DNA of 64,000 nucleotides from Candidatus Parcubacteria bacterium (GTDB lineage Bacteria; Patescibacteriota; Patescibacteriia; PEXW01): contig QZJU01000021.1 in assembly GCA_003597955.1 (NCBI GenBank), positions 44,880-108,879 on the forward strand. The letters are read 5' to 3'. A program made the translations under genes and the position numbers. This document shows, piece after piece, positions 1-64,000 of the stretch. The first letter of the stretch is position 1; each line of letters opens with the position of its first letter. The notes under the pieces are model-generated. The model ran no database searches, had not been told where the DNA came from, and saw nothing but the letters and a program-made list of their open reading frames with translations.

Positions 1-1
1 G

Positions 2-1027
2 CCCTGCCGCGATGAGAATCAAGAAGCGGCATACATTGCCCAGCGGGTTTTGGAATTCCAGGCCACGGGCATGAAATTAGCCGAGATTGCGGTTTTGGTA
101 AGGGCCGTAAGCCATACCCAGGCGATTGAATTTGAACTGGCCAAGCGCGAAATCCCGTACCTGGTTCGCGGTGGTTTGCGGTTTTTTGAAAGGGCGCATA
201 TAAAGGATGTGGTTTCTCACCTAAAAATTTTGGCCAACCCCAATGACGAAGTCGCCTGGTTGCGGGCTTTGGGTTTGCAGGTCGGCGTTGGTCCGAAAAC
301 CGCCACCGAGGTTTTTTTAAGGTTACAAGAAAAGAATATTGGGGTTAAAGAATTGGCCAAAGTTAACTTTACGGAATTAGTCGACCGCCGCGCCAACCGG
401 GGCATAGAAATTTTTCAAAAAACCTTGCGCTTAATGCTGGTCGCCGGCTATAAGGATAAAAAAACCGGGGAAACCGTTTTCGCCCCCCAAGATTTAATTA
501 GGATTATTGCCACCAGCGATTATGTGGATTATTTGCGGAGCCAATATCCGAACGCTGACGAAAGGCTGCAGGACTTGGAGCAGCTGGCCTTGTTTGCGGG
601 AAAATACAAGTCTTTGAATTCTTTTTTGGCGGATGTCAGTTTGCAGGAAGCATTTAGCGCGGGCGCGGCAGTTTCGGCCGAAAACGATGACGCGCTTATC
701 TTATCCACCGTGCATCAAGCCAAAGGCCTTGAATGGGAAGCGGTTTTCGTGCCGCGTTTGACCGAGGGCGGCTTCCCTAATGCGCGGGCCTTGGATGAGC
801 CTATGGGCATTGAAGAAGAACGGCGACTTTTTTACGTAGCGGTCACGCGCGCTAAAACTTGGCTGACTTTGACTTACCCGCTTTTGCTAAATCCCGCTGG
901 CTCGATGATTCTGACTCGGCCGTCCAGGTTCATTGAAGAAGTTCCGGAAAGCCAACTGGATCGGGTTGAGATTGAAGAAGAAGCTTTTGGCGAATGGGAC
1001 GGCACTGAACGCATTATTCAAATCTAA
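2..1027 (+). CDS. uvrD: UvrD/PcrA superfamily 1 helicase, C-terminal part (5' end outside window)
   Basis: Frame open from position 2. Motifs STVHQAKGLEW and EEERRLFYVAVTRAK. Confidence 0.93.
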   Translation, partial: PCRDENQEAAYIAQRVLEFQATGMKLAEIAVLVRAVSHTQAIEFELAKREIPYLVRGGLRFFERAHIKDVVSHLKILANPNDEVAWLRALGLQVGVGPKTATEVFLRLQEKNIGVKELAKVNFTELVDRRANRGIEIFQKTLRLMLVAGYKDKKTGETVFAPQDLIRIIATSDYVDYLRSQYPNADERLQDLEQLALFAGKYKSLNSFLADVSLQEAFSAGAAVSAENDDALILSTVHQAKGLEWEAVFVPRLTEGGFPNARALDEPMGIEEERRLFYVAVTRAKTWLTLTYPLLLNPAGSMILTRPSRFIEEVPESQLDRVEIEEEAFGEWDGTERIIQI

Positions 1028-1030
1028 AAA

Positions 1031-1061
1031 AATCCCGTCAAGTTTTTTGGTTGACGGGATT
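1031..1061. terminator. Hairpin between convergent genes
   Basis: AATCCCGTCAA / TTGACGGGATT inverted repeat, with an A-run on the left. Confidence 0.65.
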
Positions 1062-1069
1062 AGGCAGGA

Positions 1070-1573
1070 TCAGTTGAGCGTCCGCCAGCCTCTGTCCCCG
1101 GAATTTTTGCAATAGACGCTTAACTGGCGAGGTATGAAATTTCCCTTGAAATCAGAGGTGGTCAACTCGGTCAGCAATTGGTCGAGTGATTCGCCCAGCA
1201 CATTTCTGGCGACGGTAATATGAAAAGTTGAGGTTTCATCCTGAAAAGGGCTAAGTTTAGGCAGCACCCGGCAAACCGCGTCCTGGGCCGTTTGCAGAGT
1301 TTTGCCTTCGCAGCCGAGGTAAACCACGTTCTCCTGGTCCCCAGACATAAAGGTGTTGGCTCCGCCGTATTTAACCGCCGAGTTGACGACCTCAAGTCTG
1401 GCAATTTCTTGCAGGGCCGCCTGTTGTTCGGCGCCTAAATTGAAAGGCCGAATGATGGTAATGTGCGGGGGCAGGCTCGGGTCTGCGTTGGGCTGAAAAT
1501 TTTTGCGAAGCGCGAGAATGCGCTTGGTCAGAATTTCTGGCAACAAAAAAACAATCACATACTTGGTTTCCAT
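1070..1573 (-). CDS. 2H phosphoesterase (2'-5' RNA ligase/LigT-like)
   Basis: Two HxT motifs (PHITI, FHITV). GGAGG precedes the ATG at 1573. Confidence 0.85.
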   Translation of the reverse strand: METKYVIVFLLPEILTKRILALRKNFQPNADPSLPPHITIIRPFNLGAEQQAALQEIARLEVVNSAVKYGGANTFMSGDQENVVYLGCEGKTLQTAQDAVCRVLPKLSPFQDETSTFHITVARNVLGESLDQLLTELTTSDFKGNFIPRQLSVYCKNSGDRGWRTLN

Positions 1574-1691
1574 TTTTCCTCCATGAACCATGTTTAATTT
1601 TTTTAGTTTTATCTAAATACCCTAGCAAACCCTGGAAATTTGTCAAAGGCCAATGTTAAAAAGCTACGGAATAAATTATAATCAAGACAAC

Positions 1692-2978
1692 ATGCCTACC
1701 CACAAAACTCAAGATTTATTTGATCAAAGATTGGAAAAAGAATTCGGACGCCACGCGCCCTTGGCCGACCGGATGCGGCCGGAAAAACTGGAGGATTTTT
1801 TCGGCCAAACGGAGATAATCGGCCAGGGCAAGCTGTTGCGCCAAGCCATTGAAAACGACGAAATTTTTTCCATAATTTTCTGGGGGCCGCCGGGCAGCGG
1901 CAAAACCACTTTAGCCAGGATTATCGCCAAACTGACCAAGTCGCATTTTGAACAAATTTCGGCCGTAACTTCGGGCCTGGCGGATTTACGGGCGTTGGTC
2001 AAGCAGGCGCTGGAGAGGCGGAAGTTCCAGAATTTACGGACCATTCTTTTTGTGGATGAAATTCATCGCTGGAACAAAGCCCAGCAGGATTCATTTTTGC
2101 CTTATGTGGAAAACGGCACCATTACTTTAATAGGCGCCACCACAGAAAACCCGTCTTTTGAAGTGATTTCGCCGCTGCTTTCCCGCGCCCGGGTTTTTGT
2201 TTTGGAAAGGCTGGGCGTTCCGGAATTATCCAGAATTGTGAAGCGCGCTTTATTGGATAAAGAAAGAGGTTTGGGCAAGGAAAAAATTAAGCTTGAGGCC
2301 AAGGGCATAGATGTTTTATTGGCCGGATCAAACGGCGATGCCCGGACTTTATTAAATGCTCTGGAAATCGCGGTCAAAGCCACAGCCAAAGACGCAAAAG
2401 GCGTTAAACATATTAAAACCCAGACCGTGGAAGAAGCTTTGCAGCACAAAGCTTTAATGTTCGATAAAAAAGGCGAAGAGCATTACAATGTGATTTCGGC
2501 TTTCATTAAATCCATGCGCGGGTCAGATCCGGACGCGAGCTTGTATTGGTTGAATCGTTTGGTGGAGGCCGGGGAAGATCCGGAATTCATTGCCCGGCGC
2601 ATGGTGGTTTTTGCTTCGGAAGATGTGGGCTTGGCTGATCCAAATGCGCTTGCCGTGGCCGTGAATGTTTTTCAAGCCGTGAAGCTAATCGGCTATCCCG
2701 AATGCCAGATAAATTTGGCTCACGGCGTGGTTTACTTGGCATTAACTCCGAAAAACAACACGGCCTATATGGGCTTAATGAACGCCAAGCAAGACGTGAA
2801 AGATACTTTAAATGAGCCCGTGTCTTTGCATTTGCGCAACGCGGTCACGGATTTGATGAAAGATTTGGGCTATCACAAAGGTTATAAATACAGCCATGAT
2901 TATGATAAAGAGGAGGGTAAACAGGAATATTTGCCAAAGAAATTAGTAGGTCGGAAGTATTTTTTTCCAAAAAAATGA
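1692..2978 (+). CDS. rarA: Replication-associated recombination protein A (RarA/MgsA AAA+ ATPase)
   Basis: PLADRMRP, GPPGSGKTT, VDEIHR, ISAFIKSMRGSDPD. Start moved to ATG 1692. Confidence 0.95.
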   Translation: MPTHKTQDLFDQRLEKEFGRHAPLADRMRPEKLEDFFGQTEIIGQGKLLRQAIENDEIFSIIFWGPPGSGKTTLARIIAKLTKSHFEQISAVTSGLADLRALVKQALERRKFQNLRTILFVDEIHRWNKAQQDSFLPYVENGTITLIGATTENPSFEVISPLLSRARVFVLERLGVPELSRIVKRALLDKERGLGKEKIKLEAKGIDVLLAGSNGDARTLLNALEIAVKATAKDAKGVKHIKTQTVEEALQHKALMFDKKGEEHYNVISAFIKSMRGSDPDASLYWLNRLVEAGEDPEFIARRMVVFASEDVGLADPNALAVAVNVFQAVKLIGYPECQINLAHGVVYLALTPKNNTAYMGLMNAKQDVKDTLNEPVSLHLRNAVTDLMKDLGYHKGYKYSHDYDKEEGKQEYLPKKLVGRKYFFPKK

Positions 2979-3523
2979 AATTGCCGCGGTTTAACGAAGC
3001 AGGTTATGCGCATTTTGTTACGTCTAAAACCTATAAAAGCCGAAAAGTTTTTGACAATAAAGAGTGTTGTGAAATTCTGGTTGAGGATTTGAACTTTTAT
3101 GCAAAGAAGTTAAATTTTGAAATTTTAGGTTATTGCGTGATGCCGGAACACCTTCATTTAATTGTGCAGTGGGATGCGGAGAAACATCCGAAATTAACAA
3201 TTTCGAAAATAATGCAAGCGATAAAAAACCATTCTGCAAAAGAAATCGCTTTTTATTTAAAAACGGGTAGGCGAAAGCCCTCGCTTTCGCCATATTCAAA
3301 AGACGCGAGCGAGGGCTCGCGTCTACCCGCGAACTATAAATGGCTTGATCGTGGTTTAGTCCATACTAATTCGCTTGTAAAAATCTGGCAAGCCTCATTC
3401 TACGACTTCAACATTTATTCGGAAAGAATTCTTAACCAAAAATACACCTACATTTATTACAACCCGGTCCGCGCGGGCTTGTGTGAAAAGCCCGAGGATT
3501 GGCCGTGGACTTCCATCAAATAA
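2975..3523 (+). mobile_element. REP-associated tyrosine (HUH/Y1) transposase-like protein, RAYT/IS200 family
   Basis: HFVT, MPEHLHL (HUH), IWQASFYD, YIYYNPVRAGL..PEDWPWTS. ATGA overlap with rarA. Confidence 0.88.
3264..3329. repeat. Inverted doublet of GTAG-type REP hairpins inside the transposase CDS
   Basis: CGGGTAG-GCGAAAGC-CCTC-GCTTTCGC-C on + (3264-3291). CGGGTAG-ACGCGAGC-CCTC-GCTCGCGT-C on - (3329-3302). Confidence 0.85.
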
Positions 3524-3525
3524 AA

Positions 3526-3551
3526 AACCAGTCCCATAAATGAGACTGGTT
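3526..3551. terminator. Hairpin between convergent genes
   Basis: AACCAGTCCCAT / ATGAGACTGGTT. Confidence 0.55.
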
Positions 3552-3567
3552 AATGAGCGATTTTTCA

Positions 3568-4194
3568 TTATGCAAACTGGAGTTTTGGTAAGTATGGCTC
3601 TGGGATTTCCACCAGGTCGCCCGCTTCAATGTACTTAAGAATACGCTCGATTTCTCCTTCAATCGTCTTGTCCGAAACCACGAAGTTGTTAGGTGGCTGC
3701 GGCGAGTACACCCAATAGCGCAGGTTTTCATTCGCCGGCGCATTTTTAGGTATTGTCCTGGCCACCCGGGCCATGTGATACCAACTGGTGATGACCACAA
3801 CATTACCTTGGCTGTTGAGAATGCGCGGTTCGGTGTTAAGAACCGTGAATTGGGACTTGGTGTTTCCATGAGGCCTGGCCCCGCAATCGACGCAAGCAAT
3901 GCGTCCAGCTGGAATGTCACATTCGAGCGCTGTTTTTAGCATCATGGGGAGCTGATTACGCTCGCCGTTAAGCATGATCCAGGGATTCCGAGAACCCATT
4001 GTAAAGTCGAGAACTGCGGCCGAGTAAATTCTGTCAATATTTTCCTCGCTCCATTCGGCAATGATTCTTCCGCCACGCATCGCCGGTGGCCCTGAAAGCA
4101 CCATTATGCCAATTGGCGATTCAAGCGGCAGTATGCGACCGTCCGTTTTGGCAAGCAGGATTTCCCCGCGCAAAGTTTCTGCAGAGATTTTCAA
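3568..4194 (-). CDS. YdcF/DUF218 (ElyC/SanA-like) family protein
   Basis: NTxxQ and VITSWYHMARV motifs. TTG start at 4194 preceded by GGAGGT. Confidence 0.65.
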   Translation of the reverse strand: MKISAETLRGEILLAKTDGRILPLESPIGIMVLSGPPAMRGGRIIAEWSEENIDRIYSAAVLDFTMGSRNPWIMLNGERNQLPMMLKTALECDIPAGRIACVDCGARPHGNTKSQFTVLNTEPRILNSQGNVVVITSWYHMARVARTIPKNAPANENLRYWVYSPQPPNNFVVSDKTIEGEIERILKYIEAGDLVEIPEPYLPKLQFA

Positions 4195-4270
4195 TGTATA
4201 CCTCCAATATCTCAATTTGTTTTTTTGAACCGGTTACATTACCATAATTAATATAGCCTGTCAATGCTTT

Positions 4271-4642
4271 ATGCCCAAACACCCTAAAAAAGTTTTTCAG
4301 AACAAAATGTCCTGGGGCGACAAAATCGCGATTAAGATCGCGGATTTCACCGGGAACATGGTTTTTGTCTGGCTGCATGTCTGGTTGTTTACGCTCTGGA
4401 TCGGCGTGAATTTAATCGCTCGGGAATTCGCTTGGGATCCCTACCCGTTCAATTTTTTGACCATGGTGGTTTCTCTGGAAGCCATTTTTCTTTCCACCTT
4501 TGTTTTGATCGCCCAAAACCGGGAAGCAAAAAGGAATGAAATTCGGGAACAGCTGGATTTTGAGGTAAATGTTAAGGCGGAAAAGGAAATTCTGGAAATT
4601 AAAGGCTTGTTAGCGAGGCTGGAGAGAAAGCTAAAGAAATAA
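4271..4642 (+). CDS. DUF1003 membrane protein
   Basis: WDPYPFNFLTMVVSLEAIFLSTFVLIAQNR signature. Confidence 0.9.
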   Translation: MPKHPKKVFQNKMSWGDKIAIKIADFTGNMVFVWLHVWLFTLWIGVNLIAREFAWDPYPFNFLTMVVSLEAIFLSTFVLIAQNREAKRNEIREQLDFEVNVKAEKEILEIKGLLARLERKLKK

Positions 4643-4674
4643 TTAATAAAACAAGAAAAAGCCAATTGTCTTGA

Positions 4675-4776
4675 CCCCGTTAGAGTTTTTAACTTATTTT
4701 TCTAAGAAATAATAATATCTTTATCATCAAGATGTTAATATATTTAAAATTACGGGAATTTAAAACTCTAACGGGG
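4675..4776. repeat. MITE-like element with 15-bp terminal inverted repeats and an AT-rich interior
   Basis: CCCCGTTAGAGTTTT (4675-4689) / AAAACTCTAACGGGG (4762-4776). Confidence 0.75.
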
Positions 4777-4777
4777 A

Positions 4778-4806
4778 TTGACAGATGCTGGCCGATTTGT
4801 TAATGC
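4778..4806 (+). promoter_or_regulatory. Sigma70-type promoter
   Basis: TTGACA-17-TAATGC with TGn extension. Confidence 0.55.
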
Positions 4807-4824
4807 AAAGATAAGTTCTTTGAA

Positions 4825-4986
4825 ATGAAAAAATTCTTCGGTCAAAACCGACTGCGTTCAAGCGGCATTTTAGCCGATTTAGCGCGGGCAATTACGCCTG
4901 AAGAAAACCTTCGGCTCTTAGGCTCCGGCCCGTTTGCGATAGAATTGGGAAGGAGGGAAAGAGAAGGAGAGCATAGTCATGTCTGA
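4825..4986 (+). CDS. Possible 53-aa small ORF (MKKFFGQNRL...EHSHV) overlapping the next start
   Basis: Manually translated. Fills the leader from the promoter to the 4979 ATG. No recognisable family. Confidence 0.35.
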   Translation: MKKFFGQNRLRSSGILADLARAITPEENLRLLGSGPFAIELGRREREGEHSHV

Positions 4987-5812
4987 TTTAGTTGAAACCG
5001 TCGCGGTTAAGGCCAATTGTTGCAAATGCGACAACCCTAAAAATTTTTGGGTTTTTGGCAATTTAACCCAATGCGCAGTTGTCGCCAGCCAAAACAAATT
5101 AATTCTGCGGAAAGATTTTGGTAGAAGAATCGGTATTAATCATGCCGTAATGATTGAGTGTAAGAATTGCCATCGGCTGACCGTGCATTTGCCGGTTAGA
5201 CAGAAAGATATTTGGAATTTTTCTTTGGTCGCACCATACAAAGACAATTGGAAGACGATTAAACCAAGAGGTTGGCGGAGAAATGTTCGTTTTATCTGGC
5301 CTGATGAAGAGTTTTTGGACATTAGTAAGCGCGATCTCATGAATTGTATTGCAATCAAAATTTCCTTACCAAAACAGGCGTCATCATTTTGGACAATTCG
5401 GTTTTTGCACTCGCCCCGTAATAATTTTCGACGGTCATATCTATGTGGCACAGCCTTCGATATGTTTAGTAGTTATATCAAGGGTGATTACAAAGAATTT
5501 AGAAATGGTTTTAGTGAGTACAAAAACAGAGCTGCGGGTGAATTAATCGAAGATGTCCAGCTCGAATTGAATCGACTTCACAACCTTAAGCAAGAAAAGG
5601 AAGTGCTGTCGTTAGCGGTCGAGCGAGCCATTATTGCTCTGTATCAAGCCCGGCACATTTCAAAGTCCGTCAAACTGAAAGAAATTCGCGAAAATCTACA
5701 ACAGGCCCTGACCCAAGTTGGCATGCCATTGCTCAAGCTGGAGGAGTCTGAACCAATTAAGAAGGCTGATGTACTTATCGCTGAAACTTCTGGTTCGGGC
5801 ACTGGCGAATAG
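4979..5812 (+). CDS. Hypothetical protein with Cys-rich N-terminus and coiled-coil C-terminus
   Basis: 277-aa ORF with AAGGAG SD, CCKC and CKNC motifs, and a downstream hairpin. Confidence 0.7.
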   Translation: MSDLVETVAVKANCCKCDNPKNFWVFGNLTQCAVVASQNKLILRKDFGRRIGINHAVMIECKNCHRLTVHLPVRQKDIWNFSLVAPYKDNWKTIKPRGWRRNVRFIWPDEEFLDISKRDLMNCIAIKISLPKQASSFWTIRFLHSPRNNFRRSYLCGTAFDMFSSYIKGDYKEFRNGFSEYKNRAAGELIEDVQLELNRLHNLKQEKEVLSLAVERAIIALYQARHISKSVKLKEIRENLQQALTQVGMPLLKLEESEPIKKADVLIAETSGSGTGE

Positions 5813-5821
5813 TTATTTTTT

Positions 5822-5849
5822 AACCCACTCAATTTTTATTGAGTGGGTT
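5822..5849 (+). terminator. Intrinsic terminator-like hairpin
   Basis: AACCCACTCAAT / ATTGAGTGGGTT. Confidence 0.6.
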
Positions 5850-5907
5850 CTTGATTTTTAGGTCAATTTTTGCTATACTATCCATACTGAAAATAAAAAT
5901 AAATACC

Positions 5908-7197
5908 ATGCTACAATTACAGCCAATGAAAAGACTTTTTTTATTGCCAGCCGTAGTTTTATGTGCCGCTGGTTTTTTGGTTCTGGCTAAACCAGCTGCG
6001 GCTTTAGACCGCGCTCTTGTTTACGGACCCAAAGCCGATGCCAATATTCTGGACCAGCCTTTAAAGATCGCGGGCATTATTCCGGTCAACAGTCGAGTAT
6101 TTTTTGTGCTCAATGGCAGAGTCATTGGTTCTGCTGGTGCGCAGAAAACGAAGAACAAGAAAGCCACAACTTCGGCTTTCTCATTTACTTATAAAAAAAC
6201 TTTGAAGGCGGGAACCTACGCTTTGGAAACCCAGGTCTACAAATCCGGGGAGTGGAGCGACAAAACTTCACAAAGTATAACTGTACCGGCAAAGTGGCAG
6301 CGGAAAATCGACGGTATGCAGGTCAAGACCTCAGAATGGAATAAATTGCCAATCGGCATAATGATTGAAAATACACCCGACGCTCGGCCTCAAGCTGGAT
6401 TGGGCCAAGCCAGCGTGGTTTATGAAACTTTGGCTGAAGGCGGAGTCACCCGCTTCTTGGCTATTTTCCCCCAGGCAACCAAACCGAAATTAGTAGGGCC
6501 AGTACGATCCAGTCGGCCGTACTATGTGGACTGGGCCAAAGAATACGACGCGATCTATCTTCACGCCGGCGGCAGCCGTGACGCTTTGAATGAAATTGGC
6601 AAATTAAAAGTCCGGTCTTTTGACGCGCTGACAAAAAGAGCTTACAGTTTTACTTTCCGCAAGTGCGTGGGCGTGCACTGCTTGTTCACGGACAAAGCCC
6701 GCTTGCAGGGCTTGGTTAACAAATACAAATTAACCACCCAAAATGCCATTTCCCAAGGCTGGATATTCAAAAATGATGTGCCCTTAAAAAATCGGCCAAA
6801 GCACTCCAAAAAAATTACCATTGATTTCAACGGCCGGACTTATCGCGTGGACTGGCAATACGATCGCAAAACCAATCGCTACAAAAGGTGGAACGGCGGG
6901 GTGATAGCCAAAGATCGGAACACGGGCAAGCAGTTAACCGCGGCAAATATAGTGGTTATGCGCGTGCCCAAAGAAAAAGTTTTGGATCGGAAGCTCCGGA
7001 TTTCGTTGAAATTAACGGGCAAAGGCAGTGCGACATTGTATCGCGACGGCAATGCCATCAATGTTCAGTGGCGAAAAGCCTCTGCCTCGGCCCGAACGAA
7101 ATTCTATTCCAAAGCCACTGGTAAAGAAATTGAATTCAATCGCGGCCAGACTTGGATAGAAGTCGTGCCCGGCACTCGCAAAGTCACTTATCGCTAA
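5908..7197 (+). CDS. DUF3048 (YerB-like) exported protein with an N-terminal Ig-like domain
   Basis: Signal peptide; MIENTPDARPQAGL, EGGVTRF, GPVRSSR, HAGGS. Start could be 5908 or 5926. Confidence 0.88.
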   Translation: MLQLQPMKRLFLLPAVVLCAAGFLVLAKPAAALDRALVYGPKADANILDQPLKIAGIIPVNSRVFFVLNGRVIGSAGAQKTKNKKATTSAFSFTYKKTLKAGTYALETQVYKSGEWSDKTSQSITVPAKWQRKIDGMQVKTSEWNKLPIGIMIENTPDARPQAGLGQASVVYETLAEGGVTRFLAIFPQATKPKLVGPVRSSRPYYVDWAKEYDAIYLHAGGSRDALNEIGKLKVRSFDALTKRAYSFTFRKCVGVHCLFTDKARLQGLVNKYKLTTQNAISQGWIFKNDVPLKNRPKHSKKITIDFNGRTYRVDWQYDRKTNRYKRWNGGVIAKDRNTGKQLTAANIVVMRVPKEKVLDRKLRISLKLTGKGSATLYRDGNAINVQWRKASASARTKFYSKATGKEIEFNRGQTWIEVVPGTRKVTYR

Positions 7198-7201
7198 AAA
7201 A

Positions 7202-7615
7202 ATGAAGAACCCATTTTCCATCGCGTTTGTTATCGTGGCCGTTTTGATTTTTTCCGGTTGCACTTTTGGCAAGAAAATCACCAACACCGCAGGCGAATTA
7301 ACCAATGATGCCGGCAAGTTGGTCAACAAGGCTACCGGTATTACCGATATCGGCATTAAGCAAGCTGCGGATTTAAGCTTTGCTAAAGCGCGGGCTAAAG
7401 AATTTTACAGTTCTTTCATCGCCCAAGGCGAAGACTTAAGTTCGGGTCCTTGCCTTTCGGATAATTTAACTACGGGTTGGGTGGCGGATTTGGTGCATAA
7501 CCCCCGGCAGCCGATTGATGACGATCCAAAAAACCAGTGTCCAAGTTTTGTGAACGGTCAAAAGCAGCATTTTGTAGAACTGGATTTAAATGGAAATTTT
7601 GTTAGAGGGCAATAG
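7202..7615 (+). CDS. Hypothetical lipoprotein
   Basis: Lipobox IFSGC and a C-terminal GPCL..WVAD..HNPR..NQC domain. Confidence 0.75.
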   Translation: MKNPFSIAFVIVAVLIFSGCTFGKKITNTAGELTNDAGKLVNKATGITDIGIKQAADLSFAKARAKEFYSSFIAQGEDLSSGPCLSDNLTTGWVADLVHNPRQPIDDDPKNQCPSFVNGQKQHFVELDLNGNFVRGQ

Positions 7616-7660
7616 CTAATTTTAAAGAGAAAATAAAAAAAGTCGTGGGTCTTACTTGAC

Positions 7661-8941
7661 TCACGACTTGTTTAATGATGAGCGTTTAAGTTTTGAATGG
7701 TGATTCTCGAATTTGGGTAGAGCAGCGAGCAGTTGCTGCGTGATGGCATCGGCTTTGAAAATCTGTTTTTGGGCCTTTTGCCACGATTTTTGTTTTAGAA
7801 TTTTTTGCAAATGGCCGTGCAAAATTTCCAATTGTGCGATGAGCGCTTCAAAAACCCGGAGCGGGCTTCTTTCGGAAAAAGGCGAATCCGGTAAGCCCAG
7901 CAGGCCTTGTTGAAAAAGCTTGATAACATTCCGGATATAGTGCAGTTCCACCCACAGCGCGCGGATGCAGTTTTTTTCAACCGTGGCGCGGATTCGGGCT
8001 TTTTGTCGGGCCTTCAATTGTTCGGCCTCGAATATTCCCAAAAGTTCAATCTGACCGGAGTTCAGGTTTCGCAAATGCTTGCTGACCAGTCCGTGGAAAT
8101 CGGTCACTTTGTAGTTTTTCACTAAGGCGTTTTTAAACCACCAACTTTTGATTTGCGCCAGCGTTTCTCCGTTTTGTTGCAACCGGGCCAGCTCAATCGC
8201 AATGCCATAGGGGATTAAGCCCGTTTTGACCGCCCGCTGTATGGAAGCGGGCAACCGGCAGTAACGTAAAGCGTTGCTGACAGTTTGGGGACTGCGGCCC
8301 ACCTGCAAGGCAAAATGTTTGAGCGTATAAGTGGTGTTGATGCCTTTAATCAGTCGAAAAAGCATATCGTAAACATAAGCTTCGTCCTCGGGCGGAATGG
8401 CCATATGCGTGTTTTCCGAAAGCTGCAAAAACAAAGCGGGCAAAGCGGAAATGCCTCGACACAGGTTAATCCGGATTTTTTCTTTTCGAAAATGTTTCCG
8501 AAAGCACTCGCCCGGCTTAAGCTTAAAGTTGGTTTCCCGGCAAACTTCACAGCCGGTTTCCCACAAGTATTTGCATGCCCGCAAGCGCCTTTCTCCAGCC
8601 AGCAAAACATAGTAGCGATTTCGGCCTTTTATGGTTTGGGATCGAAATTGCTTGAGGCGAAACCGGGTGCCCCACAACTGGTTAATGGTTCTTAAGTACT
8701 GCCAAAAGCCATTTTCGGTGAATTCCGCGATGGTTGGCGGATGCAAAAGGCCTTTTTGGGCTAAGTCATTGCCCAGTTCGGGAATATTTTCGAATTTTTG
8801 CCTGGGTTGCGGCAGCACGATGATCGAAAAAATCTCAATTTCGCTGGGAATATATTTATAGGGCTGGGAGCCGTTGCCCAAAAGATTCGCGAAAGCGTCC
8901 AACCGGTTTGGGGTTTTTGAGGTGGGCGGGATTTTCGCCAA
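7661..8941 (-). CDS. Orphan ParB/Srx-domain protein with HTH
   Basis: QPRQKF, LLAGERRLRAC, QLSEN and an HTH-like FALQVGRSPQTVSNAL. TTG start with AGGAGG. Confidence 0.78.
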   Translation of the reverse strand: MAKIPPTSKTPNRLDAFANLLGNGSQPYKYIPSEIEIFSIIVLPQPRQKFENIPELGNDLAQKGLLHPPTIAEFTENGFWQYLRTINQLWGTRFRLKQFRSQTIKGRNRYYVLLAGERRLRACKYLWETGCEVCRETNFKLKPGECFRKHFRKEKIRINLCRGISALPALFLQLSENTHMAIPPEDEAYVYDMLFRLIKGINTTYTLKHFALQVGRSPQTVSNALRYCRLPASIQRAVKTGLIPYGIAIELARLQQNGETLAQIKSWWFKNALVKNYKVTDFHGLVSKHLRNLNSGQIELLGIFEAEQLKARQKARIRATVEKNCIRALWVELHYIRNVIKLFQQGLLGLPDSPFSERSPLRVFEALIAQLEILHGHLQKILKQKSWQKAQKQIFKADAITQQLLAALPKFENHHSKLKRSSLNKS

Positions 8942-9198
8942 AACTGCCTCCTTTCTTAATTTTTTTAAAGTACGATTTTGGTTATTTTTTACACCCCGTG
9001 TGGCGGTAAGTCAACCCCGGATTCCTTTTAAAAGAAGGCGTCGTTTTGGTTGTGGTTAAAGCTTAATTAAAAACTATACCCTTAAAACGGTACCGATATC
9101 AATACCTAAGACCTCTAACCTCAACCATTTATCGGAAAGGGCGTGGGTTAAGAAAATTCCAGCTGTTTTTTTGCAAAAAATGTGCTAGGTTTTTACAT

Positions 9199-9798
9199 AT
9201 GCCCCATCCCGTGCCCGTAATGTTAAAAATTGCCCGATTAGCTTTTGGATTTTGGCTCTTTGTAGAAATTTTAAGTTGGGTCAAAATTTTGCCTTTGACT
9301 TTAGAATTTACCTGGCTGGGCTTGGTGGTGACCGCAAGTTTCGCCTGGGGGATTTTAGAAATTATTTCTTGGCGCTTGCGGAGAGTCGGTGCCCGCAACC
9401 TTTGGGGTCTGACTTATTTCGCGGCCTTATTCAGTCAATGCGTTGACGCTTTTGGCGATATCTCTAGATTCTATGGCAAGTTCGGTTGGTATGATCAATT
9501 TGCGCATTTTGTTGGCGGCGCCGTAGTAGCCTTGGTGATTTTTGATTTGCTCTTGGCCTTGCAGGACTCGGGCAGATTAAATTTACCGGCCAAGGGCCGG
9601 GCCATTATTGCCATTTGCGTTTCAATGGCAGCCGGCAGTCTTTATGAGCTAGAAGAATATGGCGAAGATGTGTTTTTCAACAGCAACCGTCTGGGCAATG
9701 CCTTTGATACGGGCAATGATATGTTCCTGAATACTTTGGGCGCCGCGGTTTTAATCTGGTTGATATATTTTATCAGGCGCCGGCGCAAACTATTATGA
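9199..9798 (+). CDS. Integral membrane protein (DUF2238/VanZ-like)
   Basis: Several TM segments; WYDxxAH, YExxEY and DTxxD motifs. Confidence 0.7.
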   Translation: MPHPVPVMLKIARLAFGFWLFVEILSWVKILPLTLEFTWLGLVVTASFAWGILEIISWRLRRVGARNLWGLTYFAALFSQCVDAFGDISRFYGKFGWYDQFAHFVGGAVVALVIFDLLLALQDSGRLNLPAKGRAIIAICVSMAAGSLYELEEYGEDVFFNSNRLGNAFDTGNDMFLNTLGAAVLIWLIYFIRRRRKLL

Positions 9799-11117
9799 TT
9801 AAACAAATAGTAAAAAAATTTTTGCCTAGGCCGTTAATAAAAATTTACCACAGCTTGGTTGCCCGCCTGGCGGCGGGTTGGTACGGCCTGCCCTCTCGCA
9901 GGCTTTTGGTTATTGGTGTAACCGGAACCAAAGGCAAGTCGACGACCGTGAATATGATTGCCCATTTGCTGGAAGCCTTGGGTGAGCGCGTGGCTTTTTT
10001 TTCCACGGTACAAAGAGGGATTATGAGCGCGCGCTTGACGAATCGCAGTAAAATGACCATGCCTGGCCGGGGTGAACTGCAGAGATTTTTAAGGGAGGCG
10101 GTGCGGGCAGGGTGCACGGCAGCCGTGTTGGAAGTTTCCTCCGAAGGTTTGGCTCAAGGCCGACATTTAGGCATTGCCTTTGATGGCGCCGTGCTTTTGA
10201 ATCTAACGTCGGAGCATATCGAAGCGCATCAGGGTTTTCGGAATTACCGGCAGGCCAAAGAAAGGTTGTTCGCCGGCTTAAATCGGCCGTGGCGAAAGAT
10301 TTTGCATGACAAAGAAATTCCAACCGTTATCGCTGTGAACGCCGATGAAAAATTTGCTTTTAATTATTTGCGTCATGCCGCAGACCGGCGTTTGGCCTGG
10401 ACAATGACTAAAAACGGTGTCAAAGATATTCCGGGTTTGCAAATTTTTAGAGCGCAAGAAATTGAATTATCACCAGCCGGTTCCAAATTCAAAGTAAACG
10501 GCATTTTGGTTAAACTTCCACTCGTCGGCGAATTTAATGTTCAAAACGCCTTAGCCGCAATGACGACATTAACCGGCTTTGGTTATGAAGTAAAAAAATT
10601 AATATACGCCTTGGCTTCAGTACCGAAAACTCCTGGCCGACTGGAAGAAGTGAAATTAAATTCCGCATTCAAGGTTTTTGTGGATTACGCGCATGAGCCG
10701 GCGAGCTTGCAAGCCGTTTACAATGCAGTCAAATTGTTTCAACCCAAGCGCTTGTTAACTTTGTTGGGCAGCCAAGGCGGTGGCCGTGATATTGCCAAGC
10801 GGAGCGTGATGGGCGCGCTCGCCGCAAATTCCGCGAACATTGTTTTTGTCACCAACGAAGATCCCTATGATGAGCCGCCGGAAAAAATCGTGGCTGATGT
10901 CGCCCAGGCGGCCGACAGCGTCGGCAAAGCAAAAGTTTTCGCAATTCCGGATCGACGCTTGGCGATTCGAAAAATGTTGAGCTTGGCCCAACCGGGCGAT
11001 GTTCTGCTTTTAACCGGGAAGGGCGGGGAAGAAGTCATGGCCATTTCCAAGGGCAGATTGATTCCCTGGGATGACCGTCAGGTTTTGCAGGAAGAATACT
11101 TAAAAAATACCCAGTAA
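9795..11117 (+). CDS. murE: UDP-N-acetylmuramyl-tripeptide synthetase (MurE-like)
   Basis: GVTGTKGKST, LEVSSEG, VDYAHEP, GGRDxxKR, NEDP. Confidence 0.88.
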   Translation: MIKQIVKKFLPRPLIKIYHSLVARLAAGWYGLPSRRLLVIGVTGTKGKSTTVNMIAHLLEALGERVAFFSTVQRGIMSARLTNRSKMTMPGRGELQRFLREAVRAGCTAAVLEVSSEGLAQGRHLGIAFDGAVLLNLTSEHIEAHQGFRNYRQAKERLFAGLNRPWRKILHDKEIPTVIAVNADEKFAFNYLRHAADRRLAWTMTKNGVKDIPGLQIFRAQEIELSPAGSKFKVNGILVKLPLVGEFNVQNALAAMTTLTGFGYEVKKLIYALASVPKTPGRLEEVKLNSAFKVFVDYAHEPASLQAVYNAVKLFQPKRLLTLLGSQGGGRDIAKRSVMGALAANSANIVFVTNEDPYDEPPEKIVADVAQAADSVGKAKVFAIPDRRLAIRKMLSLAQPGDVLLLTGKGGEEVMAISKGRLIPWDDRQVLQEEYLKNTQ

Positions 11118-11144
11118 ATACAGGCGGATAATACATTATTTAAG

Positions 11145-11201
11145 TTATCCACAGGTTGTTGATGCTTCTGCCTTGACAGGGGGTGAAGTTTATATTACTT
11201 T
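11145..11201 (+). promoter_or_regulatory. rpoBC promoter region with a DnaA-box consensus
   Basis: TTATCCACA at 11145-11153; TTGACA(11173)-17-TACTTT(11196). Confidence 0.55.
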
Positions 11202-11480
11202 CAATTCATATATTTAAAAGGCTTTGCCTAAGAAATTTTAAGCTTGGGCTCCATAAAGCTCCCCTAAGATAATACTCGGGGAAATCCATTAAGGAAATTC
11301 ATGTTAAATTCATAAAGCAAGAACAGGGCTTGTAAACTCTTTCCGTTTTATTTGTGCACGGGTGGAGAGCTTTTGATTCTGTCTTGGAAAATTTCAATTG
11401 CGCTTGACAGCGATTAAAAAATTCACTAGCCAGAGAAATTATTTAAGAAAATTTAAAACAATTCCTTCAATAATTTTCCT

Positions 11481-14400
11481 ATGCAAAAAAAGCGACATAC
11501 CGTACATCACGAAGGGGCAATTGCCGGCTATAACCGAAAGTCTTTTACTAAGATTCGGGAAGCCACGGCTTTGCCGGATTTGATAGAAATTCAAAAACGC
11601 AGTTACCAATGGTTTTTTGAAGAGGGCTTAAAAGAACTTTTTGATGAAATTTCACCAATCCGGGATTTTATCGGGCGAGATTTGGAATTGTATTTTTTAA
11701 ATTACTATCTGGACGAACCCCGCTTTGACGAGCTGACGGCTAAGGCTAAGAATGTCACTTTTGAAGCGCCGTTGCGGGTGGCAACAAAATTAGTTAACAA
11801 AAAAACCGGGGAAATTAAGGAACAGGAGATTTATTTGGGTGATTTTCCATTGATGACCGATCGCGGAACTTTCATTGTCAACGGCATCGAAAGAGTTGTG
11901 GTCAGCCAGCTGATTCGAAGCGCTGGCGTTTTTTTCACTTCGGAACTAATACGCGGCCGGAAATACTACGGCGCCAAAATTATTCCCAACCGAGGCGCTT
12001 GGCTAGAAATCGAAACCGATGCTCAAGATGTCATGTGGGTGAAAATTGATCGTAAACGTAAAGCGCCGATCACGGCTTTGCTGCGGGCTTTTGGTTATGG
12101 CACAAACGAAGAGATCATTGAACTTTTTAAAACCATTGATACCCATTCCGAGCGCCGGTTTATTGATGCAACTTTTAAAAAAGACCCCAGCCGTTCCGAA
12201 GCCGAAGGCTTGAAAGAAGTCTATAAAAGAATCCGGCCGGGTGATTTGGCAACCACGGATAATGCGCGAGAATTAATTACCAAAATGTTTTTTAGTTTTG
12301 ATCGGTACGACTTTGGACGCGTTGGTCGCTATAAACTAAACCAGCGTTTCAATTTTAATTTCCCCAACGATCCCAGTCACCGGGTTTTACAAAAGGAAGA
12401 CCTCCTGTCAATCTTGCAGATGATCATTAAATTAAATCTAAGCCAAAAAGACGCAGATGACATTGACCATTTGGGAAATCGTCGCGTTAGAGCCATCGGC
12501 GAATTAGTTCAGAATAAATTCCGGGTTGGGCTTTCGCGCATGGAAAGAATAATTAAAGATCGGATGTCGACTTTGGACATTACCACAATTACGCCTAATC
12601 AATTAATTAACGCCCGGCCGATCATTGGTGCCATCAAAGAATTTTTCATGTCATCCCAGCTTTCGCAATTTATGGACCAGACTAATCCGTTGGCCGAGCT
12701 GGAACACAAGCGGCGTTTGTCGGCCATGGGGCCGGGCGGCTTATCGCGTGAACGGGCGGGCTTTGATGTTCGGGATGTGCATCGTACCCACTACGGCCGC
12801 ATTTGCCCGATCGCCACGCCTGAAGGTCCAAACATCGGTTTGGTCGGTCATTTGGCAAGTTATGCGCGAGTGAATGATTTTGGTTTTATTGAAACGCCTT
12901 TCCGAAAAGTTGTCCATGACGTGCCCAATGACGGTAAAGCCGCAGTGGGTGAAATTGCCCGAGAGGATATCGGCGACATTATCAAAGCAGGTCAGGATAT
13001 TTCCGAAGTCCAAGCCAAGGCTTTAGCAAAATTGGAAATCGAAACCGTGCCGGTTAAAGCCAGGGTGACCAAAGAGGTTGTTTATCTCGATGCTTTTACC
13101 GAAGAGCGACACGTTACAACCGCCGCCACCACGCCAACCGACGAAAACGGGTATTTTTTGGTAAATCGCACGGAAATTCGAATGCATGGGGAACCGACCA
13201 CCGGCCCAACAGACAAAATTGACTATATGGATGTTTCACCTAACCAGATTATTTCCATTGCCACATCTTTAATTCCTTTTGTGGAACATGATGATGCGGC
13301 GCGGGCTTTGATGGGCACGAATATGCAGCGGCAGGCTGTTTCTTTGGTCCGGCCCGAATCGCCGGTAATCGGTACGGGCGTGGAAGCCCGCGCCGCCCAG
13401 GATTCGGGGCAAGTTATTTTGGCCAAACAAGCAGGTGTAGTCACTTCGGTCGATGCTAGCCATATTGAAGTTTTGGAAGATGACGGTAATTTACGAACTT
13501 ATCGTTTGGGTAAATTCGTCAGATCTAACGCCTCGACCTGTATGAACCAGAAGCCAATTGTGGAAAAACATCAAAAAGTGAAGGCCGGCGAAGTTTTAGC
13601 TGATGGCGCGGCCACGGACCATGGCGAATTAGCATTGGGCCAAAATGTAATAGTCGCTTTCATTCCCTGGGAAGGCGGAAATTACGAGGACGCGATTTTA
13701 ATTTCTGAAAGATTGGTGCAAAAGGATCGTTATACCTCCATTCACATTGAAGATTTTGTCATTGATGTGCGCGACACGAAATTGGGACCGGAAGTGGTTA
13801 CGCGCGATATTCCGAACATCGGCGAAGAGAAGTTGCGCAATCTAGACGAAGAAGGCATTGTCAGAATCGGCGCGCAGGTTTCGTCTGGCGACATATTGGT
13901 CGGTAAAATCACACCCAAAGGCGAAACCGAGCTTTCTGCGGAAGAAAAATTACTTCGAGCGATTTTTGGCGAAAAAGCCAAAGACGTAAAAGACAGCTCT
14001 TTATATTTGGAGCATGGCGAGCATGGCAAGGTCGTGGATATTAAAATTTTTTCTCGCGAAAAAGGCGATAAGCTGCCTTCCGGAGTTATAAAGAGCATTC
14101 AGGTTTCGGTGGCGCAATTACGAAAAATTCAAGTTGGCGATAAAATGGCCGGTCGGCACGGTAACAAAGGCGTGATTTCCAGAGTGGTCGCGGCGGAAGA
14201 TTTGCCGTACCTGCCAGACGGCACGCCCGTGGATATTGTTTTGAATCCTTTGGGCGTGGCCTCGCGTATGAATTTGGGGCAGATTTTAGAAGTTCACTTG
14301 GGCCTAGCCGCCAAGACCTTAGGTTATAAATTAGTCAGCCCAGGTTTGAACGGCGTTCCCGAAGACATAATCCGGCAAGAATTGAAAAAAGCGGGCTTTC

Positions 14401-14909
14401 CAGAGAATGGAAAAATGCGGCTGATTGACGGGCGCACGGGCGTGCCTTTTGATCAACCCGTCACCGTCGGCGTTATGTATATGATGAAGCTCATTCACAT
14501 GGTGGAAGATAAAATTCATCAACGCTCCATCGGTCCATACTCGCTAGTGACCCAACAGCCACTTGGTGGCAAAGCCCAATTTGGCGGCCAAAGATTTGGT
14601 GAAATGGAAGTTTGGGCTCTGGAGGCTTATGGTGCGGCCCATACACTGCAAGAAATGCTAACCATAAAATCTGATGATGTGGTGGGCCGGAGCAAGGCCT
14701 ACGAGTCCATCATCAAAGGCGAGGCTATTCAAAGGCTGAATATTCCGGAATCCTTTAATGTTTTGGTGCGGGAACTAAAAGGCCTGTGTTTGGATGTGGA
14801 ATTGATTGGTGCGCAAACCGAACCCGTGGAAGAGCTACGGGCCAAACCCGCCGCCGAAAATCTCAAGCCAACCTTGCCCGAAGAGGCGGTCAAGGATTCC
14901 GATAATTAA
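11481..14909 (+). CDS. rpoB: RNA polymerase beta subunit
   Basis: GDKMAGRHGNKG, GGQRFGEMEVWALEAYG. Confidence 0.99.
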   Translation: MQKKRHTVHHEGAIAGYNRKSFTKIREATALPDLIEIQKRSYQWFFEEGLKELFDEISPIRDFIGRDLELYFLNYYLDEPRFDELTAKAKNVTFEAPLRVATKLVNKKTGEIKEQEIYLGDFPLMTDRGTFIVNGIERVVVSQLIRSAGVFFTSELIRGRKYYGAKIIPNRGAWLEIETDAQDVMWVKIDRKRKAPITALLRAFGYGTNEEIIELFKTIDTHSERRFIDATFKKDPSRSEAEGLKEVYKRIRPGDLATTDNARELITKMFFSFDRYDFGRVGRYKLNQRFNFNFPNDPSHRVLQKEDLLSILQMIIKLNLSQKDADDIDHLGNRRVRAIGELVQNKFRVGLSRMERIIKDRMSTLDITTITPNQLINARPIIGAIKEFFMSSQLSQFMDQTNPLAELEHKRRLSAMGPGGLSRERAGFDVRDVHRTHYGRICPIATPEGPNIGLVGHLASYARVNDFGFIETPFRKVVHDVPNDGKAAVGEIAREDIGDIIKAGQDISEVQAKALAKLEIETVPVKARVTKEVVYLDAFTEERHVTTAATTPTDENGYFLVNRTEIRMHGEPTTGPTDKIDYMDVSPNQIISIATSLIPFVEHDDAARALMGTNMQRQAVSLVRPESPVIGTGVEARAAQDSGQVILAKQAGVVTSVDASHIEVLEDDGNLRTYRLGKFVRSNASTCMNQKPIVEKHQKVKAGEVLADGAATDHGELALGQNVIVAFIPWEGGNYEDAILISERLVQKDRYTSIHIEDFVIDVRDTKLGPEVVTRDIPNIGEEKLRNLDEEGIVRIGAQVSSGDILVGKITPKGETELSAEEKLLRAIFGEKAKDVKDSSLYLEHGEHGKVVDIKIFSREKGDKLPSGVIKSIQVSVAQLRKIQVGDKMAGRHGNKGVISRVVAAEDLPYLPDGTPVDIVLNPLGVASRMNLGQILEVHLGLAAKTLGYKLVSPGLNGVPEDIIRQELKKAGFPENGKMRLIDGRTGVPFDQPVTVGVMYMMKLIHMVEDKIHQRSIGPYSLVTQQPLGGKAQFGGQRFGEMEVWALEAYGAAHTLQEMLTIKSDDVVGRSKAYESIIKGEAIQRLNIPESFNVLVRELKGLCLDVELIGAQTEPVEELRAKPAAENLKPTLPEEAVKDSDN

Positions 14910-14917
14910 TTATTTTT

Positions 14918-17900
14918 ATGCCTGAAGACAACCAAGCTTTAAAAGACTTTTCCGCCATTCGTTTGAAATTAGCTTCGCCTGACGCCATCAAGCATTGGTC
15001 GTATGGCGAGGTGACCAAACCCGAAACCATTAATTACCGAACGCAAAAACCGGAAAAGTCCGGACTTTTTGCCGAAGAGATTTTCGGCCCCACTAAAGAT
15101 TGGGAATGTTATTGTGGCAAATACAAAAGAATCCGTTATAAAGGTATTGTCTGCGATAAATGCGGAGTTGAAGTGACGCGCGCTTTAGTCAGGCGGGAAA
15201 GGATGGGACATATAGAATTATCCGCACCAGTTTCGCACATCTGGTTTTTACGTGGCGTACCTTCGAAAATCGGCTTGATTTTAGATCTCTCTATTCAAGA
15301 TTTGGAAAAAGTTATTTATTTTGCTTCTTTTGTTATTACCGGCGTGGATGAAAATTTGCGAAAAGAAACATTAGCGCAGATTGAAGCGGAATTGGAAGCC
15401 AAGCGAAAAAGCATTGAGGCGGACGCGCAAAGAGTCGGTAACGAAATTCAGGCTAAGAAATTAAAAGATTTGGAAACAATTAAAAATAGCCCTGAAAAAT
15501 TGAAGAAGATTGAAAATCAAGTGACCGATGCTTTGGCGGCCAACGCCGCGCGCAAAAACGAACGCCTGGAAGCCTTGAACGCGGCCGCGGCCGTCGCCCG
15601 GAAAGAACTGGCAAATTTGCAGGTAAAACAAATTATTTCCGAAAGCCAGTATCACGATTTGTCTTTGAAATACGGTCACGTCTTTGAAGCTGGTATTGGC
15701 GCTGAAGCCATCCACCAACTTTTAAAGCGGGTGGAGTTAGATCAGGAAATAAAAGGCTTGGAAAAAGACCGTCGTTCTGGTTCGGAAGTTAAACAGAAAA
15801 AGGCCGTAAGGCGATTAAAGCTTTTTCGGAATTTGAAAACTAACAATTTGCGGCCCGAGTGGACGATTCTGACGGTCATTCCAGTAATCCCGCCGGATTT
15901 ACGGCCTATGGTTCAGCTGGACGGCGGTCGTTTTGCCGCCTCGGATCTTAATGATTTGTATCGGCGGGTAATCAATCGCAATAACCGCTTGAAGCGGCTT
16001 TTGGAATTGAACGCGCCCGAGGTCATTACTCGCAATGAGAAACGGATGCTCCAAGAAGCCGTAGACGCTTTGATTGACAACGGCGCCCGACACGGCAAAA
16101 CGGTCACGGCAGCCACGGGCCAAAAAAGGCAATTAAAATCCATCGCTGATATGTTAAAAGGTAAGCAAGGGCGCTTTCGGCAGAACCTATTGGGTAAGCG
16201 CGTGGATTACTCTGGTCGTTCGGTCATCGTGGTGGGTCCCCATTTGAAGCTTCACCAATGCGGTTTACCCAAACGCATGGCATTGGAATTGTTTAAACCC
16301 TTTGTTATCGCTCAGTTGATCAAGCGGGAATATGTTCACAATGTCCGCAGCGCGAATCGGTTTATTGAAAGTGATCGCAGCGAGGTCTGGGATATTTTGG
16401 AAGAAATCACCAAAACCTCGCACGTTCTTTTAAATCGCGCGCCAACTCTTCACCGCCTGGGCATCCAAGCGTTTCAGCCGGTTTTAATTGAAGGTAAGGC
16501 CATTCAAATTCACCCTATGGTCTGCACGGCTTTTAATGCGGATTTTGACGGGGATCAAATGGCCGTCCACGTTCCGTTGACCGAAAGCGCCAAAAAAGAA
16601 GCAGCCGAACTAATGCTTTCGGCCAAGAATTTATTGAAGCCCGCGACCGGCGCGCCTGTGGTCACACCTTCTCAAGATATTGTTTTGGGCTGCTTTTATC
16701 TAACCATGTTGCGGCCCCAGGAAAAGCCTTTTGCCTTTGTAGGCGCTGATGAGGCGCAATTAGCCTTCGCCATGGGCCGGATAAAACTACATGATGAAAT
16801 CATCGTTCGGCAAGGAAAAGAGAAACTTAAAACCACTGTGGGGCGACTGGTTTTTAACGCTAAGTTGCCCGAGGGCTGGGAATTCATAAACCAACATTTA
16901 GACAAAAAATCTTTGTCAAAATTAGTGGGCCGTTTTATTCAAAAGGTGGGTGTGGAAAAAACGGTTGCTTGCATAGATGCTTTGAAGAATTTAGCTTTTG
17001 AATATCTGACCAAGTCCGGCATTAGTTGGGGTATGGATGATTTGATTATCCCCAAGGAAAAGGCGGAGATTTTGGCGGCAGCGGATAAAAAGGTTGACGA
17101 ACTGAATCATAATTATGAGATGGGCCTATTGACCGATGAGGAAAGGCACAACCGAATTATTGAAGTCTGGGATCAAGCCAAAATTAACATTCAAAAAGCC
17201 TGCAAAATTACATTGGATAAATTCGGTCCGGTTTTCAGCATGATTGAGTCAGGCGCGCGGGGCAGCTGGGGCCAAACCACGCAAATGATGGGTATGAAGG
17301 GCTTGGTGACCAATCCGGCCGGAGACATTATCGAATTGCCCGTGCGTGGCAGTTTCAAAGAGGGCTTTGAGGTCTTGGAATATTTTATTTCCACTCACGG
17401 CGCTCGCAAAGGTTTGTCGGATACGGCCTTAAGAACTGCGAATGCCGGCTATTTAACTCGGAGATTGATTGATGTGGCTCAAGATATTGTCATTAGCGAA
17501 GAAATGTGTGAAGACGCCGAGGGCGTAGTGCTTTCCAAAACCGATTCCGAAGTTTTCGGGGAAACTTTAGCGCAAAGAGCCTTGGGTCGGACGAGTCTGC
17601 AGAAAATTCTTGATCCCAAAACCAAGAAGATTATAGTTGCGAAAAATGGTTTAATTTCTGAAGAAATTTTACCGGCTTTGGAATCTTTGGATTTGGATGA
17701 AATTCGGATTCGTTCGGTTTTAACTTGCCGATCGAGTCGCGGATTATGCGCCGCCTGTTACGGTTATGATCTTGGTCATAATCGGCCTGTGAAATTAGGC
17801 ACTGCGGTTGGTATCATTGCCGCGCAATCCATTGGCGAACCAGGCACGCAGTTGACCATGCGGACTTTCCATACTGGCGGTGTGGCCGGCCAAGACATCA

Positions 17901-18805
17901 CCCAAGGTTTACCCAGGGTTGAAGAATTATTCGAAGCCCGGCCTGTTAAAAAACCCGCAATTTTGTCGGCCGTGTCAGGCACCCTGTCCATTCAGGAGGG
18001 CGAAAAAGGCGAAAAGCTTCTGCGCATAAACTATCGGGGCAGCACCGATGACCTGTATCCGCTTAAGCGGGGCTTCAAGCCAGTGGTCAAAGACGGTGAA
18101 ATAGTGAAGGCCGGAGAAAAATTAGCTGAGGCCAAAGGCAAGGACCCGATCTCGGCTATTAAAGGCGGCCGCGTGGTAATTCAGGACGACCAACTTTCAG
18201 TTAAGCGCGAAGAGGATAAAATCCAAGAATACTCAGTTCACCCCGGCGACACGCTTTTGGTCAAAGACGGTGATTTGGTGAATATCGGAGATCAGTTGAC
18301 GGAAGGCAGTCTGGATCTGCATCAGCTTTACCACATGAAAGGCGAACGCGCCGTGCAGAATTATCTGATTCAGGAGATTCAGTATATTTATTCTTCCCAG
18401 GGACAGAAATTAAACAGCAAACATCTCGAAGTCATTGTTCGCCAAATGTTCTCCCGGGTGTATGTGCATGAAGCTAATGAGACAGAGCTGATTTCGGGTG
18501 AAATAATTGAACGCACCCAGTTTGACGCGGCCAATGTCAAAGCCGAGACAAAAGGCAAAAAGCCAGCCAAGGGTGAAATTTTGCTGTTTGGCATTACCAA
18601 GGCCTCCTTATCCATTGACAGTTTCCTTTCCGCCGCCTCTTTCCAAGAAACCGCCCGAGTTTTAATTGACGCGGCAGTTTCAGGCAAAGTCGACAGACTA
18701 CGCGGTTTAAAAGAGAATGTTATTATCGGCAAATTGATACCAGCGGGGACTGGCTATAAACCCGTTGAAAGTCCCGTAGACAAGGACCAAAAAGCGAAAA
18801 GCTAA
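14918..18805 (+). CDS. rpoC: RNA polymerase beta' subunit
   Basis: NADFDGD, N-terminal Zn ribbon, QLTMRTFH. Confidence 0.99.
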   Translation: MPEDNQALKDFSAIRLKLASPDAIKHWSYGEVTKPETINYRTQKPEKSGLFAEEIFGPTKDWECYCGKYKRIRYKGIVCDKCGVEVTRALVRRERMGHIELSAPVSHIWFLRGVPSKIGLILDLSIQDLEKVIYFASFVITGVDENLRKETLAQIEAELEAKRKSIEADAQRVGNEIQAKKLKDLETIKNSPEKLKKIENQVTDALAANAARKNERLEALNAAAAVARKELANLQVKQIISESQYHDLSLKYGHVFEAGIGAEAIHQLLKRVELDQEIKGLEKDRRSGSEVKQKKAVRRLKLFRNLKTNNLRPEWTILTVIPVIPPDLRPMVQLDGGRFAASDLNDLYRRVINRNNRLKRLLELNAPEVITRNEKRMLQEAVDALIDNGARHGKTVTAATGQKRQLKSIADMLKGKQGRFRQNLLGKRVDYSGRSVIVVGPHLKLHQCGLPKRMALELFKPFVIAQLIKREYVHNVRSANRFIESDRSEVWDILEEITKTSHVLLNRAPTLHRLGIQAFQPVLIEGKAIQIHPMVCTAFNADFDGDQMAVHVPLTESAKKEAAELMLSAKNLLKPATGAPVVTPSQDIVLGCFYLTMLRPQEKPFAFVGADEAQLAFAMGRIKLHDEIIVRQGKEKLKTTVGRLVFNAKLPEGWEFINQHLDKKSLSKLVGRFIQKVGVEKTVACIDALKNLAFEYLTKSGISWGMDDLIIPKEKAEILAAADKKVDELNHNYEMGLLTDEERHNRIIEVWDQAKINIQKACKITLDKFGPVFSMIESGARGSWGQTTQMMGMKGLVTNPAGDIIELPVRGSFKEGFEVLEYFISTHGARKGLSDTALRTANAGYLTRRLIDVAQDIVISEEMCEDAEGVVLSKTDSEVFGETLAQRALGRTSLQKILDPKTKKIIVAKNGLISEEILPALESLDLDEIRIRSVLTCRSSRGLCAACYGYDLGHNRPVKLGTAVGIIAAQSIGEPGTQLTMRTFHTGGVAGQDITQGLPRVEELFEARPVKKPAILSAVSGTLSIQEGEKGEKLLRINYRGSTDDLYPLKRGFKPVVKDGEIVKAGEKLAEAKGKDPISAIKGGRVVIQDDQLSVKREEDKIQEYSVHPGDTLLVKDGDLVNIGDQLTEGSLDLHQLYHMKGERAVQNYLIQEIQYIYSSQGQKLNSKHLEVIVRQMFSRVYVHEANETELISGEIIERTQFDAANVKAETKGKKPAKGEILLFGITKASLSIDSFLSAASFQETARVLIDAAVSGKVDRLRGLKENVIIGKLIPAGTGYKPVESPVDKDQKAKS

Positions 18806-18954
18806 AAAGCGCGGTAAAATCAGGTAAAAAATCGCAAAAAATTTTAGCGATGGTTGGGGGTTGCTTACAACTGAATTCTTTGGCTTGAACAGGGGATTTT
18901 TATGCAAAAAACCTAGCTTTTTTGTTTAAAAACTGATAATCTTAATAACACTTT

Positions 18955-21261
18955 ATGGCACAACGACTCAAGAAAAGCGAAAAAACCGGTACCCCGCAAA
19001 AATCAATCGAGCTCCCAAATGGCCGCAGTCGTTTAAATAAGACCGAAGGCCAAACGACAAAAAAATTAAAACCCGAAACCCGTCAAGGTGTTGTGATTAC
19101 GGTTTTAATCGCTCTGGCCTTTTTGAGCGTTTTAAGTTTATTCGGTTGGGCCGGTGGTTTTGGTCGCGGGTTGGATAAAGCTTTAGGCTGGCTTTTTGGC
19201 TGGGCGCGCTTCGTCTTCCCAGTAGTACTTTTGGTTTGGTCGAATTTTTTGTACAAACCTCAAAAATTTTCTTTGCGTAGCGCCAATTATTTTGGTTTGT
19301 TGATTGGCTGGCTCGGACTTTCCGGCCTACTAGAACTGTTTGTGCCTGTCAGCCTGATGACAGAAAAACTTGGCGACGGCACCGGGGGCGGAGTCTTTGG
19401 GTTAATTTCGGCCTGGCCATTAATGCGGGCCATGGGTTATGTGGCCAGCATTGTGGTTTTGTTGGCGATGTTCATAATTGGTTTGTTGATAATGTTTGAT
19501 ACTTCTTTAAACACCTTGGCAGATCAGGGCAATATCTTTAAGCGTTTGAAATTCCGGTGGTTGGCAATGACCGATAAACTTCGCGCGAACAAGCACATTG
19601 AGGAAATCGAACCGCCGCCGGCAGAGCCGGATTTAGAAGCGGAAGACGAACTGGAATTTGACACAAAAGAGTTGGCTGAAACCGAAATAGCCCAGTCCGA
19701 ACAGCAACGCCTGCCAAAAAAGCCAGAATATCTAAAGCCAAAAGTCCGTCGGAAGATCGCTTACTCATTAGACTTACTAGATTTCGCCACCAGCAAACCG
19801 ACCAGTGGTGATATTGCCGCCAACCAGGAACGAATCCAAAAAACTTTGGCGAACTTCGGTTTGGAGGTGGAAATGGGCGAAGTGAATGTCGGACCGACCG
19901 TCACGCAATTTACGCTTAAACCGGCGGATGGCGTGAAGCTTAATTCTATAACCGCTTTAAGTAATGATCTGGCATTAGCGTTGGCAGCCCACCCCATTCG
20001 GATTGAAGCCCCGATTCCAGGAAAGTCCTTGGTGGGGATTGAGGTGCCAAATCAAGCCGCGGCCCTAGTCAGACTGGTCGATATTTTAAAGTCCAAGAAT
20101 TTTGAAGAGCGAAAGTCGGTGCTGACCGTGGCGGTCGGGAAGAGCGTTACGGGAGAAGCCTGGGTCGCGGATGTGGATCGTATGCCGCATTTGCTGATCG
20201 CCGGCGCCACGGGTTCAGGCAAATCCGTCTGCATAAACGCGATTTTGCTTTCTTTGCTTTTTGAAAACGGTCCGGACGATCTGAAACTTATTCTCGTTGA
20301 CCCAAAGCGGGTCGAATTAACCATATATAACGGCATTCCACACTTACTTACGCCAGTTATTACCGAGGTTCCAAAAATCATCAATGCCTTGCGCTGGGTG
20401 GTAAATGAAATGGATCGACGTTTTCAGGTTTTGTCCCAGGCCGGCAAGCGGAACATTCAAGCCTACAACCAAAATAGCCCCGACCCCTTGCCGTTCCTAG
20501 TTGTGGTTATTGATGAATTGGCCGACCTGATGGCTGTGGCGGCTCGGGAAGTGGAGGCGGCGATAATTCGTTTGGCGCAGATGGCGCGAGCCGTCGGTAT
20601 TCATTTGATTGTCGCCACCCAAAGACCTTCCGTGGATGTCATCACTGGCCTAATTAAGGCCAACATTACCCATCGCATGGCTTTTACCGTCGCTTCAGCA
20701 ATTGATTCGCGAACCATTTTAGATTCGCCCGGCGCGGAAAAATTGTTGGGTCGTGGCGATATGCTTTACAGTTCGCCGGAACTCTCCAAACCCAAGCGCC
20801 TGCAGGGCTGTTTTGTTTCGGATAAAGAAATTGAAAAAGTTGTGACAATGCTTAAAGAGCAAGCCCAGCCGGAATATCTTGAGGAGATCGTGGAAAAGCC
20901 CCAAGGTTTGGTCGGTTTGAACAACGGTGTGATGGCCGGCGAATTTTTAGGCGACGAAAGTGATGATGAGCTTCTGGTTGAAGCAAAAAATGTAATTTTA
21001 CGGGCTCAAAAAGCTTCAGCCTCGCTTTTGCAAAGACGCTTACGAATCGGCTATGCGCGCGCCGCCCGTTTGCTGGATCTTTTGGAAGAACAGGGCGTGA
21101 TCGGCCCGGGTGAAGGTGCCAAACCCAGAGAAATATTAATAAGTTCCGATCCTGATGCTGACATTCCTGTGCCTGCTAAAGCCGATGGGCCTGAAGGCGG
21201 AGCCGATGCGGAAGCAGAGAATTTAGCAGAAGACACTTCGAAAATTCAAGAACGACTTTAA
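18955..21261 (+). CDS. ftsK: DNA translocase FtsK/SpoIIIE
   Basis: 4TM N-terminus, PHLLIAGATGSGKS, gamma domain SASLLQRRLRIGYARAARL. Confidence 0.96.
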   Translation: MAQRLKKSEKTGTPQKSIELPNGRSRLNKTEGQTTKKLKPETRQGVVITVLIALAFLSVLSLFGWAGGFGRGLDKALGWLFGWARFVFPVVLLVWSNFLYKPQKFSLRSANYFGLLIGWLGLSGLLELFVPVSLMTEKLGDGTGGGVFGLISAWPLMRAMGYVASIVVLLAMFIIGLLIMFDTSLNTLADQGNIFKRLKFRWLAMTDKLRANKHIEEIEPPPAEPDLEAEDELEFDTKELAETEIAQSEQQRLPKKPEYLKPKVRRKIAYSLDLLDFATSKPTSGDIAANQERIQKTLANFGLEVEMGEVNVGPTVTQFTLKPADGVKLNSITALSNDLALALAAHPIRIEAPIPGKSLVGIEVPNQAAALVRLVDILKSKNFEERKSVLTVAVGKSVTGEAWVADVDRMPHLLIAGATGSGKSVCINAILLSLLFENGPDDLKLILVDPKRVELTIYNGIPHLLTPVITEVPKIINALRWVVNEMDRRFQVLSQAGKRNIQAYNQNSPDPLPFLVVVIDELADLMAVAAREVEAAIIRLAQMARAVGIHLIVATQRPSVDVITGLIKANITHRMAFTVASAIDSRTILDSPGAEKLLGRGDMLYSSPELSKPKRLQGCFVSDKEIEKVVTMLKEQAQPEYLEEIVEKPQGLVGLNNGVMAGEFLGDESDDELLVEAKNVILRAQKASASLLQRRLRIGYARAARLLDLLEEQGVIGPGEGAKPREILISSDPDADIPVPAKADGPEGGADAEAENLAEDTSKIQERL

Positions 21262-21266
21262 TTAAA

Positions 21267-21962
21267 ATGCTAACCCCAGGTTTTGAGAAAGAACTAAGCG
21301 GAAGTTTCGCCAGGAGAACGTTGCCTCAAAATACTCTTGGCGAAGCTCTAAGAATCGTTAGGGAAGAGGCGGGTTTGAGTTTGGCTGAACTAGCCATTAG
21401 ATCGAAGGTTCAGGAAAAATATATCGCCGCCATTGAGGCCGGCCGTTATGACCAAACTCCCGGTTCGGTTTATGTAAAAGGTTTTTTAAAGGAAATCGCC
21501 AAGGTTTTGGAACTTTCACCCAATTCGGTAATCGCCCGTTTTGAAACCGAACCCTATGTTGTGCCCGCCCGCCAACCCAAACCCCTGGACCAGCCAAAAT
21601 TTTTCTTCGGCCATTACACCTGGCGCCTGTTGGTTTTTTTGGGCTTCCTGCTCATATTTCTTATTTACTTCGGCATACAAATCCAAAAAATCATTTTGCC
21701 TCCGGAACTTAGCGTTAGCTACCCAGCCACAGATATAATCATGAATTCACCGCAGATCACTTTGACCGGCAAGACCGAACCCGAAGTTTTAGTGGAGATT
21801 AATGATCAGGCGGTCACCGTCGACGCTGTCGGGAATTTCCAAGAAACCATTGATTTGCAGCCAGGGGTAAACACCCTGGTCATTAGTGCCAAGAAGAAAC
21901 GCAGCCGTTCAACCGTCATTACTCGTCGAGTTTTGGTAGAATTGAACGAAGTGCTAAAATAG
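21267..21962 (+). CDS. RodZ-like protein (XRE HTH, TM, Ig-like C-terminus)
   Basis: LGEALR..R..GLSL, YVKGFL, a single TM and a beta-rich tail. Located between ftsK and recA. Confidence 0.8.
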   Translation: MLTPGFEKELSGSFARRTLPQNTLGEALRIVREEAGLSLAELAIRSKVQEKYIAAIEAGRYDQTPGSVYVKGFLKEIAKVLELSPNSVIARFETEPYVVPARQPKPLDQPKFFFGHYTWRLLVFLGFLLIFLIYFGIQIQKIILPPELSVSYPATDIIMNSPQITLTGKTEPEVLVEINDQAVTVDAVGNFQETIDLQPGVNTLVISAKKKRSRSTVITRRVLVELNEVLK

Positions 21963-22052
21963 AATGACCCGGGAAAATCCTTTGAAATCCTTGAGGTTTT
22001 TAAAAGGCGAAAATCCAGGCAAGACAAGAGGCTAAGCTAACTAATTTTTTAT

Positions 22053-23102
22053 ATGCCCAAGCAAAAAAATCCTGAACCCAAAGTGCAGTTTAAATCTGAA
22101 GACGCCAAGCACAAAGCCGCCTTGCAGGCGATAGCCAATATCCAAGACCGTTTTGGCGAAGGCGCGATCATGACCTTAAATAAGCAGACGGTGCAAAAAG
22201 TTGAAGCCGTGCCCACGGGTTGCCTGTCTTTAGATTTGGCCTTAGGCGTGGGTGGCGTGCCGCGCGGCCGGGTCGTGGAGATATTCGGGCCCGAAGCCGG
22301 AGGTAAAACCACCCTGGCTTTGCATGTCGTCGCCCAGATCCAAAAGTCAGGTGGGATCGCCGCGTTCGTCGATGCCGAACACGCTTTAGATCCAGACTAC
22401 GCTCGGAAAATCGGCGTGAATGTCGACGAGCTTTTAATTTCCCAGCCGGATAACGGCGAACAAGCCTTGGAAATCGTGGAAACCCTGGTGCGGTCAAACG
22501 GCGTGGACATCATCGTGGTTGACTCGGTGGCGGCCTTAACGCCCAGGGCGGAAATTGAAGGCGAGATGGGAGATTCGCACATGGGTTTGCAAGCCCGTTT
22601 GATGAGCCAGGCTCTGCGGAAACTAACCGCCATCGTTTCCAAGACCAAAACCGTGGTGATTTTTATAAATCAGACGCGGATGAAAATTGGCATTATGTTC
22701 GGCAATCCTGAAACCACCACTGGCGGTATGGCATTGAAATTTTACGCTTCGGTGCGGATTGACATTCGACGACTGGCCCAGCTGAAAAGCGGCGAAGCCA
22801 TTGTTGGCAATCGAGTCAAGGCTAAAGTGGTCAAAAATAAAGTCGCCCCGCCATTCCGTTCGGCGGAATTCGATATTATGTATGGCGAAGGTATTTCCGC
22901 CACAGCCGACTTGATCGATCTGGGTTTGGCCAATGGGGTTTTGGAAAAAACCGGCAATACGATAAGTTTTGGCGAAATTAAATTGGGCGTGGGCCGCGAA
23001 CAGGCCAAAGCCTATTTAAAATCGAATCCTAAAACCGCCAAGGAACTGCGGGATAGCATTATTAAGGCGGTGAAGGAGAAGGAGGCAGAAGAAAAGAAAT
23101 AG
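22053..23102 (+). CDS. recA: Recombinase A
   Basis: [28 protein letters not shown]. Confidence 0.99.
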
Positions 23103-23132
23103 AATGACGAACCGAAAACAAGATACAAAGAA

Positions 23133-23165
23133 CCAGAGAGCCCTGTCGATGCGGGGCTCTCTTGG
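23133..23165 (+). terminator. Hairpin after recA
   Basis: AGAGAGCCC / GGGCTCTCT. Confidence 0.55.
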
Positions 23166-23241
23166 TGTTGACCGCCTCGGTTAGTCGGATAGGTTCAGTG
23201 AGTCGGTGCGCACTTTAAACCCCAGATATTCCGCTTTAATT

Positions 23242-23288
23242 AAAAAAACCCGCTCAACTCGATTCGTAATTTTTTGAGAGGAGCGGGT
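23242..23288 (-). terminator. Terminator of the radical SAM gene
   Basis: ACCCGCTC / GAGCGGGT followed by a T-run on the minus strand. Confidence 0.6.
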
Positions 23289-23294
23289 GCGTAG

Positions 23295-24425
23295 TCAAGG
23301 GTTAGCCATCTTTCCTACCATTCGCGTAACATATTCATGGAATGGCTGGAAGAGTGTGTGGGTCCGGGCCGAACCGCAATCTTGGAGGCCGTTTGGGTAT
23401 ATATCTTTCGTGGCCATGTAGTCGGCGAGCTTCTTATCCAAAGTCCCGTCGCTCACCAGCCCGCGCCGGATTTCCCATAATTTTGCGACGATCGCCGGCA
23501 ATCCCTCCTTTCGAACATTGCCGATTATTGGAAGCTTTTCGGGGAAGCTCTCGCCATCCGGTTCGGTAAAGTCGCAACTTCCGCCATATGCGGTAACCCA
23601 CACATCCCCGCTGTGGCCGATGTGCAGACCGCACACCCCGACACAGTAAGGAGCGGGCTGGGCATGCCAGTAGTTGATTCCCGTTTGTTGTGAGCACCAC
23701 TCAATGAAGTCAATGATCTTTTGAGAATCTTTGATTCTGAATCGGTCCCACATGTCACTGACTGCTCGGCCACCTTTTTCCAGGCGGGCCGCACAGAAGA
23801 AGAGGCCGTTTCTCCAGGAGAATTGCGCCACTTCTTTGACCACCTCAATGTCGGCAGTGTTCAGGGACGTCAGGGTGCACACAAGTCCTAAACGAGTATA
23901 TAACTTTTCGTTTTTTCTGAACGGTTTGTTATAGCCAACATTAAGGAGATTTCTGATTCCGCCGTACACCGCTTCTGCCCCCCGGCCGCCGAGCATCTTA
24001 TTGAAAATATCAGGACGCAAGCTATCGCAATGAACTCCCAGACAAACGCCTATGGAGTACAGTTCACTAGCGATGTCAGGGGTGATGTCCGCGGCGGTCG
24101 TATAGATGAATGTCTCCATTCCCAATTTCGACGCTTCACGAATCATCGGAAGCGTCGTGGAATCAATGAACGGTTCGCCTTCGTGGCAAATCTGAAGAGT
24201 TTTTGCGCCCATGTCCGCGGCTTGCCGGAGAATTTCCAGCTTCTCGTCCAACGTCAAAGTTGCCGGGTCAACGAATTTTTCCACTGACACTGATCCGTAA
24301 ATGCAATGCGGACAGCGGAACATGCACGCAGGCGCGCACGCGATCGAGATTGAAGGCAACAGAGAATCCGTAGCTTTCAAAAATTCGTTTACGCCGCGGT
24401 CATATAACCATACGAATTCTCGCAT
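23295..24425 (-). CDS. Radical SAM protein with Cys-containing C-terminus (SPASM/twitch-like)
   Basis: CMFRCPHC (CxxxCxxC), EGEP, and C-terminal YCVGVC..SCD..IGNV..DC. Confidence 0.88.
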   Translation of the reverse strand: MREFVWLYDRGVNEFLKATDSLLPSISIACAPACMFRCPHCIYGSVSVEKFVDPATLTLDEKLEILRQAADMGAKTLQICHEGEPFIDSTTLPMIREASKLGMETFIYTTAADITPDIASELYSIGVCLGVHCDSLRPDIFNKMLGGRGAEAVYGGIRNLLNVGYNKPFRKNEKLYTRLGLVCTLTSLNTADIEVVKEVAQFSWRNGLFFCAARLEKGGRAVSDMWDRFRIKDSQKIIDFIEWCSQQTGINYWHAQPAPYCVGVCGLHIGHSGDVWVTAYGGSCDFTEPDGESFPEKLPIIGNVRKEGLPAIVAKLWEIRRGLVSDGTLDKKLADYMATKDIYPNGLQDCGSARTHTLFQPFHEYVTRMVGKMANP

Positions 24426-24476
24426 GACTTTCTCCTTCTTTTTAAAGTACTTTTATTTTCAGAATTCAGTAGTTCG

Positions 24477-24505
24477 ATGGTAATGCGCTGTATATACTTT
24501 GTCAA
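24477..24505 (-). promoter_or_regulatory. Sigma70-type promoter of the radical SAM gene
   Basis: TTGACA-17-TACCAT on the minus strand. Confidence 0.6.
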
Positions 24506-24755
24506 GGGAGCAGCTCGCTCACAGTTTTCTCAATCAAAACGCCATAAGTCATTGCGGAAAGGTATGTGAATAATAGATGGTGTTTGTCAGATCCAGTGCC
24601 ATGTCTGCCTCAGCGAGATTCGAGCGGTCAGGTTGGCACTCGGCACATACCTCGCGCAGGGTTGACAATATTTTTTATTCGAGTTAGGGTTAGTTATTCC
24701 CAATAACGGGAATGTTCACTACGGTCGGCAGACCTAAAATGCGAAGGAGGATTGC

Positions 24756-25271
24756 GTGAGTAATCTAGAGAACGCTCTTAACAGATTGCAGAGAGTTGGT
24801 GACCAGTATTCTGGGACCAACCAAAAGCTCATTCAGGCGGTGATGGAAGTGGCCCAAGCAATTTTAACGGCACTACCCCCAATTCCTACCGGGTATAACG
24901 GCATGGAATTACCGCGAGGATACAGTCTGGTCAGGCTGGATCCCAATATCGGCAATGGCTTGGGAAAAGGCTTGGGATGTCAGGTGAAGCGGTCTAGGTT
25001 CGTCATGTACGCGGTTGATGCAGAATGGCAAAAAGCCGTTGAGCTAAGATGGAGCAGGCTTGAGGACATCTGCGCTCCTAAGGAAGTAATAAATACCGAA
25101 AAGAGCCGCTTCTTGCCAAACCTGGATCTTAAGCTTGCGCGTAAGTTCGCGGACGATGTTGCGGCTGGCCTGGTTGATGAAATCCACAGTTGCCTGGATA
25201 AGCACAATCGGAAAAACGAAGCCCAAATCCAATTGCTCGAGAAAGCCAAAGAGAATATCAGCAGAAAATAG
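24756..25271 (+). CDS. Hypothetical protein
   Basis: GTG start with AAGGAGG SD, TTGACA at 24662 and its own terminator. Confidence 0.75.
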   Translation: MSNLENALNRLQRVGDQYSGTNQKLIQAVMEVAQAILTALPPIPTGYNGMELPRGYSLVRLDPNIGNGLGKGLGCQVKRSRFVMYAVDAEWQKAVELRWSRLEDICAPKEVINTEKSRFLPNLDLKLARKFADDVAAGLVDEIHSCLDKHNRKNEAQIQLLEKAKENISRK

Positions 25272-25281
25272 CACCTCACCC

Positions 25282-25312
25282 GCCGCACACCGTCCAAGTG
25301 TGCGGCATTTTT
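25282..25312 (+). terminator. Intrinsic terminator
   Basis: GCCGCACAC / GTGTGCGGC plus T-run. Confidence 0.7.
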
Positions 25313-25874
25313 AATTGGCCGCTCGCGTGCTGTACTCGCCGGTTTCGGTGTTAATGATGATTTTTTCCCCCGGCTTAATAAACAGCGGCACCTTTAATTC
25401 CAAGCCGTTTTCGAGTTTGGCAACTTTGGAGGCATTGGTGGCAGTATCGCCCTTCACCGCTTCAGGCGCTTCCACGACCTTGTATTCGATTTTTTTTGGC
25501 AATTGTATGGAAACCGGCCGGTTCTCAAAATTCAGCACATCAACTTCCAGCCCCTCTTTTAAATACCTGACCTGGTCGCCAAGCTGTTCAGCCAAAAGAA
25601 AGAATTGGTCGTATGAAGTTTGGTCCATGAAATAGTGTTCGTTGCCCTGAGCGTACAAATAGCTGGCGCGGTTGCGGGCCAGATCCGCTTCGGGAATTTT
25701 GTCGCCGGGTTTGAAAGTTAATTCCAAAATCCGGCCGGAAATCAGATTGCGCAGCTTGGTGCGCATAACTGGTTTGCGCATGGCCGTGCGCATGAAATCC
25801 GACCACACGACAATGTAGGGCTCATTTTCGTGAGTGATGGCCACGCCAATTCGAAGGTCATTCATAGTCAGCAT
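25311..25874 (-). CDS. efp: Elongation factor P
   Basis: RTKLRNL, KGDTA, VPLFI..GEKI.INTETGEY. Confidence 0.97.
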   Translation of the reverse strand: MLTMNDLRIGVAITHENEPYIVVWSDFMRTAMRKPVMRTKLRNLISGRILELTFKPGDKIPEADLARNRASYLYAQGNEHYFMDQTSYDQFFLLAEQLGDQVRYLKEGLEVDVLNFENRPVSIQLPKKIEYKVVEAPEAVKGDTATNASKVAKLENGLELKVPLFIKPGEKIIINTETGEYSTRAAN

Positions 25875-26068
25875 ACGAAATACGAATTAGGATACGAATA
25901 TACGAATTACGAATAATGTACGCCACCGCCCCGCGGCCGCGGGGCGGGGTCCCGCCTTCTTACAAAAGTATATTAAAGTGGCGGGAAATATACGAAATAC
26001 GAATTGGGTTGCTGCGAGGGAATGTCAAAAATAGTATTCCTACATTCGGACCGATTCGTAATTTCGTA
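25874..26068. repeat. TACGAAW heptamer arrays (direct and inverted) around GC-rich palindromes
   Basis: 5 copies at 25874-25914, 2 at 25991-26004, and 2 inverted at 26054-26068. Perfect 22-bp palindrome CCGCCCCGCGGCCGCGGGGCGG at 25926-25947. Confidence 0.85.
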
Positions 26069-26071
26069 GTC

Positions 26072-26314
26072 TTATTTAGGCGTGTAAGGCTCGAGCGCCA
26101 TGAAACGCGCCCGCTTAACGGCCTCTGCCGTCAGGCGTTGATGCCGCATGCACAAACCCGTCCGCCGGCGAGGCAGGATTTTGAAATAGGAAGAAATGTA
26201 TTTTTGGTACACGCGCGTGTCTTTGTAATCCAAAGCCTTGACGCCCAGAACGCAAAAATTGCAGTGCGTGGGCGGAGCTTGGATTTGAGTCTTTTGCTTG
26301 TTTTTATTCAGCAT
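26072..26314 (-). CDS. rpsR: 30S ribosomal protein S18
   Basis: CNFC..LDYKD..KILPRRRTGLC..HQR..AVKRARFMAL.PY. Confidence 0.96.
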   Translation of the reverse strand: MLNKNKQKTQIQAPPTHCNFCVLGVKALDYKDTRVYQKYISSYFKILPRRRTGLCMRHQRLTAEAVKRARFMALEPYTPK

Positions 26315-26331
26315 AAGCTAGCGGATGTTTT

Positions 26332-26757
26332 TTAAAAAGGAATATCCTCGACATTAATTTCGGGTTCTGCGGCGGCCGGCGCTTCTTGCGGCGCGGGCGC
26401 CTCTTCGCTGACTTTGTCAGCCGCGGGCTTTCGGTCCAACATAATGATGTTTTCCGCCACGATTTCGGTTCGATATTTTTTTTGGCCCGAGGGGTCATCC
26501 CAAGAACGGGTCTGCAGCCGGCCTTCCACAAAGATTTTTGCGCCCTTCTTTACATACTGGCTGACAATTTCTGCCAGTTTTCGCCAGGCCACGACGCTGT
26601 GAAATTCAACTTGTTCTTTTTTAGCGCCGCTGGGATCGGTCCAGGCACGATTGGTCGCCACGCTAAAGAGGGCCACGGTTTGGCCGCCGCTTGTGGTTCG
26701 GGAATCCGGATCGCGGGTCACATTGCCAATTATCATTGCTTTATTTAAGTTCATCAT
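26332..26757 (-). CDS. ssb: Single-stranded DNA-binding protein
   Basis: NKAMIIGN, EGRLQTRSW, C-terminal DIPF. Confidence 0.98.
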   Translation of the reverse strand: MMNLNKAMIIGNVTRDPDSRTTSGGQTVALFSVATNRAWTDPSGAKKEQVEFHSVVAWRKLAEIVSQYVKKGAKIFVEGRLQTRSWDDPSGQKKYRTEIVAENIIMLDRKPAADKVSEEAPAPQEAPAAAEPEINVEDIPF

Positions 26758-26789
26758 AAAAATTTACGTTTAAGAAATATTAAAAATTT

Positions 26790-27269
26790 TTATTTGGCGA
26801 TGTCTTCTTCCAAAATTTCCTCGATTTTCTTATCAATATCTTCCAACGACAACGGCTTTTCCGGCTTGGGGGCAACCGCGGAAGTTTTTTCAAATTTTTC
26901 TTGGGCTTCGGTGCGGGCTTGGCGGGCCTGAATTTTCTCTTGAATCCGCGCTTCCTCTTCCAATTCCTTGGCGGATTTAGCCCGGATTTTAACGCTTAAA
27001 AATCTGACGATCTCGTCTTTTAGGCGCCAATCTCGCTCCAATTTAAGCAGGGCCGCCGGCGGCAAATTGAAATTTAGATTTACATAAATTCCAAATTTCT
27101 GTTTTTTGACCGGATAGGCCAATTTGCGCTTACCCAAAACTTCCGTCTTCACAATTTCTCCGCCCGATGCGGTTATTGAGTTTTTTATTGATTCCAGAAT
27201 TTTTTCGGTTCCGGCGCCTTCGGTTTGGCTGTTTAGAATCGCTAAAAAGTCGTAAAGTTGGACTGACAT
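26790..27269 (-). CDS. rpsF: 30S ribosomal protein S6
   Basis: GKRKLAYPVKK; rpsF-ssb-rpsR order. Confidence 0.95.
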   Translation of the reverse strand: MSVQLYDFLAILNSQTEGAGTEKILESIKNSITASGGEIVKTEVLGKRKLAYPVKKQKFGIYVNLNFNLPPAALLKLERDWRLKDEIVRFLSVKIRAKSAKELEEEARIQEKIQARQARTEAQEKFEKTSAVAPKPEKPLSLEDIDKKIEEILEEDIAK

Positions 27270-27378
27270 TAGTGAAATTTTAACAAAAAATGTAGATGGA
27301 GCGTATCATGTCCTAATGCTAGCGTCAAGCCTAATTTAGGGGCCAGATGAGCCTTTTTAATCGTGGTAAACTTAAAAC

Positions 27379-28620
27379 ATGGAAGTTGGTCAGCTTATCG
27401 CGATTTTTGGCCGGGAGCCTAGCCTCTCATTGTGGGAATTAAGTCGCAATTTGGGATGTGCCGATTTTGAAGTCGCTACCCGGGATTTGGCAGTTTTTGA
27501 CTCGCCACAAAATTTAGAAGTTGCTGAATTGCAAAGTCGAAGTGGGGGTTTGGTGAAAGTCGGTCGAATCATGGGTGTGGTTGATGCTTTGTCCGGTTTG
27601 GCGGCGATTTTGGAGAAAAATTGGCCGGATTTAATTCCGGCCGGGAGCACGGCGCGGGTTAATTTTGGCGTTAGCGCTTATGATGCGGGTCAAACTCCAG
27701 ATCGTCATTTTCGAACGGCGCTTAAACGGCAGGCTCAGAGATTCAAAAAGTATTTGACCGCCAATCACCGATCAGCACGACTGGTTGAATCCAAAGAGTC
27801 GACTTTGCCGGCCAGCGCCTTGGTTCAAGGCAAAATTTTGCAACAGGGCTTTGAGATCCTGGTTTTAGTCAGTCCCCAAAAGCTTTATTGGGGCGTCACT
27901 TTGACTGTTCAGGACATCTCTAGGTACGGCCGACGGGATTTTGGTCGGCCAGCCCGAGATTCGCATTCAGGCATGCTGCCGCCTAAAGTGGCGCAGATCC
28001 TAATTAACCTAACTCAACCAAAATCGGAGGAAGTTTTTCTGGATCCTTTTTGCGGGTCAGGCACGATTTTACAAGAAGCGGCGTTGATGGGCTTGAAGAA
28101 AATTTTGGGTTCGGACCTTAGCCAAAAAGCCGTAAGTGATTCGCTTAGGAATCTGGATTGGCTAAAACAGAAATACGAACCCGTGGACTTGGCGGATTTA
28201 CAGATTTTTGAAAGTGACATTAAGGAGCTGCCGGCCAAATTAAAATCCGAAAGCATTGATCTAATAGCCACTGAACCGTATTTGGGACCGCCGCAAAAAG
28301 GCCGGGCGATTGTTGGCAACATCTTGCCGTTAGTTTCAGCCTTAAGCCGGCAGTACATTCCTTGGCTGGAAATTTTAGGCAAACTCTTAAAACCCGCCGG
28401 CCGGATGGCTATGGTTTGGCCGTTTTTTAAGGTTGAAAACCACGGCTATTTTTTGCAGCTGCAGCAAGCTCTGCCACAGACCAAATTAAAGATTATCCCG
28501 CCCTCAAAGCATTTCCTGACTTTGCCGTGGTTTCGCTCAACGCCACGCGGCACGGTTCTTTACAGCCGGCCCGATCAAGTAGTGGGCCGGGAAATCGTTT
28601 TACTTGGAAAAAATGTTTAA
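27379..28620 (+). CDS. Trm11/UPF0020-like SAM-dependent RNA methyltransferase
   Basis: GMLPPKVA, LDPFCGSGT, GSD, TEPYLG. Confidence 0.82.
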   Translation: MEVGQLIAIFGREPSLSLWELSRNLGCADFEVATRDLAVFDSPQNLEVAELQSRSGGLVKVGRIMGVVDALSGLAAILEKNWPDLIPAGSTARVNFGVSAYDAGQTPDRHFRTALKRQAQRFKKYLTANHRSARLVESKESTLPASALVQGKILQQGFEILVLVSPQKLYWGVTLTVQDISRYGRRDFGRPARDSHSGMLPPKVAQILINLTQPKSEEVFLDPFCGSGTILQEAALMGLKKILGSDLSQKAVSDSLRNLDWLKQKYEPVDLADLQIFESDIKELPAKLKSESIDLIATEPYLGPPQKGRAIVGNILPLVSALSRQYIPWLEILGKLLKPAGRMAMVWPFFKVENHGYFLQLQQALPQTKLKIIPPSKHFLTLPWFRSTPRGTVLYSRPDQVVGREIVLLGKNV

Positions 28621-29602
28621 AAAATTTTTTGGTTTTTTTATTTTGTGTCTGGGCTTGTGGCTACTGCCTGGCCGAGCCTTAGCCCAAAGCGAGTCAGAGT
28701 TAAATTTAATATTTGGCGGCGATGTTATGCTTGGCCGGGCTGTCCGCGATCAAATTGCCAAACGCGGCGGAAATGACGGAGCCTGGGTTATGCAAAACCT
28801 GGCTCCGGAGTTCAAAGCTGCGAATTTTGCATTCGTAAATCTGGAATCGCCTTTTGCGCCAGGCGCAGCTTTGGGGTACAGCTTGATTTTCAGGGCTGAC
28901 CCAAAACATGTTTCCGCTTTAACTTCCGCCGGCATTGACGCCGTGTCTTTGGCCAATAATCACGCAAAAAATCAGGGCCGTTTGGGCTTGCAGACCAGCT
29001 TAAGCTTATTAACGCAAAAGGGGATTGGCGTAGCGGGCGCTGGTTTAACTTTAAAGTCAGGGTATAAACCCGCCCAAGTTCAAGTAAAAAAAACTAAGGT
29101 TTCAGTTTTAGCCTATACCTACAATGAACATTTGCCGCTCAAAAACAGCACGCCAACCGTGGCCGGCATGCTCACCTATGTTATGCAGGCGGAAGTAAAG
29201 AAAGCCAAAGCCAAAGGCGGTCTGGTGATTGTCTCCATGCACGCCGGCAATGAATATACTTTAAGAATAACCAATCAGCAGCGAAATTTTGCTCGTGCCG
29301 CTGTTGACGCTGGCGCGGATCTGGTAATCGGCCATCATCCGCATTGGGTCCAGCCCATTGAGATTTATAAAACCAAACCGATTTTTTATTCTTTGGGCAA
29401 TTTGGTATTTGATCAGCCGTGGTCTTTGGAAACTCAGCTGGGCTTGGTGGCCAAGGTAAAGTTAGTCGACGGCCAAATCAAGCAAATCAAATTATTGCCA
29501 ATCAAAATTGACCTGGCGGCAAAGCCCAGATGGATGAACGAAGTTGAGGCGAGAAAAGTTTTAAATCGGATTGATCGGCCAAGCGGGGTAATTAATTTTT
29601 AA
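28613..29602 (+). CDS. CapA family metallophosphatase-fold protein
   Basis: Signal peptide; GDVMLGR, NLESP, LANNH, GHHPH, YSLGN. Confidence 0.92.
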   Translation: MFKKFFGFFILCLGLWLLPGRALAQSESELNLIFGGDVMLGRAVRDQIAKRGGNDGAWVMQNLAPEFKAANFAFVNLESPFAPGAALGYSLIFRADPKHVSALTSAGIDAVSLANNHAKNQGRLGLQTSLSLLTQKGIGVAGAGLTLKSGYKPAQVQVKKTKVSVLAYTYNEHLPLKNSTPTVAGMLTYVMQAEVKKAKAKGGLVIVSMHAGNEYTLRITNQQRNFARAAVDAGADLVIGHHPHWVQPIEIYKTKPIFYSLGNLVFDQPWSLETQLGLVAKVKLVDGQIKQIKLLPIKIDLAAKPRWMNEVEARKVLNRIDRPSGVINF

Positions 29603-29607
29603 AAAAT

Positions 29608-30699
29608 TTATACGCCCACTCGAAAATGGGCCACATCCCCAGGCCGCATAACATAGTCCCGGCCTTCAATGCGCAGTAAACCCTTTTCTTTGCACCCGGC
29701 CTCACCGTATTTTATGAAATCCTGGCAATCGATAATTTCCGCCCGGATGAAATTTTTTTCAAAGTCGCTGTGGATCACGCCTGCGGCTTGGGGTGCGGTC
29801 ATGCCTTGTTTAATGGTCCAAGCCTTGGATTCCATCTCACCCGAAGTATAAAAAGTCTGCAAACCCAGGATAGTAAATGCTTGGTGGATGAGCCGGTGCA
29901 AGCCCGGTTCTTTGAGGCCAAGGCTTTGCATATAGGTCAAACCTTCTTCGTCGGAAAGCTCGGCCAGCTCGGCTTCAATCTTTGCTGAAATTACAACAAA
30001 GTCTTTGGCCGGCTGGTTAAGCGACTTTGCCAATTCGGTTTGGATTTGCTCGGCTTTAGCGATTTCGGATTCGGCCACATTCGCCACATAAATAACCGGC
30101 TTGCCAGTCAGTAAATTCATTTCTTTAATCAGTTTTGCCGGTTCTTCCAAATCCAGCAAAGTCAAAAGATTTTTGCCCTGGGCCAGCTGGGATTCGATAT
30201 CGGCCAAAATCGGCAATTGCGCCAAAGCCGCCTTGTCGCCGGACTTGGCTTTACCGCTCAAATTCTCAATTCTTTTTTTCACCACTTCCAAATCAGCCAA
30301 GGCCAGCTCGGCCTCGATAATTTCCACATCCGCCTTGGGATCCACCCGATTTTCCACATGAATGACTTTGGTGTCCACAAAAACCCTGACCACATGAGCA
30401 ATGGCCGCCACATCGCGGATGTTAGCCAAGAATTTGTTGCCTAAGCCTTCGCCCTGGTGTGCGTTTTTAACTAAGCCGGCGATATCCACGAATTCCACGA
30501 TTGCCGGCACGATTTTTTTTGCTTGGCTGACTTTGGCTAATTTAGGCAGGATCGAGTCCGGCACTTCCACCACGCCGACATTGGGATCGATGGTGGTAAA
30601 AGGGTAATTTTCCGCAGGGACGGCTTTTTTGGTGAGCGCCCGAAAGAGCGTGGATTTGCCCACGTTAGGCAGGCCGATAATGCCGATTTTTAGAGACAT
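29608..30699 (-). CDS. ychF: Ribosome-binding ATPase YchF
   Basis: [37 protein letters not shown] domain. Confidence 0.98.
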
Positions 30700-30754
30700 A
30701 TTTCAAAAGTTAACAGACTTTCGCGAAAACTCAAAGTCAGGTTATAATTTAAGT

Positions 30755-31483
30755 ATGTTAGAGCCAAATCAAAACCCTGGAAATTTTTCAGCCGGCCAAA
30801 TTCCGCCTTGGAAAAATCCAAATAGACCGGAAAACCAACCAACCCAGAATCCGCCCGGGGAATCGAATTTGCCGTCTCGAAGCGATCAAACTCCAGCTGC
30901 CCCGCGCTATCCCGGTCCGGTGCCGGCCGCGCCAACGCGGCCTAACCCGAACTTTCACGAGGTCCAAACTCCGCCGGGTGTTGAAAAAGATTGGGGACCT
31001 TTGCGGCCGATCCGGAAATTGCCCAAACCCAGCCAGGAAAAAGTGACTTATGTCTTAACCAAAGCCCAACGCGTGGACATCCCCGGAGAGGCCTCAAGCC
31101 GTCGCCGTTGGACCATCGCCGGGTCGATTATCGCGATCTTAGTGATTGGCGGAGGCACCACGGCGTTTATTTTTTTCGGCCGGCAAGAACAAGGCGTAGT
31201 GGTCAGTAATCAGCCTATAATTTTCAGTAATACGAACACCAACACAAACGCCAATACCAATTCCACGGAAAATGTTTTTCCTTTGGCTAATGCTAATACG
31301 AACCAGGCGAACATCAATATAAATTTGGATTCCGATGCAGACGGTTTAACCGACGCTCAAGAAAAAATTTACAGTACTAACGCAAATAATCCCGACACCG
31401 ACGGTGATGGTTTCTTGGACGGGGCTGAAGTAAGCGGCGGTTATGATCCGCTCAAAGGTGGCGGCGCAAAATTAGCCAAGTAA
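30755..31483 (+). CDS. Bitopic membrane protein: Pro-rich N-terminus, Asn/Thr linker, Ca-binding DxDxDG repeats
   Basis: One TM; DSDADGLTD and DTDGDGFLD. ATG 30755 follows TATAAT. Confidence 0.8.
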   Translation: MLEPNQNPGNFSAGQIPPWKNPNRPENQPTQNPPGESNLPSRSDQTPAAPRYPGPVPAAPTRPNPNFHEVQTPPGVEKDWGPLRPIRKLPKPSQEKVTYVLTKAQRVDIPGEASSRRRWTIAGSIIAILVIGGGTTAFIFFGRQEQGVVVSNQPIIFSNTNTNTNANTNSTENVFPLANANTNQANININLDSDADGLTDAQEKIYSTNANNPDTDGDGFLDGAEVSGGYDPLKGGGAKLAK

Positions 31484-32002
31484 TTTTTTCAAGTCGCGCA
31501 AAGCTCGCCGGTTGTTCGCAAAGGCGATTTTCTTTGGCAACTCATTTAATTTAAACCAAGCGCAAGCCGAAATATCGTCAGCCGGTTTTAACTGTCCGAA
31601 CCAATTTTTTATTAAAAAATACAGATTAAAAGTTGATTGGGGGAGATCGCTGAAGTATTCACCCAAATATATGCCCAAAAACCTTGGTTGGCGGATTTGT
31701 ATACCCAGTTCCTCCCGCAATTCTCTGGCCAAACCCTTTTCCGCAGATTCGTGAAAATCCAAAAATCCGCCAGGCGCATCCCAATAGCCTTTTAAAGGCT
31801 TAACCCGCCTTTTGACCAATAAAACTTGGCGGCCTTTGCTTAAAAAACACGAGGCCGTAGGCTTGGAATTCTGCCAAAAAATAAATTGGCAATTTCGGCA
31901 GAACAGCTCGGCTCGGCCGTGGATTTTCTTAAAAACGAATTTTTTGCCGCAACGCGGGCAAAATTTAAAATGGCTTTGGATTTTTTGTTTAAAGTTTGGC
32001 AT
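31472..32002 (-). CDS. NUDIX hydrolase with N-terminal Zn ribbon
   Basis: CPRCG..CRNC and PGGF..RELREELG. Confidence 0.9.
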   Translation of the reverse strand: MPNFKQKIQSHFKFCPRCGKKFVFKKIHGRAELFCRNCQFIFWQNSKPTASCFLSKGRQVLLVKRRVKPLKGYWDAPGGFLDFHESAEKGLARELREELGIQIRQPRFLGIYLGEYFSDLPQSTFNLYFLIKNWFGQLKPADDISACAWFKLNELPKKIAFANNRRALRDLKKLLG

Positions 32003-32825
32003 TTTTTTCGTATAAAGCAAGCACTCGCTGCATAAGCATGGCTACGGTCATGGGGCCGACGCCCCCCGGCACGGGCGTGAGCCAACCCGGCAGATTTTTT
32101 ACTGATGCCGAGTCGACATCGCCGACTACTTTGCCATCAACCCGATTAAACCCTACGTCAATAACAATAACTCCAGGGGCAAGATGCTCGGCTTTTAAGA
32201 AATTCGCTTGGCCAATGGCTATGACCACAACCTTGGCCGCCTTGGTCAAGGTTTGGAAATTTTGAAACGGGGGATAAAGCGGAATTACATCCAAACCTTG
32301 GCGCGCAAGCATGATTGACATGGGTTCGCCAAAAGCGGTGCTGTTGGCCAGGATTGCGGCCTTGGCTAGGTTTAAATTTTGATCCGCGCTTTGGATTAAC
32401 CGCCAGACGCCCTGGCAGAGCGCCGGGGCGAGCACATTGGGATCAGAGCGGAAGTTTTTTAGACTTTCAAACTGAAAACCGTCAGCGTCTTTTTTTGGTC
32501 CAATCGCGGAGATAATCTGATCAGCGCTTAAAGGCCTTGGCAGTGGCAGCTGAACCAAGACCCCGTGAATTTGCGGGTTTTGATTTAAAGCCCGGATGCG
32601 GTTAATAATATCCGCCTGGCTGGTATTTTCCGGAAAGACAAATCTCTCAAAATGCATGCCGATTTCTTGGGCGGCTTGAGCCTTAAGCCGGACATAAGTG
32701 TGGGAGGCCTGGTCTTTGCCGACCAAAATAATTGCTAAACCCGGCTTAATTTTAAAACCCGCGATTTTTTGTTTTAAATCTTGGCGGATTTGGAGCGCGA
32801 GTTTTCGGCTATCGAGGAGCTGCAT
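31989..32825 (-). CDS. folD: Methylene-THF dehydrogenase/cyclohydrolase
   Basis: YVRLK, VQLPLP, KDADG, TPVPGGVGPMTVAML. Confidence 0.95.
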   Translation of the reverse strand: MQLLDSRKLALQIRQDLKQKIAGFKIKPGLAIILVGKDQASHTYVRLKAQAAQEIGMHFERFVFPENTSQADIINRIRALNQNPQIHGVLVQLPLPRPLSADQIISAIGPKKDADGFQFESLKNFRSDPNVLAPALCQGVWRLIQSADQNLNLAKAAILANSTAFGEPMSIMLARQGLDVIPLYPPFQNFQTLTKAAKVVVIAIGQANFLKAEHLAPGVIVIDVGFNRVDGKVVGDVDSASVKNLPGWLTPVPGGVGPMTVAMLMQRVLALYEKNAKL

Positions 32826-32829
32826 TTTT

Positions 32830-34161
32830 TTAAAGATTTGAACGCTTAGATAAGATCAACCTTTCCGAATACCAATTCTGTCTTAGCTCGCCGGCCAAAT
32901 ACAAAGAACCGGTTATGAGAATGGGCAAGTGATTAGGTGGCCGCAAAAGGTTTTGCAAGGCTCGGCGGCAATTTGGCCAGACCGTGAATTTTTCTTTAGG
33001 CAGGGTTTGGCGGAAAATTCGGCCCAGATTTTTGGCGGGCAGGGGTTTTGGGTAGGGCAGGCTGGCTTGGGTGATTAACCACCGCGCCACCACGGGTCGT
33101 AAGGTTTTTAGAATGGTCTTTGCGGCTTTTTTCTCACCAATGCCCAGCAGGCAGTTAACCTGATTATAGCCCAGAGTTTTTAAGGTTTCTACTAAGGCTC
33201 GGATTTTATCCGGATTGTGCGCGCCATCCAGAATGACCAGCGGAGAATCAGGCCGGATTTCAATTCGGGCTGGCAAAAAGGTTTTTTGCAAACCAGCTTT
33301 AATGGCGGCACGGGAAATTTTTAATTCCTCGGCAACCGCAATGGCCAGATTGGCGTTGTTTTGTTGATGCGGGCCGAGCATTTTTTGGCGGATTCGGCTG
33401 AGTCGAGGATGTTGCCAGGCCATCCAACCGGTCTGGTAAGTAATATTGGCTTTTGGCCGGGGGATAAAAACTCTTGGAATCCGCAAGTGTTTGGCTTGGT
33501 CAAAAATAATTTTTTGAATCCTTGGACTTGTCTCGCCGGTGAATAACTTGGTGCCAGGTTTCAAAATTCCGGCCTTGTTTCGGGCGATCCGCGCCCGGGT
33601 TCGACCCAAAAGCTGCTGGTGATCCAAGCCGACATTGGTAATGACGGCAATTTTCGGCGCTGGAATGACATTGGTCGGGTCGAATTTTCCGCCGCAGCCG
33701 ACTTCAATGACAGCCCATTCAATTTTGTGTTTTTTAAAAATCAGCAAACTCATGGCAAACAGCGTTTCAAAGTGCGACGGAATGAATTTTTTGTTGAATT
33801 TCTTGGTTTGGTTAAGGTAGGGCCGGGCTTTCTCAAATGCCCACAGGAAATCTGCGACTGAAACTAGCTGGCCATTAACCATGATTCTTTCGGTGGTGGT
33901 TACGACATGCGGGGAAAAGTACGAGCCCACTTTTTTGCCCGCCGCCTTCAAGATGTTATGCAAGTACAGAACCACGGAACCCTTGCCCGAGGTGCCAGTG
34001 ACGTGGATGTATTTTAAGAGTTTTTCGGGATTGCCCAAAGCATCCAGGAGTTTTTGCGTGCGCGCCAGAGAAAGTTGGGGATTTTCGCGACGCGTGGCAA
34101 AAACTTGGGCCGGCAAAGCTTCCAAGATTTTTTGGACTTTTTTGTAGGCCGAATAACGCAT
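32830..34161 (-). CDS. folC: Folylpolyglutamate synthase/dihydrofolate synthase
   Basis: IHVTGTSGKGS, SPH, EVGCGGKFDPTN, LDGAHNP, TGSLYL. Start moved to 34161. Confidence 0.92.
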   Translation of the reverse strand: MRYSAYKKVQKILEALPAQVFATRRENPQLSLARTQKLLDALGNPEKLLKYIHVTGTSGKGSVVLYLHNILKAAGKKVGSYFSPHVVTTTERIMVNGQLVSVADFLWAFEKARPYLNQTKKFNKKFIPSHFETLFAMSLLIFKKHKIEWAVIEVGCGGKFDPTNVIPAPKIAVITNVGLDHQQLLGRTRARIARNKAGILKPGTKLFTGETSPRIQKIIFDQAKHLRIPRVFIPRPKANITYQTGWMAWQHPRLSRIRQKMLGPHQQNNANLAIAVAEELKISRAAIKAGLQKTFLPARIEIRPDSPLVILDGAHNPDKIRALVETLKTLGYNQVNCLLGIGEKKAAKTILKTLRPVVARWLITQASLPYPKPLPAKNLGRIFRQTLPKEKFTVWPNCRRALQNLLRPPNHLPILITGSLYLAGELRQNWYSERLILSKRSNL

Positions 34162-34205
34162 AAATTTCACTTTAATGGTTTTATCGGAAAAATTAAAGCC
34201 GTTTG

Positions 34206-34826
34206 CTATTGCAAACGGCTGGAAGTTTTGACTTGACTGCGGATGACGCATTCAAGTTCGGCGGGTGAGTTTAAATACCAAAGCTCCTTTGGTAACTGGA
34301 CCACGGCAACATTCTCAGGGCGGGCATGAATGCGTCGGTAAGCCACTACGCCGGCCTTAGTGGTTTCTAAACAATTTTTGACAACCCGTTGGGTTTGGCT
34401 GGTAGTATGTACATATTCATGCGGGTTCAGCATAAAGCCAACATGGCCGACTCCCGGAGGGTATTTGGGGTGCGCCCAAGGGCTTTTGCCCTTGAAAAAA
34501 ATCAAATCGCCGGTGCTTAGGTTGGCAGCTTTAATTTCTTGTCCGCAATCCGCCTGCAAAACCGTGTAACGAGGTAGCCAAATTCCGGCGCAGGCAAAAA
34601 TAGTTTTTACCAAACCGGCGCAGTCCAAAGTCTTTGGGGGGTATGCTAGCTCGGCTCGCAGTTCGTAAGGAACGCCAATGAAGCTTTCTGCCAACTCAAC
34701 CAGATTCCAGACGATTAAGCGGCAATACAAATCGGTTAAAATTTCCTCGAGTCTTTTTTGCGAAAGATTGAGGTTTTGGCAGGCCCGAAACGGGTCAAAT
34801 GCTAAAAAGCCAAAAGTCGGATGCAT
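34206..34826 (-). CDS. NlpC/P60 family peptidase
   Basis: GVPY..DCAG..LPR..GDLIFF..GHVG..H. SD precedes ATG 34826. Confidence 0.87.
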   Translation of the reverse strand: MHPTFGFLAFDPFRACQNLNLSQKRLEEILTDLYCRLIVWNLVELAESFIGVPYELRAELAYPPKTLDCAGLVKTIFACAGIWLPRYTVLQADCGQEIKAANLSTGDLIFFKGKSPWAHPKYPPGVGHVGFMLNPHEYVHTTSQTQRVVKNCLETTKAGVVAYRRIHARPENVAVVQLPKELWYLNSPAELECVIRSQVKTSSRLQ

Positions 34827-34944
34827 ATTCTCCCTTTCAATGAGCAAGGTTTTGTATTGTGAGCACTTTAACACATACATAAAAAACCACAACTGCGGTG
34901 GGGCAGTTAAAGTTTTTAGTTTTTTTGGGAAAGTAGTTTACGAA

Positions 34945-35502
34945 TTAAAGCAGCGCTTGCCAGCCTTTGGTTCTGACTAAATAGGCTGCTTTAGCCACCA
35001 GATAAGCCAAAAAAGGATCGTCTAGTTTGCCGGTTAGAGCAAGCTGTTCCGCTTTTTTAAGTGAGGTAGGAACAGGCCGAATATCTTCACCCGGATCGCC
35101 CGGAAGACGTGAAGGAATCAACCCACTGGCAATAAAGCCGAAGAGCGGCCAAGCGAAATGTTGGGGAGTTTGGTGAAATAGCCAAAGTTTTTTAGCTTTA
35201 AAACCCGCTTCTTCCCGGAGTTCTTTTTGTGCCGCGGCTTTGGCGGTGTGCCCTTTTTCAATTTTCCCGACAGGCAAATGCCAGACAAAACCCCGGCGCA
35301 TTTCTTTGTATTCCCGCGTCAGTATTAACCGGCGTTTGGCATCAAAAGCCAAAATCACAACCGTGGGTACGCGATGAACATATTCGAAAGTCATCTTTCG
35401 GCCGTCGGGCAGATGCGCCGGTACTTCTGTGATAGTGTAAATCCGGCCGTGGTATGCAATTCGGGGCTTGCCCAAGATTGTGTGTTTTCTTTTCATACCC
35501 AT
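34945..35502 (-). CDS. NUDIX hydrolase (ADP-ribose pyrophosphatase-like)
   Basis: LPVGKIE..AAQKELREEAG. Confidence 0.87.
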   Translation of the reverse strand: MGMKRKHTILGKPRIAYHGRIYTITEVPAHLPDGRKMTFEYVHRVPTVVILAFDAKRRLILTREYKEMRRGFVWHLPVGKIEKGHTAKAAAQKELREEAGFKAKKLWLFHQTPQHFAWPLFGFIASGLIPSRLPGDPGEDIRPVPTSLKKAEQLALTGKLDDPFLAYLVAKAAYLVRTKGWQALL

Positions 35503-35540
35503 ACGAATTACGAATATAGTCTACGAAATACGAATAAGGG
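35502..35540. repeat. TACGAAW heptamer array
   Basis: 4 copies at 35502-35535; the first overlaps the start codon. Confidence 0.8.
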
Positions 35541-35603
35541 AATAGAAACTTCAGTCTCTATAACTAATGCAAGTTGTGTAAATAAACGAATTGACAGAGT
35601 GCG

Positions 35604-36896
35604 TTAATTAGAGGATTTGTAAAAAAGCGGATGTGTCTTGGTTAAGCTCCTGACTCTTTCTTTAACTTCAATGTGCGTGGCAGAATCATTTGGATTTTTT
35701 AAAACTCTGGCGATCAACAAGCCGATTTCGCGCATTGCATCGGTTTTAAACCCTCGGGTGGTTAGGGCTGGCGTGCCCAGCCTAATGCCCGAAGGATCCA
35801 AGGGCTTTCTGCGATCAAAGGGAATCAGGTTTTTGTTTACGGTAATGCCGACCGAATCCAGGAGCGTTTCCGCCTGCTTGCCGGATAAGCCAAGATTTGT
35901 CAGATCAATTAGTAATAAATGGTTATCAGTTCCACCAGTGATTAGATCCAAGCCCTGTGCGCTCAAGGTTTCTGACAAAGCTTTGGCATTTAGTACGATT
36001 TGACGGCCGTAAATTTTAAATTCCGGAGCGTCGGCTTCTTTTAGGGCAACCGCAATGGCCGCGGTTTGGTGGTTATGCGGTCCACCCTGCAGACCGGGAA
36101 TGATCGCGGCGTCAATCAACTCGGCTAGATTCCGTTTTGAAGTTGGATGATACAGATCATGGAAGCGGTCTTCGACTTTGGGCAGTAAAATTATGGCGCC
36201 GCGCGGTCCGCGCAGGGTTTTATGCGTGGTGGTCATCACTATATCCGCGTAAGGCACGGGCGAAGGGTGCTCGCCGGCTATGATTAAGCCCGTGATGTGT
36301 GAAATATCAGCCAGCAAATAGGCATTTACTTCATCGGCGATTTCACGGAATTTTTGGAAATCAATTATTCGCGGATAAGCCGACGCCCCGCAAATCAGCA
36401 TTTTAGGCTTTTCCGCAAGCGCGATTTTTCGAATCTCTTCATAGTTGAGCAAATGCGTTTTGGAATCGACCCCGTAAGTCGCCGCTTGGTAGAATTTTCC
36501 GGAAAAATTCAGCTTATAACCGTGGGTCAAATGCCCGCCCATGGTCAAACTTTGGCCCAGTACTTTGTCGCCCGGATTGAGCAAAGCGAAATAGATGGCT
36601 AAATTCGCCGGGGAACCGGAGTAAGGCTGGACATTAGCGTGCGCCACTTGGAAAAGCGCTTTCGCCCTTTCCCGGGCCAGATTTTCCACCTGGTCGATAA
36701 ATTCGTTGCCACCATAATAGCGTGCGCCTGGATAGCCTTCGGAATATTTATTAGTTAAAACCGAACCTAAAGCTTCCAGGACCGCGGGGCTGGTAAAATT
36801 TTCCGAGGGGATCATTTCCAGACCCTCTTGTTGGCGATGTTTTTCCGCCTGGATCAGTTCGTAAATTTCCGAATCAGACTCTTTGAGTTTGGACAT
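35604..36896 (-). CDS. glyA: Serine hydroxymethyltransferase
   Basis: SENF, NKYSEGYPG, GGHLTHG, TTTHKTLRGPRG. Confidence 0.98.
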   Translation of the reverse strand: MSKLKESDSEIYELIQAEKHRQQEGLEMIPSENFTSPAVLEALGSVLTNKYSEGYPGARYYGGNEFIDQVENLARERAKALFQVAHANVQPYSGSPANLAIYFALLNPGDKVLGQSLTMGGHLTHGYKLNFSGKFYQAATYGVDSKTHLLNYEEIRKIALAEKPKMLICGASAYPRIIDFQKFREIADEVNAYLLADISHITGLIIAGEHPSPVPYADIVMTTTHKTLRGPRGAIILLPKVEDRFHDLYHPTSKRNLAELIDAAIIPGLQGGPHNHQTAAIAVALKEADAPEFKIYGRQIVLNAKALSETLSAQGLDLITGGTDNHLLLIDLTNLGLSGKQAETLLDSVGITVNKNLIPFDRRKPLDPSGIRLGTPALTTRGFKTDAMREIGLLIARVLKNPNDSATHIEVKERVRSLTKTHPLFYKSSN

Positions 36897-36924
36897 GCAG
36901 TTAATTTACGGCTTTCTTAGAGCC

Positions 36925-36953
36925 TTGACAAGTTCGGAAATTTCTGTTAAGTT
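36925..36953 (+). promoter_or_regulatory. Sigma70-type promoter
   Basis: TTGACA-17-TAAGTT with TGn. Confidence 0.55.
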
Positions 36954-37031
36954 TTCGAGTCAGATTAAAAAAGACATTGGAAATTGAAAAAATGGACTTT
37001 TTGCTTTACACCCTTTGCTTAAGGAGGAGAC

Positions 37032-37520
37032 ATGCCCTTATTCAGGAAGTATATCGGGGCAGATCCTAGCGGTCTACTGAAAGACCATCAAAATTCGATT
37101 TTGACTTCCCCGGAGAAAAAGGATTTCCCAGTCAAAATCGATTACGACGCCGAGTTGGCGTCTTTCGGCCCGTACAGATGGCTTTCGTGGCCAATGAATC
37201 ATGGCTTGGGTTTGGTTTTCGGATCACCCGAAGCTACGATTCGGCTGGTTCGGTTTAACGGCTATTTTTCCACAAAACAGATTAAAACCCAGCTTAAGGA
37301 GATTGGCCAGCCTGCGAATCTTTTTGAAATTGCCGCGCTCAAAGGCCTGGCCGTGCCTCTGCCAGTTGTCGGTCTGGGTACGGAAATCACTGACCCAGCC
37401 GGCCAGATTTGGTACCCGCGTTTATACAGAAGCGGATCCAAGGTTTACCTGGGCATTGAAGCCGTACAGCCCGGTAAGCAGTGGCACGACGGCATGTGGT
37501 TTGCCATAATGCCTTTTTAA
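37032..37520 (+). CDS. Hypothetical protein
   Basis: AAGGAGG SD, own promoter and terminator. Confidence 0.75.
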   Translation: MPLFRKYIGADPSGLLKDHQNSILTSPEKKDFPVKIDYDAELASFGPYRWLSWPMNHGLGLVFGSPEATIRLVRFNGYFSTKQIKTQLKEIGQPANLFEIAALKGLAVPLPVVGLGTEITDPAGQIWYPRLYRSGSKVYLGIEAVQPGKQWHDGMWFAIMPF

Positions 37521-37538
37521 GAAGACCGCCGTTTTTTT

Positions 37539-37606
37539 AAGCCTCGAATTTAATGGTTCGGGGCTTTTATTATTAAAAAACGTCTTTCCAATTAGAAAGA
37601 CGTTTT
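37539..37606. terminator. Two hairpins between convergent genes
   Basis: AAGCCTCGAA/TTCGGGGCTT and AAAACGTCTTTC/GAAAGACGTTTT. Confidence 0.6.
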
Positions 37607-38357
37607 AATGAACGGCCTGGCGGTTAGTCGCCAAAGCTTGCAAAGCCATGATGGAGCTGATGATTTTTTTGTTGATGGCCAGAATTCTTTTTTTCATTTC
37701 CGGATTTTGCATTTCTTGAGAGAAATTAATTGCCGGGCCGAAAATTACCAAAGGTTTTCGAAAAAAATTTCTGGGCAGCCAACGCCAAGTCCCGTGGGTT
37801 TTGGGCCCGCCGCGGGAAAAAATCCGCTCGATGCCCTGGTGAAATACCGGAATAACTGTGATTTTTTCCGCCGCACTGGCAATTAGGTAGCCGGGCCCGT
37901 TTTTAATTAAATTCAGATCATAGCTTCGGGTGCCCTGGTAAAAAATCAGCAAGTTGTTGTTCTCAATCAAGTCCTTATAGCGCCTTAAGAGCTTAGGGTC
38001 TTTGCGGCTTTCCACCGGCACAGTTCTTAAAAGTTTCAAAAACAACTTAATGTACCAGGTCGTGAAGTAATTTTTTTTGTCCGCGAAATTCAGAGGCGGC
38101 CGGCCGGGTCGCGTGAAAATTGAAGGAAAAGAAGCGCTGACTCCAATTAAAAAAGAATCAAACATACTTATGTGATTGCAAACGAATAAGACTCTCCGGC
38201 CTTTTTTGGGAATGTTTTCGCGTCCGAAGACCCGGGTAAAATTCAGGGGAAAACGGAAGAAGCAGAATCCCAAAAGGCTGGTTAGCACCAAGGCCAGATA
38301 TGAAAGCCATAAGCCTGGTCGAGCTTTTAACCACTTGAAAATGCGAGAGATTTTCAA
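37605..38357 (-). CDS. Lysophospholipid acyltransferase (PlsC-like)
   Basis: NHISMFD (HX4D), FYQGTRS, VIPV. TTG start with AAGGAGG. Confidence 0.87.
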   Translation of the reverse strand: MKISRIFKWLKARPGLWLSYLALVLTSLLGFCFFRFPLNFTRVFGRENIPKKGRRVLFVCNHISMFDSFLIGVSASFPSIFTRPGRPPLNFADKKNYFTTWYIKLFLKLLRTVPVESRKDPKLLRRYKDLIENNNLLIFYQGTRSYDLNLIKNGPGYLIASAAEKITVIPVFHQGIERIFSRGGPKTHGTWRWLPRNFFRKPLVIFGPAINFSQEMQNPEMKKRILAINKKIISSIMALQALATNRQAVH

Positions 38358-38420
38358 AGAGCCTCCTTGTTTTTATTTGTTGGTCCTACTTTAACAAATT
38401 AATTCTTTTTTGCAAGTTTT

Positions 38421-38550
38421 ATCCGCGCACCATCCCGCCTGCGGCGGCGGGGGTGCGGGATTTCCCGCCTCCTCCCGCGGCCGCAGGAGGAGGCGGGCAG
38501 GCGCTCCGCACCGTATCCTTTCAGATACCGCTAGGTCCTACTGGCGGAGC
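38421..38550. repeat. Cluster of nested GC-rich palindromes (REP-like)
   Basis: CGCACC..CCCGCC..GGCGGG..GGTGCG; CCCGCCTCCTCC-CGCGGCCGCA-GGAGGAGGCGGG (38464-38497); GCTCCGC..GCGGAGC. Confidence 0.7.
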
Positions 38551-38565
38551 TTCATTTAAAAAACC

Positions 38566-38594
38566 AAACCCCCGCCCGTATGGGCGGGGGTTTT
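38566..38594. terminator. Bidirectional intrinsic terminator
   Basis: AAACCCCCGCCC-GTAT-GGGCGGGGGTTTT. Confidence 0.8.
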
Positions 38595-38616
38595 CTTAAG
38601 GCTTTCGAAATAAAAC

Positions 38617-41600
38617 TTAACGAACCGTTACCGAGCTTGTCCCCACGCCACCATCAAGGTTCACCACCTTAATAGTCTTCTTGCCTTTGGTAAGCTGAGT
38701 GCCATCTATGGTCAGCTGGATTTCCTTGCTGTTCTTGTATTTCACGGTTGTAGCTTTGCCGCCGACGGTGACCACAATGCCCGAAGCGAAGTTTTCGCCT
38801 TTAAGCGTTAGTTTGGCTGTGGCATTGGCAGTAGAAAGCGTGCCGGTCACTTTGCTGACCTTAGGTTTTAGTACGACCAAGCTGACATTCGAGCCGGAGA
38901 TCTTGATCCGCGGGCTGTTTTCTGACAAGGCCAGGTCTTCTTGAAAGCCTTTTTTGCCGAATTTAAAGACTTTGACATCGTTGCGGTTGCGAGTTTGGGT
39001 CAAGATGGCCAAACTGGCCAAACCCGCCTGATGAGCCTCCAAAGTCGTGACTTTCACCGAGCTGCTGCGCGTGGCGCCTGTGGCGATTTTATAACTCGCG
39101 AATTTTTTAGCCGCGTTATAAACTTTCACTTCAGTATTCGGCGCTTCTTTGCCCACCGTCAAGTCAGATTTGCCGTCTTTGGTCAAATCAGCCAAAAGCA
39201 GGCTGATCGAACCCTTATAGTTTTTGTACGGCTCCAAGGTTTTAACCAGTTTGCCTGAAGTGCTATAAACCTTAATTACGCTTTTGCCGGATTTAAGTTT
39301 TTCCGCCGGCGAAACAAAGATCCATTGCCCGGTTTTACTGCCGTAATTCGCCGTTGCCACATTTATGTTTGTGCCAGGGAAGGCTTTTATGGTTTTTTTA
39401 TTGACCGTAAAGCTGCCTTTATTTTTGCCCGTGCCCTTAGTGACGGCTTTTAAGGCTTTGGCGCTGGCATTGGTCACCAAACTATGCTTGGAGAAGTGGT
39501 CGCTTAAGACTGTTATGGTGTTATTCTCCAAATCTTGGGTGACATTAGACGGGGACTTCCAGGTGTTTGAGGTTTCATCAAAGTATTTTGGCAACAAGGC
39601 GCTTTCGTCCACGCCCGCGCCCTCCAACATTTTATCCGTGTACTTGAAAGTAATGGTTACGTTGGAATTGAACTTGGTAATCTCCGCGCCACTGCTGTTT
39701 AACGCTTTAAATTCGTAGCCGTACCAAGCCGGTTTGGCGGTTGACATGCTCATCAGGTTGGCAGTTGGCGTAGCTGTCAAAGTTATATTACCCTGGGTAG
39801 CAAAAGCCGAAGCGCCGGCTGTAATTGAAGTACCATCTTCCAAAATTATTGATTGCGCCTGTGTGGCATCGAAGGTGGTTGAGAAGGGTGCGGGCAAGCG
39901 GAAATTACTGTTGGCATCCAATCTGAAGTCCTGGGTGATGGTTTTTTGCGAACCGTCGACCACGATTGTGATTTCTTCGCTCCGCGCGAAATTATTGTCC
40001 CAGGCCGAATCGCAGCCAATGTGCCAAACGCCTTTGGAAACATTTATTTCATAGGCGCCATTGCGAACCTCGCCACCCGAGAAATTCCCGGTTTCTTCCC
40101 AGCCATGACAGAAGCCAAATGGTCCGCCGCCCGCAACGCGGCCTTTTATCTTAGCGTCGGCTTGGCGGAAGGCCAAGGTCACATTTGCCGTTTTTGCGCT
40201 GGTCAGATCGATTATCTGTGATTTTGCTGGCATATCAGGCGATCCGGGTTGGGGATTAGCCCGCACTTCATACTTGTGTCCGGTTAAGACCGTGATGCTT
40301 GCATTCCCGTTCCGATCGGTTTGGCCACCAACATGCAAGATATTTTTCATGTCTTGCGCGTTCGCCGGTCCGCCCATGGCTTGATTGGCTTTATCCGTGG
40401 ATTCGCCTTTAACCTTGCCTTTGAAAAACGACGCTCCGGTCATTTGGCCTTCGGGTGGGCCGAATTTCATGCACTCTTGTTCGTTTTCAGGCTTGGAACA
40501 AAAGGCTTTGCATTCCGTCTCGGTTTTGCATCCCCCTGGCCCAACCTGCACTTTGCCTGGAGCCGTGGAGGGGCCTTTAAACTTACCGCATTCGGCTTGG
40601 TTGGCCTTCTTTGAGCAGAAGTCAACGCAAGCCATGACATTTTTACATCCGCCAGGACCTTGAGCGATGCCAGGTAAGGCGGTTTTTTTGCACAATTCAA
40701 TCTGCTTTTTGTCATTCTTTTTTCTGGCCGTCTGGCAGATTTGGAACGGATCGCCCTTTTTGCCGTTTTTGTCTTTAAATTCCTGGCTTTGCAGGTTCTT
40801 AGGACCTTCGGGTCCAGGTCCGCCAGCCCGGTTAAAGACCTCAATTTCGTTGCCGATATCAACCCAGGCATTGGGGATGGGGGCGCCATTTGAGCCCAGA
40901 ACTTGGACATTCACCTTGCCGTCGCCGATTAAAGCCGTGATGTTCTTAACGATGCTCTGTCCGGCCTTGACTTCAATTGGGTCTGGTGCGGGATTGCTAT
41001 TCAAGAGGCCGCTGCCGTCGGCAAAATGGTAATTGAAATAGTATTTACCCGCCACCACGGAAATTCGGTAACTGCAGTCTTCCTTAAACATGGTGTTACG
41101 GCCACCTTTGGCCGGGTTGTGTACAAAGACTTCACCAAAAGAAAATTGTCCAGCCGGGGGCGTGCATTTGGTCAAAGGGATGCCGTTTACATCCACCAAA
41201 GAACCATATATAGAAGAATTATTTTTCACTAAAGTAAGTGTGGCGTCCGTGGTGCTGTTAGCGGCGATAGCGACGGTAGCGCCGACATCGCTAACTGAAT
41301 ATTCTGATTCCGGCGGCATGTGCATGCCTAATTGCACTAAGGAGAAAACCGAAGAAGGAAGTTTAATGATAGCAATGCCATCCGGATTTAAAGAGCCGCC
41401 GTAATTCTGTCCCGGACCGAACTCTTGGGCTCCGGCCTTTTGCGCCCAAACCCAACCATTAATTCCGTTTACGGTGTTGCCGGCCTCGTCTTTGACAGTC
41501 ACGCGGATGGTGGCGTCAGCTTTCACGACAACCACATTGCCGATTGCGGCTGAGGATGTATCGGTTTCAAGAATTACCTCAGGAATCATTGCGCTGGACA

Positions 41601-42789
41601 CATACATTGGCGCGCTTGGGTTATTCGGGTCAACCCAATTGTCGATATTGACATTGCACCGACCAGCCAAGACTGCGATATCAAAAGTACCGTTGCTGGC
41701 AGAGGTGGCATTACCATTAACGCCAGGTTGCGGGCCCATATTGTTGGTGGAACCCAAAGGCATACACCAAGCGTTAATCCTGACATTGCCAACAGGCGTG
41801 CCGCTGCCGTCAACTAGCGTGCCGGTGATGTGCGCGGTTTTTTCTTTTACGGCAAAGTTGGCAGTAGCCGTTTGTCCGTCTGTAACGCTCACAATAGCGG
41901 AGGTGGCGGTTAAGTTCTGATTTTCATTATTCCAGTAACTGACATTAAAGGTTCCGGCAGGCACGCGCATGGAATAAGAACCGCCCACAACTTGAGCGTT
42001 GCCGCCACCGCCCGGGCCCATGGTTGACCACGCATTCATGTTTCCACTGGTAACCGGCGCGCCAGTACTGGCGTAGGTCACTGTGCCGGTGATAGTGGCC
42101 GTGGCTTTAGTGACTTGGAAATTCACGGTCCGAGTTTCAGCGGAATTGTCATTCGTGAATGTTACATCATAAGGTGGTTCGTTGTAGGACCAATCAGCCC
42201 CTGCGGGCGGCGTAAGATTAAGACCGTATTTGGAACTGGCCGCGAGAGTGAGCGTGTAATTGCCGTTTGCGTCAGTTGTAGCGTTGCCGCCCCCGGGATT
42301 AAAGTATGACCAGCTATTTACGATTGCGCCGACTACGGGCGTGGAAGTGCCCCGGTAGGTAATCGTGCCGGTAATAGTTTTGGGCGGTACGGTTAAATTC
42401 AGATTTTTATTAGTGACGTCCGTGTTAACCGTGAACGGCGCTGAAACCGCGCGCGTGAGACCGGATTGGGAATAATCCGGCATGGCTTCTAAAATGTAGG
42501 TTCCGGGAAAGACGCCAGCGATTGAGTAATTACCGTTTTCCCCAGGGTTTATCCATCGGCCGTAGTGGTAAAGGTGGTCGGTTGTGTATAAATCGACCTG
42601 AACATTGACGGCCGGCGTGACACCGTCAGGGCGATATATTGTGCCGCTGACCGTGTAAGTGTCTTGAGCTAAAGCCTTAAGAGGGTTAAAAAGTGAGCTT
42701 ATGCCAGAACCGAAAGGCAAACCGGTTATGGCCAAAATAGTCAATATGCCAAATAAGCGTTTGATTATTTTGAAAGGTTTTTTACGCAT
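38617..42789 (-). CDS. Large secreted surface protein: carboxypeptidase-regulatory-like beta repeats, Cys-rich GPGGC repeats, C-terminal IPT/TIG-like domain
   Basis: Signal peptide (ALA-Q), repeated ITGT..G..V..A..TDANGNY modules, two GPGGC..C..FC..N..EC.KF units, HFS motif. Confidence 0.85.
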   Translation of the reverse strand: MRKKPFKIIKRLFGILTILAITGLPFGSGISSLFNPLKALAQDTYTVSGTIYRPDGVTPAVNVQVDLYTTDHLYHYGRWINPGENGNYSIAGVFPGTYILEAMPDYSQSGLTRAVSAPFTVNTDVTNKNLNLTVPPKTITGTITYRGTSTPVVGAIVNSWSYFNPGGGNATTDANGNYTLTLAASSKYGLNLTPPAGADWSYNEPPYDVTFTNDNSAETRTVNFQVTKATATITGTVTYASTGAPVTSGNMNAWSTMGPGGGGNAQVVGGSYSMRVPAGTFNVSYWNNENQNLTATSAIVSVTDGQTATANFAVKEKTAHITGTLVDGSGTPVGNVRINAWCMPLGSTNNMGPQPGVNGNATSASNGTFDIAVLAGRCNVNIDNWVDPNNPSAPMYVSSAMIPEVILETDTSSAAIGNVVVVKADATIRVTVKDEAGNTVNGINGWVWAQKAGAQEFGPGQNYGGSLNPDGIAIIKLPSSVFSLVQLGMHMPPESEYSVSDVGATVAIAANSTTDATLTLVKNNSSIYGSLVDVNGIPLTKCTPPAGQFSFGEVFVHNPAKGGRNTMFKEDCSYRISVVAGKYYFNYHFADGSGLLNSNPAPDPIEVKAGQSIVKNITALIGDGKVNVQVLGSNGAPIPNAWVDIGNEIEVFNRAGGPGPEGPKNLQSQEFKDKNGKKGDPFQICQTARKKNDKKQIELCKKTALPGIAQGPGGCKNVMACVDFCSKKANQAECGKFKGPSTAPGKVQVGPGGCKTETECKAFCSKPENEQECMKFGPPEGQMTGASFFKGKVKGESTDKANQAMGGPANAQDMKNILHVGGQTDRNGNASITVLTGHKYEVRANPQPGSPDMPAKSQIIDLTSAKTANVTLAFRQADAKIKGRVAGGGPFGFCHGWEETGNFSGGEVRNGAYEINVSKGVWHIGCDSAWDNNFARSEEITIVVDGSQKTITQDFRLDANSNFRLPAPFSTTFDATQAQSIILEDGTSITAGASAFATQGNITLTATPTANLMSMSTAKPAWYGYEFKALNSSGAEITKFNSNVTITFKYTDKMLEGAGVDESALLPKYFDETSNTWKSPSNVTQDLENNTITVLSDHFSKHSLVTNASAKALKAVTKGTGKNKGSFTVNKKTIKAFPGTNINVATANYGSKTGQWIFVSPAEKLKSGKSVIKVYSTSGKLVKTLEPYKNYKGSISLLLADLTKDGKSDLTVGKEAPNTEVKVYNAAKKFASYKIATGATRSSSVKVTTLEAHQAGLASLAILTQTRNRNDVKVFKFGKKGFQEDLALSENSPRIKISGSNVSLVVLKPKVSKVTGTLSTANATAKLTLKGENFASGIVVTVGGKATTVKYKNSKEIQLTIDGTQLTKGKKTIKVVNLDGGVGTSSVTVR

Positions 42790-43020
42790 ATTTTATTCGT
42801 TAATAAAAAATAACCCAACGCCGCCGACAAACGGCGCGAGGAAAATTAAAGAAAAAGCTTGATGAATTTTTAGGTTTTTTATCGCTCATTTAATAAGCCG
42901 AAGCTGGCTTAAACTGAGGATTAACTTAAAATTAACTATAACAAACTAAGCCCAGCCTTGACAAGTTAAGCCAGAAATCAATTATTTTGGACAATTAATC
43001 TGTAGGCGCCTGAATTTTTT

Positions 43021-43047
43021 AACATCGATCACCACCGGCAAAATCAC
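43021..43047 (-). pseudogene. Diverged duplicate of the last 9 codons of rnj
   Basis: GTGATTTTGCCGGTGGTGATCGATGTT (VILPVVIDV) versus ATGATCTTGCCAGTGGTAATTGATGTT (MILPVVIDV, 43150-43124). Confidence 0.75.
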
Positions 43048-43074
43048 CCTGTACCATTAAAGGGTACGGGATGA
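43044..43074. repeat. CCCYGTACC-type palindromic element
   Basis: TCACCCTGTACC-ATTAAAG-GGTACGGGATGA; same family as 63481-63525. Confidence 0.7.
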
Positions 43075-43120
43075 GAATAGTCGAAAAGCCTGTTTAGACA
43101 AGCGTAAAAACTTAATTTAA

Positions 43121-44839
43121 TTAAACATCAATTACCACTGGCAAGATCATTGGGCGTCGGTTGGTTTTATTAAAGAAGTATTGGCCCAATTCATCACGGA
43201 TTTTATTACCGATATAGGCGTCATTTGCCTCGGTATGGCTTTTTTTATCTTTAAAAAAGGTTTTGACGCGTTTTCTAGTTTCTTCAATCAAGGCCTTGCT
43301 GGTTTTGATGTGCACAAAACCGCGAGTAATGATGTCAGGCTCGCCAATGATATTGCCCGTGTGCCGATCAACATTAACAATCACTACGACCATACCGTCA
43401 GCGGCCAGCATTTGTCGGTCGCGCAAGACCACATTGGAAACATCGCCGACGCCTAAGCCGTCGACAAAGACATAATCAGTTACAGCTTTTTGGTTAAGGA
43501 GTTTGGGCTGGCCATGGGTGAATTCCAGAATCGCACCGTTGTCCAGCACAAAAATTTTTTCCCGGGGGAAGCCTTCGCGAACCGCTAATTTTTCCGCTTC
43601 TTTGTGGAAATAGTGGTTGGCGTAAACCGGCAAAAAATAAGTCGGCCGGATTTGCTTGAGCACGGTTTTCATGTCTTCGGCCGTGCTGTGACCGCTGGAA
43701 TGAATATCCATAATATCGCTGTGGATGACGTTATCGCTGACGCGATAAAGATTGTCTTTCAACCTTTGGATGGTGCGTTCATTGCCTGGAATGATTGAAG
43801 ACGAAAAAACAATAGTGTCGGTTTTTTGAATGCGGACGAAGCGATGGTTTCGGTTGATGATGCGGGAAAGCACGGCATTGCTTTCGCCCTGCGCGCCCGT
43901 GCATATGATGACGATTTTCCGGTCCGGATAATCGCGGATTCTTTCGATGGGAATTAAGGTTTCTTTTTTGATTTTTATGTAACCCAAGCGTTTAGCGGTT
44001 TCCACATTCATTTTCATACTAAAGCCGTCCAAGGCCACTCTTTTGCCGATTTTTTCACAAAACTCCAGGACGTATTTGATTCTTGCCACCTGGGAAGAAA
44101 AAGTGCCGATGATGATGCGGCCGGGCGCTTCACGAATCAGCTTTTCCAAATTGCCGTACATGGTTTTTTCCGTCACGCGATTATGGGTATGGGTCGCGCC
44201 CAGGCTCTCCAGCATTAAAATTGTGGGCTTGGGCAAGCGTGCCAGCTTGGAATATTCCACCGATTGCCGGCCCACCGGATCTTTTTCATAAGTCCAGTCG
44301 CCCGGGTGTATGACCGTGCCGTGGGGGGTGTTAAGAATAACGCCCATGGCATCCATTATTGAATGATCAACTGGGAAAAACCCAACCGAAAAATTTCCCA
44401 GGCGCAGGCGATCGTTGACTGATTTTACCGTAATAGTTTTTAGCCTCTGACTTGAGCCTTTTTTGTAATCTTCCTGCCGGTTTTTAATCAAGGCTAAAGT
44501 TAAAGGCCGGCCAATTATGCTCGGATTGCCCAGTTTTTCCAGCAGAATCGGTGCCGCACCAATATGGTCTAAATGGCCGTGGGTGAAGATTACACCCCGC
44601 ACCTTGGCTTCCTTGCCCTTTAAATAACTGATGTTAGGAATTATGTAATCAATTCCCAGCATGTCTTCTTCGGGGAATTGCACGCCCATATCCACAACAA
44701 CAATATCGTCCTTATATTCAAAGATGGTCATGTTGCGGCCAACTTCCTCTTGGCCGCCGACAGGAATAATTCTTAAACTGTCAGCCGGTTTGAGGCCTTG
44801 GAAGCTCTTGAATTTTTTAGGATTTTTATATTTTTTCAT
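43121..44839 (-). CDS. rnj: Ribonuclease J
   Basis: GGQEEVGRNM, THGHLDHIG, TGAQGE, HSSGH, RRPMILPV. Start moved to 44839. Confidence 0.96.
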   Translation of the reverse strand: MKKYKNPKKFKSFQGLKPADSLRIIPVGGQEEVGRNMTIFEYKDDIVVVDMGVQFPEEDMLGIDYIIPNISYLKGKEAKVRGVIFTHGHLDHIGAAPILLEKLGNPSIIGRPLTLALIKNRQEDYKKGSSQRLKTITVKSVNDRLRLGNFSVGFFPVDHSIMDAMGVILNTPHGTVIHPGDWTYEKDPVGRQSVEYSKLARLPKPTILMLESLGATHTHNRVTEKTMYGNLEKLIREAPGRIIIGTFSSQVARIKYVLEFCEKIGKRVALDGFSMKMNVETAKRLGYIKIKKETLIPIERIRDYPDRKIVIICTGAQGESNAVLSRIINRNHRFVRIQKTDTIVFSSSIIPGNERTIQRLKDNLYRVSDNVIHSDIMDIHSSGHSTAEDMKTVLKQIRPTYFLPVYANHYFHKEAEKLAVREGFPREKIFVLDNGAILEFTHGQPKLLNQKAVTDYVFVDGLGVGDVSNVVLRDRQMLAADGMVVVIVNVDRHTGNIIGEPDIITRGFVHIKTSKALIEETRKRVKTFFKDKKSHTEANDAYIGNKIRDELGQYFFNKTNRRPMILPVVIDV

Positions 44840-44843
44840 ATTT

Positions 44844-45293
44844 TTATTTTTGATTTTTCTTGAAACGGATAAAAGCTTTAATGGTTTTGTCATAAGTTTC
44901 GGCAAGATTTTTCTTTAGAGCTTGATCCGGCGCCACCCATAAATATTTGTTTAATTCACGGGTTTCCAACCTTATTCGTCCGCCTTTGGTGCGGCAGTAA
45001 ATATCAAAATAAATAAAATGGGCCGGACGGTAAAAGTCCTTAGAATTTATCAGTTCGCCCCAGGCGACAATCGCAATCGCTTTTAACTTTAAACCCGTTT
45101 CTTCTTGGGCTTCCCGAATTTGAGAGGTCAGAATGTTTTCACCGGGTTCCAGGTGTCCGCCCGGCAGAGTCCATTTGTTATGCCATTTTTGGGAGCGCAC
45201 CAGAAGAATTTGTCCTTTTGGATTCTCAATAATTGCTGAACCGACAACTTCAATACCTTTAGTAAACTTGAGGTTTTTTTTCATTGCTGACAA
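44844..45293 (-). CDS. NUDIX hydrolase (NudI/dNTP pyrophosphatase-like)
   Basis: WTLPGGHLEPGE..REAQEETGL. Confidence 0.88.
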   Translation of the reverse strand: MSAMKKNLKFTKGIEVVGSAIIENPKGQILLVRSQKWHNKWTLPGGHLEPGENILTSQIREAQEETGLKLKAIAIVAWGELINSKDFYRPAHFIYFDIYCRTKGGRIRLETRELNKYLWVAPDQALKKNLAETYDKTIKAFIRFKKNQK

Positions 45294-45305
45294 ATAATTT
45301 TAAAA

Positions 45306-45373
45306 TGGTGTCCTAGGTAGGTGGGACTCGTACTCCCATGACCTTGCGGTCATCCGCCTAGGCGGGACGCGTC
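45306..45373 (-). pseudogene. Degenerate 3' part of a tRNA-Leu-like gene
   Basis: GACGCG, a palindrome in place of the anticodon arm, variable arm TGACC-GCAA-GGTCA, T-arm TGGGA-GTACGAG-TCCCA, and CTAGGAC-ACCA end. Confidence 0.65.
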
Positions 45374-45376
45374 AGT

Positions 45377-45496
45377 TGGTGCACTCTACTGGACAAGTTT
45401 AGAACCCTGAAATGGGAGGATTATTACCGCTTTCCAGAAGTAGCGCTACAGCAAATGAAATCTTTATTGCAAATGTACCCTGCTCCAATTTCCTAA
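45377..45496 (+). other. Displaced C-terminal coding segment of the integrase (WCTLLDKFRTLKWEDYYRFPEVALQQMKSLLQMYPAPIS*)
   Basis: No start of its own. In frame with the integrase across the TGG-TGC core after in silico circularisation. Confidence 0.7.
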
Positions 45497-45572
45497 TACT
45501 AGCTTAAAAGCGTTTAAAAATCAAGGGAAAAGTGGTAAAATAGAAGACAAGTAAAGATGTAACGAAGAAGTA

Positions 45573-46127
45573 ATGAAAAAAGAGCAAAATCATCCACAAA
45601 CTAGGGAGCGTATCGCACGGTTGTTGATAGACAAGGGGTTTTTAGAAATGCTGGAAAAAGGGCGTACAAAAAAGAATGAGGAGTTAGATAAGTGGATTTG
45701 TGAGATACGAAAAAACTTCAATCTTTCAAAGTATTATCACAGAGTGTTGCAGACAATAATTTCTATTCCTGACATTCAATATCAAAAGTTCTTAGCTGGC
45801 ACAGCGTGTATCATCGCATTACCTGATGAGTGTCGTAAGAAAAATTATTTTGCAATAGAAGTATTCCCTGAAACATCAGAAAAAGACGTGGTAAGAGCAT
45901 TTTCGGCAATACGCAAGAAATATCACGAATCAGATGAAATACCAAAACGGCTTCGAACCTCACCAAGTTTTTCCAAACAACAGTATGCCTTACAGAGGAG
46001 CGAAGATGGAGCAACGTATAAGAAAATTGCAGAAGAATTGAAGCAAATGGGTTATTCTACGACCTATTTTGAGGTTTCAGATTTAATAAGAAAAATCAAA
46101 AACAAGGCTAAGTCGGTTTCTGGTTGA
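45573..46127 (+). CDS. Hypothetical protein with C-terminal HTH (island regulator?)
   Basis: GATYKKIAEELKQMGY..EVSDLIRK HTH-like segment. Confidence 0.65.
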   Translation: MKKEQNHPQTRERIARLLIDKGFLEMLEKGRTKKNEELDKWICEIRKNFNLSKYYHRVLQTIISIPDIQYQKFLAGTACIIALPDECRKKNYFAIEVFPETSEKDVVRAFSAIRKKYHESDEIPKRLRTSPSFSKQQYALQRSEDGATYKKIAEELKQMGYSTTYFEVSDLIRKIKNKAKSVSG

Positions 46128-46200
46128 TAACGATATAGTTATCGGCCTTATACGTGATTTTGATAGGTAGATAGACTGTGGGTAGAAAGCTCACAGTCTT

Positions 46201-46377
46201 ATGAAACTAAGTAGCCAAAAATTATCTGAATTAAAGCAAATCATACAGGATGATTTTGGTGTCAAGCTTGATGACCAATTCGTTTTTGTTATTGGCAGTG
46301 AACTTATTGCACTATTTGACCATTTGTACTCTTACGATTTTCAACAAAAAAATGAGCAACCTAACGAGCGTAACTGA
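46201..46377 (+). CDS. 58-aa small protein (MKLSSQKLSELKQIIQDDFGVKLDD...), absent from the ORF track
   Basis: Manually translated. Overlaps the next gene start. Amphipathic helical pattern. Confidence 0.7.
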   Translation: MKLSSQKLSELKQIIQDDFGVKLDDQFVFVIGSELIALFDHLYSYDFQQKNEQPNERN

Positions 46378-46645
46378 AATATCAATCACGCCTATTAGAC
46401 CACGAGATGGTCTTACCGCTTTTGCCTCTTTTGTCCTTGACGATAAGTATTTCGTTGCAGGCGTAGCAATTTTTACAAAATTGAGCGGTGGCTTCCGCTT
46501 GGTTTTCCCGACCCGCAAAATTGGTCAAACCAATCTCAATTTGTTTAATCCAATCAAGCGTGAAGTTGGCGAGATAATTGAGAGAAAAGTTAGTGAAGAA
46601 TTAACAAAACTGTATGATAGACAACTTACGGAATATAAAACTTAG
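46352..46645 (+). CDS. SpoVG-family nucleic-acid-binding protein
   Basis: VTEISI.P..GL.AFASFVLDD..V.GV.I..G.RL.FP.RK..PI. Confidence 0.78.
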   Translation: MSNLTSVTEISITPIRPRDGLTAFASFVLDDKYFVAGVAIFTKLSGGFRLVFPTRKIGQTNLNLFNPIKREVGEIIERKVSEELTKLYDRQLTEYKT

Positions 46646-47033
46646 AGTCCCTAAATGTTGGCAGGATAAAAGGATAATGCGTTTTTTGAGAAAACATTAT
46701 TCGGGGAAAAAACGTACAACCGCCATAGCAATTTATGTAACTCTAAGCGAGATGGCAAGTAATGCTAATTCAGAAACCTTTAAGTCCTATTACAGTCAAA
46801 TTGGTGAGATGGCTGGTAAATCATCATCAACCATCAAGCGTTATTGCAATGATTTTATCAAGCTGACTATTTTAGAAAAAAAGAATCATAAGAAGGGGAA
46901 GCACAACTTAGCTAATCAGTGGTCGTTACTAGCATACTCTCCAATGAGATTACAGTCGGGTCGTAATAATGACCTGACCCCTAATAAAATTAGTCTCAAC
47001 CAAGGCCAAAATAATAACCCCGACTCCATTTAA
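46614..47033 (+). CDS. Winged-HTH replication-initiator-like protein, possibly truncated
   Basis: AIYVTL..S..QIGEMAGKSSSTIKRY..F..L.ILEK..N.W.L; TGACC-type repeats at the 3' end. Confidence 0.6.
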   Translation: MIDNLRNIKLRVPKCWQDKRIMRFLRKHYSGKKRTTAIAIYVTLSEMASNANSETFKSYYSQIGEMAGKSSSTIKRYCNDFIKLTILEKKNHKKGKHNLANQWSLLAYSPMRLQSGRNNDLTPNKISLNQGQNNNPDSI

Positions 47034-47132
47034 TATACTGACCACATCTCTACTTACCTAATGACCCACTAATAGAATATATTACTTAGAATTATTTACT
47101 AAGAAGGATACCCCCCATAAGCTAATCCTTAT

Positions 47133-47501
47133 ATGAAGTGTCAATTTACAAAACAAGACGGCCAACAATGTGAGGGAAATGCAATATATGATAGCCAGTA
47201 TTGTTTTTCGCATAACCCTGACAGTCGGCAGGCAAAGAATGAGGCAGTCTTAAACGGCGGGCTTGCCCTCAAAAAAATAAAGTTTGAATTAGAAGAAGTC
47301 GAAATAAAATCTATTCAGGACATCACTGCACTTTTGGCCAAAACAATAAATGAACTTAGGACTAACAAAATCCCACCCAAAATCGCCGTTAATATAGGTT
47401 ATTTATCAAACATCATGATTACATCTCTTAAGGAGGGTGAGATTGAAAAAAGATTGGAGGTGATAGAAAATGCAATCAAACTACATAAGTCGAATGAATA
47501 A
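47133..47501 (+). CDS. Hypothetical protein with N-terminal C-x9-C-x10-C-x2-H Zn-finger-like motif
   Basis: CQFTKQDGQQCEGNAIYDSQYCFSHNP. Confidence 0.7.
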   Translation: MKCQFTKQDGQQCEGNAIYDSQYCFSHNPDSRQAKNEAVLNGGLALKKIKFELEEVEIKSIQDITALLAKTINELRTNKIPPKIAVNIGYLSNIMITSLKEGEIEKRLEVIENAIKLHKSNE

Positions 47502-48051
47502 AATTATTTCCGAAATGGATTTACCAGCGATGGATGAGCATTTTTTCAATAGTGGAGGTTTAAGTTTTTTAAATGGGCTACCAAAAGGCAAAGTGACGTC
47601 GTTACTTTTGTATGGGACATACCAATCCTCAAGGTTTTATCTTGTCACGGTAGCGTTTAATAAAATTAAACTCTTGACGTATATCAGCGAGCTGATTGCA
47701 GAAGAGTTTGAAAACCTAATTTTGTTATCATACCTCTTTAGTGTTTCAGGCGATGAGAAAACTGTGAGGATGAGAAAATTATTCTCTGATAAGAACCCCG
47801 ATGACACACTAAAGCAAATCTCCCAGTTAGTAGAGAGGCAATCGGTTTTACTAGAGGAATTATCGAAGTTGAAACCACTAATAAAGGAAAACCACAACAC
47901 ACCTTATGTTAGCGAGCAATTTGACGGCTGCAACTTGAAGGATTTGGAAAATAAAATCCTTAATGAGTCATTTTCAGTTGGTTTGGAGACAGCCAATTTA
48001 ATAGCAAAAAAACTCTTAATTTCGTTGACAAATAGCCTATATGAGGCATAA
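47494..48051 (+). CDS. Hypothetical protein
   Basis: Long ORF overlapping the previous stop; no recognised motif. Confidence 0.65.
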   Translation: MNKIISEMDLPAMDEHFFNSGGLSFLNGLPKGKVTSLLLYGTYQSSRFYLVTVAFNKIKLLTYISELIAEEFENLILLSYLFSVSGDEKTVRMRKLFSDKNPDDTLKQISQLVERQSVLLEELSKLKPLIKENHNTPYVSEQFDGCNLKDLENKILNESFSVGLETANLIAKKLLISLTNSLYEA

Positions 48052-48070
48052 TTAAGGCACAATCTAAATA

Positions 48071-48147
48071 GCGGTGACACGCATTCAAGCCCCCGTAAGG
48101 GTGGGTCGAAGCGTGTCACCGCATTAAGCCCATACCTGCGGGGGCTT
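48071..48147 (+). promoter_or_regulatory. Structured GC-rich leader with two interleaved helices
   Basis: GCGGTGACACGC/GCGTGTCACCGC and AAGCCCCCG/CGGGGGCTT. Confidence 0.55.
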
Positions 48148-48215
48148 CAATTTCCAGACAAATATGCAGGTCATTAACAGTCAATTCTTTAAGAAAATAA
48201 TTAACCAAAAGAAGT

Positions 48216-48815
48216 ATGGACAACCAACCTTCTCAAGAGCAAAAACCAAAAAGTAAGTTAAAAAGATTGGGTAAAAGAGTTTTAGCCGTAATAGTTGGGC
48301 TAGTGGCTTTGTTTGTCATTCTGATAATTGTTGCAGTTGCCACAGATAACAAAAATAGTAATAGTAACAGTGCTGGTAGTGAAAATAATAACGCAAGCAG
48401 CGTGGAGATGACCTATGAGAGTAAACTTGAAAAAGCAATCACTGATGAGATTGGCGCAAAAAATAATATGGATAAACCAAAAGTCAGGAGCGTTAAGGTG
48501 ATGAATCCTAATGAAACGTTGGTTGAAATCAACGGCGACGAGAACCTGACAAGTGGGATGACTAAAAAAGGAATTGATAAGGACATCCTCAACACGTTCA
48601 AGGCTATATTCGCCACTGATACAAACCCCAATCTCCTTGCGTCTGTTGATGTTTATTTCCCGACAGTGGACAAATACGGCAATGAATCCGATAACCGTGT
48701 TATCCGTGCTCTCCTTAAACGGGAAACTGCTAACAAGATACAGTGGGATAATATCTTGTTAGAAAATATCCCAGCCGTGTTCGATGATTACGATGAGTAT
48801 GTAAAGTTTGAGTAA
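48216..48815 (+). CDS. Membrane-anchored exported protein
   Basis: Basic N-terminus, single TM, Asn/Ser linker and a VDKYGN domain. Confidence 0.75.
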   Translation: MDNQPSQEQKPKSKLKRLGKRVLAVIVGLVALFVILIIVAVATDNKNSNSNSAGSENNNASSVEMTYESKLEKAITDEIGAKNNMDKPKVRSVKVMNPNETLVEINGDENLTSGMTKKGIDKDILNTFKAIFATDTNPNLLASVDVYFPTVDKYGNESDNRVIRALLKRETANKIQWDNILLENIPAVFDDYDEYVKFE

Positions 48816-48817
48816 CC

Positions 48818-50401
48818 ATGAATGCCGTCCTATTCGCCAGAGTGTCCAGTAAAGAGCAGGAGGAGTCAGGGTACTCCCTCCCCGCTCAAGAAAAACTCCT
48901 TAAAGAATACAGCGAGAGGAAAAGTTTTAGCATTGCTAAGATATTTTCCATTTCAGAGTCAGCAACTGGCAAAAAGCAACGGGAGACATTCAACGAGATG
49001 ATTGAGTATGTGACCAAAGGCAATATCAAGCACATCATCTGCGAGAAAGCCGACAGGCTGACCCGAAACTTCAAGGATATGGTGATGATTGATGACTGGC
49101 TGGGTAAGGACGCAGAACGGCAGGTGCACCTTGTTAAAGACTCTCTCGTCTTGCACCAAAACTCCCGCTCCCAAGAAAAGCTTAACTGGGGTATCCGTGT
49201 GCTGTTCGCAAAAAATTACGTTGATAATCTGGCCGAGGAGGTCAAGAAAGGCAAGCGTGAAAAAGTAGCGCAAGGATGGTATCCGACACGGCCACCTTTA
49301 GGGTATATTTCCGTGGGTGAAAGAAGCCACAGGATTTGCGTACCTGACGAACATAAAGCCCCTCTTATCAGGAAAATGTTTGAGTGGTACGCAACAGGCA
49401 ATTACTCCCTAAAGAAGGTGGTGGAAATGATGTATGAAACGGGCTTAAGGACAATCCACAATACCAAGGTACAAAAAAGTCGGCTTCACCAGATTTTGTC
49501 TGACCCCTTTTACTGCGGAAAAATTGTCTGGAAGGGTGAAGAATATCAGGGGAAACAAGAAAAAATCGTGTCAGAGGAGTTGTTTCAGCAAGTCCAAGCA
49601 ATCCTTAAGCAAAAAACGACCCCGCACTACCGCAAACACCTCTCGCTGTTTAAGGGGTTAATCAGGTGCAGTGAATGTGGCGGGTTAATCACTTGGGAAA
49701 CGCACAAAGGGCATTGGTACGGTCACTGCAACCATTACCGTAACTGCTCCAAAAAGGAGTATGTGAGGCAAGAAAAACTTGAGGAACAACTACTCAACCA
49801 ATTTGTAGCTATAGCGCCTAAAAGCGATAGGTTGGTCAAATGGATACAGGAAGCGCTCAAGGAAAGCCACGCAGACGAGATTACGTTCAATACCCAAGCC
49901 CGTGATGAGCTTAACCGTCGCTATGAACACGCCCAGAAGCGCCTAGAAGTCCTCTACGACGACAAAATTGACGGTAAGATAACTACGGAGTTCTACGAGG
50001 CCAAGTTCAAACAGTACAGCGCAGAGCAGAAGGCTGTTTTGAAATCACTTAATGACCACGATGACGCCAAGTCCAAGTATTACGAGCTTGGTGTTAATGT
50101 GCTCGAGCTGGCTCATAGGGCAAAAGAAATCTACGAGCACCCCAAAATGCTGGTTGAGCAGAGACGGACGCTACTTAACCATATTTTTTCGAACCTGCGC
50201 TTAAATGGCGATAGATTAGAGGTTTCTTACACGCCAGTAGTTGAGGTTTTAGCGCAATTGACTCCCGCCCTCAATAAAACTTTCGAACTCCAGAAAAGTA
50301 CCGCAAACACAACACTAACCCTTCAAAGTATGAACGGTTCTAGTGTTTGGTGCCGGAGAGAGGACTTGAACCTCCAAGGGCTTGCGCCCACACGGCTCTG
50401 A
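48818..50401 (+). CDS. Large serine recombinase (integrase)
   Basis: Catalytic ARVSS, DRLTRN, PPLGY, PFYCG, Zn ribbon CSECG..CNHYRNC and coiled coil. Last codons read through the tRNA antisense. Confidence 0.95.
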   Translation: MNAVLFARVSSKEQEESGYSLPAQEKLLKEYSERKSFSIAKIFSISESATGKKQRETFNEMIEYVTKGNIKHIICEKADRLTRNFKDMVMIDDWLGKDAERQVHLVKDSLVLHQNSRSQEKLNWGIRVLFAKNYVDNLAEEVKKGKREKVAQGWYPTRPPLGYISVGERSHRICVPDEHKAPLIRKMFEWYATGNYSLKKVVEMMYETGLRTIHNTKVQKSRLHQILSDPFYCGKIVWKGEEYQGKQEKIVSEELFQQVQAILKQKTTPHYRKHLSLFKGLIRCSECGGLITWETHKGHWYGHCNHYRNCSKKEYVRQEKLEEQLLNQFVAIAPKSDRLVKWIQEALKESHADEITFNTQARDELNRRYEHAQKRLEVLYDDKIDGKITTEFYEAKFKQYSAEQKAVLKSLNDHDDAKSKYYELGVNVLELAHRAKEIYEHPKMLVEQRRTLLNHIFSNLRLNGDRLEVSYTPVVEVLAQLTPALNKTFELQKSTANTTLTLQSMNGSSVWCRREDLNLQGLAPTRL

Positions 50402-50434
50402 ACCGTGCGTGTATACCAGTTTCACCACTCCGGC
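50348..50434 (-). tRNA. tRNA-Leu(CAG)
   Basis: GCCGGAG..CTCCGGC-ACCA acceptor, CACGG-TTCAGAG-CCGTG anticodon arm, long variable arm, GGTTCAAGTCC. Confidence 0.96.
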
Positions 50435-50462
50435 AATAGACCATGCGCTCGTATTATCCCTT

Positions 50463-50486
50463 GTTTGCCAGTTCCGCCACTAGGGC
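50463..50486 (-). pseudogene. 5' fragment of a second tRNA-Leu-like gene
   Basis: GCCCTAGTGGCGGAACTGGCAAAC = acceptor 5' strand plus D-arm. Confidence 0.6.
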
Positions 50487-50581
50487 AGTATTTAAGGATT
50501 CCACCCCGCCACAGGACATACTGAAGTGCGTCGGCGGGATGTCGTCCCTAGCAGGCTTAAATTTTTATACAGCCTGGGCGC

Positions 50582-52399
50582 TTAGGGACTCCATTTCCAG
50601 AAGCGTTTGGTTTTAGTGTACCAGTTTGTAGCATCCAGAAAATAGTTGTTGGCAGTGAGCAAAGTGCCCGGAGAAGTTGAGCGCAAATTAACCGTGTTTA
50701 CAATTAAGGCTGAAGGTTGGTACAAAAATACGGCGGGCAAGTCTTTTTGAATTAGATTCTGAATTTTTTGGTTAAGCTCGGCTTTGGCTTCGGGCGTGAG
50801 ATTGGGTTTCTGGGTGTCGGTTAGCGCTTGGTCCAAGTCTTTATTGTAATAACTTGTCAGATTCAAGCCCGGATCAAAACTTTGGGTGGAATGCCAAAAA
50901 GGAAACAAGCTTAAAGTATTATCATAGCGGTCAGCATACAGCAAGGCTTCAAAATTTCGATTCTTTATCACATCTTTGGCCAAAGCCCCGGGATCGATTT
51001 TTCGGATTTCCACTTTGACGCCCAATTTTTGCCAGGCTTCGGCAACCAAGCTGGCAACATCTGTGTATTCTTTTATGTCCGGTACGGTTAAAACCAAAGA
51101 CAGTTCAGCCGTTCCCTTGGTGAAAAATTCCGCATCCTTTTTCCAGCCTGCGTCAGTTAAAAGTTTAGTCGCGGTTTCCAATTCTGTCTTCCGCCCGCTT
51201 GAAATACTTTCCCCGCCCGGCATGCCGTCTAGGACTGGACCGTTAATAAACCTTGCGTCAGGCCGGATTTTTTTAACAATCTCTTCAGTGTCGATGGCCG
51301 CGCTTAGAGCCAGGCGGATATTTTTTTCAGCCAGAAGCTTGTTTTTAAAGTTGAAAAAAATTGCAACAATTTGGGGCAAAGGTTGGTAATTTGCTTTTGC
51401 GCCCCGAAGCTTTACGGCTTTGCTAAAAAAATCATTGGCTACCAAACGCAAGCCGTCGGCCTGGCCTGAAGCGATTAGATCCAATTCGGCTTGGACGTCG
51501 GTCGCGAATCTGATTTTCAGTGTTTTTAAAAGCGCCGGCGTGGCTGCTTGGGCAAAGCGCTCCAAGGTCAAACCCCGTACATCTCCGGATTTTTCCATCT
51601 TGCGAATTTCCTTGAACATAAACGGTCCGCTACCCACAGGTTTAAGATTGAACTCCGTGGCGCTCATGGCGGCAGCTGGAATCTCCGCCCAAATATGGGC
51701 GGGCGCAATACCCAAACCTAAATTCATTATGAAATTTGCATCTGCTTTTTCTAGTTTAAAAATTATTCTTTTATCGTCCGGAATTTCAATTTTAACATCG
51801 CGGAATTTGGCATATTGCGGGCTGCCGACATTTGGATTTTGGATAGTTTCAAAAGTGAAACGAACATCTTCACTAGTAAGCGACTGGCCATCGTGCCAAC
51901 TTAGGCTTGGTTTTAACCACGCCGTAAAGGTTTTGCTGTCAGCGCTGGCCTCAATTTTTTCGGCCAAATCGTTTTCATATTTGCCCTCGGGCGTTAGGCG
52001 AACCAACCCGCTAAAAAACAGGGAAGTCAAGTTCGTGTCAACTTCGCTGCTGGCGAGAATTGGGTTAATAAACCTGGGCGCGCCCACCACCGCCACGGTG
52101 TATGTCCCGCCAACCGCGGGTTCGGGGATCCAATGGCGGTTTATGTATCGCGCCACCAAAAGCATTGCTGAAATAAAAAGCAAAAGTAAGGCCAAACGAA
52201 AAATCCAACCCTCGGTTCGGTTGAGGTATCGGAAAAGGTATGTAAATTGGGTTAGGCTGGGCCATCGGGTTTCATTGAGATTTTGCACGACCGCTTGATC
52301 CGTGGCGAGAGGCACGGCCGGACCCACTTCGGTTCGGCTGAAGAATTTTTGGAAAAGTTTTTTTAGCCCAGCGAAAAAGGAAGAAAAATTTATACGCAC
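50582..52399 (-). CDS. Peptide ABC transporter substrate-binding protein (family 5, OppA-like)
   Basis: N-terminal TM; INP, WHDG..LTSEDV.FT, PVGSGPF, WHS. Confidence 0.9.
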   Translation of the reverse strand: MRINFSSFFAGLKKLFQKFFSRTEVGPAVPLATDQAVVQNLNETRWPSLTQFTYLFRYLNRTEGWIFRLALLLLFISAMLLVARYINRHWIPEPAVGGTYTVAVVGAPRFINPILASSEVDTNLTSLFFSGLVRLTPEGKYENDLAEKIEASADSKTFTAWLKPSLSWHDGQSLTSEDVRFTFETIQNPNVGSPQYAKFRDVKIEIPDDKRIIFKLEKADANFIMNLGLGIAPAHIWAEIPAAAMSATEFNLKPVGSGPFMFKEIRKMEKSGDVRGLTLERFAQAATPALLKTLKIRFATDVQAELDLIASGQADGLRLVANDFFSKAVKLRGAKANYQPLPQIVAIFFNFKNKLLAEKNIRLALSAAIDTEEIVKKIRPDARFINGPVLDGMPGGESISSGRKTELETATKLLTDAGWKKDAEFFTKGTAELSLVLTVPDIKEYTDVASLVAEAWQKLGVKVEIRKIDPGALAKDVIKNRNFEALLYADRYDNTLSLFPFWHSTQSFDPGLNLTSYYNKDLDQALTDTQKPNLTPEAKAELNQKIQNLIQKDLPAVFLYQPSALIVNTVNLRSTSPGTLLTANNYFLDATNWYTKTKRFWKWSP

Positions 52400-52406
52400 A
52401 AATTTA

Positions 52407-52640
52407 TTAGACCGATCGAGTTTGAATGATCAAAATGGCCGCCGCCGTTCCGGCAAAAATCACACCCAGTACGATAGTGGTCATAAATAAAACTTTTTCC
52501 GCGCCGCGCTTGGTCCGGTAAACATTGCCTTCGCCACCAAAGACCGCGCCCAAACCCGCGCCTTTGGCTTGCATTAATATTGTCGCTGTCAGTAGAACCG
52601 CCGTGACAATCTCCACAATTGAAAGTATTTTTATTAACAT
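52407..52640 (-). CDS. secG: Preprotein translocase subunit SecG
   Basis: ILMQAKGAGLGAVFGG..TKRGAEKVL with two TMs. Confidence 0.93.
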   Translation of the reverse strand: MLIKILSIVEIVTAVLLTATILMQAKGAGLGAVFGGEGNVYRTKRGAEKVLFMTTIVLGVIFAGTAAAILIIQTRSV

Positions 52641-52689
52641 AATATTTTTATGAATGCGAAATTCAGACTACAATTTTCAGGGTTTTTTG

Positions 52690-52830
52690 TCAACCCCTTT
52701 TGGTTTTCTTTCTTTTGGCGTGAAGCTTGAGAATCTGAAAAACCCTTTTGCCATGCACGGCCATCCTAGGTTTTCGCTTTTTGTCACGGCGCTTAGTTTT
52801 TAATTCCAGGCGTTTGATGGTGTCAGTCAT
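52690..52830 (-). CDS. 46-aa very basic small protein (MTDTIKRLELKTKRRDKKRKPRMAVHGKRVFQILKLHAKRKKTKRG)
   Basis: Manually translated ATG..TGA. Co-directional between uvrC and secG. Confidence 0.65.
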   Translation of the reverse strand: MTDTIKRLELKTKRRDKKRKPRMAVHGKRVFQILKLHAKRKKTKRG

Positions 52831-52835
52831 AATTC

Positions 52836-52889
52836 TACGAATTACGAATAAAGTACGAATTTACGAATTAGAGATAAGGGTATACGAAT
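52836..52889. repeat. TACGAAT heptamer array
   Basis: 5 copies; shares ATAAGGG with the 35502 array. Confidence 0.82.
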
Positions 52890-52902
52890 TAGGCAGTTGG
52901 CG

Positions 52903-54762
52903 TCAGAGATTCTCCAGGAGTTTTTCGGTTAATTTCGGACCTACCGCATTTGTCAGTTCTTTTTCGGAAGCCTGGCGGATCTTTTTTACTGAACCGAAAC
53001 GACTTAATAATAATTTTTTGTGCTTTGGGCCCAGACCATGGATTTCGTCCAAAGCTGATTCAACAGCGGCCTTTTGGTGTTTGCGTCGGAAACCGGCAAT
53101 GGAAAAACGGTGGGCCTCGTCGCGGATCCTTTCAATTAAAAACAAACCATCCGAGGGATTTGGCAATTTTACCGGCGGTCTGCCAGGCAAGAAGATTTTT
53201 TCGCGATCCGCTTGTTGGGGCAGGTTTTGGTGGCCGCCTTTGGCGATGGCTACGATTGGAACAGAAAATTTATTTCCGAGTTTTTGTTTGACAATGTTAA
53301 GCTGACCCAGGCCGCCGTCAAGAATAATTAAGTCGGGTAGAGGCAAGTGGGAAGACTTGGGATTAGGAACCAAGAACTTTGAACCGCGCCCTCCTGGTTT
53401 ATTGTCTGCTGTCCCTCGTTCTTGGTTTGCGTGCGTGAAGCGTCTCGCAAGCATTTCTGCTAGCATGGCCGGGTCATTGGCGACGGTAACGGTTTTAATA
53501 TTAAACCGGCGGTAAAACTTTTTTTCTGGCCTGCCATTAACGAAAACCACCATGCTGCCGCTCGAATGCTGGCCCATGAGGTTAGCCACATCAAAAGCCT
53601 CGATTCTTTTTGGCGGGTTCGGCAGCCTTAAAGCATCGCTTAATTCCTTTAGGCCTTTCCTAAGACGCAAATCATCTTTTTCAAAACTGGCTTTTTGCTG
53701 CCGCAGGAATTCGGCCGCGTTCAAATTACTGACCGCAAGCAGTTTTTTCAGCCGGCCTCTTTGCGGAACCAAGATTTTTGCGTTTAAGATGCTTTTCAAG
53801 ACTTTGGAGACCTTCAGCATAAAAGGCAGAATGAGTTTCTTGGGTAAATCCGTGGCTTGGGCGTAAAATTGTTCGATAAAACTGATTAAAATCCCGTTGG
53901 GGTTTTCATTCTTAATATGTTGCAAAAGTACGGTTTGTTTATCCAGCAGTTTGCCGGCGCGAATGACCAAGCGATTGACCGCAGCCAAGCTGCCCGAAAC
54001 CGCATAGCCGATAATGTCCAAATTTTGTTCCTGACCTAAGATGACATTTTGTCTTTGCATCAGCCGGCTTATGGCATGCAAGCGATCGCGTAGCAAGGCG
54101 GCGCGTTCAAACTGTTTTTGCTCGCTGGCTTTGCGCATTTTTTCGGTCAGGTCTTTTTCGATTACTCGGCTGTCGCCGCTAAGGAATTTGGTTAAGCCGT
54201 TGATGATTTCGCGGTAATTTTTCTGGCTTTGCTCATCCACGCCGTGGCCCAGACAGCGGTTTAAATGAAATTCAAAACAGGGTTTTTCCGGCGGGTTGGC
54301 GCAATTTTTGTAGGGGAAGATTTTTTTCAACAACCTTAAAGTTTCGTAAACTGCTGCCGATGAAACAAAAGGGCCAAAGTATCGAGAGCCGTCTTTGGCC
54401 AGACGGCGGACCGCGCTGACTGAAGGGTAAGTCTCGGCTAGCGCAATTTTTATGTATAGGAAATTCTTATCGTCTCGCATGACAATGTTGTAGGGTGGGT
54501 GGAATTTTTTAATCAGGGTGGTTTCCAACAGCAGGGCTTCCAATTCACTGGCTGTCACAATGGTTTCGATTTTGGCGATTTTGGCAACCATGTTTTTCTT
54601 GGCCGCCGAAAGTTGGGTATTTTTATTAAAATACGAACTGACCCGCGATTTTAATTTTATGGCCTTGCCTACATACAAAATTTCCCCGGTTTGGGAAAAG
54701 AATTGATAAACCCCGGGTTTTTTAGGCAGCACGGAAATTTGGTTTTTTAGACTAGGATTCAT
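52903..54762 (-). CDS. uvrC: Excinuclease ABC subunit C
   Basis: GIY-YIG (PGVY..YVGKA), UVR, RNase H-like DGG.GQ, RDEAHRF, HhH. Confidence 0.97.
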   Translation of the reverse strand: MNPSLKNQISVLPKKPGVYQFFSQTGEILYVGKAIKLKSRVSSYFNKNTQLSAAKKNMVAKIAKIETIVTASELEALLLETTLIKKFHPPYNIVMRDDKNFLYIKIALAETYPSVSAVRRLAKDGSRYFGPFVSSAAVYETLRLLKKIFPYKNCANPPEKPCFEFHLNRCLGHGVDEQSQKNYREIINGLTKFLSGDSRVIEKDLTEKMRKASEQKQFERAALLRDRLHAISRLMQRQNVILGQEQNLDIIGYAVSGSLAAVNRLVIRAGKLLDKQTVLLQHIKNENPNGILISFIEQFYAQATDLPKKLILPFMLKVSKVLKSILNAKILVPQRGRLKKLLAVSNLNAAEFLRQQKASFEKDDLRLRKGLKELSDALRLPNPPKRIEAFDVANLMGQHSSGSMVVFVNGRPEKKFYRRFNIKTVTVANDPAMLAEMLARRFTHANQERGTADNKPGGRGSKFLVPNPKSSHLPLPDLIILDGGLGQLNIVKQKLGNKFSVPIVAIAKGGHQNLPQQADREKIFLPGRPPVKLPNPSDGLFLIERIRDEAHRFSIAGFRRKHQKAAVESALDEIHGLGPKHKKLLLSRFGSVKKIRQASEKELTNAVGPKLTEKLLENL

Positions 54763-54793
54763 GGCAGCTAAAGTATATCAAGGATGATAGAAC

Positions 54794-54807
54794 TACGAAT
54801 TACGAAT
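54794..54807. repeat. TACGAAT heptamer pair
   Basis: TACGAAT TACGAAT upstream of uvrC. Confidence 0.6.
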
Positions 54808-55004
54808 ACTGTGATTTTAGTTTTTTCAAATCACGCCCACAAACTATACGGCCAACCACACCTAAGCCCAAAACCACCCTATACCCCTTGACCCACTCTT
54901 GACACATCTGCTACACTATTTCCACTTTCTGCCGCTTTGGCAGACCCGCTTCTGGCGGGCTGGCATGAAACTCGCATTATTTTTTAATTGAAATATCGAA
55001 AAAA

Positions 55005-57875
55005 ATGGCAGAACTTATTAGGATCCGTGGCGCCCGGGTCCACAATCTAAAGAATGTTTCGCTGGATATCCCCCGGAATAAATTTGTGGTCTTCACCGGC
55101 CTTTCTGGTTCAGGCAAGTCGTCTTTGGCTTTTGACACGATTTACGCCGAAGGCCAAAGGCGTTATGTGGAGTCCCTGTCGGCATACGCGCGGCAGTTTT
55201 TAGGTTTGATGGACAAGCCCGATGTGGACCAAATCGACGGCCTTTCCCCGGCCATAGCCATTGATCAAAAATCCGTTTCTCACAATCCGCGTTCCACCGT
55301 GGGCACCGTGACGGAAATTTACGATTACCTTCGTTTGCTTTACGCTCGCATCGGAATTCCGCATTGCCCCAAGTGCGGCCGGGAAGTGCAAAGACAAACC
55401 ATTGAACAAATTCGTAAGCAAATCTTGGCTTGGCCGATTGGCACGCAAATAATGGTATTGGCGCCCATGGTCAGGGACCAAAAAGGTGAGCACAAGCACA
55501 TTTTTCAGAATATCCGTAAAGCCGGCTTTGTGCGCGTCAGGCTTGATGGAATCGTCACGGCTCTGGAGGAGGCCGAAAGGCTGGAATTGGACAAGCAAAA
55601 AAGACACTCGATTGAAATCGTGATCGACCGTTTGACTTTGGCCAAGGATTTGGAAAAACAAAGGCTGACCGAGTCTTTGGAAACCGCCGGTCGGTTGGGC
55701 AATGGCTTGATTCTCGTCACCCGTCAGGCGCAAAACGGCAAAGCCATCAACATTGACACTTTGTTCAGTCAGAACTTCGCTTGCCCGCACGACGGCACGA
55801 ATCTGCCACCGATTGAACCCAGGAATTTTTCTTTCAATTCCCCGCACGGCGCTTGCCCGGACTGCACGGGTTTGGGCACCAAGCTAGAAATCGACCCCAA
55901 GCTGGTGATTCCCAATCCTAAACTGACCATTGCTCAAGGCGCGATCCGGCCTTGGTCGCGTTCGGCCTCCAGCCAGACTTGGTATATGCGGATTATCGAG
56001 GCCGTGGCCCGGGAACTGAAGTTTTCTTTGAATACACCCGTAAAAGATTTGCCAAAAAAAGCTCTGGACGCGGTGCTTTACGGCACCGGCGAAAAGCAGT
56101 TTGATGTGAACAACACTTCGGGCGAAGGCAAGGTGCGCTCGTTTATGACCACTTACGAAGGCGTGATTCCGAATCTGATGCGGCGCTACAAAGAAACTGA
56201 TTCTGACTATATCCGCTCGGAAATTGAAAGGTATATGCGCGTTTGGCCCTGCCCGACCTGCGAGGGCCGGCGCTTGAAGCCGGAGATTTTGGGCGTAACC
56301 GTGGCCGGCCAAAATATCGCCAAGCTCACAGCCTGCACCGTGGAAAAAGCCGGCAAATTTTTTGCGGATTTGGCAAAGCCCAAAAGTTTGAGCGAGAAAG
56401 AAGAAAAGATCGCTAGGCAAATATTAAAAGAGATTCGTTCGCGTCTGGGCTTTTTGCAGAATGTCGGCTTGGACTACCTGACCTTGGATCGCGCGGCCTC
56501 CACGCTTTCTGGTGGGGAGTCGCAGAGAATCAGCCTGGCCACGCAAATCGGCTCTTCTTTGGTCGGGGTTTTATACATTTTAGATGAGCCCTCAATCGGC
56601 CTGCACCAAAGAGACAATGCCAAATTAGTCACGACTTTGAAGACCCTGCGGGATCTGGGCAACACAGTAATTGTGGTCGAACATGATGAAGAAACGATTT
56701 TGGCGGCTGATCATGTGGTGGATATCGGACCCGGGGCCGGGGAGCACGGCGGGCAGGTGGTGGCCGCGGGCTCGCCCAAGCAGATTGAAAAAAGTCGGCA
56801 TTCCCTGACCGGCCAGTATCTTTCCGGCCGAAAACGCATTGAGATCCCCGCGCGAGCCCGCAAGGGCAATGGTAAGGCCATCATAATCAAAGGCGCTCAG
56901 GAATTTAATTTGCAAAATCTGACCGTTAAAATTCCTTTGGGCATGTTTGTTTGCGTCACCGGCGTTTCCGGTTCGGGCAAGTCGACTTTAGTCACCGACA
57001 TTCTTTCGCGAGCATTGGCGCAGAAATTTTACAACGCCAAAGATTTGCCGGGTAAACACCAAGAGATAAAAGGCCTGGAAAATTTAGACAAGGTCATAAC
57101 TATTGATCAGTCGCCGATCGGCCGGACACCCCGTTCCAACCCGGCTACTTACACCGGAGTGTTTACGCCCATCCGGGATTTGTTCACCCAAATTCCTGAA
57201 GCCAAAGCTCGGGGCTTTGGGCCCGGCCGGTTCTCATTTAATGTGCCGGGCGGCCGCTGCGAAGCCTGCGAGGGCGACGGCCTGGTTAGGATTGAAATGC
57301 ATTTTCTGCCGGATGTGTATGTGGAGTGCGAAGAGTGTCATGGCCGCCGTTATTCTTCCCAGGTTCTGGAGATTATGTACAAAGGCAAAAACATCGCGGA
57401 TGTCTTAAATATGACCGTGGAGGAGGCATTGCAATTTTTCCGCAACATTCCAGCCATTAAAACCAAACTTCAGACCTTGCTGGATGTGGGTTTGGGCTAT
57501 ATTCATTTGGGCCAAAGCGCCACCACACTTTCCGGCGGCGAAGCTCAGCGGGTGAAATTGGCCACCGAGCTCTCGCGGCGCGCCACTGGCCGGACTTTAT
57601 ATATTTTGGACGAACCGACCACGGGCCTGCATATGGACGATGTCAAAAGATTGCTGAATGTTTTGAGCCAATTGGTGGATAAAGGCAATACGGTGATCGT
57701 TATCGAGCATAATCTGGATGTTATTAAGTGCGCGGATTGGGTGATTGACCTGGGCCCGGGCGGGGGCGACAAAGGCGGTAAGCTGATTGCCGAAGGCCGG
57801 CCGACTGAAGTCGCTAAGACTAAAATCAGCTATACCGGGCAGTATCTGAAGAAATTATTTGCTCACAAAAAATAA
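55005..57875 (+). CDS. uvrA: Excinuclease ABC subunit A
   Basis: Two ABC ATPase domains ([18 protein letters not shown]) and Zn fingers. Confidence 0.99.
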
Positions 57876-57900
57876 ACCCCTGGTCAATGACCTGGGGTTT
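57874..57900. terminator. Bidirectional hairpin at the uvrA/csrA convergence
   Basis: AAACCCC-TGGTCA-A-TGACCT-GGGGTTT. Confidence 0.6.
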
Positions 57901-58102
57901 TATGCTTGCCGAGTAACCTTTTTATAAAGCCCGGGGTTTTTTCAGCTTCGATCTTGGCTTTAATTTCCTCGCGGTGGATTATGACATTGGCGGGAGCGTC
58001 AATACCGATACGGACTTGCCTGCCTTGAATTCCGAGAACCGTGAGAATTATATCGTCTCCGATGATTATTCTTTCCCCCGATTTCCGCGTCAGAATCAGC
58101 AT
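57884..58102 (-). CDS. csrA: Carbon storage regulator CsrA/RsmA
   Basis: [41 protein letters not shown]; TTGACA-16-TATACT promoter. Confidence 0.93.
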
Positions 58103-58252
58103 AAGGCCTCCTATGGCCTGGGAATAAGCGATTTTTGTGGTATTTTTTAAGGTTTACAAGTTTAAGCGAGTATAACAGGCTAACTTTTCTTGTCAAGAAT
58201 CTTAGCATTTTTAGCGATTGAGCTTTTGGTTCTTGGACGGTAGCATATAGTC

Positions 58253-59170
58253 ATGAACGAGTTGGAATCGGCAATTTTAAAAACCCTGGTTTATTTTGAC
58301 ATTTTCGCCTACCCTTTAACGGCGTGGGAAATTTGGAAGTGGTTGTACGGTCAGAAAGCCGAATTCTTCGAAGTTGAAAAAGCTCTGCAAAACAGCCAGG
58401 CTTTGCGCGGCCAGCTTGAAATGACTTCGGGTTTTTACCATTTGGCGAGTCGGGGGGGGACGGTAAGGTCGCGTCAGGATAGGTACGAATTGGCTTTGCA
58501 GAAATTTCAAATCGCCCAACCTTTTATTAAAAAGTTGTCTCGTTTGCCTTACGTAAAATTCGTCGCCATTTGTAATTCATTAGGACTGTTTAACGCCCAA
58601 GGCCCCAGCGACATCGACCTTTTCATTGTGGTTAAGCCCGGTCACATTTGGACCGCGCGTTTGCTGGCCGCGGGTTATGCCAAACTCCGAAAATTGCGGC
58701 CGACCCAGAAATTCCGACAAAACAAATTTTGTCTGTCTTTTTACCTGACCGAAGATGCCTTGAATGTACAACCGTTGTTATTTCCCGTAGACCCGTATTT
58801 CGCATTTTGGTTAGCTACTTTGGTTCCCGTCTTTGACCCAGAAAAAATCCTGGAAAGACTCTACGCTTCGAATGCCTGGCTGTTCCAAATTTTGCCAAAC
58901 TTGCTGCCGCGCAACATCGCCCGCCAGCGCGAGATCGCTCGGTCTAACTTGCAAACCCTGGGCGAGAAGTTTTTTAACTTTGGTTTTTGGGAAAAACTTG
59001 CCGAAAAGCTTGAGCAGAAATGGCTGCCCTCCAACCTGAAAAAACTAGCGAATCTTGATTCGAGAGTCGTGCTAAACGACCAAGTGCTGAAATTTCACGA
59101 TAATGACCGACGCCAGGAATACGCCCGGCTTTTTCAAGCCAAACTTCAAACTTTGGGGCTGAATGTATGA
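58253..59170 (+). CDS. Nucleotidyltransferase-fold protein with N-terminal wHTH-like region
   Basis: NS..x..SDIDLFIV (Pol-beta-like DxD). Confidence 0.7.
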   Translation: MNELESAILKTLVYFDIFAYPLTAWEIWKWLYGQKAEFFEVEKALQNSQALRGQLEMTSGFYHLASRGGTVRSRQDRYELALQKFQIAQPFIKKLSRLPYVKFVAICNSLGLFNAQGPSDIDLFIVVKPGHIWTARLLAAGYAKLRKLRPTQKFRQNKFCLSFYLTEDALNVQPLLFPVDPYFAFWLATLVPVFDPEKILERLYASNAWLFQILPNLLPRNIARQREIARSNLQTLGEKFFNFGFWEKLAEKLEQKWLPSNLKKLANLDSRVVLNDQVLKFHDNDRRQEYARLFQAKLQTLGLNV

Positions 59171-60549
59171 CAAAGCCTGAAAAATGGTTGAATTGGGCAT
59201 TAGCTGCATATGCGTTTTTATTGCCCTGGCAGACTCGCTTGCTTGTGGATTTTTCCAGCCTAGGCGGAAAAATTTCCGAATACGCAAGCTTTAGTATTTA
59301 CGCCACGGATTTTCTGCTTTTGGGGATTTTCTTGGCCAGCTTGCTGGCGCCGGGCGTCTATACCGTGGGTAATAAAAAGCTGGGCTTTGGCATGCTGGCG
59401 TTTTATATCGTGGTTCTGGGTTCAATGCTTTCGGCCAACCGAGTTGAGGTGTCGATTTTTAGCCTGCGCAATTTACTACTCATCGGCATGCTGTATTTGC
59501 TGATTCAGCAAAAATGGGCCCGGCGGGAATTTTTGCTAGCGGGTTTCTTGGCCGGGGGAGCGGGTCAAGCCTTATTTGCGATTGCGCAATTTATTTTTCA
59601 AACCTCGCCTGCGATGTCGTGGCTGGGTTTGGCTAGCCACGATCCAGCCCAGGCCGGCACTTCGGTGGTTGAAGCCGGGGGCATGCGCTGGTTAAGAGCT
59701 TATGGCAGCCTGCCACACCCCAACATTTTGGGGGGCTATCTGGCCGTCAGTCTGTTTATCGCTTTTGGTTTTTACCTTAAGCTCTATGAAAAAGTCAGGG
59801 CGGGTTTTGGGGTCTGGACTCGGGAAAATCTGAAACGCCATATTGAGGGCCGGCAGTGGTATTTCAAAATGTCGTGGCAGATAGCCATTTTGGTTTTGAC
59901 CTCGATGCTTTTAAGCCTGGGCCTGTTTTTAAGTTTTTCCCGGTCAGCCTGGCTGGGTTTTTCCATTGCCTGGCTGGCGATAATGGCGGTTCTAATTTTT
60001 AAAAGAATTCCTTGGGGCTGGGCTTTGTGGCTGAAATGGTCGGGCTTTATTTTGGCGGTTCTGGTGCTGGTTTTTGCGGTTCTGCCCCAAACTTTTTTAA
60101 CCCGATCTTCAACCCAAAGTCGTTTGGAAAATCAGTCGGTGACGACTCGCCAGGGCCTGTATCAAGACGCTTGGGCCTTGTTAAAACAAGCGCCTTTCCG
60201 GGGCGTGGGGTATGGCAACATGGTCGCGGCAGTTTATGACCAACTCGATTCTAACCGCGAAACCGTTCATGACTACCAGCCCGTGCACAATATTTATATT
60301 TTAAGCGCCGTGGAGCTGGGCATAATTGGCGGGCTGGTTTTTGTGATTTTTCTAATTCTGGTTTTACAAAAGGCTTTTCAAAATTTGCTTAAAGTCTTCA
60401 CGCCGGAAAAAACAGCGCTTTTTGGTATGCTGGTTTGTTTACTGGCTATCGGGTTTTTTGATCATTATTTTTGGACTTTAAGCGCGGGCGTGAGTCTGTT
60501 GTGGTTTTGTATTGCTATAATCAGCAACGACGTTTCCGAAAGACAATAG
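59167..60549 (+). CDS. O-antigen ligase (Wzy_C) family membrane protein
   Basis: RAYGSLPHPN, SFSRSAW, GVGYGN, VHNIY..ELG. Confidence 0.9.
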   Translation: MTKPEKWLNWALAAYAFLLPWQTRLLVDFSSLGGKISEYASFSIYATDFLLLGIFLASLLAPGVYTVGNKKLGFGMLAFYIVVLGSMLSANRVEVSIFSLRNLLLIGMLYLLIQQKWARREFLLAGFLAGGAGQALFAIAQFIFQTSPAMSWLGLASHDPAQAGTSVVEAGGMRWLRAYGSLPHPNILGGYLAVSLFIAFGFYLKLYEKVRAGFGVWTRENLKRHIEGRQWYFKMSWQIAILVLTSMLLSLGLFLSFSRSAWLGFSIAWLAIMAVLIFKRIPWGWALWLKWSGFILAVLVLVFAVLPQTFLTRSSTQSRLENQSVTTRQGLYQDAWALLKQAPFRGVGYGNMVAAVYDQLDSNRETVHDYQPVHNIYILSAVELGIIGGLVFVIFLILVLQKAFQNLLKVFTPEKTALFGMLVCLLAIGFFDHYFWTLSAGVSLLWFCIAIISNDVSERQ

Positions 60550-60621
60550 GCTTTTAAAGACCCGATTTTCGCCCTCTTGACGGCTTTTTTCAGCTTGTTT
60601 AATATAGTTCTGCGGGATAAA

Positions 60622-60648
60622 TTAGCACTCTTTAATTGAAAGTGCTAA
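60622..60648 (+). promoter_or_regulatory. CIRCE element (HrcA operator)
   Basis: TTAGCACTC-N9-AAGTGCTAA (1 mismatch to consensus) upstream of groES; TTGACG-17-TAATAT at 60577-60605. Confidence 0.9.
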
Positions 60649-60697
60649 ATTATCATCAATGCTTAGATTTTTTAATTAAATTAACCTTTAATAAAAT

Positions 60698-60976
60698 ATG
60701 CAGCTCAAACCCCTGGGCGATAGAATTGTGGTCAAGCCCGCCACACAAGAAGAAGTCACTAAGTCCGGCATTGTTTTGCCAGACACCGTGGACAAAGAAA
60801 AAAAAGAGCAAGGCGAAGTTATTGCCATTGGCTCTGGCGAAAAAATCCAGAAGCTTGGGCTAAAAACCGGCGATCTGGTTTTATTCGGCAAATACTCCGG
60901 CGACGAAGTCAAAGTTGAAAACGAGGAGTACAAAATCCTCAAAGACGAGGATATTTTAGCGATTTTAGAAAAGTAA
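60698..60976 (+). CDS. groES: Co-chaperonin GroES
   Basis: LKPLGDRIVV, TKSGIVLPD, KYSG.EVK. Confidence 0.98.
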   Translation: MQLKPLGDRIVVKPATQEEVTKSGIVLPDTVDKEKKEQGEVIAIGSGEKIQKLGLKTGDLVLFGKYSGDEVKVENEEYKILKDEDILAILEK

Positions 60977-60980
60977 TTAA

Positions 60981-62642
<1,662 letters not shown>

Positions 62643-62648
62643 AAGATT

Positions 62649-62765
62649 CAGAAGAGGAACCCCTAGGGGTTCCTCTTCTGTGCATCTCCTCCTCTTCTGG
62701 TGTCGCGTCGTCAGGGCTCGGTTTGGGTACCCACGAGACCCTAAACCTCGCCCTTCCTTGCGACA
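62649..62765. repeat. Perfect 32-bp palindrome followed by a long imperfect hairpin
   Basis: CAGAAGAGGAACCCCTAGGGGTTCCTCTTCTG (62649-62680); TGTCGC..AGGGC..GGTTT / AAACC..GCCCT..GCGACA. Confidence 0.7.
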
Positions 62766-62782
62766 GTTTAAAGAAAAATTAT

Positions 62783-62812
62783 AAAACCCGTCAGTTTACC
62801 TGGCGGGTTTTT
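62783..62812. terminator. Bidirectional intrinsic terminator
   Basis: AAAACCCGTCAG / CTGGCGGGTTTTT. Confidence 0.75.
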
Positions 62813-62832
62813 GGATTTTAGGAAATGAGCTT

Positions 62833-63387
62833 TTAGATTGTGGTTGAAGGGTTTCTTAAGATCTCAATGGCGTTTTCAAGAATTTGCCAGAGCTGATCTG
62901 GCATGGGAATTTTGTGGCTGCAGGTTTGCAGAGGGAGGGTCAAGAATTTAAAGATCCGCTTTTGGGAAAACTGGTGGGTTTGTTCAAATTCCTTCGGCGC
63001 AATTCGGCTGATGCACACTCGGGTTTTGTGGCACAGCGGGCAGAAATTGGCGAAAATTTTACTTTGGCCCTTAACCAAACCCACGTAAATTACCAGCCTT
63101 TGATTCTTTAGCGGATTGAGGACGACATATTCCTCCAAATGCATTTTAACGGCATAGCCAAGCCAGCGCAGCTGCTCTTCGACGGCATCCTGCCAGCACG
63201 CGTAAGCTTGCGGGTTGTTGGGAAAATTTTTTACCAGCCAGGCTTTTGACATCGTGGCCAAAAGCTGCGGCTCATTCAGAATGCTCTGAATGTGAGTGCT
63301 TGCCAGAATTTCCAAAGCGGTTTTAAAGTCTTTGCCGCCATGGCTGATGGGGATCCTGGCCTGACCACCAAAAAAGTTTTCCTCCAT
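62833..63387 (-). CDS. Hypothetical protein with CPLC..C..C cysteines
   Basis: ATG 63387 preceded by GGAGG (alternative TTG at 63447); TTGACA at 63481-63476. Confidence 0.65.
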   Translation of the reverse strand: MEENFFGGQARIPISHGGKDFKTALEILASTHIQSILNEPQLLATMSKAWLVKNFPNNPQAYACWQDAVEEQLRWLGYAVKMHLEEYVVLNPLKNQRLVIYVGLVKGQSKIFANFCPLCHKTRVCISRIAPKEFEQTHQFSQKRIFKFLTLPLQTCSHKIPMPDQLWQILENAIEILRNPSTTI

Positions 63388-63480
63388 TTTTAATCTGACC
63401 TCCGAGTTGCTTTTAGGTGCATTGTTGAAGTTAGTTTTGATTTTCAAATTGGTATATTAGCAAATCCATGTCTTTTGTCA

Positions 63481-63525
63481 ACCCCGTACCACCCTGTACC
63501 ATTTCGGTGCAGGGTGGTACGGGGT
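63481..63525. repeat. Nested palindromic element
   Basis: ACCCCGTACC-ACCCTGTACC-ATTTC-GGTGCAGGGT-GGTACGGGGT. Confidence 0.8.
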
Positions 63526-63569
63526 CAAGCGAATGTACATATTTTACAAGAGAGGTATAATTTAAACAT

Positions 63570-63875
63570 ATGCAAGACCCAATTACTCAAAAAACCCAGA
63601 ATACGGGTTTTAACAACACCCGCAATTTGATAGCCGCCTTGGGCTATGTTTGGTTTGTGTGCGTGGTTATTTTGCTCTGGAAGCGGGATGACCCTTTCAT
63701 TGTGAATCACGCCAAAAACGGCACGGCCCTTTTCGTCCTTTCAATCTTGTGGTTTATTCCGATCTTGGGTTTTATAATCCTGATTTTTGAAGTTTACGGT
63801 TTGTATCAGGCTTTTGTGGGGAACCCCTACAAACTCCCGTTGATCGGAGATTGGCTGGAAAAATACAAGATATGA
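63570..63875 (+). CDS. Small membrane protein (DUF4870-like)
   Basis: AALGY..DPF..HAK.G..IPILG..A..G..YKLPLIG. Confidence 0.8.
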   Translation: MQDPITQKTQNTGFNNTRNLIAALGYVWFVCVVILLWKRDDPFIVNHAKNGTALFVLSILWFIPILGFIILIFEVYGLYQAFVGNPYKLPLIGDWLEKYKI

Positions 63876-64000
63876 TTGGGCGGGTTAAACCGCAGGGCGG
63901 CTAAGGAAACGCTTTCGTTTATTCAGAAATAATTTTGTCAAAAAGATGGACAAAAGTCGTTTTTTGTGTTAAAATTAGAATACATTTCTCGAATTTAAAA

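Follow-up and report, generated by a model that had tools for sequence, protein, structure and literature searches.

Published examples already exist of large serine recombinase (LSR) genes divided by the element's own att site. The 3' end of the gene for DsiB, an LSR of about 540 amino acids from Dehalococcoides ssrA islands, is described as always overlapping its att site, which lies at a small-RNA gene, and reading into the antisense strand or into the next island; the authors proposed that the enzyme has full function only when the island is circular or in tandem (McMurdie et al. 2011, PMC3146451). In streptococcal ICE and IME serine integrases at rumA and snf2 the att site is likewise reported to lie inside the gene, with the C-terminal end exchanged on integration, and a functional difference between the two forms has been proposed (Ambroset 2016, PMC4701971; PMC5357655); a switch of this kind had already been suggested, in 2011 and 2016, for serine integrases elsewhere. 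The original prediction that split integrases are known mainly as archaeal tyrosine enzymes is incomplete, given these serine examples (DsiB 2011, rumA ICEs 2016). The tyrosine cases include the SSV-type suicidal integrases, whose recombination site falls inside the ORF of the integrase (PMC7253208), and IntP of myxophage Mx8, in which attP lies inside int and the integrated form has a short C-terminus and is reported to be less active (PMC4701971, PMC6070905, PMC4383910). Our literature search found no account of tRNA targeting or remote sites in such split LSRs; according to Islander (2015), no serine integrase is known to use a tRNA gene as its target, and a large study that mined LSRs does not mention tRNA anywhere in its main text.

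The window analysed here, a 64,000 nt stretch of DNA, carries a 4,971 bp island at the 3' end of tRNA-Leu(CAG), the sole match in an Rfam scan (Table 1). As predicted, TTGGTGC is present at both ends of the island and its right copy holds the CCA end of the tRNA gene. The two ends have exactly these 7 nt in common. With 10 occurrences on the + strand of the window, the heptamer proves nothing by itself. A short core without a long direct repeat is as in other LSRs, and among the relatives a 4 bp core is equal at both ends in 17/17 paired loci. This core takes four forms (GCTC, GTGC, GCTG and GCGG) that change with the tRNA target, which in relatives is tRNA-Asn, Gln, Tyr, Ser, Asp or Arg; one false junction (L041) was excluded from the set and two were re-anchored. 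The family targets tRNA genes across many CPR genomes. Placing the left boundary near 45305, at the decayed tRNA-like piece, was rejected because similar sequence is present in an island-free relative and because the match between the window and a related element (G012) begins exactly at 45379, with 62 of 69 nt identical. The island-free relative is a same-genus genome (G002), in which sequence (L003 858–901) 84% identical to a 44 nt stretch of the flank lies between tRNA-Leu(CAG) and RNase J; these two genes adjoin in 13 of 14 relative loci.

Table 1. Features of the island and its flanks (positions in the window)
Feature	Positions	Strand	Basis
Host-side flank, outside island: decayed tRNA-Leu-like 3' piece and short palindrome	45305–45375	-	similarity to G002
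Left core copy TTGGTGC (far junction)	45376–45382	+	direct comparison of both ends
Family-wide core GTGC within left copy	45379–45382	+	junction comparison
Split-off integrase tail, 37 codons and stop, no in-frame start	45383–45496	+	translation, homologue profiles
attP-arm motif TTAGAAC (+18..+24), overlapping F-R-T codons	45399–45405	+	likely zinc-ribbon-domain site
184-aa ORF, possible regulator, weak C-terminal helix-turn-helix	45573–46127	+	below the Pfam cut-off for HTH_23 (E 0.029)
58-aa ORF, candidate directionality factor	46201–46377	+	recurrence in related loci
SpoVG-like nucleic-acid-binding protein	46355–46645	+	Pfam SpoVG E 1.2e-7
Short replication-initiator or helicase-loader-like protein	46677–47033	+	PHROG 186 E 8.5e-6, several replication-initiation PHROGs
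122-aa ORF, N-terminal Cys/His cluster	47133–47501	+	weak DUF5763 match; homologues in 2/82 loci
193-aa ORF	47470–48051	+	no family match
199-aa membrane-anchored cargo protein	48216–48815	+	PHROG 8263 E 2e-15; weak superinfection-exclusion matches
LSR, integrated form, 527 aa	48818–50401	+	ORF, Pfam
Remote TTCGAAC at -160, F-S-N codons, 94 bp upstream of next copy	50188–50194	+	codon usage
Remote TTCGAAC at -66, F-E-L codons	50282–50288	+	conserved in 48/51 dereplicated loci
Right core copy TTGGTGC (tRNA junction)	50347–50353	+	direct comparison of both ends
tRNA-Leu(CAG), intact, with CCA end; target gene	50348–50434	-	tRNA detection
Antisense of tRNA T-loop, CTTGAAC (+13..+19)	50365–50371	+	likely attB zinc-ribbon-domain site

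The integrated form of the integrase has Resolvase, Recombinase and zinc-ribbon domains above the Pfam cut-offs (PF00239, PF07508 and PF13408), and Foldseek with the model of a homologue gave serine integrases as top matches; NCBIfam matches to CcrB and XisF were far below cut-off. As in DsiB, the end of the LSR gene overlaps an att site at a small-RNA gene, but the target there is the tmRNA gene ssrA, and the DsiB islands have a second small recombinase, DsiA, whereas a Pfam scan of the island ORFs here found no second Resolvase domain. In the ORF the core is read as W511-C512, and the last 15 residues (513–527) come from the tRNA antisense strand, in agreement with the original prediction. 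The structure model of this form is confident to about residue 490, has pLDDT below 50 over residues 493 to 527 and predicts a disordered tRNA-derived end; by domain and model comparison all canonical domains stop short of the crossover and are intact after integration. A recombination site inside the integrase ORF is shared with the SSV-type enzymes, but those are described as tyrosine integrases with the gene broken in two, and here a serine integrase keeps its canonical domains in one ORF. The notion that the tRNA serves as meaningful coding sequence was not supported: tRNA-derived tails are 2–82 codons long, and 16 of 60 end two codons beyond the core. As they are not conserved, they indicate that integration takes away a C-terminal module instead of supplying one.

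At the far end of the island the frame reads W-C followed by 37 codons and a stop, and joining the two parts in silico gives a protein of 549 aa. A profile of natural homologue tails, from which the window tail was left out, ranks this predicted tail first among 43,876 genome fragments, at E 2e-10 against 0.2 for the runner-up, with its part beyond F-R-T reaching only E 0.2; five mis-picked rows were left out of the first tail profile. Alignment of homologues found the distal tail conserved and in register in related elements, with the family pattern D-x-F-R-T-x-x-W-x6-P-x9-L, in which W is invariant, F, R, P and L are near-invariant at fixed spacing, and the last residues vary freely. Its pN of 0.23 and pS of 0.76, with pN below pS in 17/17 pairs, point to purifying selection, values that are biased by the gathering of tails by protein profile. 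At least 28 codons are open in 24 of 25 tails, whereas the other two frames reach this length in only 3 and 2, and together these comparisons show that the distal tail is real. It is modelled as a short helical appendage that is carried on a disordered linker and lies apart from the DNA-binding fold. Mx8 IntP is similar in that its C-terminus is replaced on integration, but it is a tyrosine recombinase and is described as losing 112 residues, compared with 37 in the island's enzyme. A stand-alone peptide was excluded for the window tail, which has no in-frame start, although 10 of 25 distal tails do start with ATG, GTG or TTG. Among 82 related loci there were 23 tail matches at E < 0.1, all on the integrase strand, 3 fused to integrase and 20 lying 4.6–9.6 kb upstream, and only 12 of the 31 loci having about 10 kb of upstream sequence gave a match. 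Of the 14 tail-first regions found in relatives, only 4 are followed downstream by an integrase that reads into the end of a tRNA, and 7 of the other 10 hit a contig end; in four integrase-less tail regions (L192, L195, L198, L201) the nearby tRNAs were not tied to the tail.

The two C-terminal forms that had been predicted both occur in natural homologues: among 120 listed, 58 end in tRNA antisense sequence, 33 stop just past the core, 20 have a non-tRNA tail and 9 end otherwise. Tailed forms, up to 90% identical to tRNA forms among the homologues listed, are scattered over 13 separate clades, which rules out a separate tailed subfamily. The integrase of one contig (L123), which has a 127 nt terminal repeat, does not end in tRNA sequence, and the matching half-site is found 5.2 kb upstream in L120 and L121, integrated relatives of this contig; the sole circle represents a subgroup at 43% identity whose tail is short, with 15 residues. 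The tail-fused integrases of L022 and L026 lie on long chromosomal contigs, not circles, and a search of the 10 kb downstream of them found neither a tRNA nor a second integrase; chromosomal tandem arrays (L052; contig C16) also yield the tailed form.

The putative zinc-ribbon motif lies 5 bp nearer the centre in the tRNA arm (+13..+19) than in the attP arm (+18..+24). TTCGAAC with at most one mismatch is found at the attP-arm position in 20 of 25 distal tails and in the tRNA arm of 49/51 loci, the latter count being partly by construction, since junctions were anchored on this motif. Comparison of the arms agrees with the predicted GGAC in both and the 5 bp shift of GAACC, and the shift fits the zinc-ribbon model of att sites, in which the LI/A118 motif occupies bp 16–24 in attP and 11–19 in attB (Rutherford 2013, PMC3783163). 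The LI/A118 enzymes have the same domain order and fold, and their motif positions match those given above, but their canonical motif is described in both half-sites; here it is in right arms only, with further copies 66–170 bp inside the gene. With a GC axis and up to 2 mismatches allowed, an inverted motif at attP distance was found in 0/51 integrase-side arms and in 0/25 arms left of distal tails, so the att sites appear one-armed, unlike canonical sites with two half-sites. The predicted attP dyad around TG is present, with 9/14 matches (p 0.017 by shuffling, uncorrected for choice of axis or window), but a symmetric attP is not a family feature. Shifting the axis one base rightward, from TG to GC, raises the matches over 27 positions from 9 to 11; the motif geometry also favours GC, and GC at 50352–50353 is more likely the crossover dinucleotide than the TG originally proposed.

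What is new here is that the T-loop motif TTCGAAC recurs about 66 bp inside the integrase gene, in 48/51 relatives (dereplicated loci). A second remote copy is either inverted, in a 48 bp attP geometry, or 94/103 bp upstream, and these arrangements are nearly mutually exclusive (20 and 25 loci, 2 with both). A protein motif is excluded as the explanation by frame changes and codon bias: the spacings are fixed despite differing reading frames, and F-S-N motifs at the -160 distance use TCG AAC in 19/19 cases, against a background of TCG in 98 of 1071 Ser codons. These patterns indicate that the remote motifs, one of which falls within a predicted beta-strand of the zinc-ribbon domain, are under selection, and the extra copies likely help control the enzyme. 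The portion of the DsiB paper drawn on here describes neither a conserved distal tail nor a T-loop motif nor remote sites, and the rumA and snf2 integrases, which share an att site within a serine integrase gene and a swapped C-terminal end, are described as having protein-coding targets, in conjugative or mobilizable elements, with no tRNA target.

Upstream of the integrase, the 184-aa ORF matched only unnamed Atlas clusters, and promoter and terminator scans were at chance level. No family match to the 58-aa ORF was found in Pfam, PHROG and NCBIfam scans. It and the SpoVG-like protein are the candidate directionality factors, none of the island ORFs having been recognised as a known one by family scans.

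On balance, this is probably an integrative element whose integrase gene spans its own att site, such that insertion at the tRNA-Leu 3' end would separate the conserved 37-residue tail from the enzyme and leave a weakened chromosomal form. For its attB motif the integrase likely recognises the tRNA T-loop, and for its attP motif the copy lying 5 bp farther from the centre; the copies within the gene, at 66 and 160 bp, are predicted accessory integrase-binding sites that would mark the element side. The full 549-residue form would come only from a rejoined site, arising on an excised circle or by tandem insertion of a second element. The behaviour of Mx8 IntP may be counted as precedent for a weakened integrated form, although too weak a form could not excise, and some activity or a helper would be needed. 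A stricter scheme, in which the tailed form only integrates, the tail-less form excises and no separate directionality factor exists, seems unlikely. The missing left-arm motifs speak for it, as attP x attB and attL x attR would then look alike and direction would have to come from elsewhere, and so does the outcome of the family scans; but recombination directionality factors are too diverse for exclusion by such scans, the 58-aa candidate recurs in 8/82 related loci by tblastn, and tailed integrase is also made by the chromosomal arrays.

The conservation within the tail bears on two further explanations. That the gene merely overlaps attP, with both forms equal and the remote motifs decoys or old att-arm relics, is the kind of trivial reading McMurdie 2011 names for DsiB; the intact canonical domains and the subgroup with only a short tail would suit it, but purifying selection on the tail, and remote motifs that keep fixed spacings across frames, fall in one case within a predicted beta-strand and form nearly exclusive arrangements, make it quite improbable. 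That the tail instead sets protein half-life, with catalysis unchanged, would agree with a modelled appendage outside the DNA-binding fold and a disordered tRNA-derived end, yet the invariant W and near-invariant F, R, P and L resemble a binding module more than a terminal tag, and we regard this as very improbable.

Beyond the favoured reading of a detachable tail there is a wider one that we put forward tentatively and with some doubt: a widespread, undescribed group of serine integrases with one-armed att sites that read the universal T-loop of tRNAs, take direction from in-gene accessory sites and a removable module without a separate factor, and also move integrase-less cassettes into integron-like arrays. 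If remote sites and tail do control direction, the route would be distinct from the model of coiled coil plus directionality factor. As most database entries are tail-less (91 of the 120 homologues listed), mining pipelines would test a truncated protein, with an attP that may fall short by over 100 bp. A first scan of viral sequences gave 2 loci and a second gave 62, mostly distant and with tRNA-type and other tails, of which the 36 examined had no match to the tail profile. Phage and plasmid collections yielded distant integrases only, at most 32% identical among the matches listed, and the two best phage records likewise read into tRNA genes.

The heptamer TTGGTGC is present at both ends of the 4,971 bp island (45376–45382 and 50347–50353), as the original prediction had it, and the identity stops there, with no longer shared stretch; the GC content of this unit is 40%, versus 47% across the window. 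The integrase, a large serine recombinase, crosses this core at W511-C512, and from the far core copy the same frame runs on for 37 codons to a stop, which bears out the in-frame 37 amino acid tail predicted on joining the ends. The heptamer is found 10 times on the window's plus strand, so the boundary required independent support. Of 14 relative loci taken around the start of RNase J, 13 have tRNA-Leu(CAG) inside the same 3.3 kb stretch, which leaves no space there for such an island. A related element in genome G012 matches the tail at 62 of 69 nt, beginning exactly at 45379, and just left of 45376 is a decayed tRNA-Leu-like piece resembling sequence in the same-genus genome G002. No exact empty site was obtained among the relatives compared, none of which is sufficiently close. 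Decayed tRNA-Leu-like 3' pieces and short palindromes follow tRNA-Leu(CAG) both in the window (45305–45375) and in the island-free loci L002, L003 and L015. The tRNA locus and RNase J are separated by a NUDIX gene (44844–45293), and no such ORF is evident in two same-genus loci. Within the island, an imperfect 23 nt inverted repeat with internal palindromes (48083–48151), a possible origin or terminator, separates the 193 and 199 amino acid ORFs.

Features of the island and its tRNA target (window positions) and integrase-less cassettes of homologous loci (positions in each locus)
Feature	Location	Strand	Remarks
Serine integrase ORF, 527 aa	48818–50401	+	Resolvase, Recombinase and zinc-ribbon domains
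tRNA-Leu(CAG), intact	50348–50434	-	Opposite integrase strand; overlapped by the 527 aa ORF
Remote TTCGAAC copies	50282–50288 and 50188–50194		Direct arrangement; window
Integrase-less cassette, L084	709–2299		
Integrase-less cassette, L016	988–3048		
Integrase-less cassette, L062	49–641		
Integrase-less cassette, L060	848–2767		

The expected conservation of the tail at the distal island end was found with a profile of 22 natural homologue tails, the window's excluded: among 43,876 six-frame genome fragments the window's distal frame ranks first (E = 4.5e-10, next 0.32). After five mis-picked rows were dropped from the profile its E value is 2.1e-10 (next best 0.21), and without the part up to F-R-T it again ranks first, but only at E = 0.2. 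A protein search gave 2088 homologues, and among the 120 listed, whose C-terminal ends were classed, 58 end in a tRNA-antisense peptide, 33 stop just past the core, 20 have a non-tRNA tail and 9 are of other kinds; the tailed proteins in this set are scattered over 13 separate clades, and their bodies reach 90% identity with those of tRNA-type proteins.

We compared 82 loci, 80 from genomes and two viral. The integrase reads in frame into the tRNA T-loop in 59 by pattern match (one false anchor dropped) and, by eye, into a called tRNA in six more; the remainder comprise seven with a non-tRNA tail, six cut by contig ends and four others. All 23 tail matches at E<0.1 in these loci are on the integrase strand, three fused to the integrase, 20 at 4.6–9.6 kb upstream and none downstream. 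Some 10 kb of upstream sequence is available for 31 loci, of which only 12 have a tail match; the others may have longer islands or other tail types. Four core bases are identical and in register at both ends in 17/17 pairs (window included), and which four they are depends on the target: GCTC at tRNA-Asn, GTGC at tRNA-Leu and tRNA-Tyr, GCTG at tRNA-Gln and GCGG at tRNA-Ser. In the reverse test, which started from tails, 18 of 151 genomes had a match; of 20 tail places 14 were fetched, and four have a downstream integrase that reads into a tRNA end with matching core, while seven reach a contig end and three have 20 kb without an integrase. The split integrase layout at tRNA genes is real and family-wide. 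In locus L196 (312–5537), a tail half-site and a tRNA-Asn whose core matches it lie 5.2 kb apart, and no integrase was found between them. Close homologues (56–60% identical) in L022, L035, L077 and L026, records labelled archaea and Bacteroidota, may reflect either genuine transfer or mis-binning. The window's own genome carries a truncated tRNA-reading serine recombinase at a tRNA-Gln (contig C3, 26457–27280).

Of 25 distal tails, 24 have an open integrase frame of 28 codons or more; the other two frames are open that far in three and two. Past the att arm, 17 tail pairs of at least 60% identity give a pN of 0.23 and a pS of 0.76, versus 0.31/0.34 and 0.35/0.30 in shifted frames, in a set collected by protein profile and so biased towards protein-level selection. 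A DNA-only pattern, devised after the alignments had been seen, gave 27 plus-strand matches, with 25 codons open in 21 in the integrase frame versus five and four. The tRNA-derived tails are between 2 and 82 codons long, and in 16 of 60 the stop comes two codons past the core, which speaks against the earlier idea that the tRNA serves as meaningful coding sequence. These sequence patterns show that the distal tail is selected as protein and the tRNA-derived tail is not. The predicted model of the window integrase is ordered to about residue 490 (pLDDT <50 from 493 on), and that of a natural tailed homologue has a disordered linker and then short helices, predicted with modest confidence (pLDDT 53–66). 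From the selected tail, the variable tRNA tail and these models, we conclude that integration strips off an added module while the canonical domains remain intact.

TTCGAAC, the antisense T-loop sequence, is displaced outwards by 5 bp in the attP arm relative to the tRNA arm, and 20 of 25 tails have it at the attP position with at most one mismatch; the predicted 5 bp shift, which matches zinc-ribbon motif positions given as bp 16–24 in attP and 11–19 in attB (Rutherford 2013), is thus present. With the crossover placed on the final two bases of the core, TTCGAAC ends at +24 (attP) and +19 (tRNA arm), and this geometry points to GC at 50352–50353 as the probable crossover, one base right of the TG originally proposed. 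The 9/14 attP dyad stands in the window and is no family trait, since the inverted motif is missing from left arms about the GC axis, whichever distance is taken (0/51 and 0/25).

Further TTCGAAC copies within the integrase gene, absent from the original prediction, are an addition to it. Of 51 dereplicated loci, 48 have one at 63–66 bp upstream of the core codon; the loci are mutually kin, so that these counts are not independent events. The Glu codon at this -66 motif is GAA in 51/51 (background 64%), a C follows it in 51 of 60 loci (background after Glu codons 16%), and five loci have the motif shifted one base into another frame, all of which places the constraint on DNA. In 20 loci there is an inverted second copy 34–36 nt upstream, mostly forming a 48 bp palindrome with attP spacing, and in 25 a direct one at 94 or 103 bp upstream; two loci have both arrangements and one neither. 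Control windows have a mean of 1.4/51 and a maximum of 7. The upstream copy is TCG AAC in 19/19 F-S-N motifs, TCG being the rarest Ser codon. In distant viral members with short linkers the -66 copy was not clearly seen.

In the likeliest course of events, a rejoined site yields the tailed enzyme, which inserts the element beside the tRNA acceptor end; the tRNA would remain intact, and the remote motifs, on the element side only, are predicted accessory binding sites that would compensate for the absent left-arm motif. Insertion would remove the tail and likely weaken the enzyme, by analogy with Mx8, where weakening after insertion has been reported. That this amounts to a true directionality switch is doubtful, an exchange with no regulation is quite improbable, and a stability effect very improbable. 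C-terminal exchange is reported for serine integrases at rumA, with Mx8 cited (Ambroset 2016, PMC4701971), and PMC5357655 adds a snf2 case; the 3' end of dsiB always overlaps its att site and the gene is possibly fully functional only on a circle or tandem (McMurdie 2011, PMC3146451). The term tRNA is absent from the main text of PMC10083194. Among tycheposons 27 of 937 elements have a large serine recombinase, with targets unnamed in the available part of the preprint (10.1101/2020.12.28.424599), and one figure of PMC13626063 shows integration sites by integrase type; either source may contain earlier cases of serine integrases at tRNA genes. Literature searches, with most subscription journals outside their coverage, found nothing on the present tRNA-targeting serine integrase family, the tail or the remote sites.

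Rejoined ends are also found naturally. A 127 nt terminal repeat marks contig L123 (6,845 bp), whose integrase ends without a tRNA in a short non-tRNA tail, and the integrated relatives of this contig, L120 and L121, have the matching half-site 5.2 kb upstream; this subgroup is only 40–43% identical to the window integrase. Tandem insertion also restores the tailed frame, so tail-fused proteins in databases are no proof of circles: in locus L052 a tailed integrase lies upstream of an element whose integrase enters a tRNA-type end, and at a tRNA-Lys of the window's own genome (contig C16, 50831–55968) an enzyme with a non-tRNA tail precedes an element with a tRNA-type end. The L123 circle has a second half-site (1700 and about 3246) and seems to carry a captured 1.5 kb cassette. 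Integrase-less cassettes of 0.6–2 kb with one to five ORFs lie between consecutive tail-coding half-sites, an integron-like array, and several end in a similar motif and hairpin.
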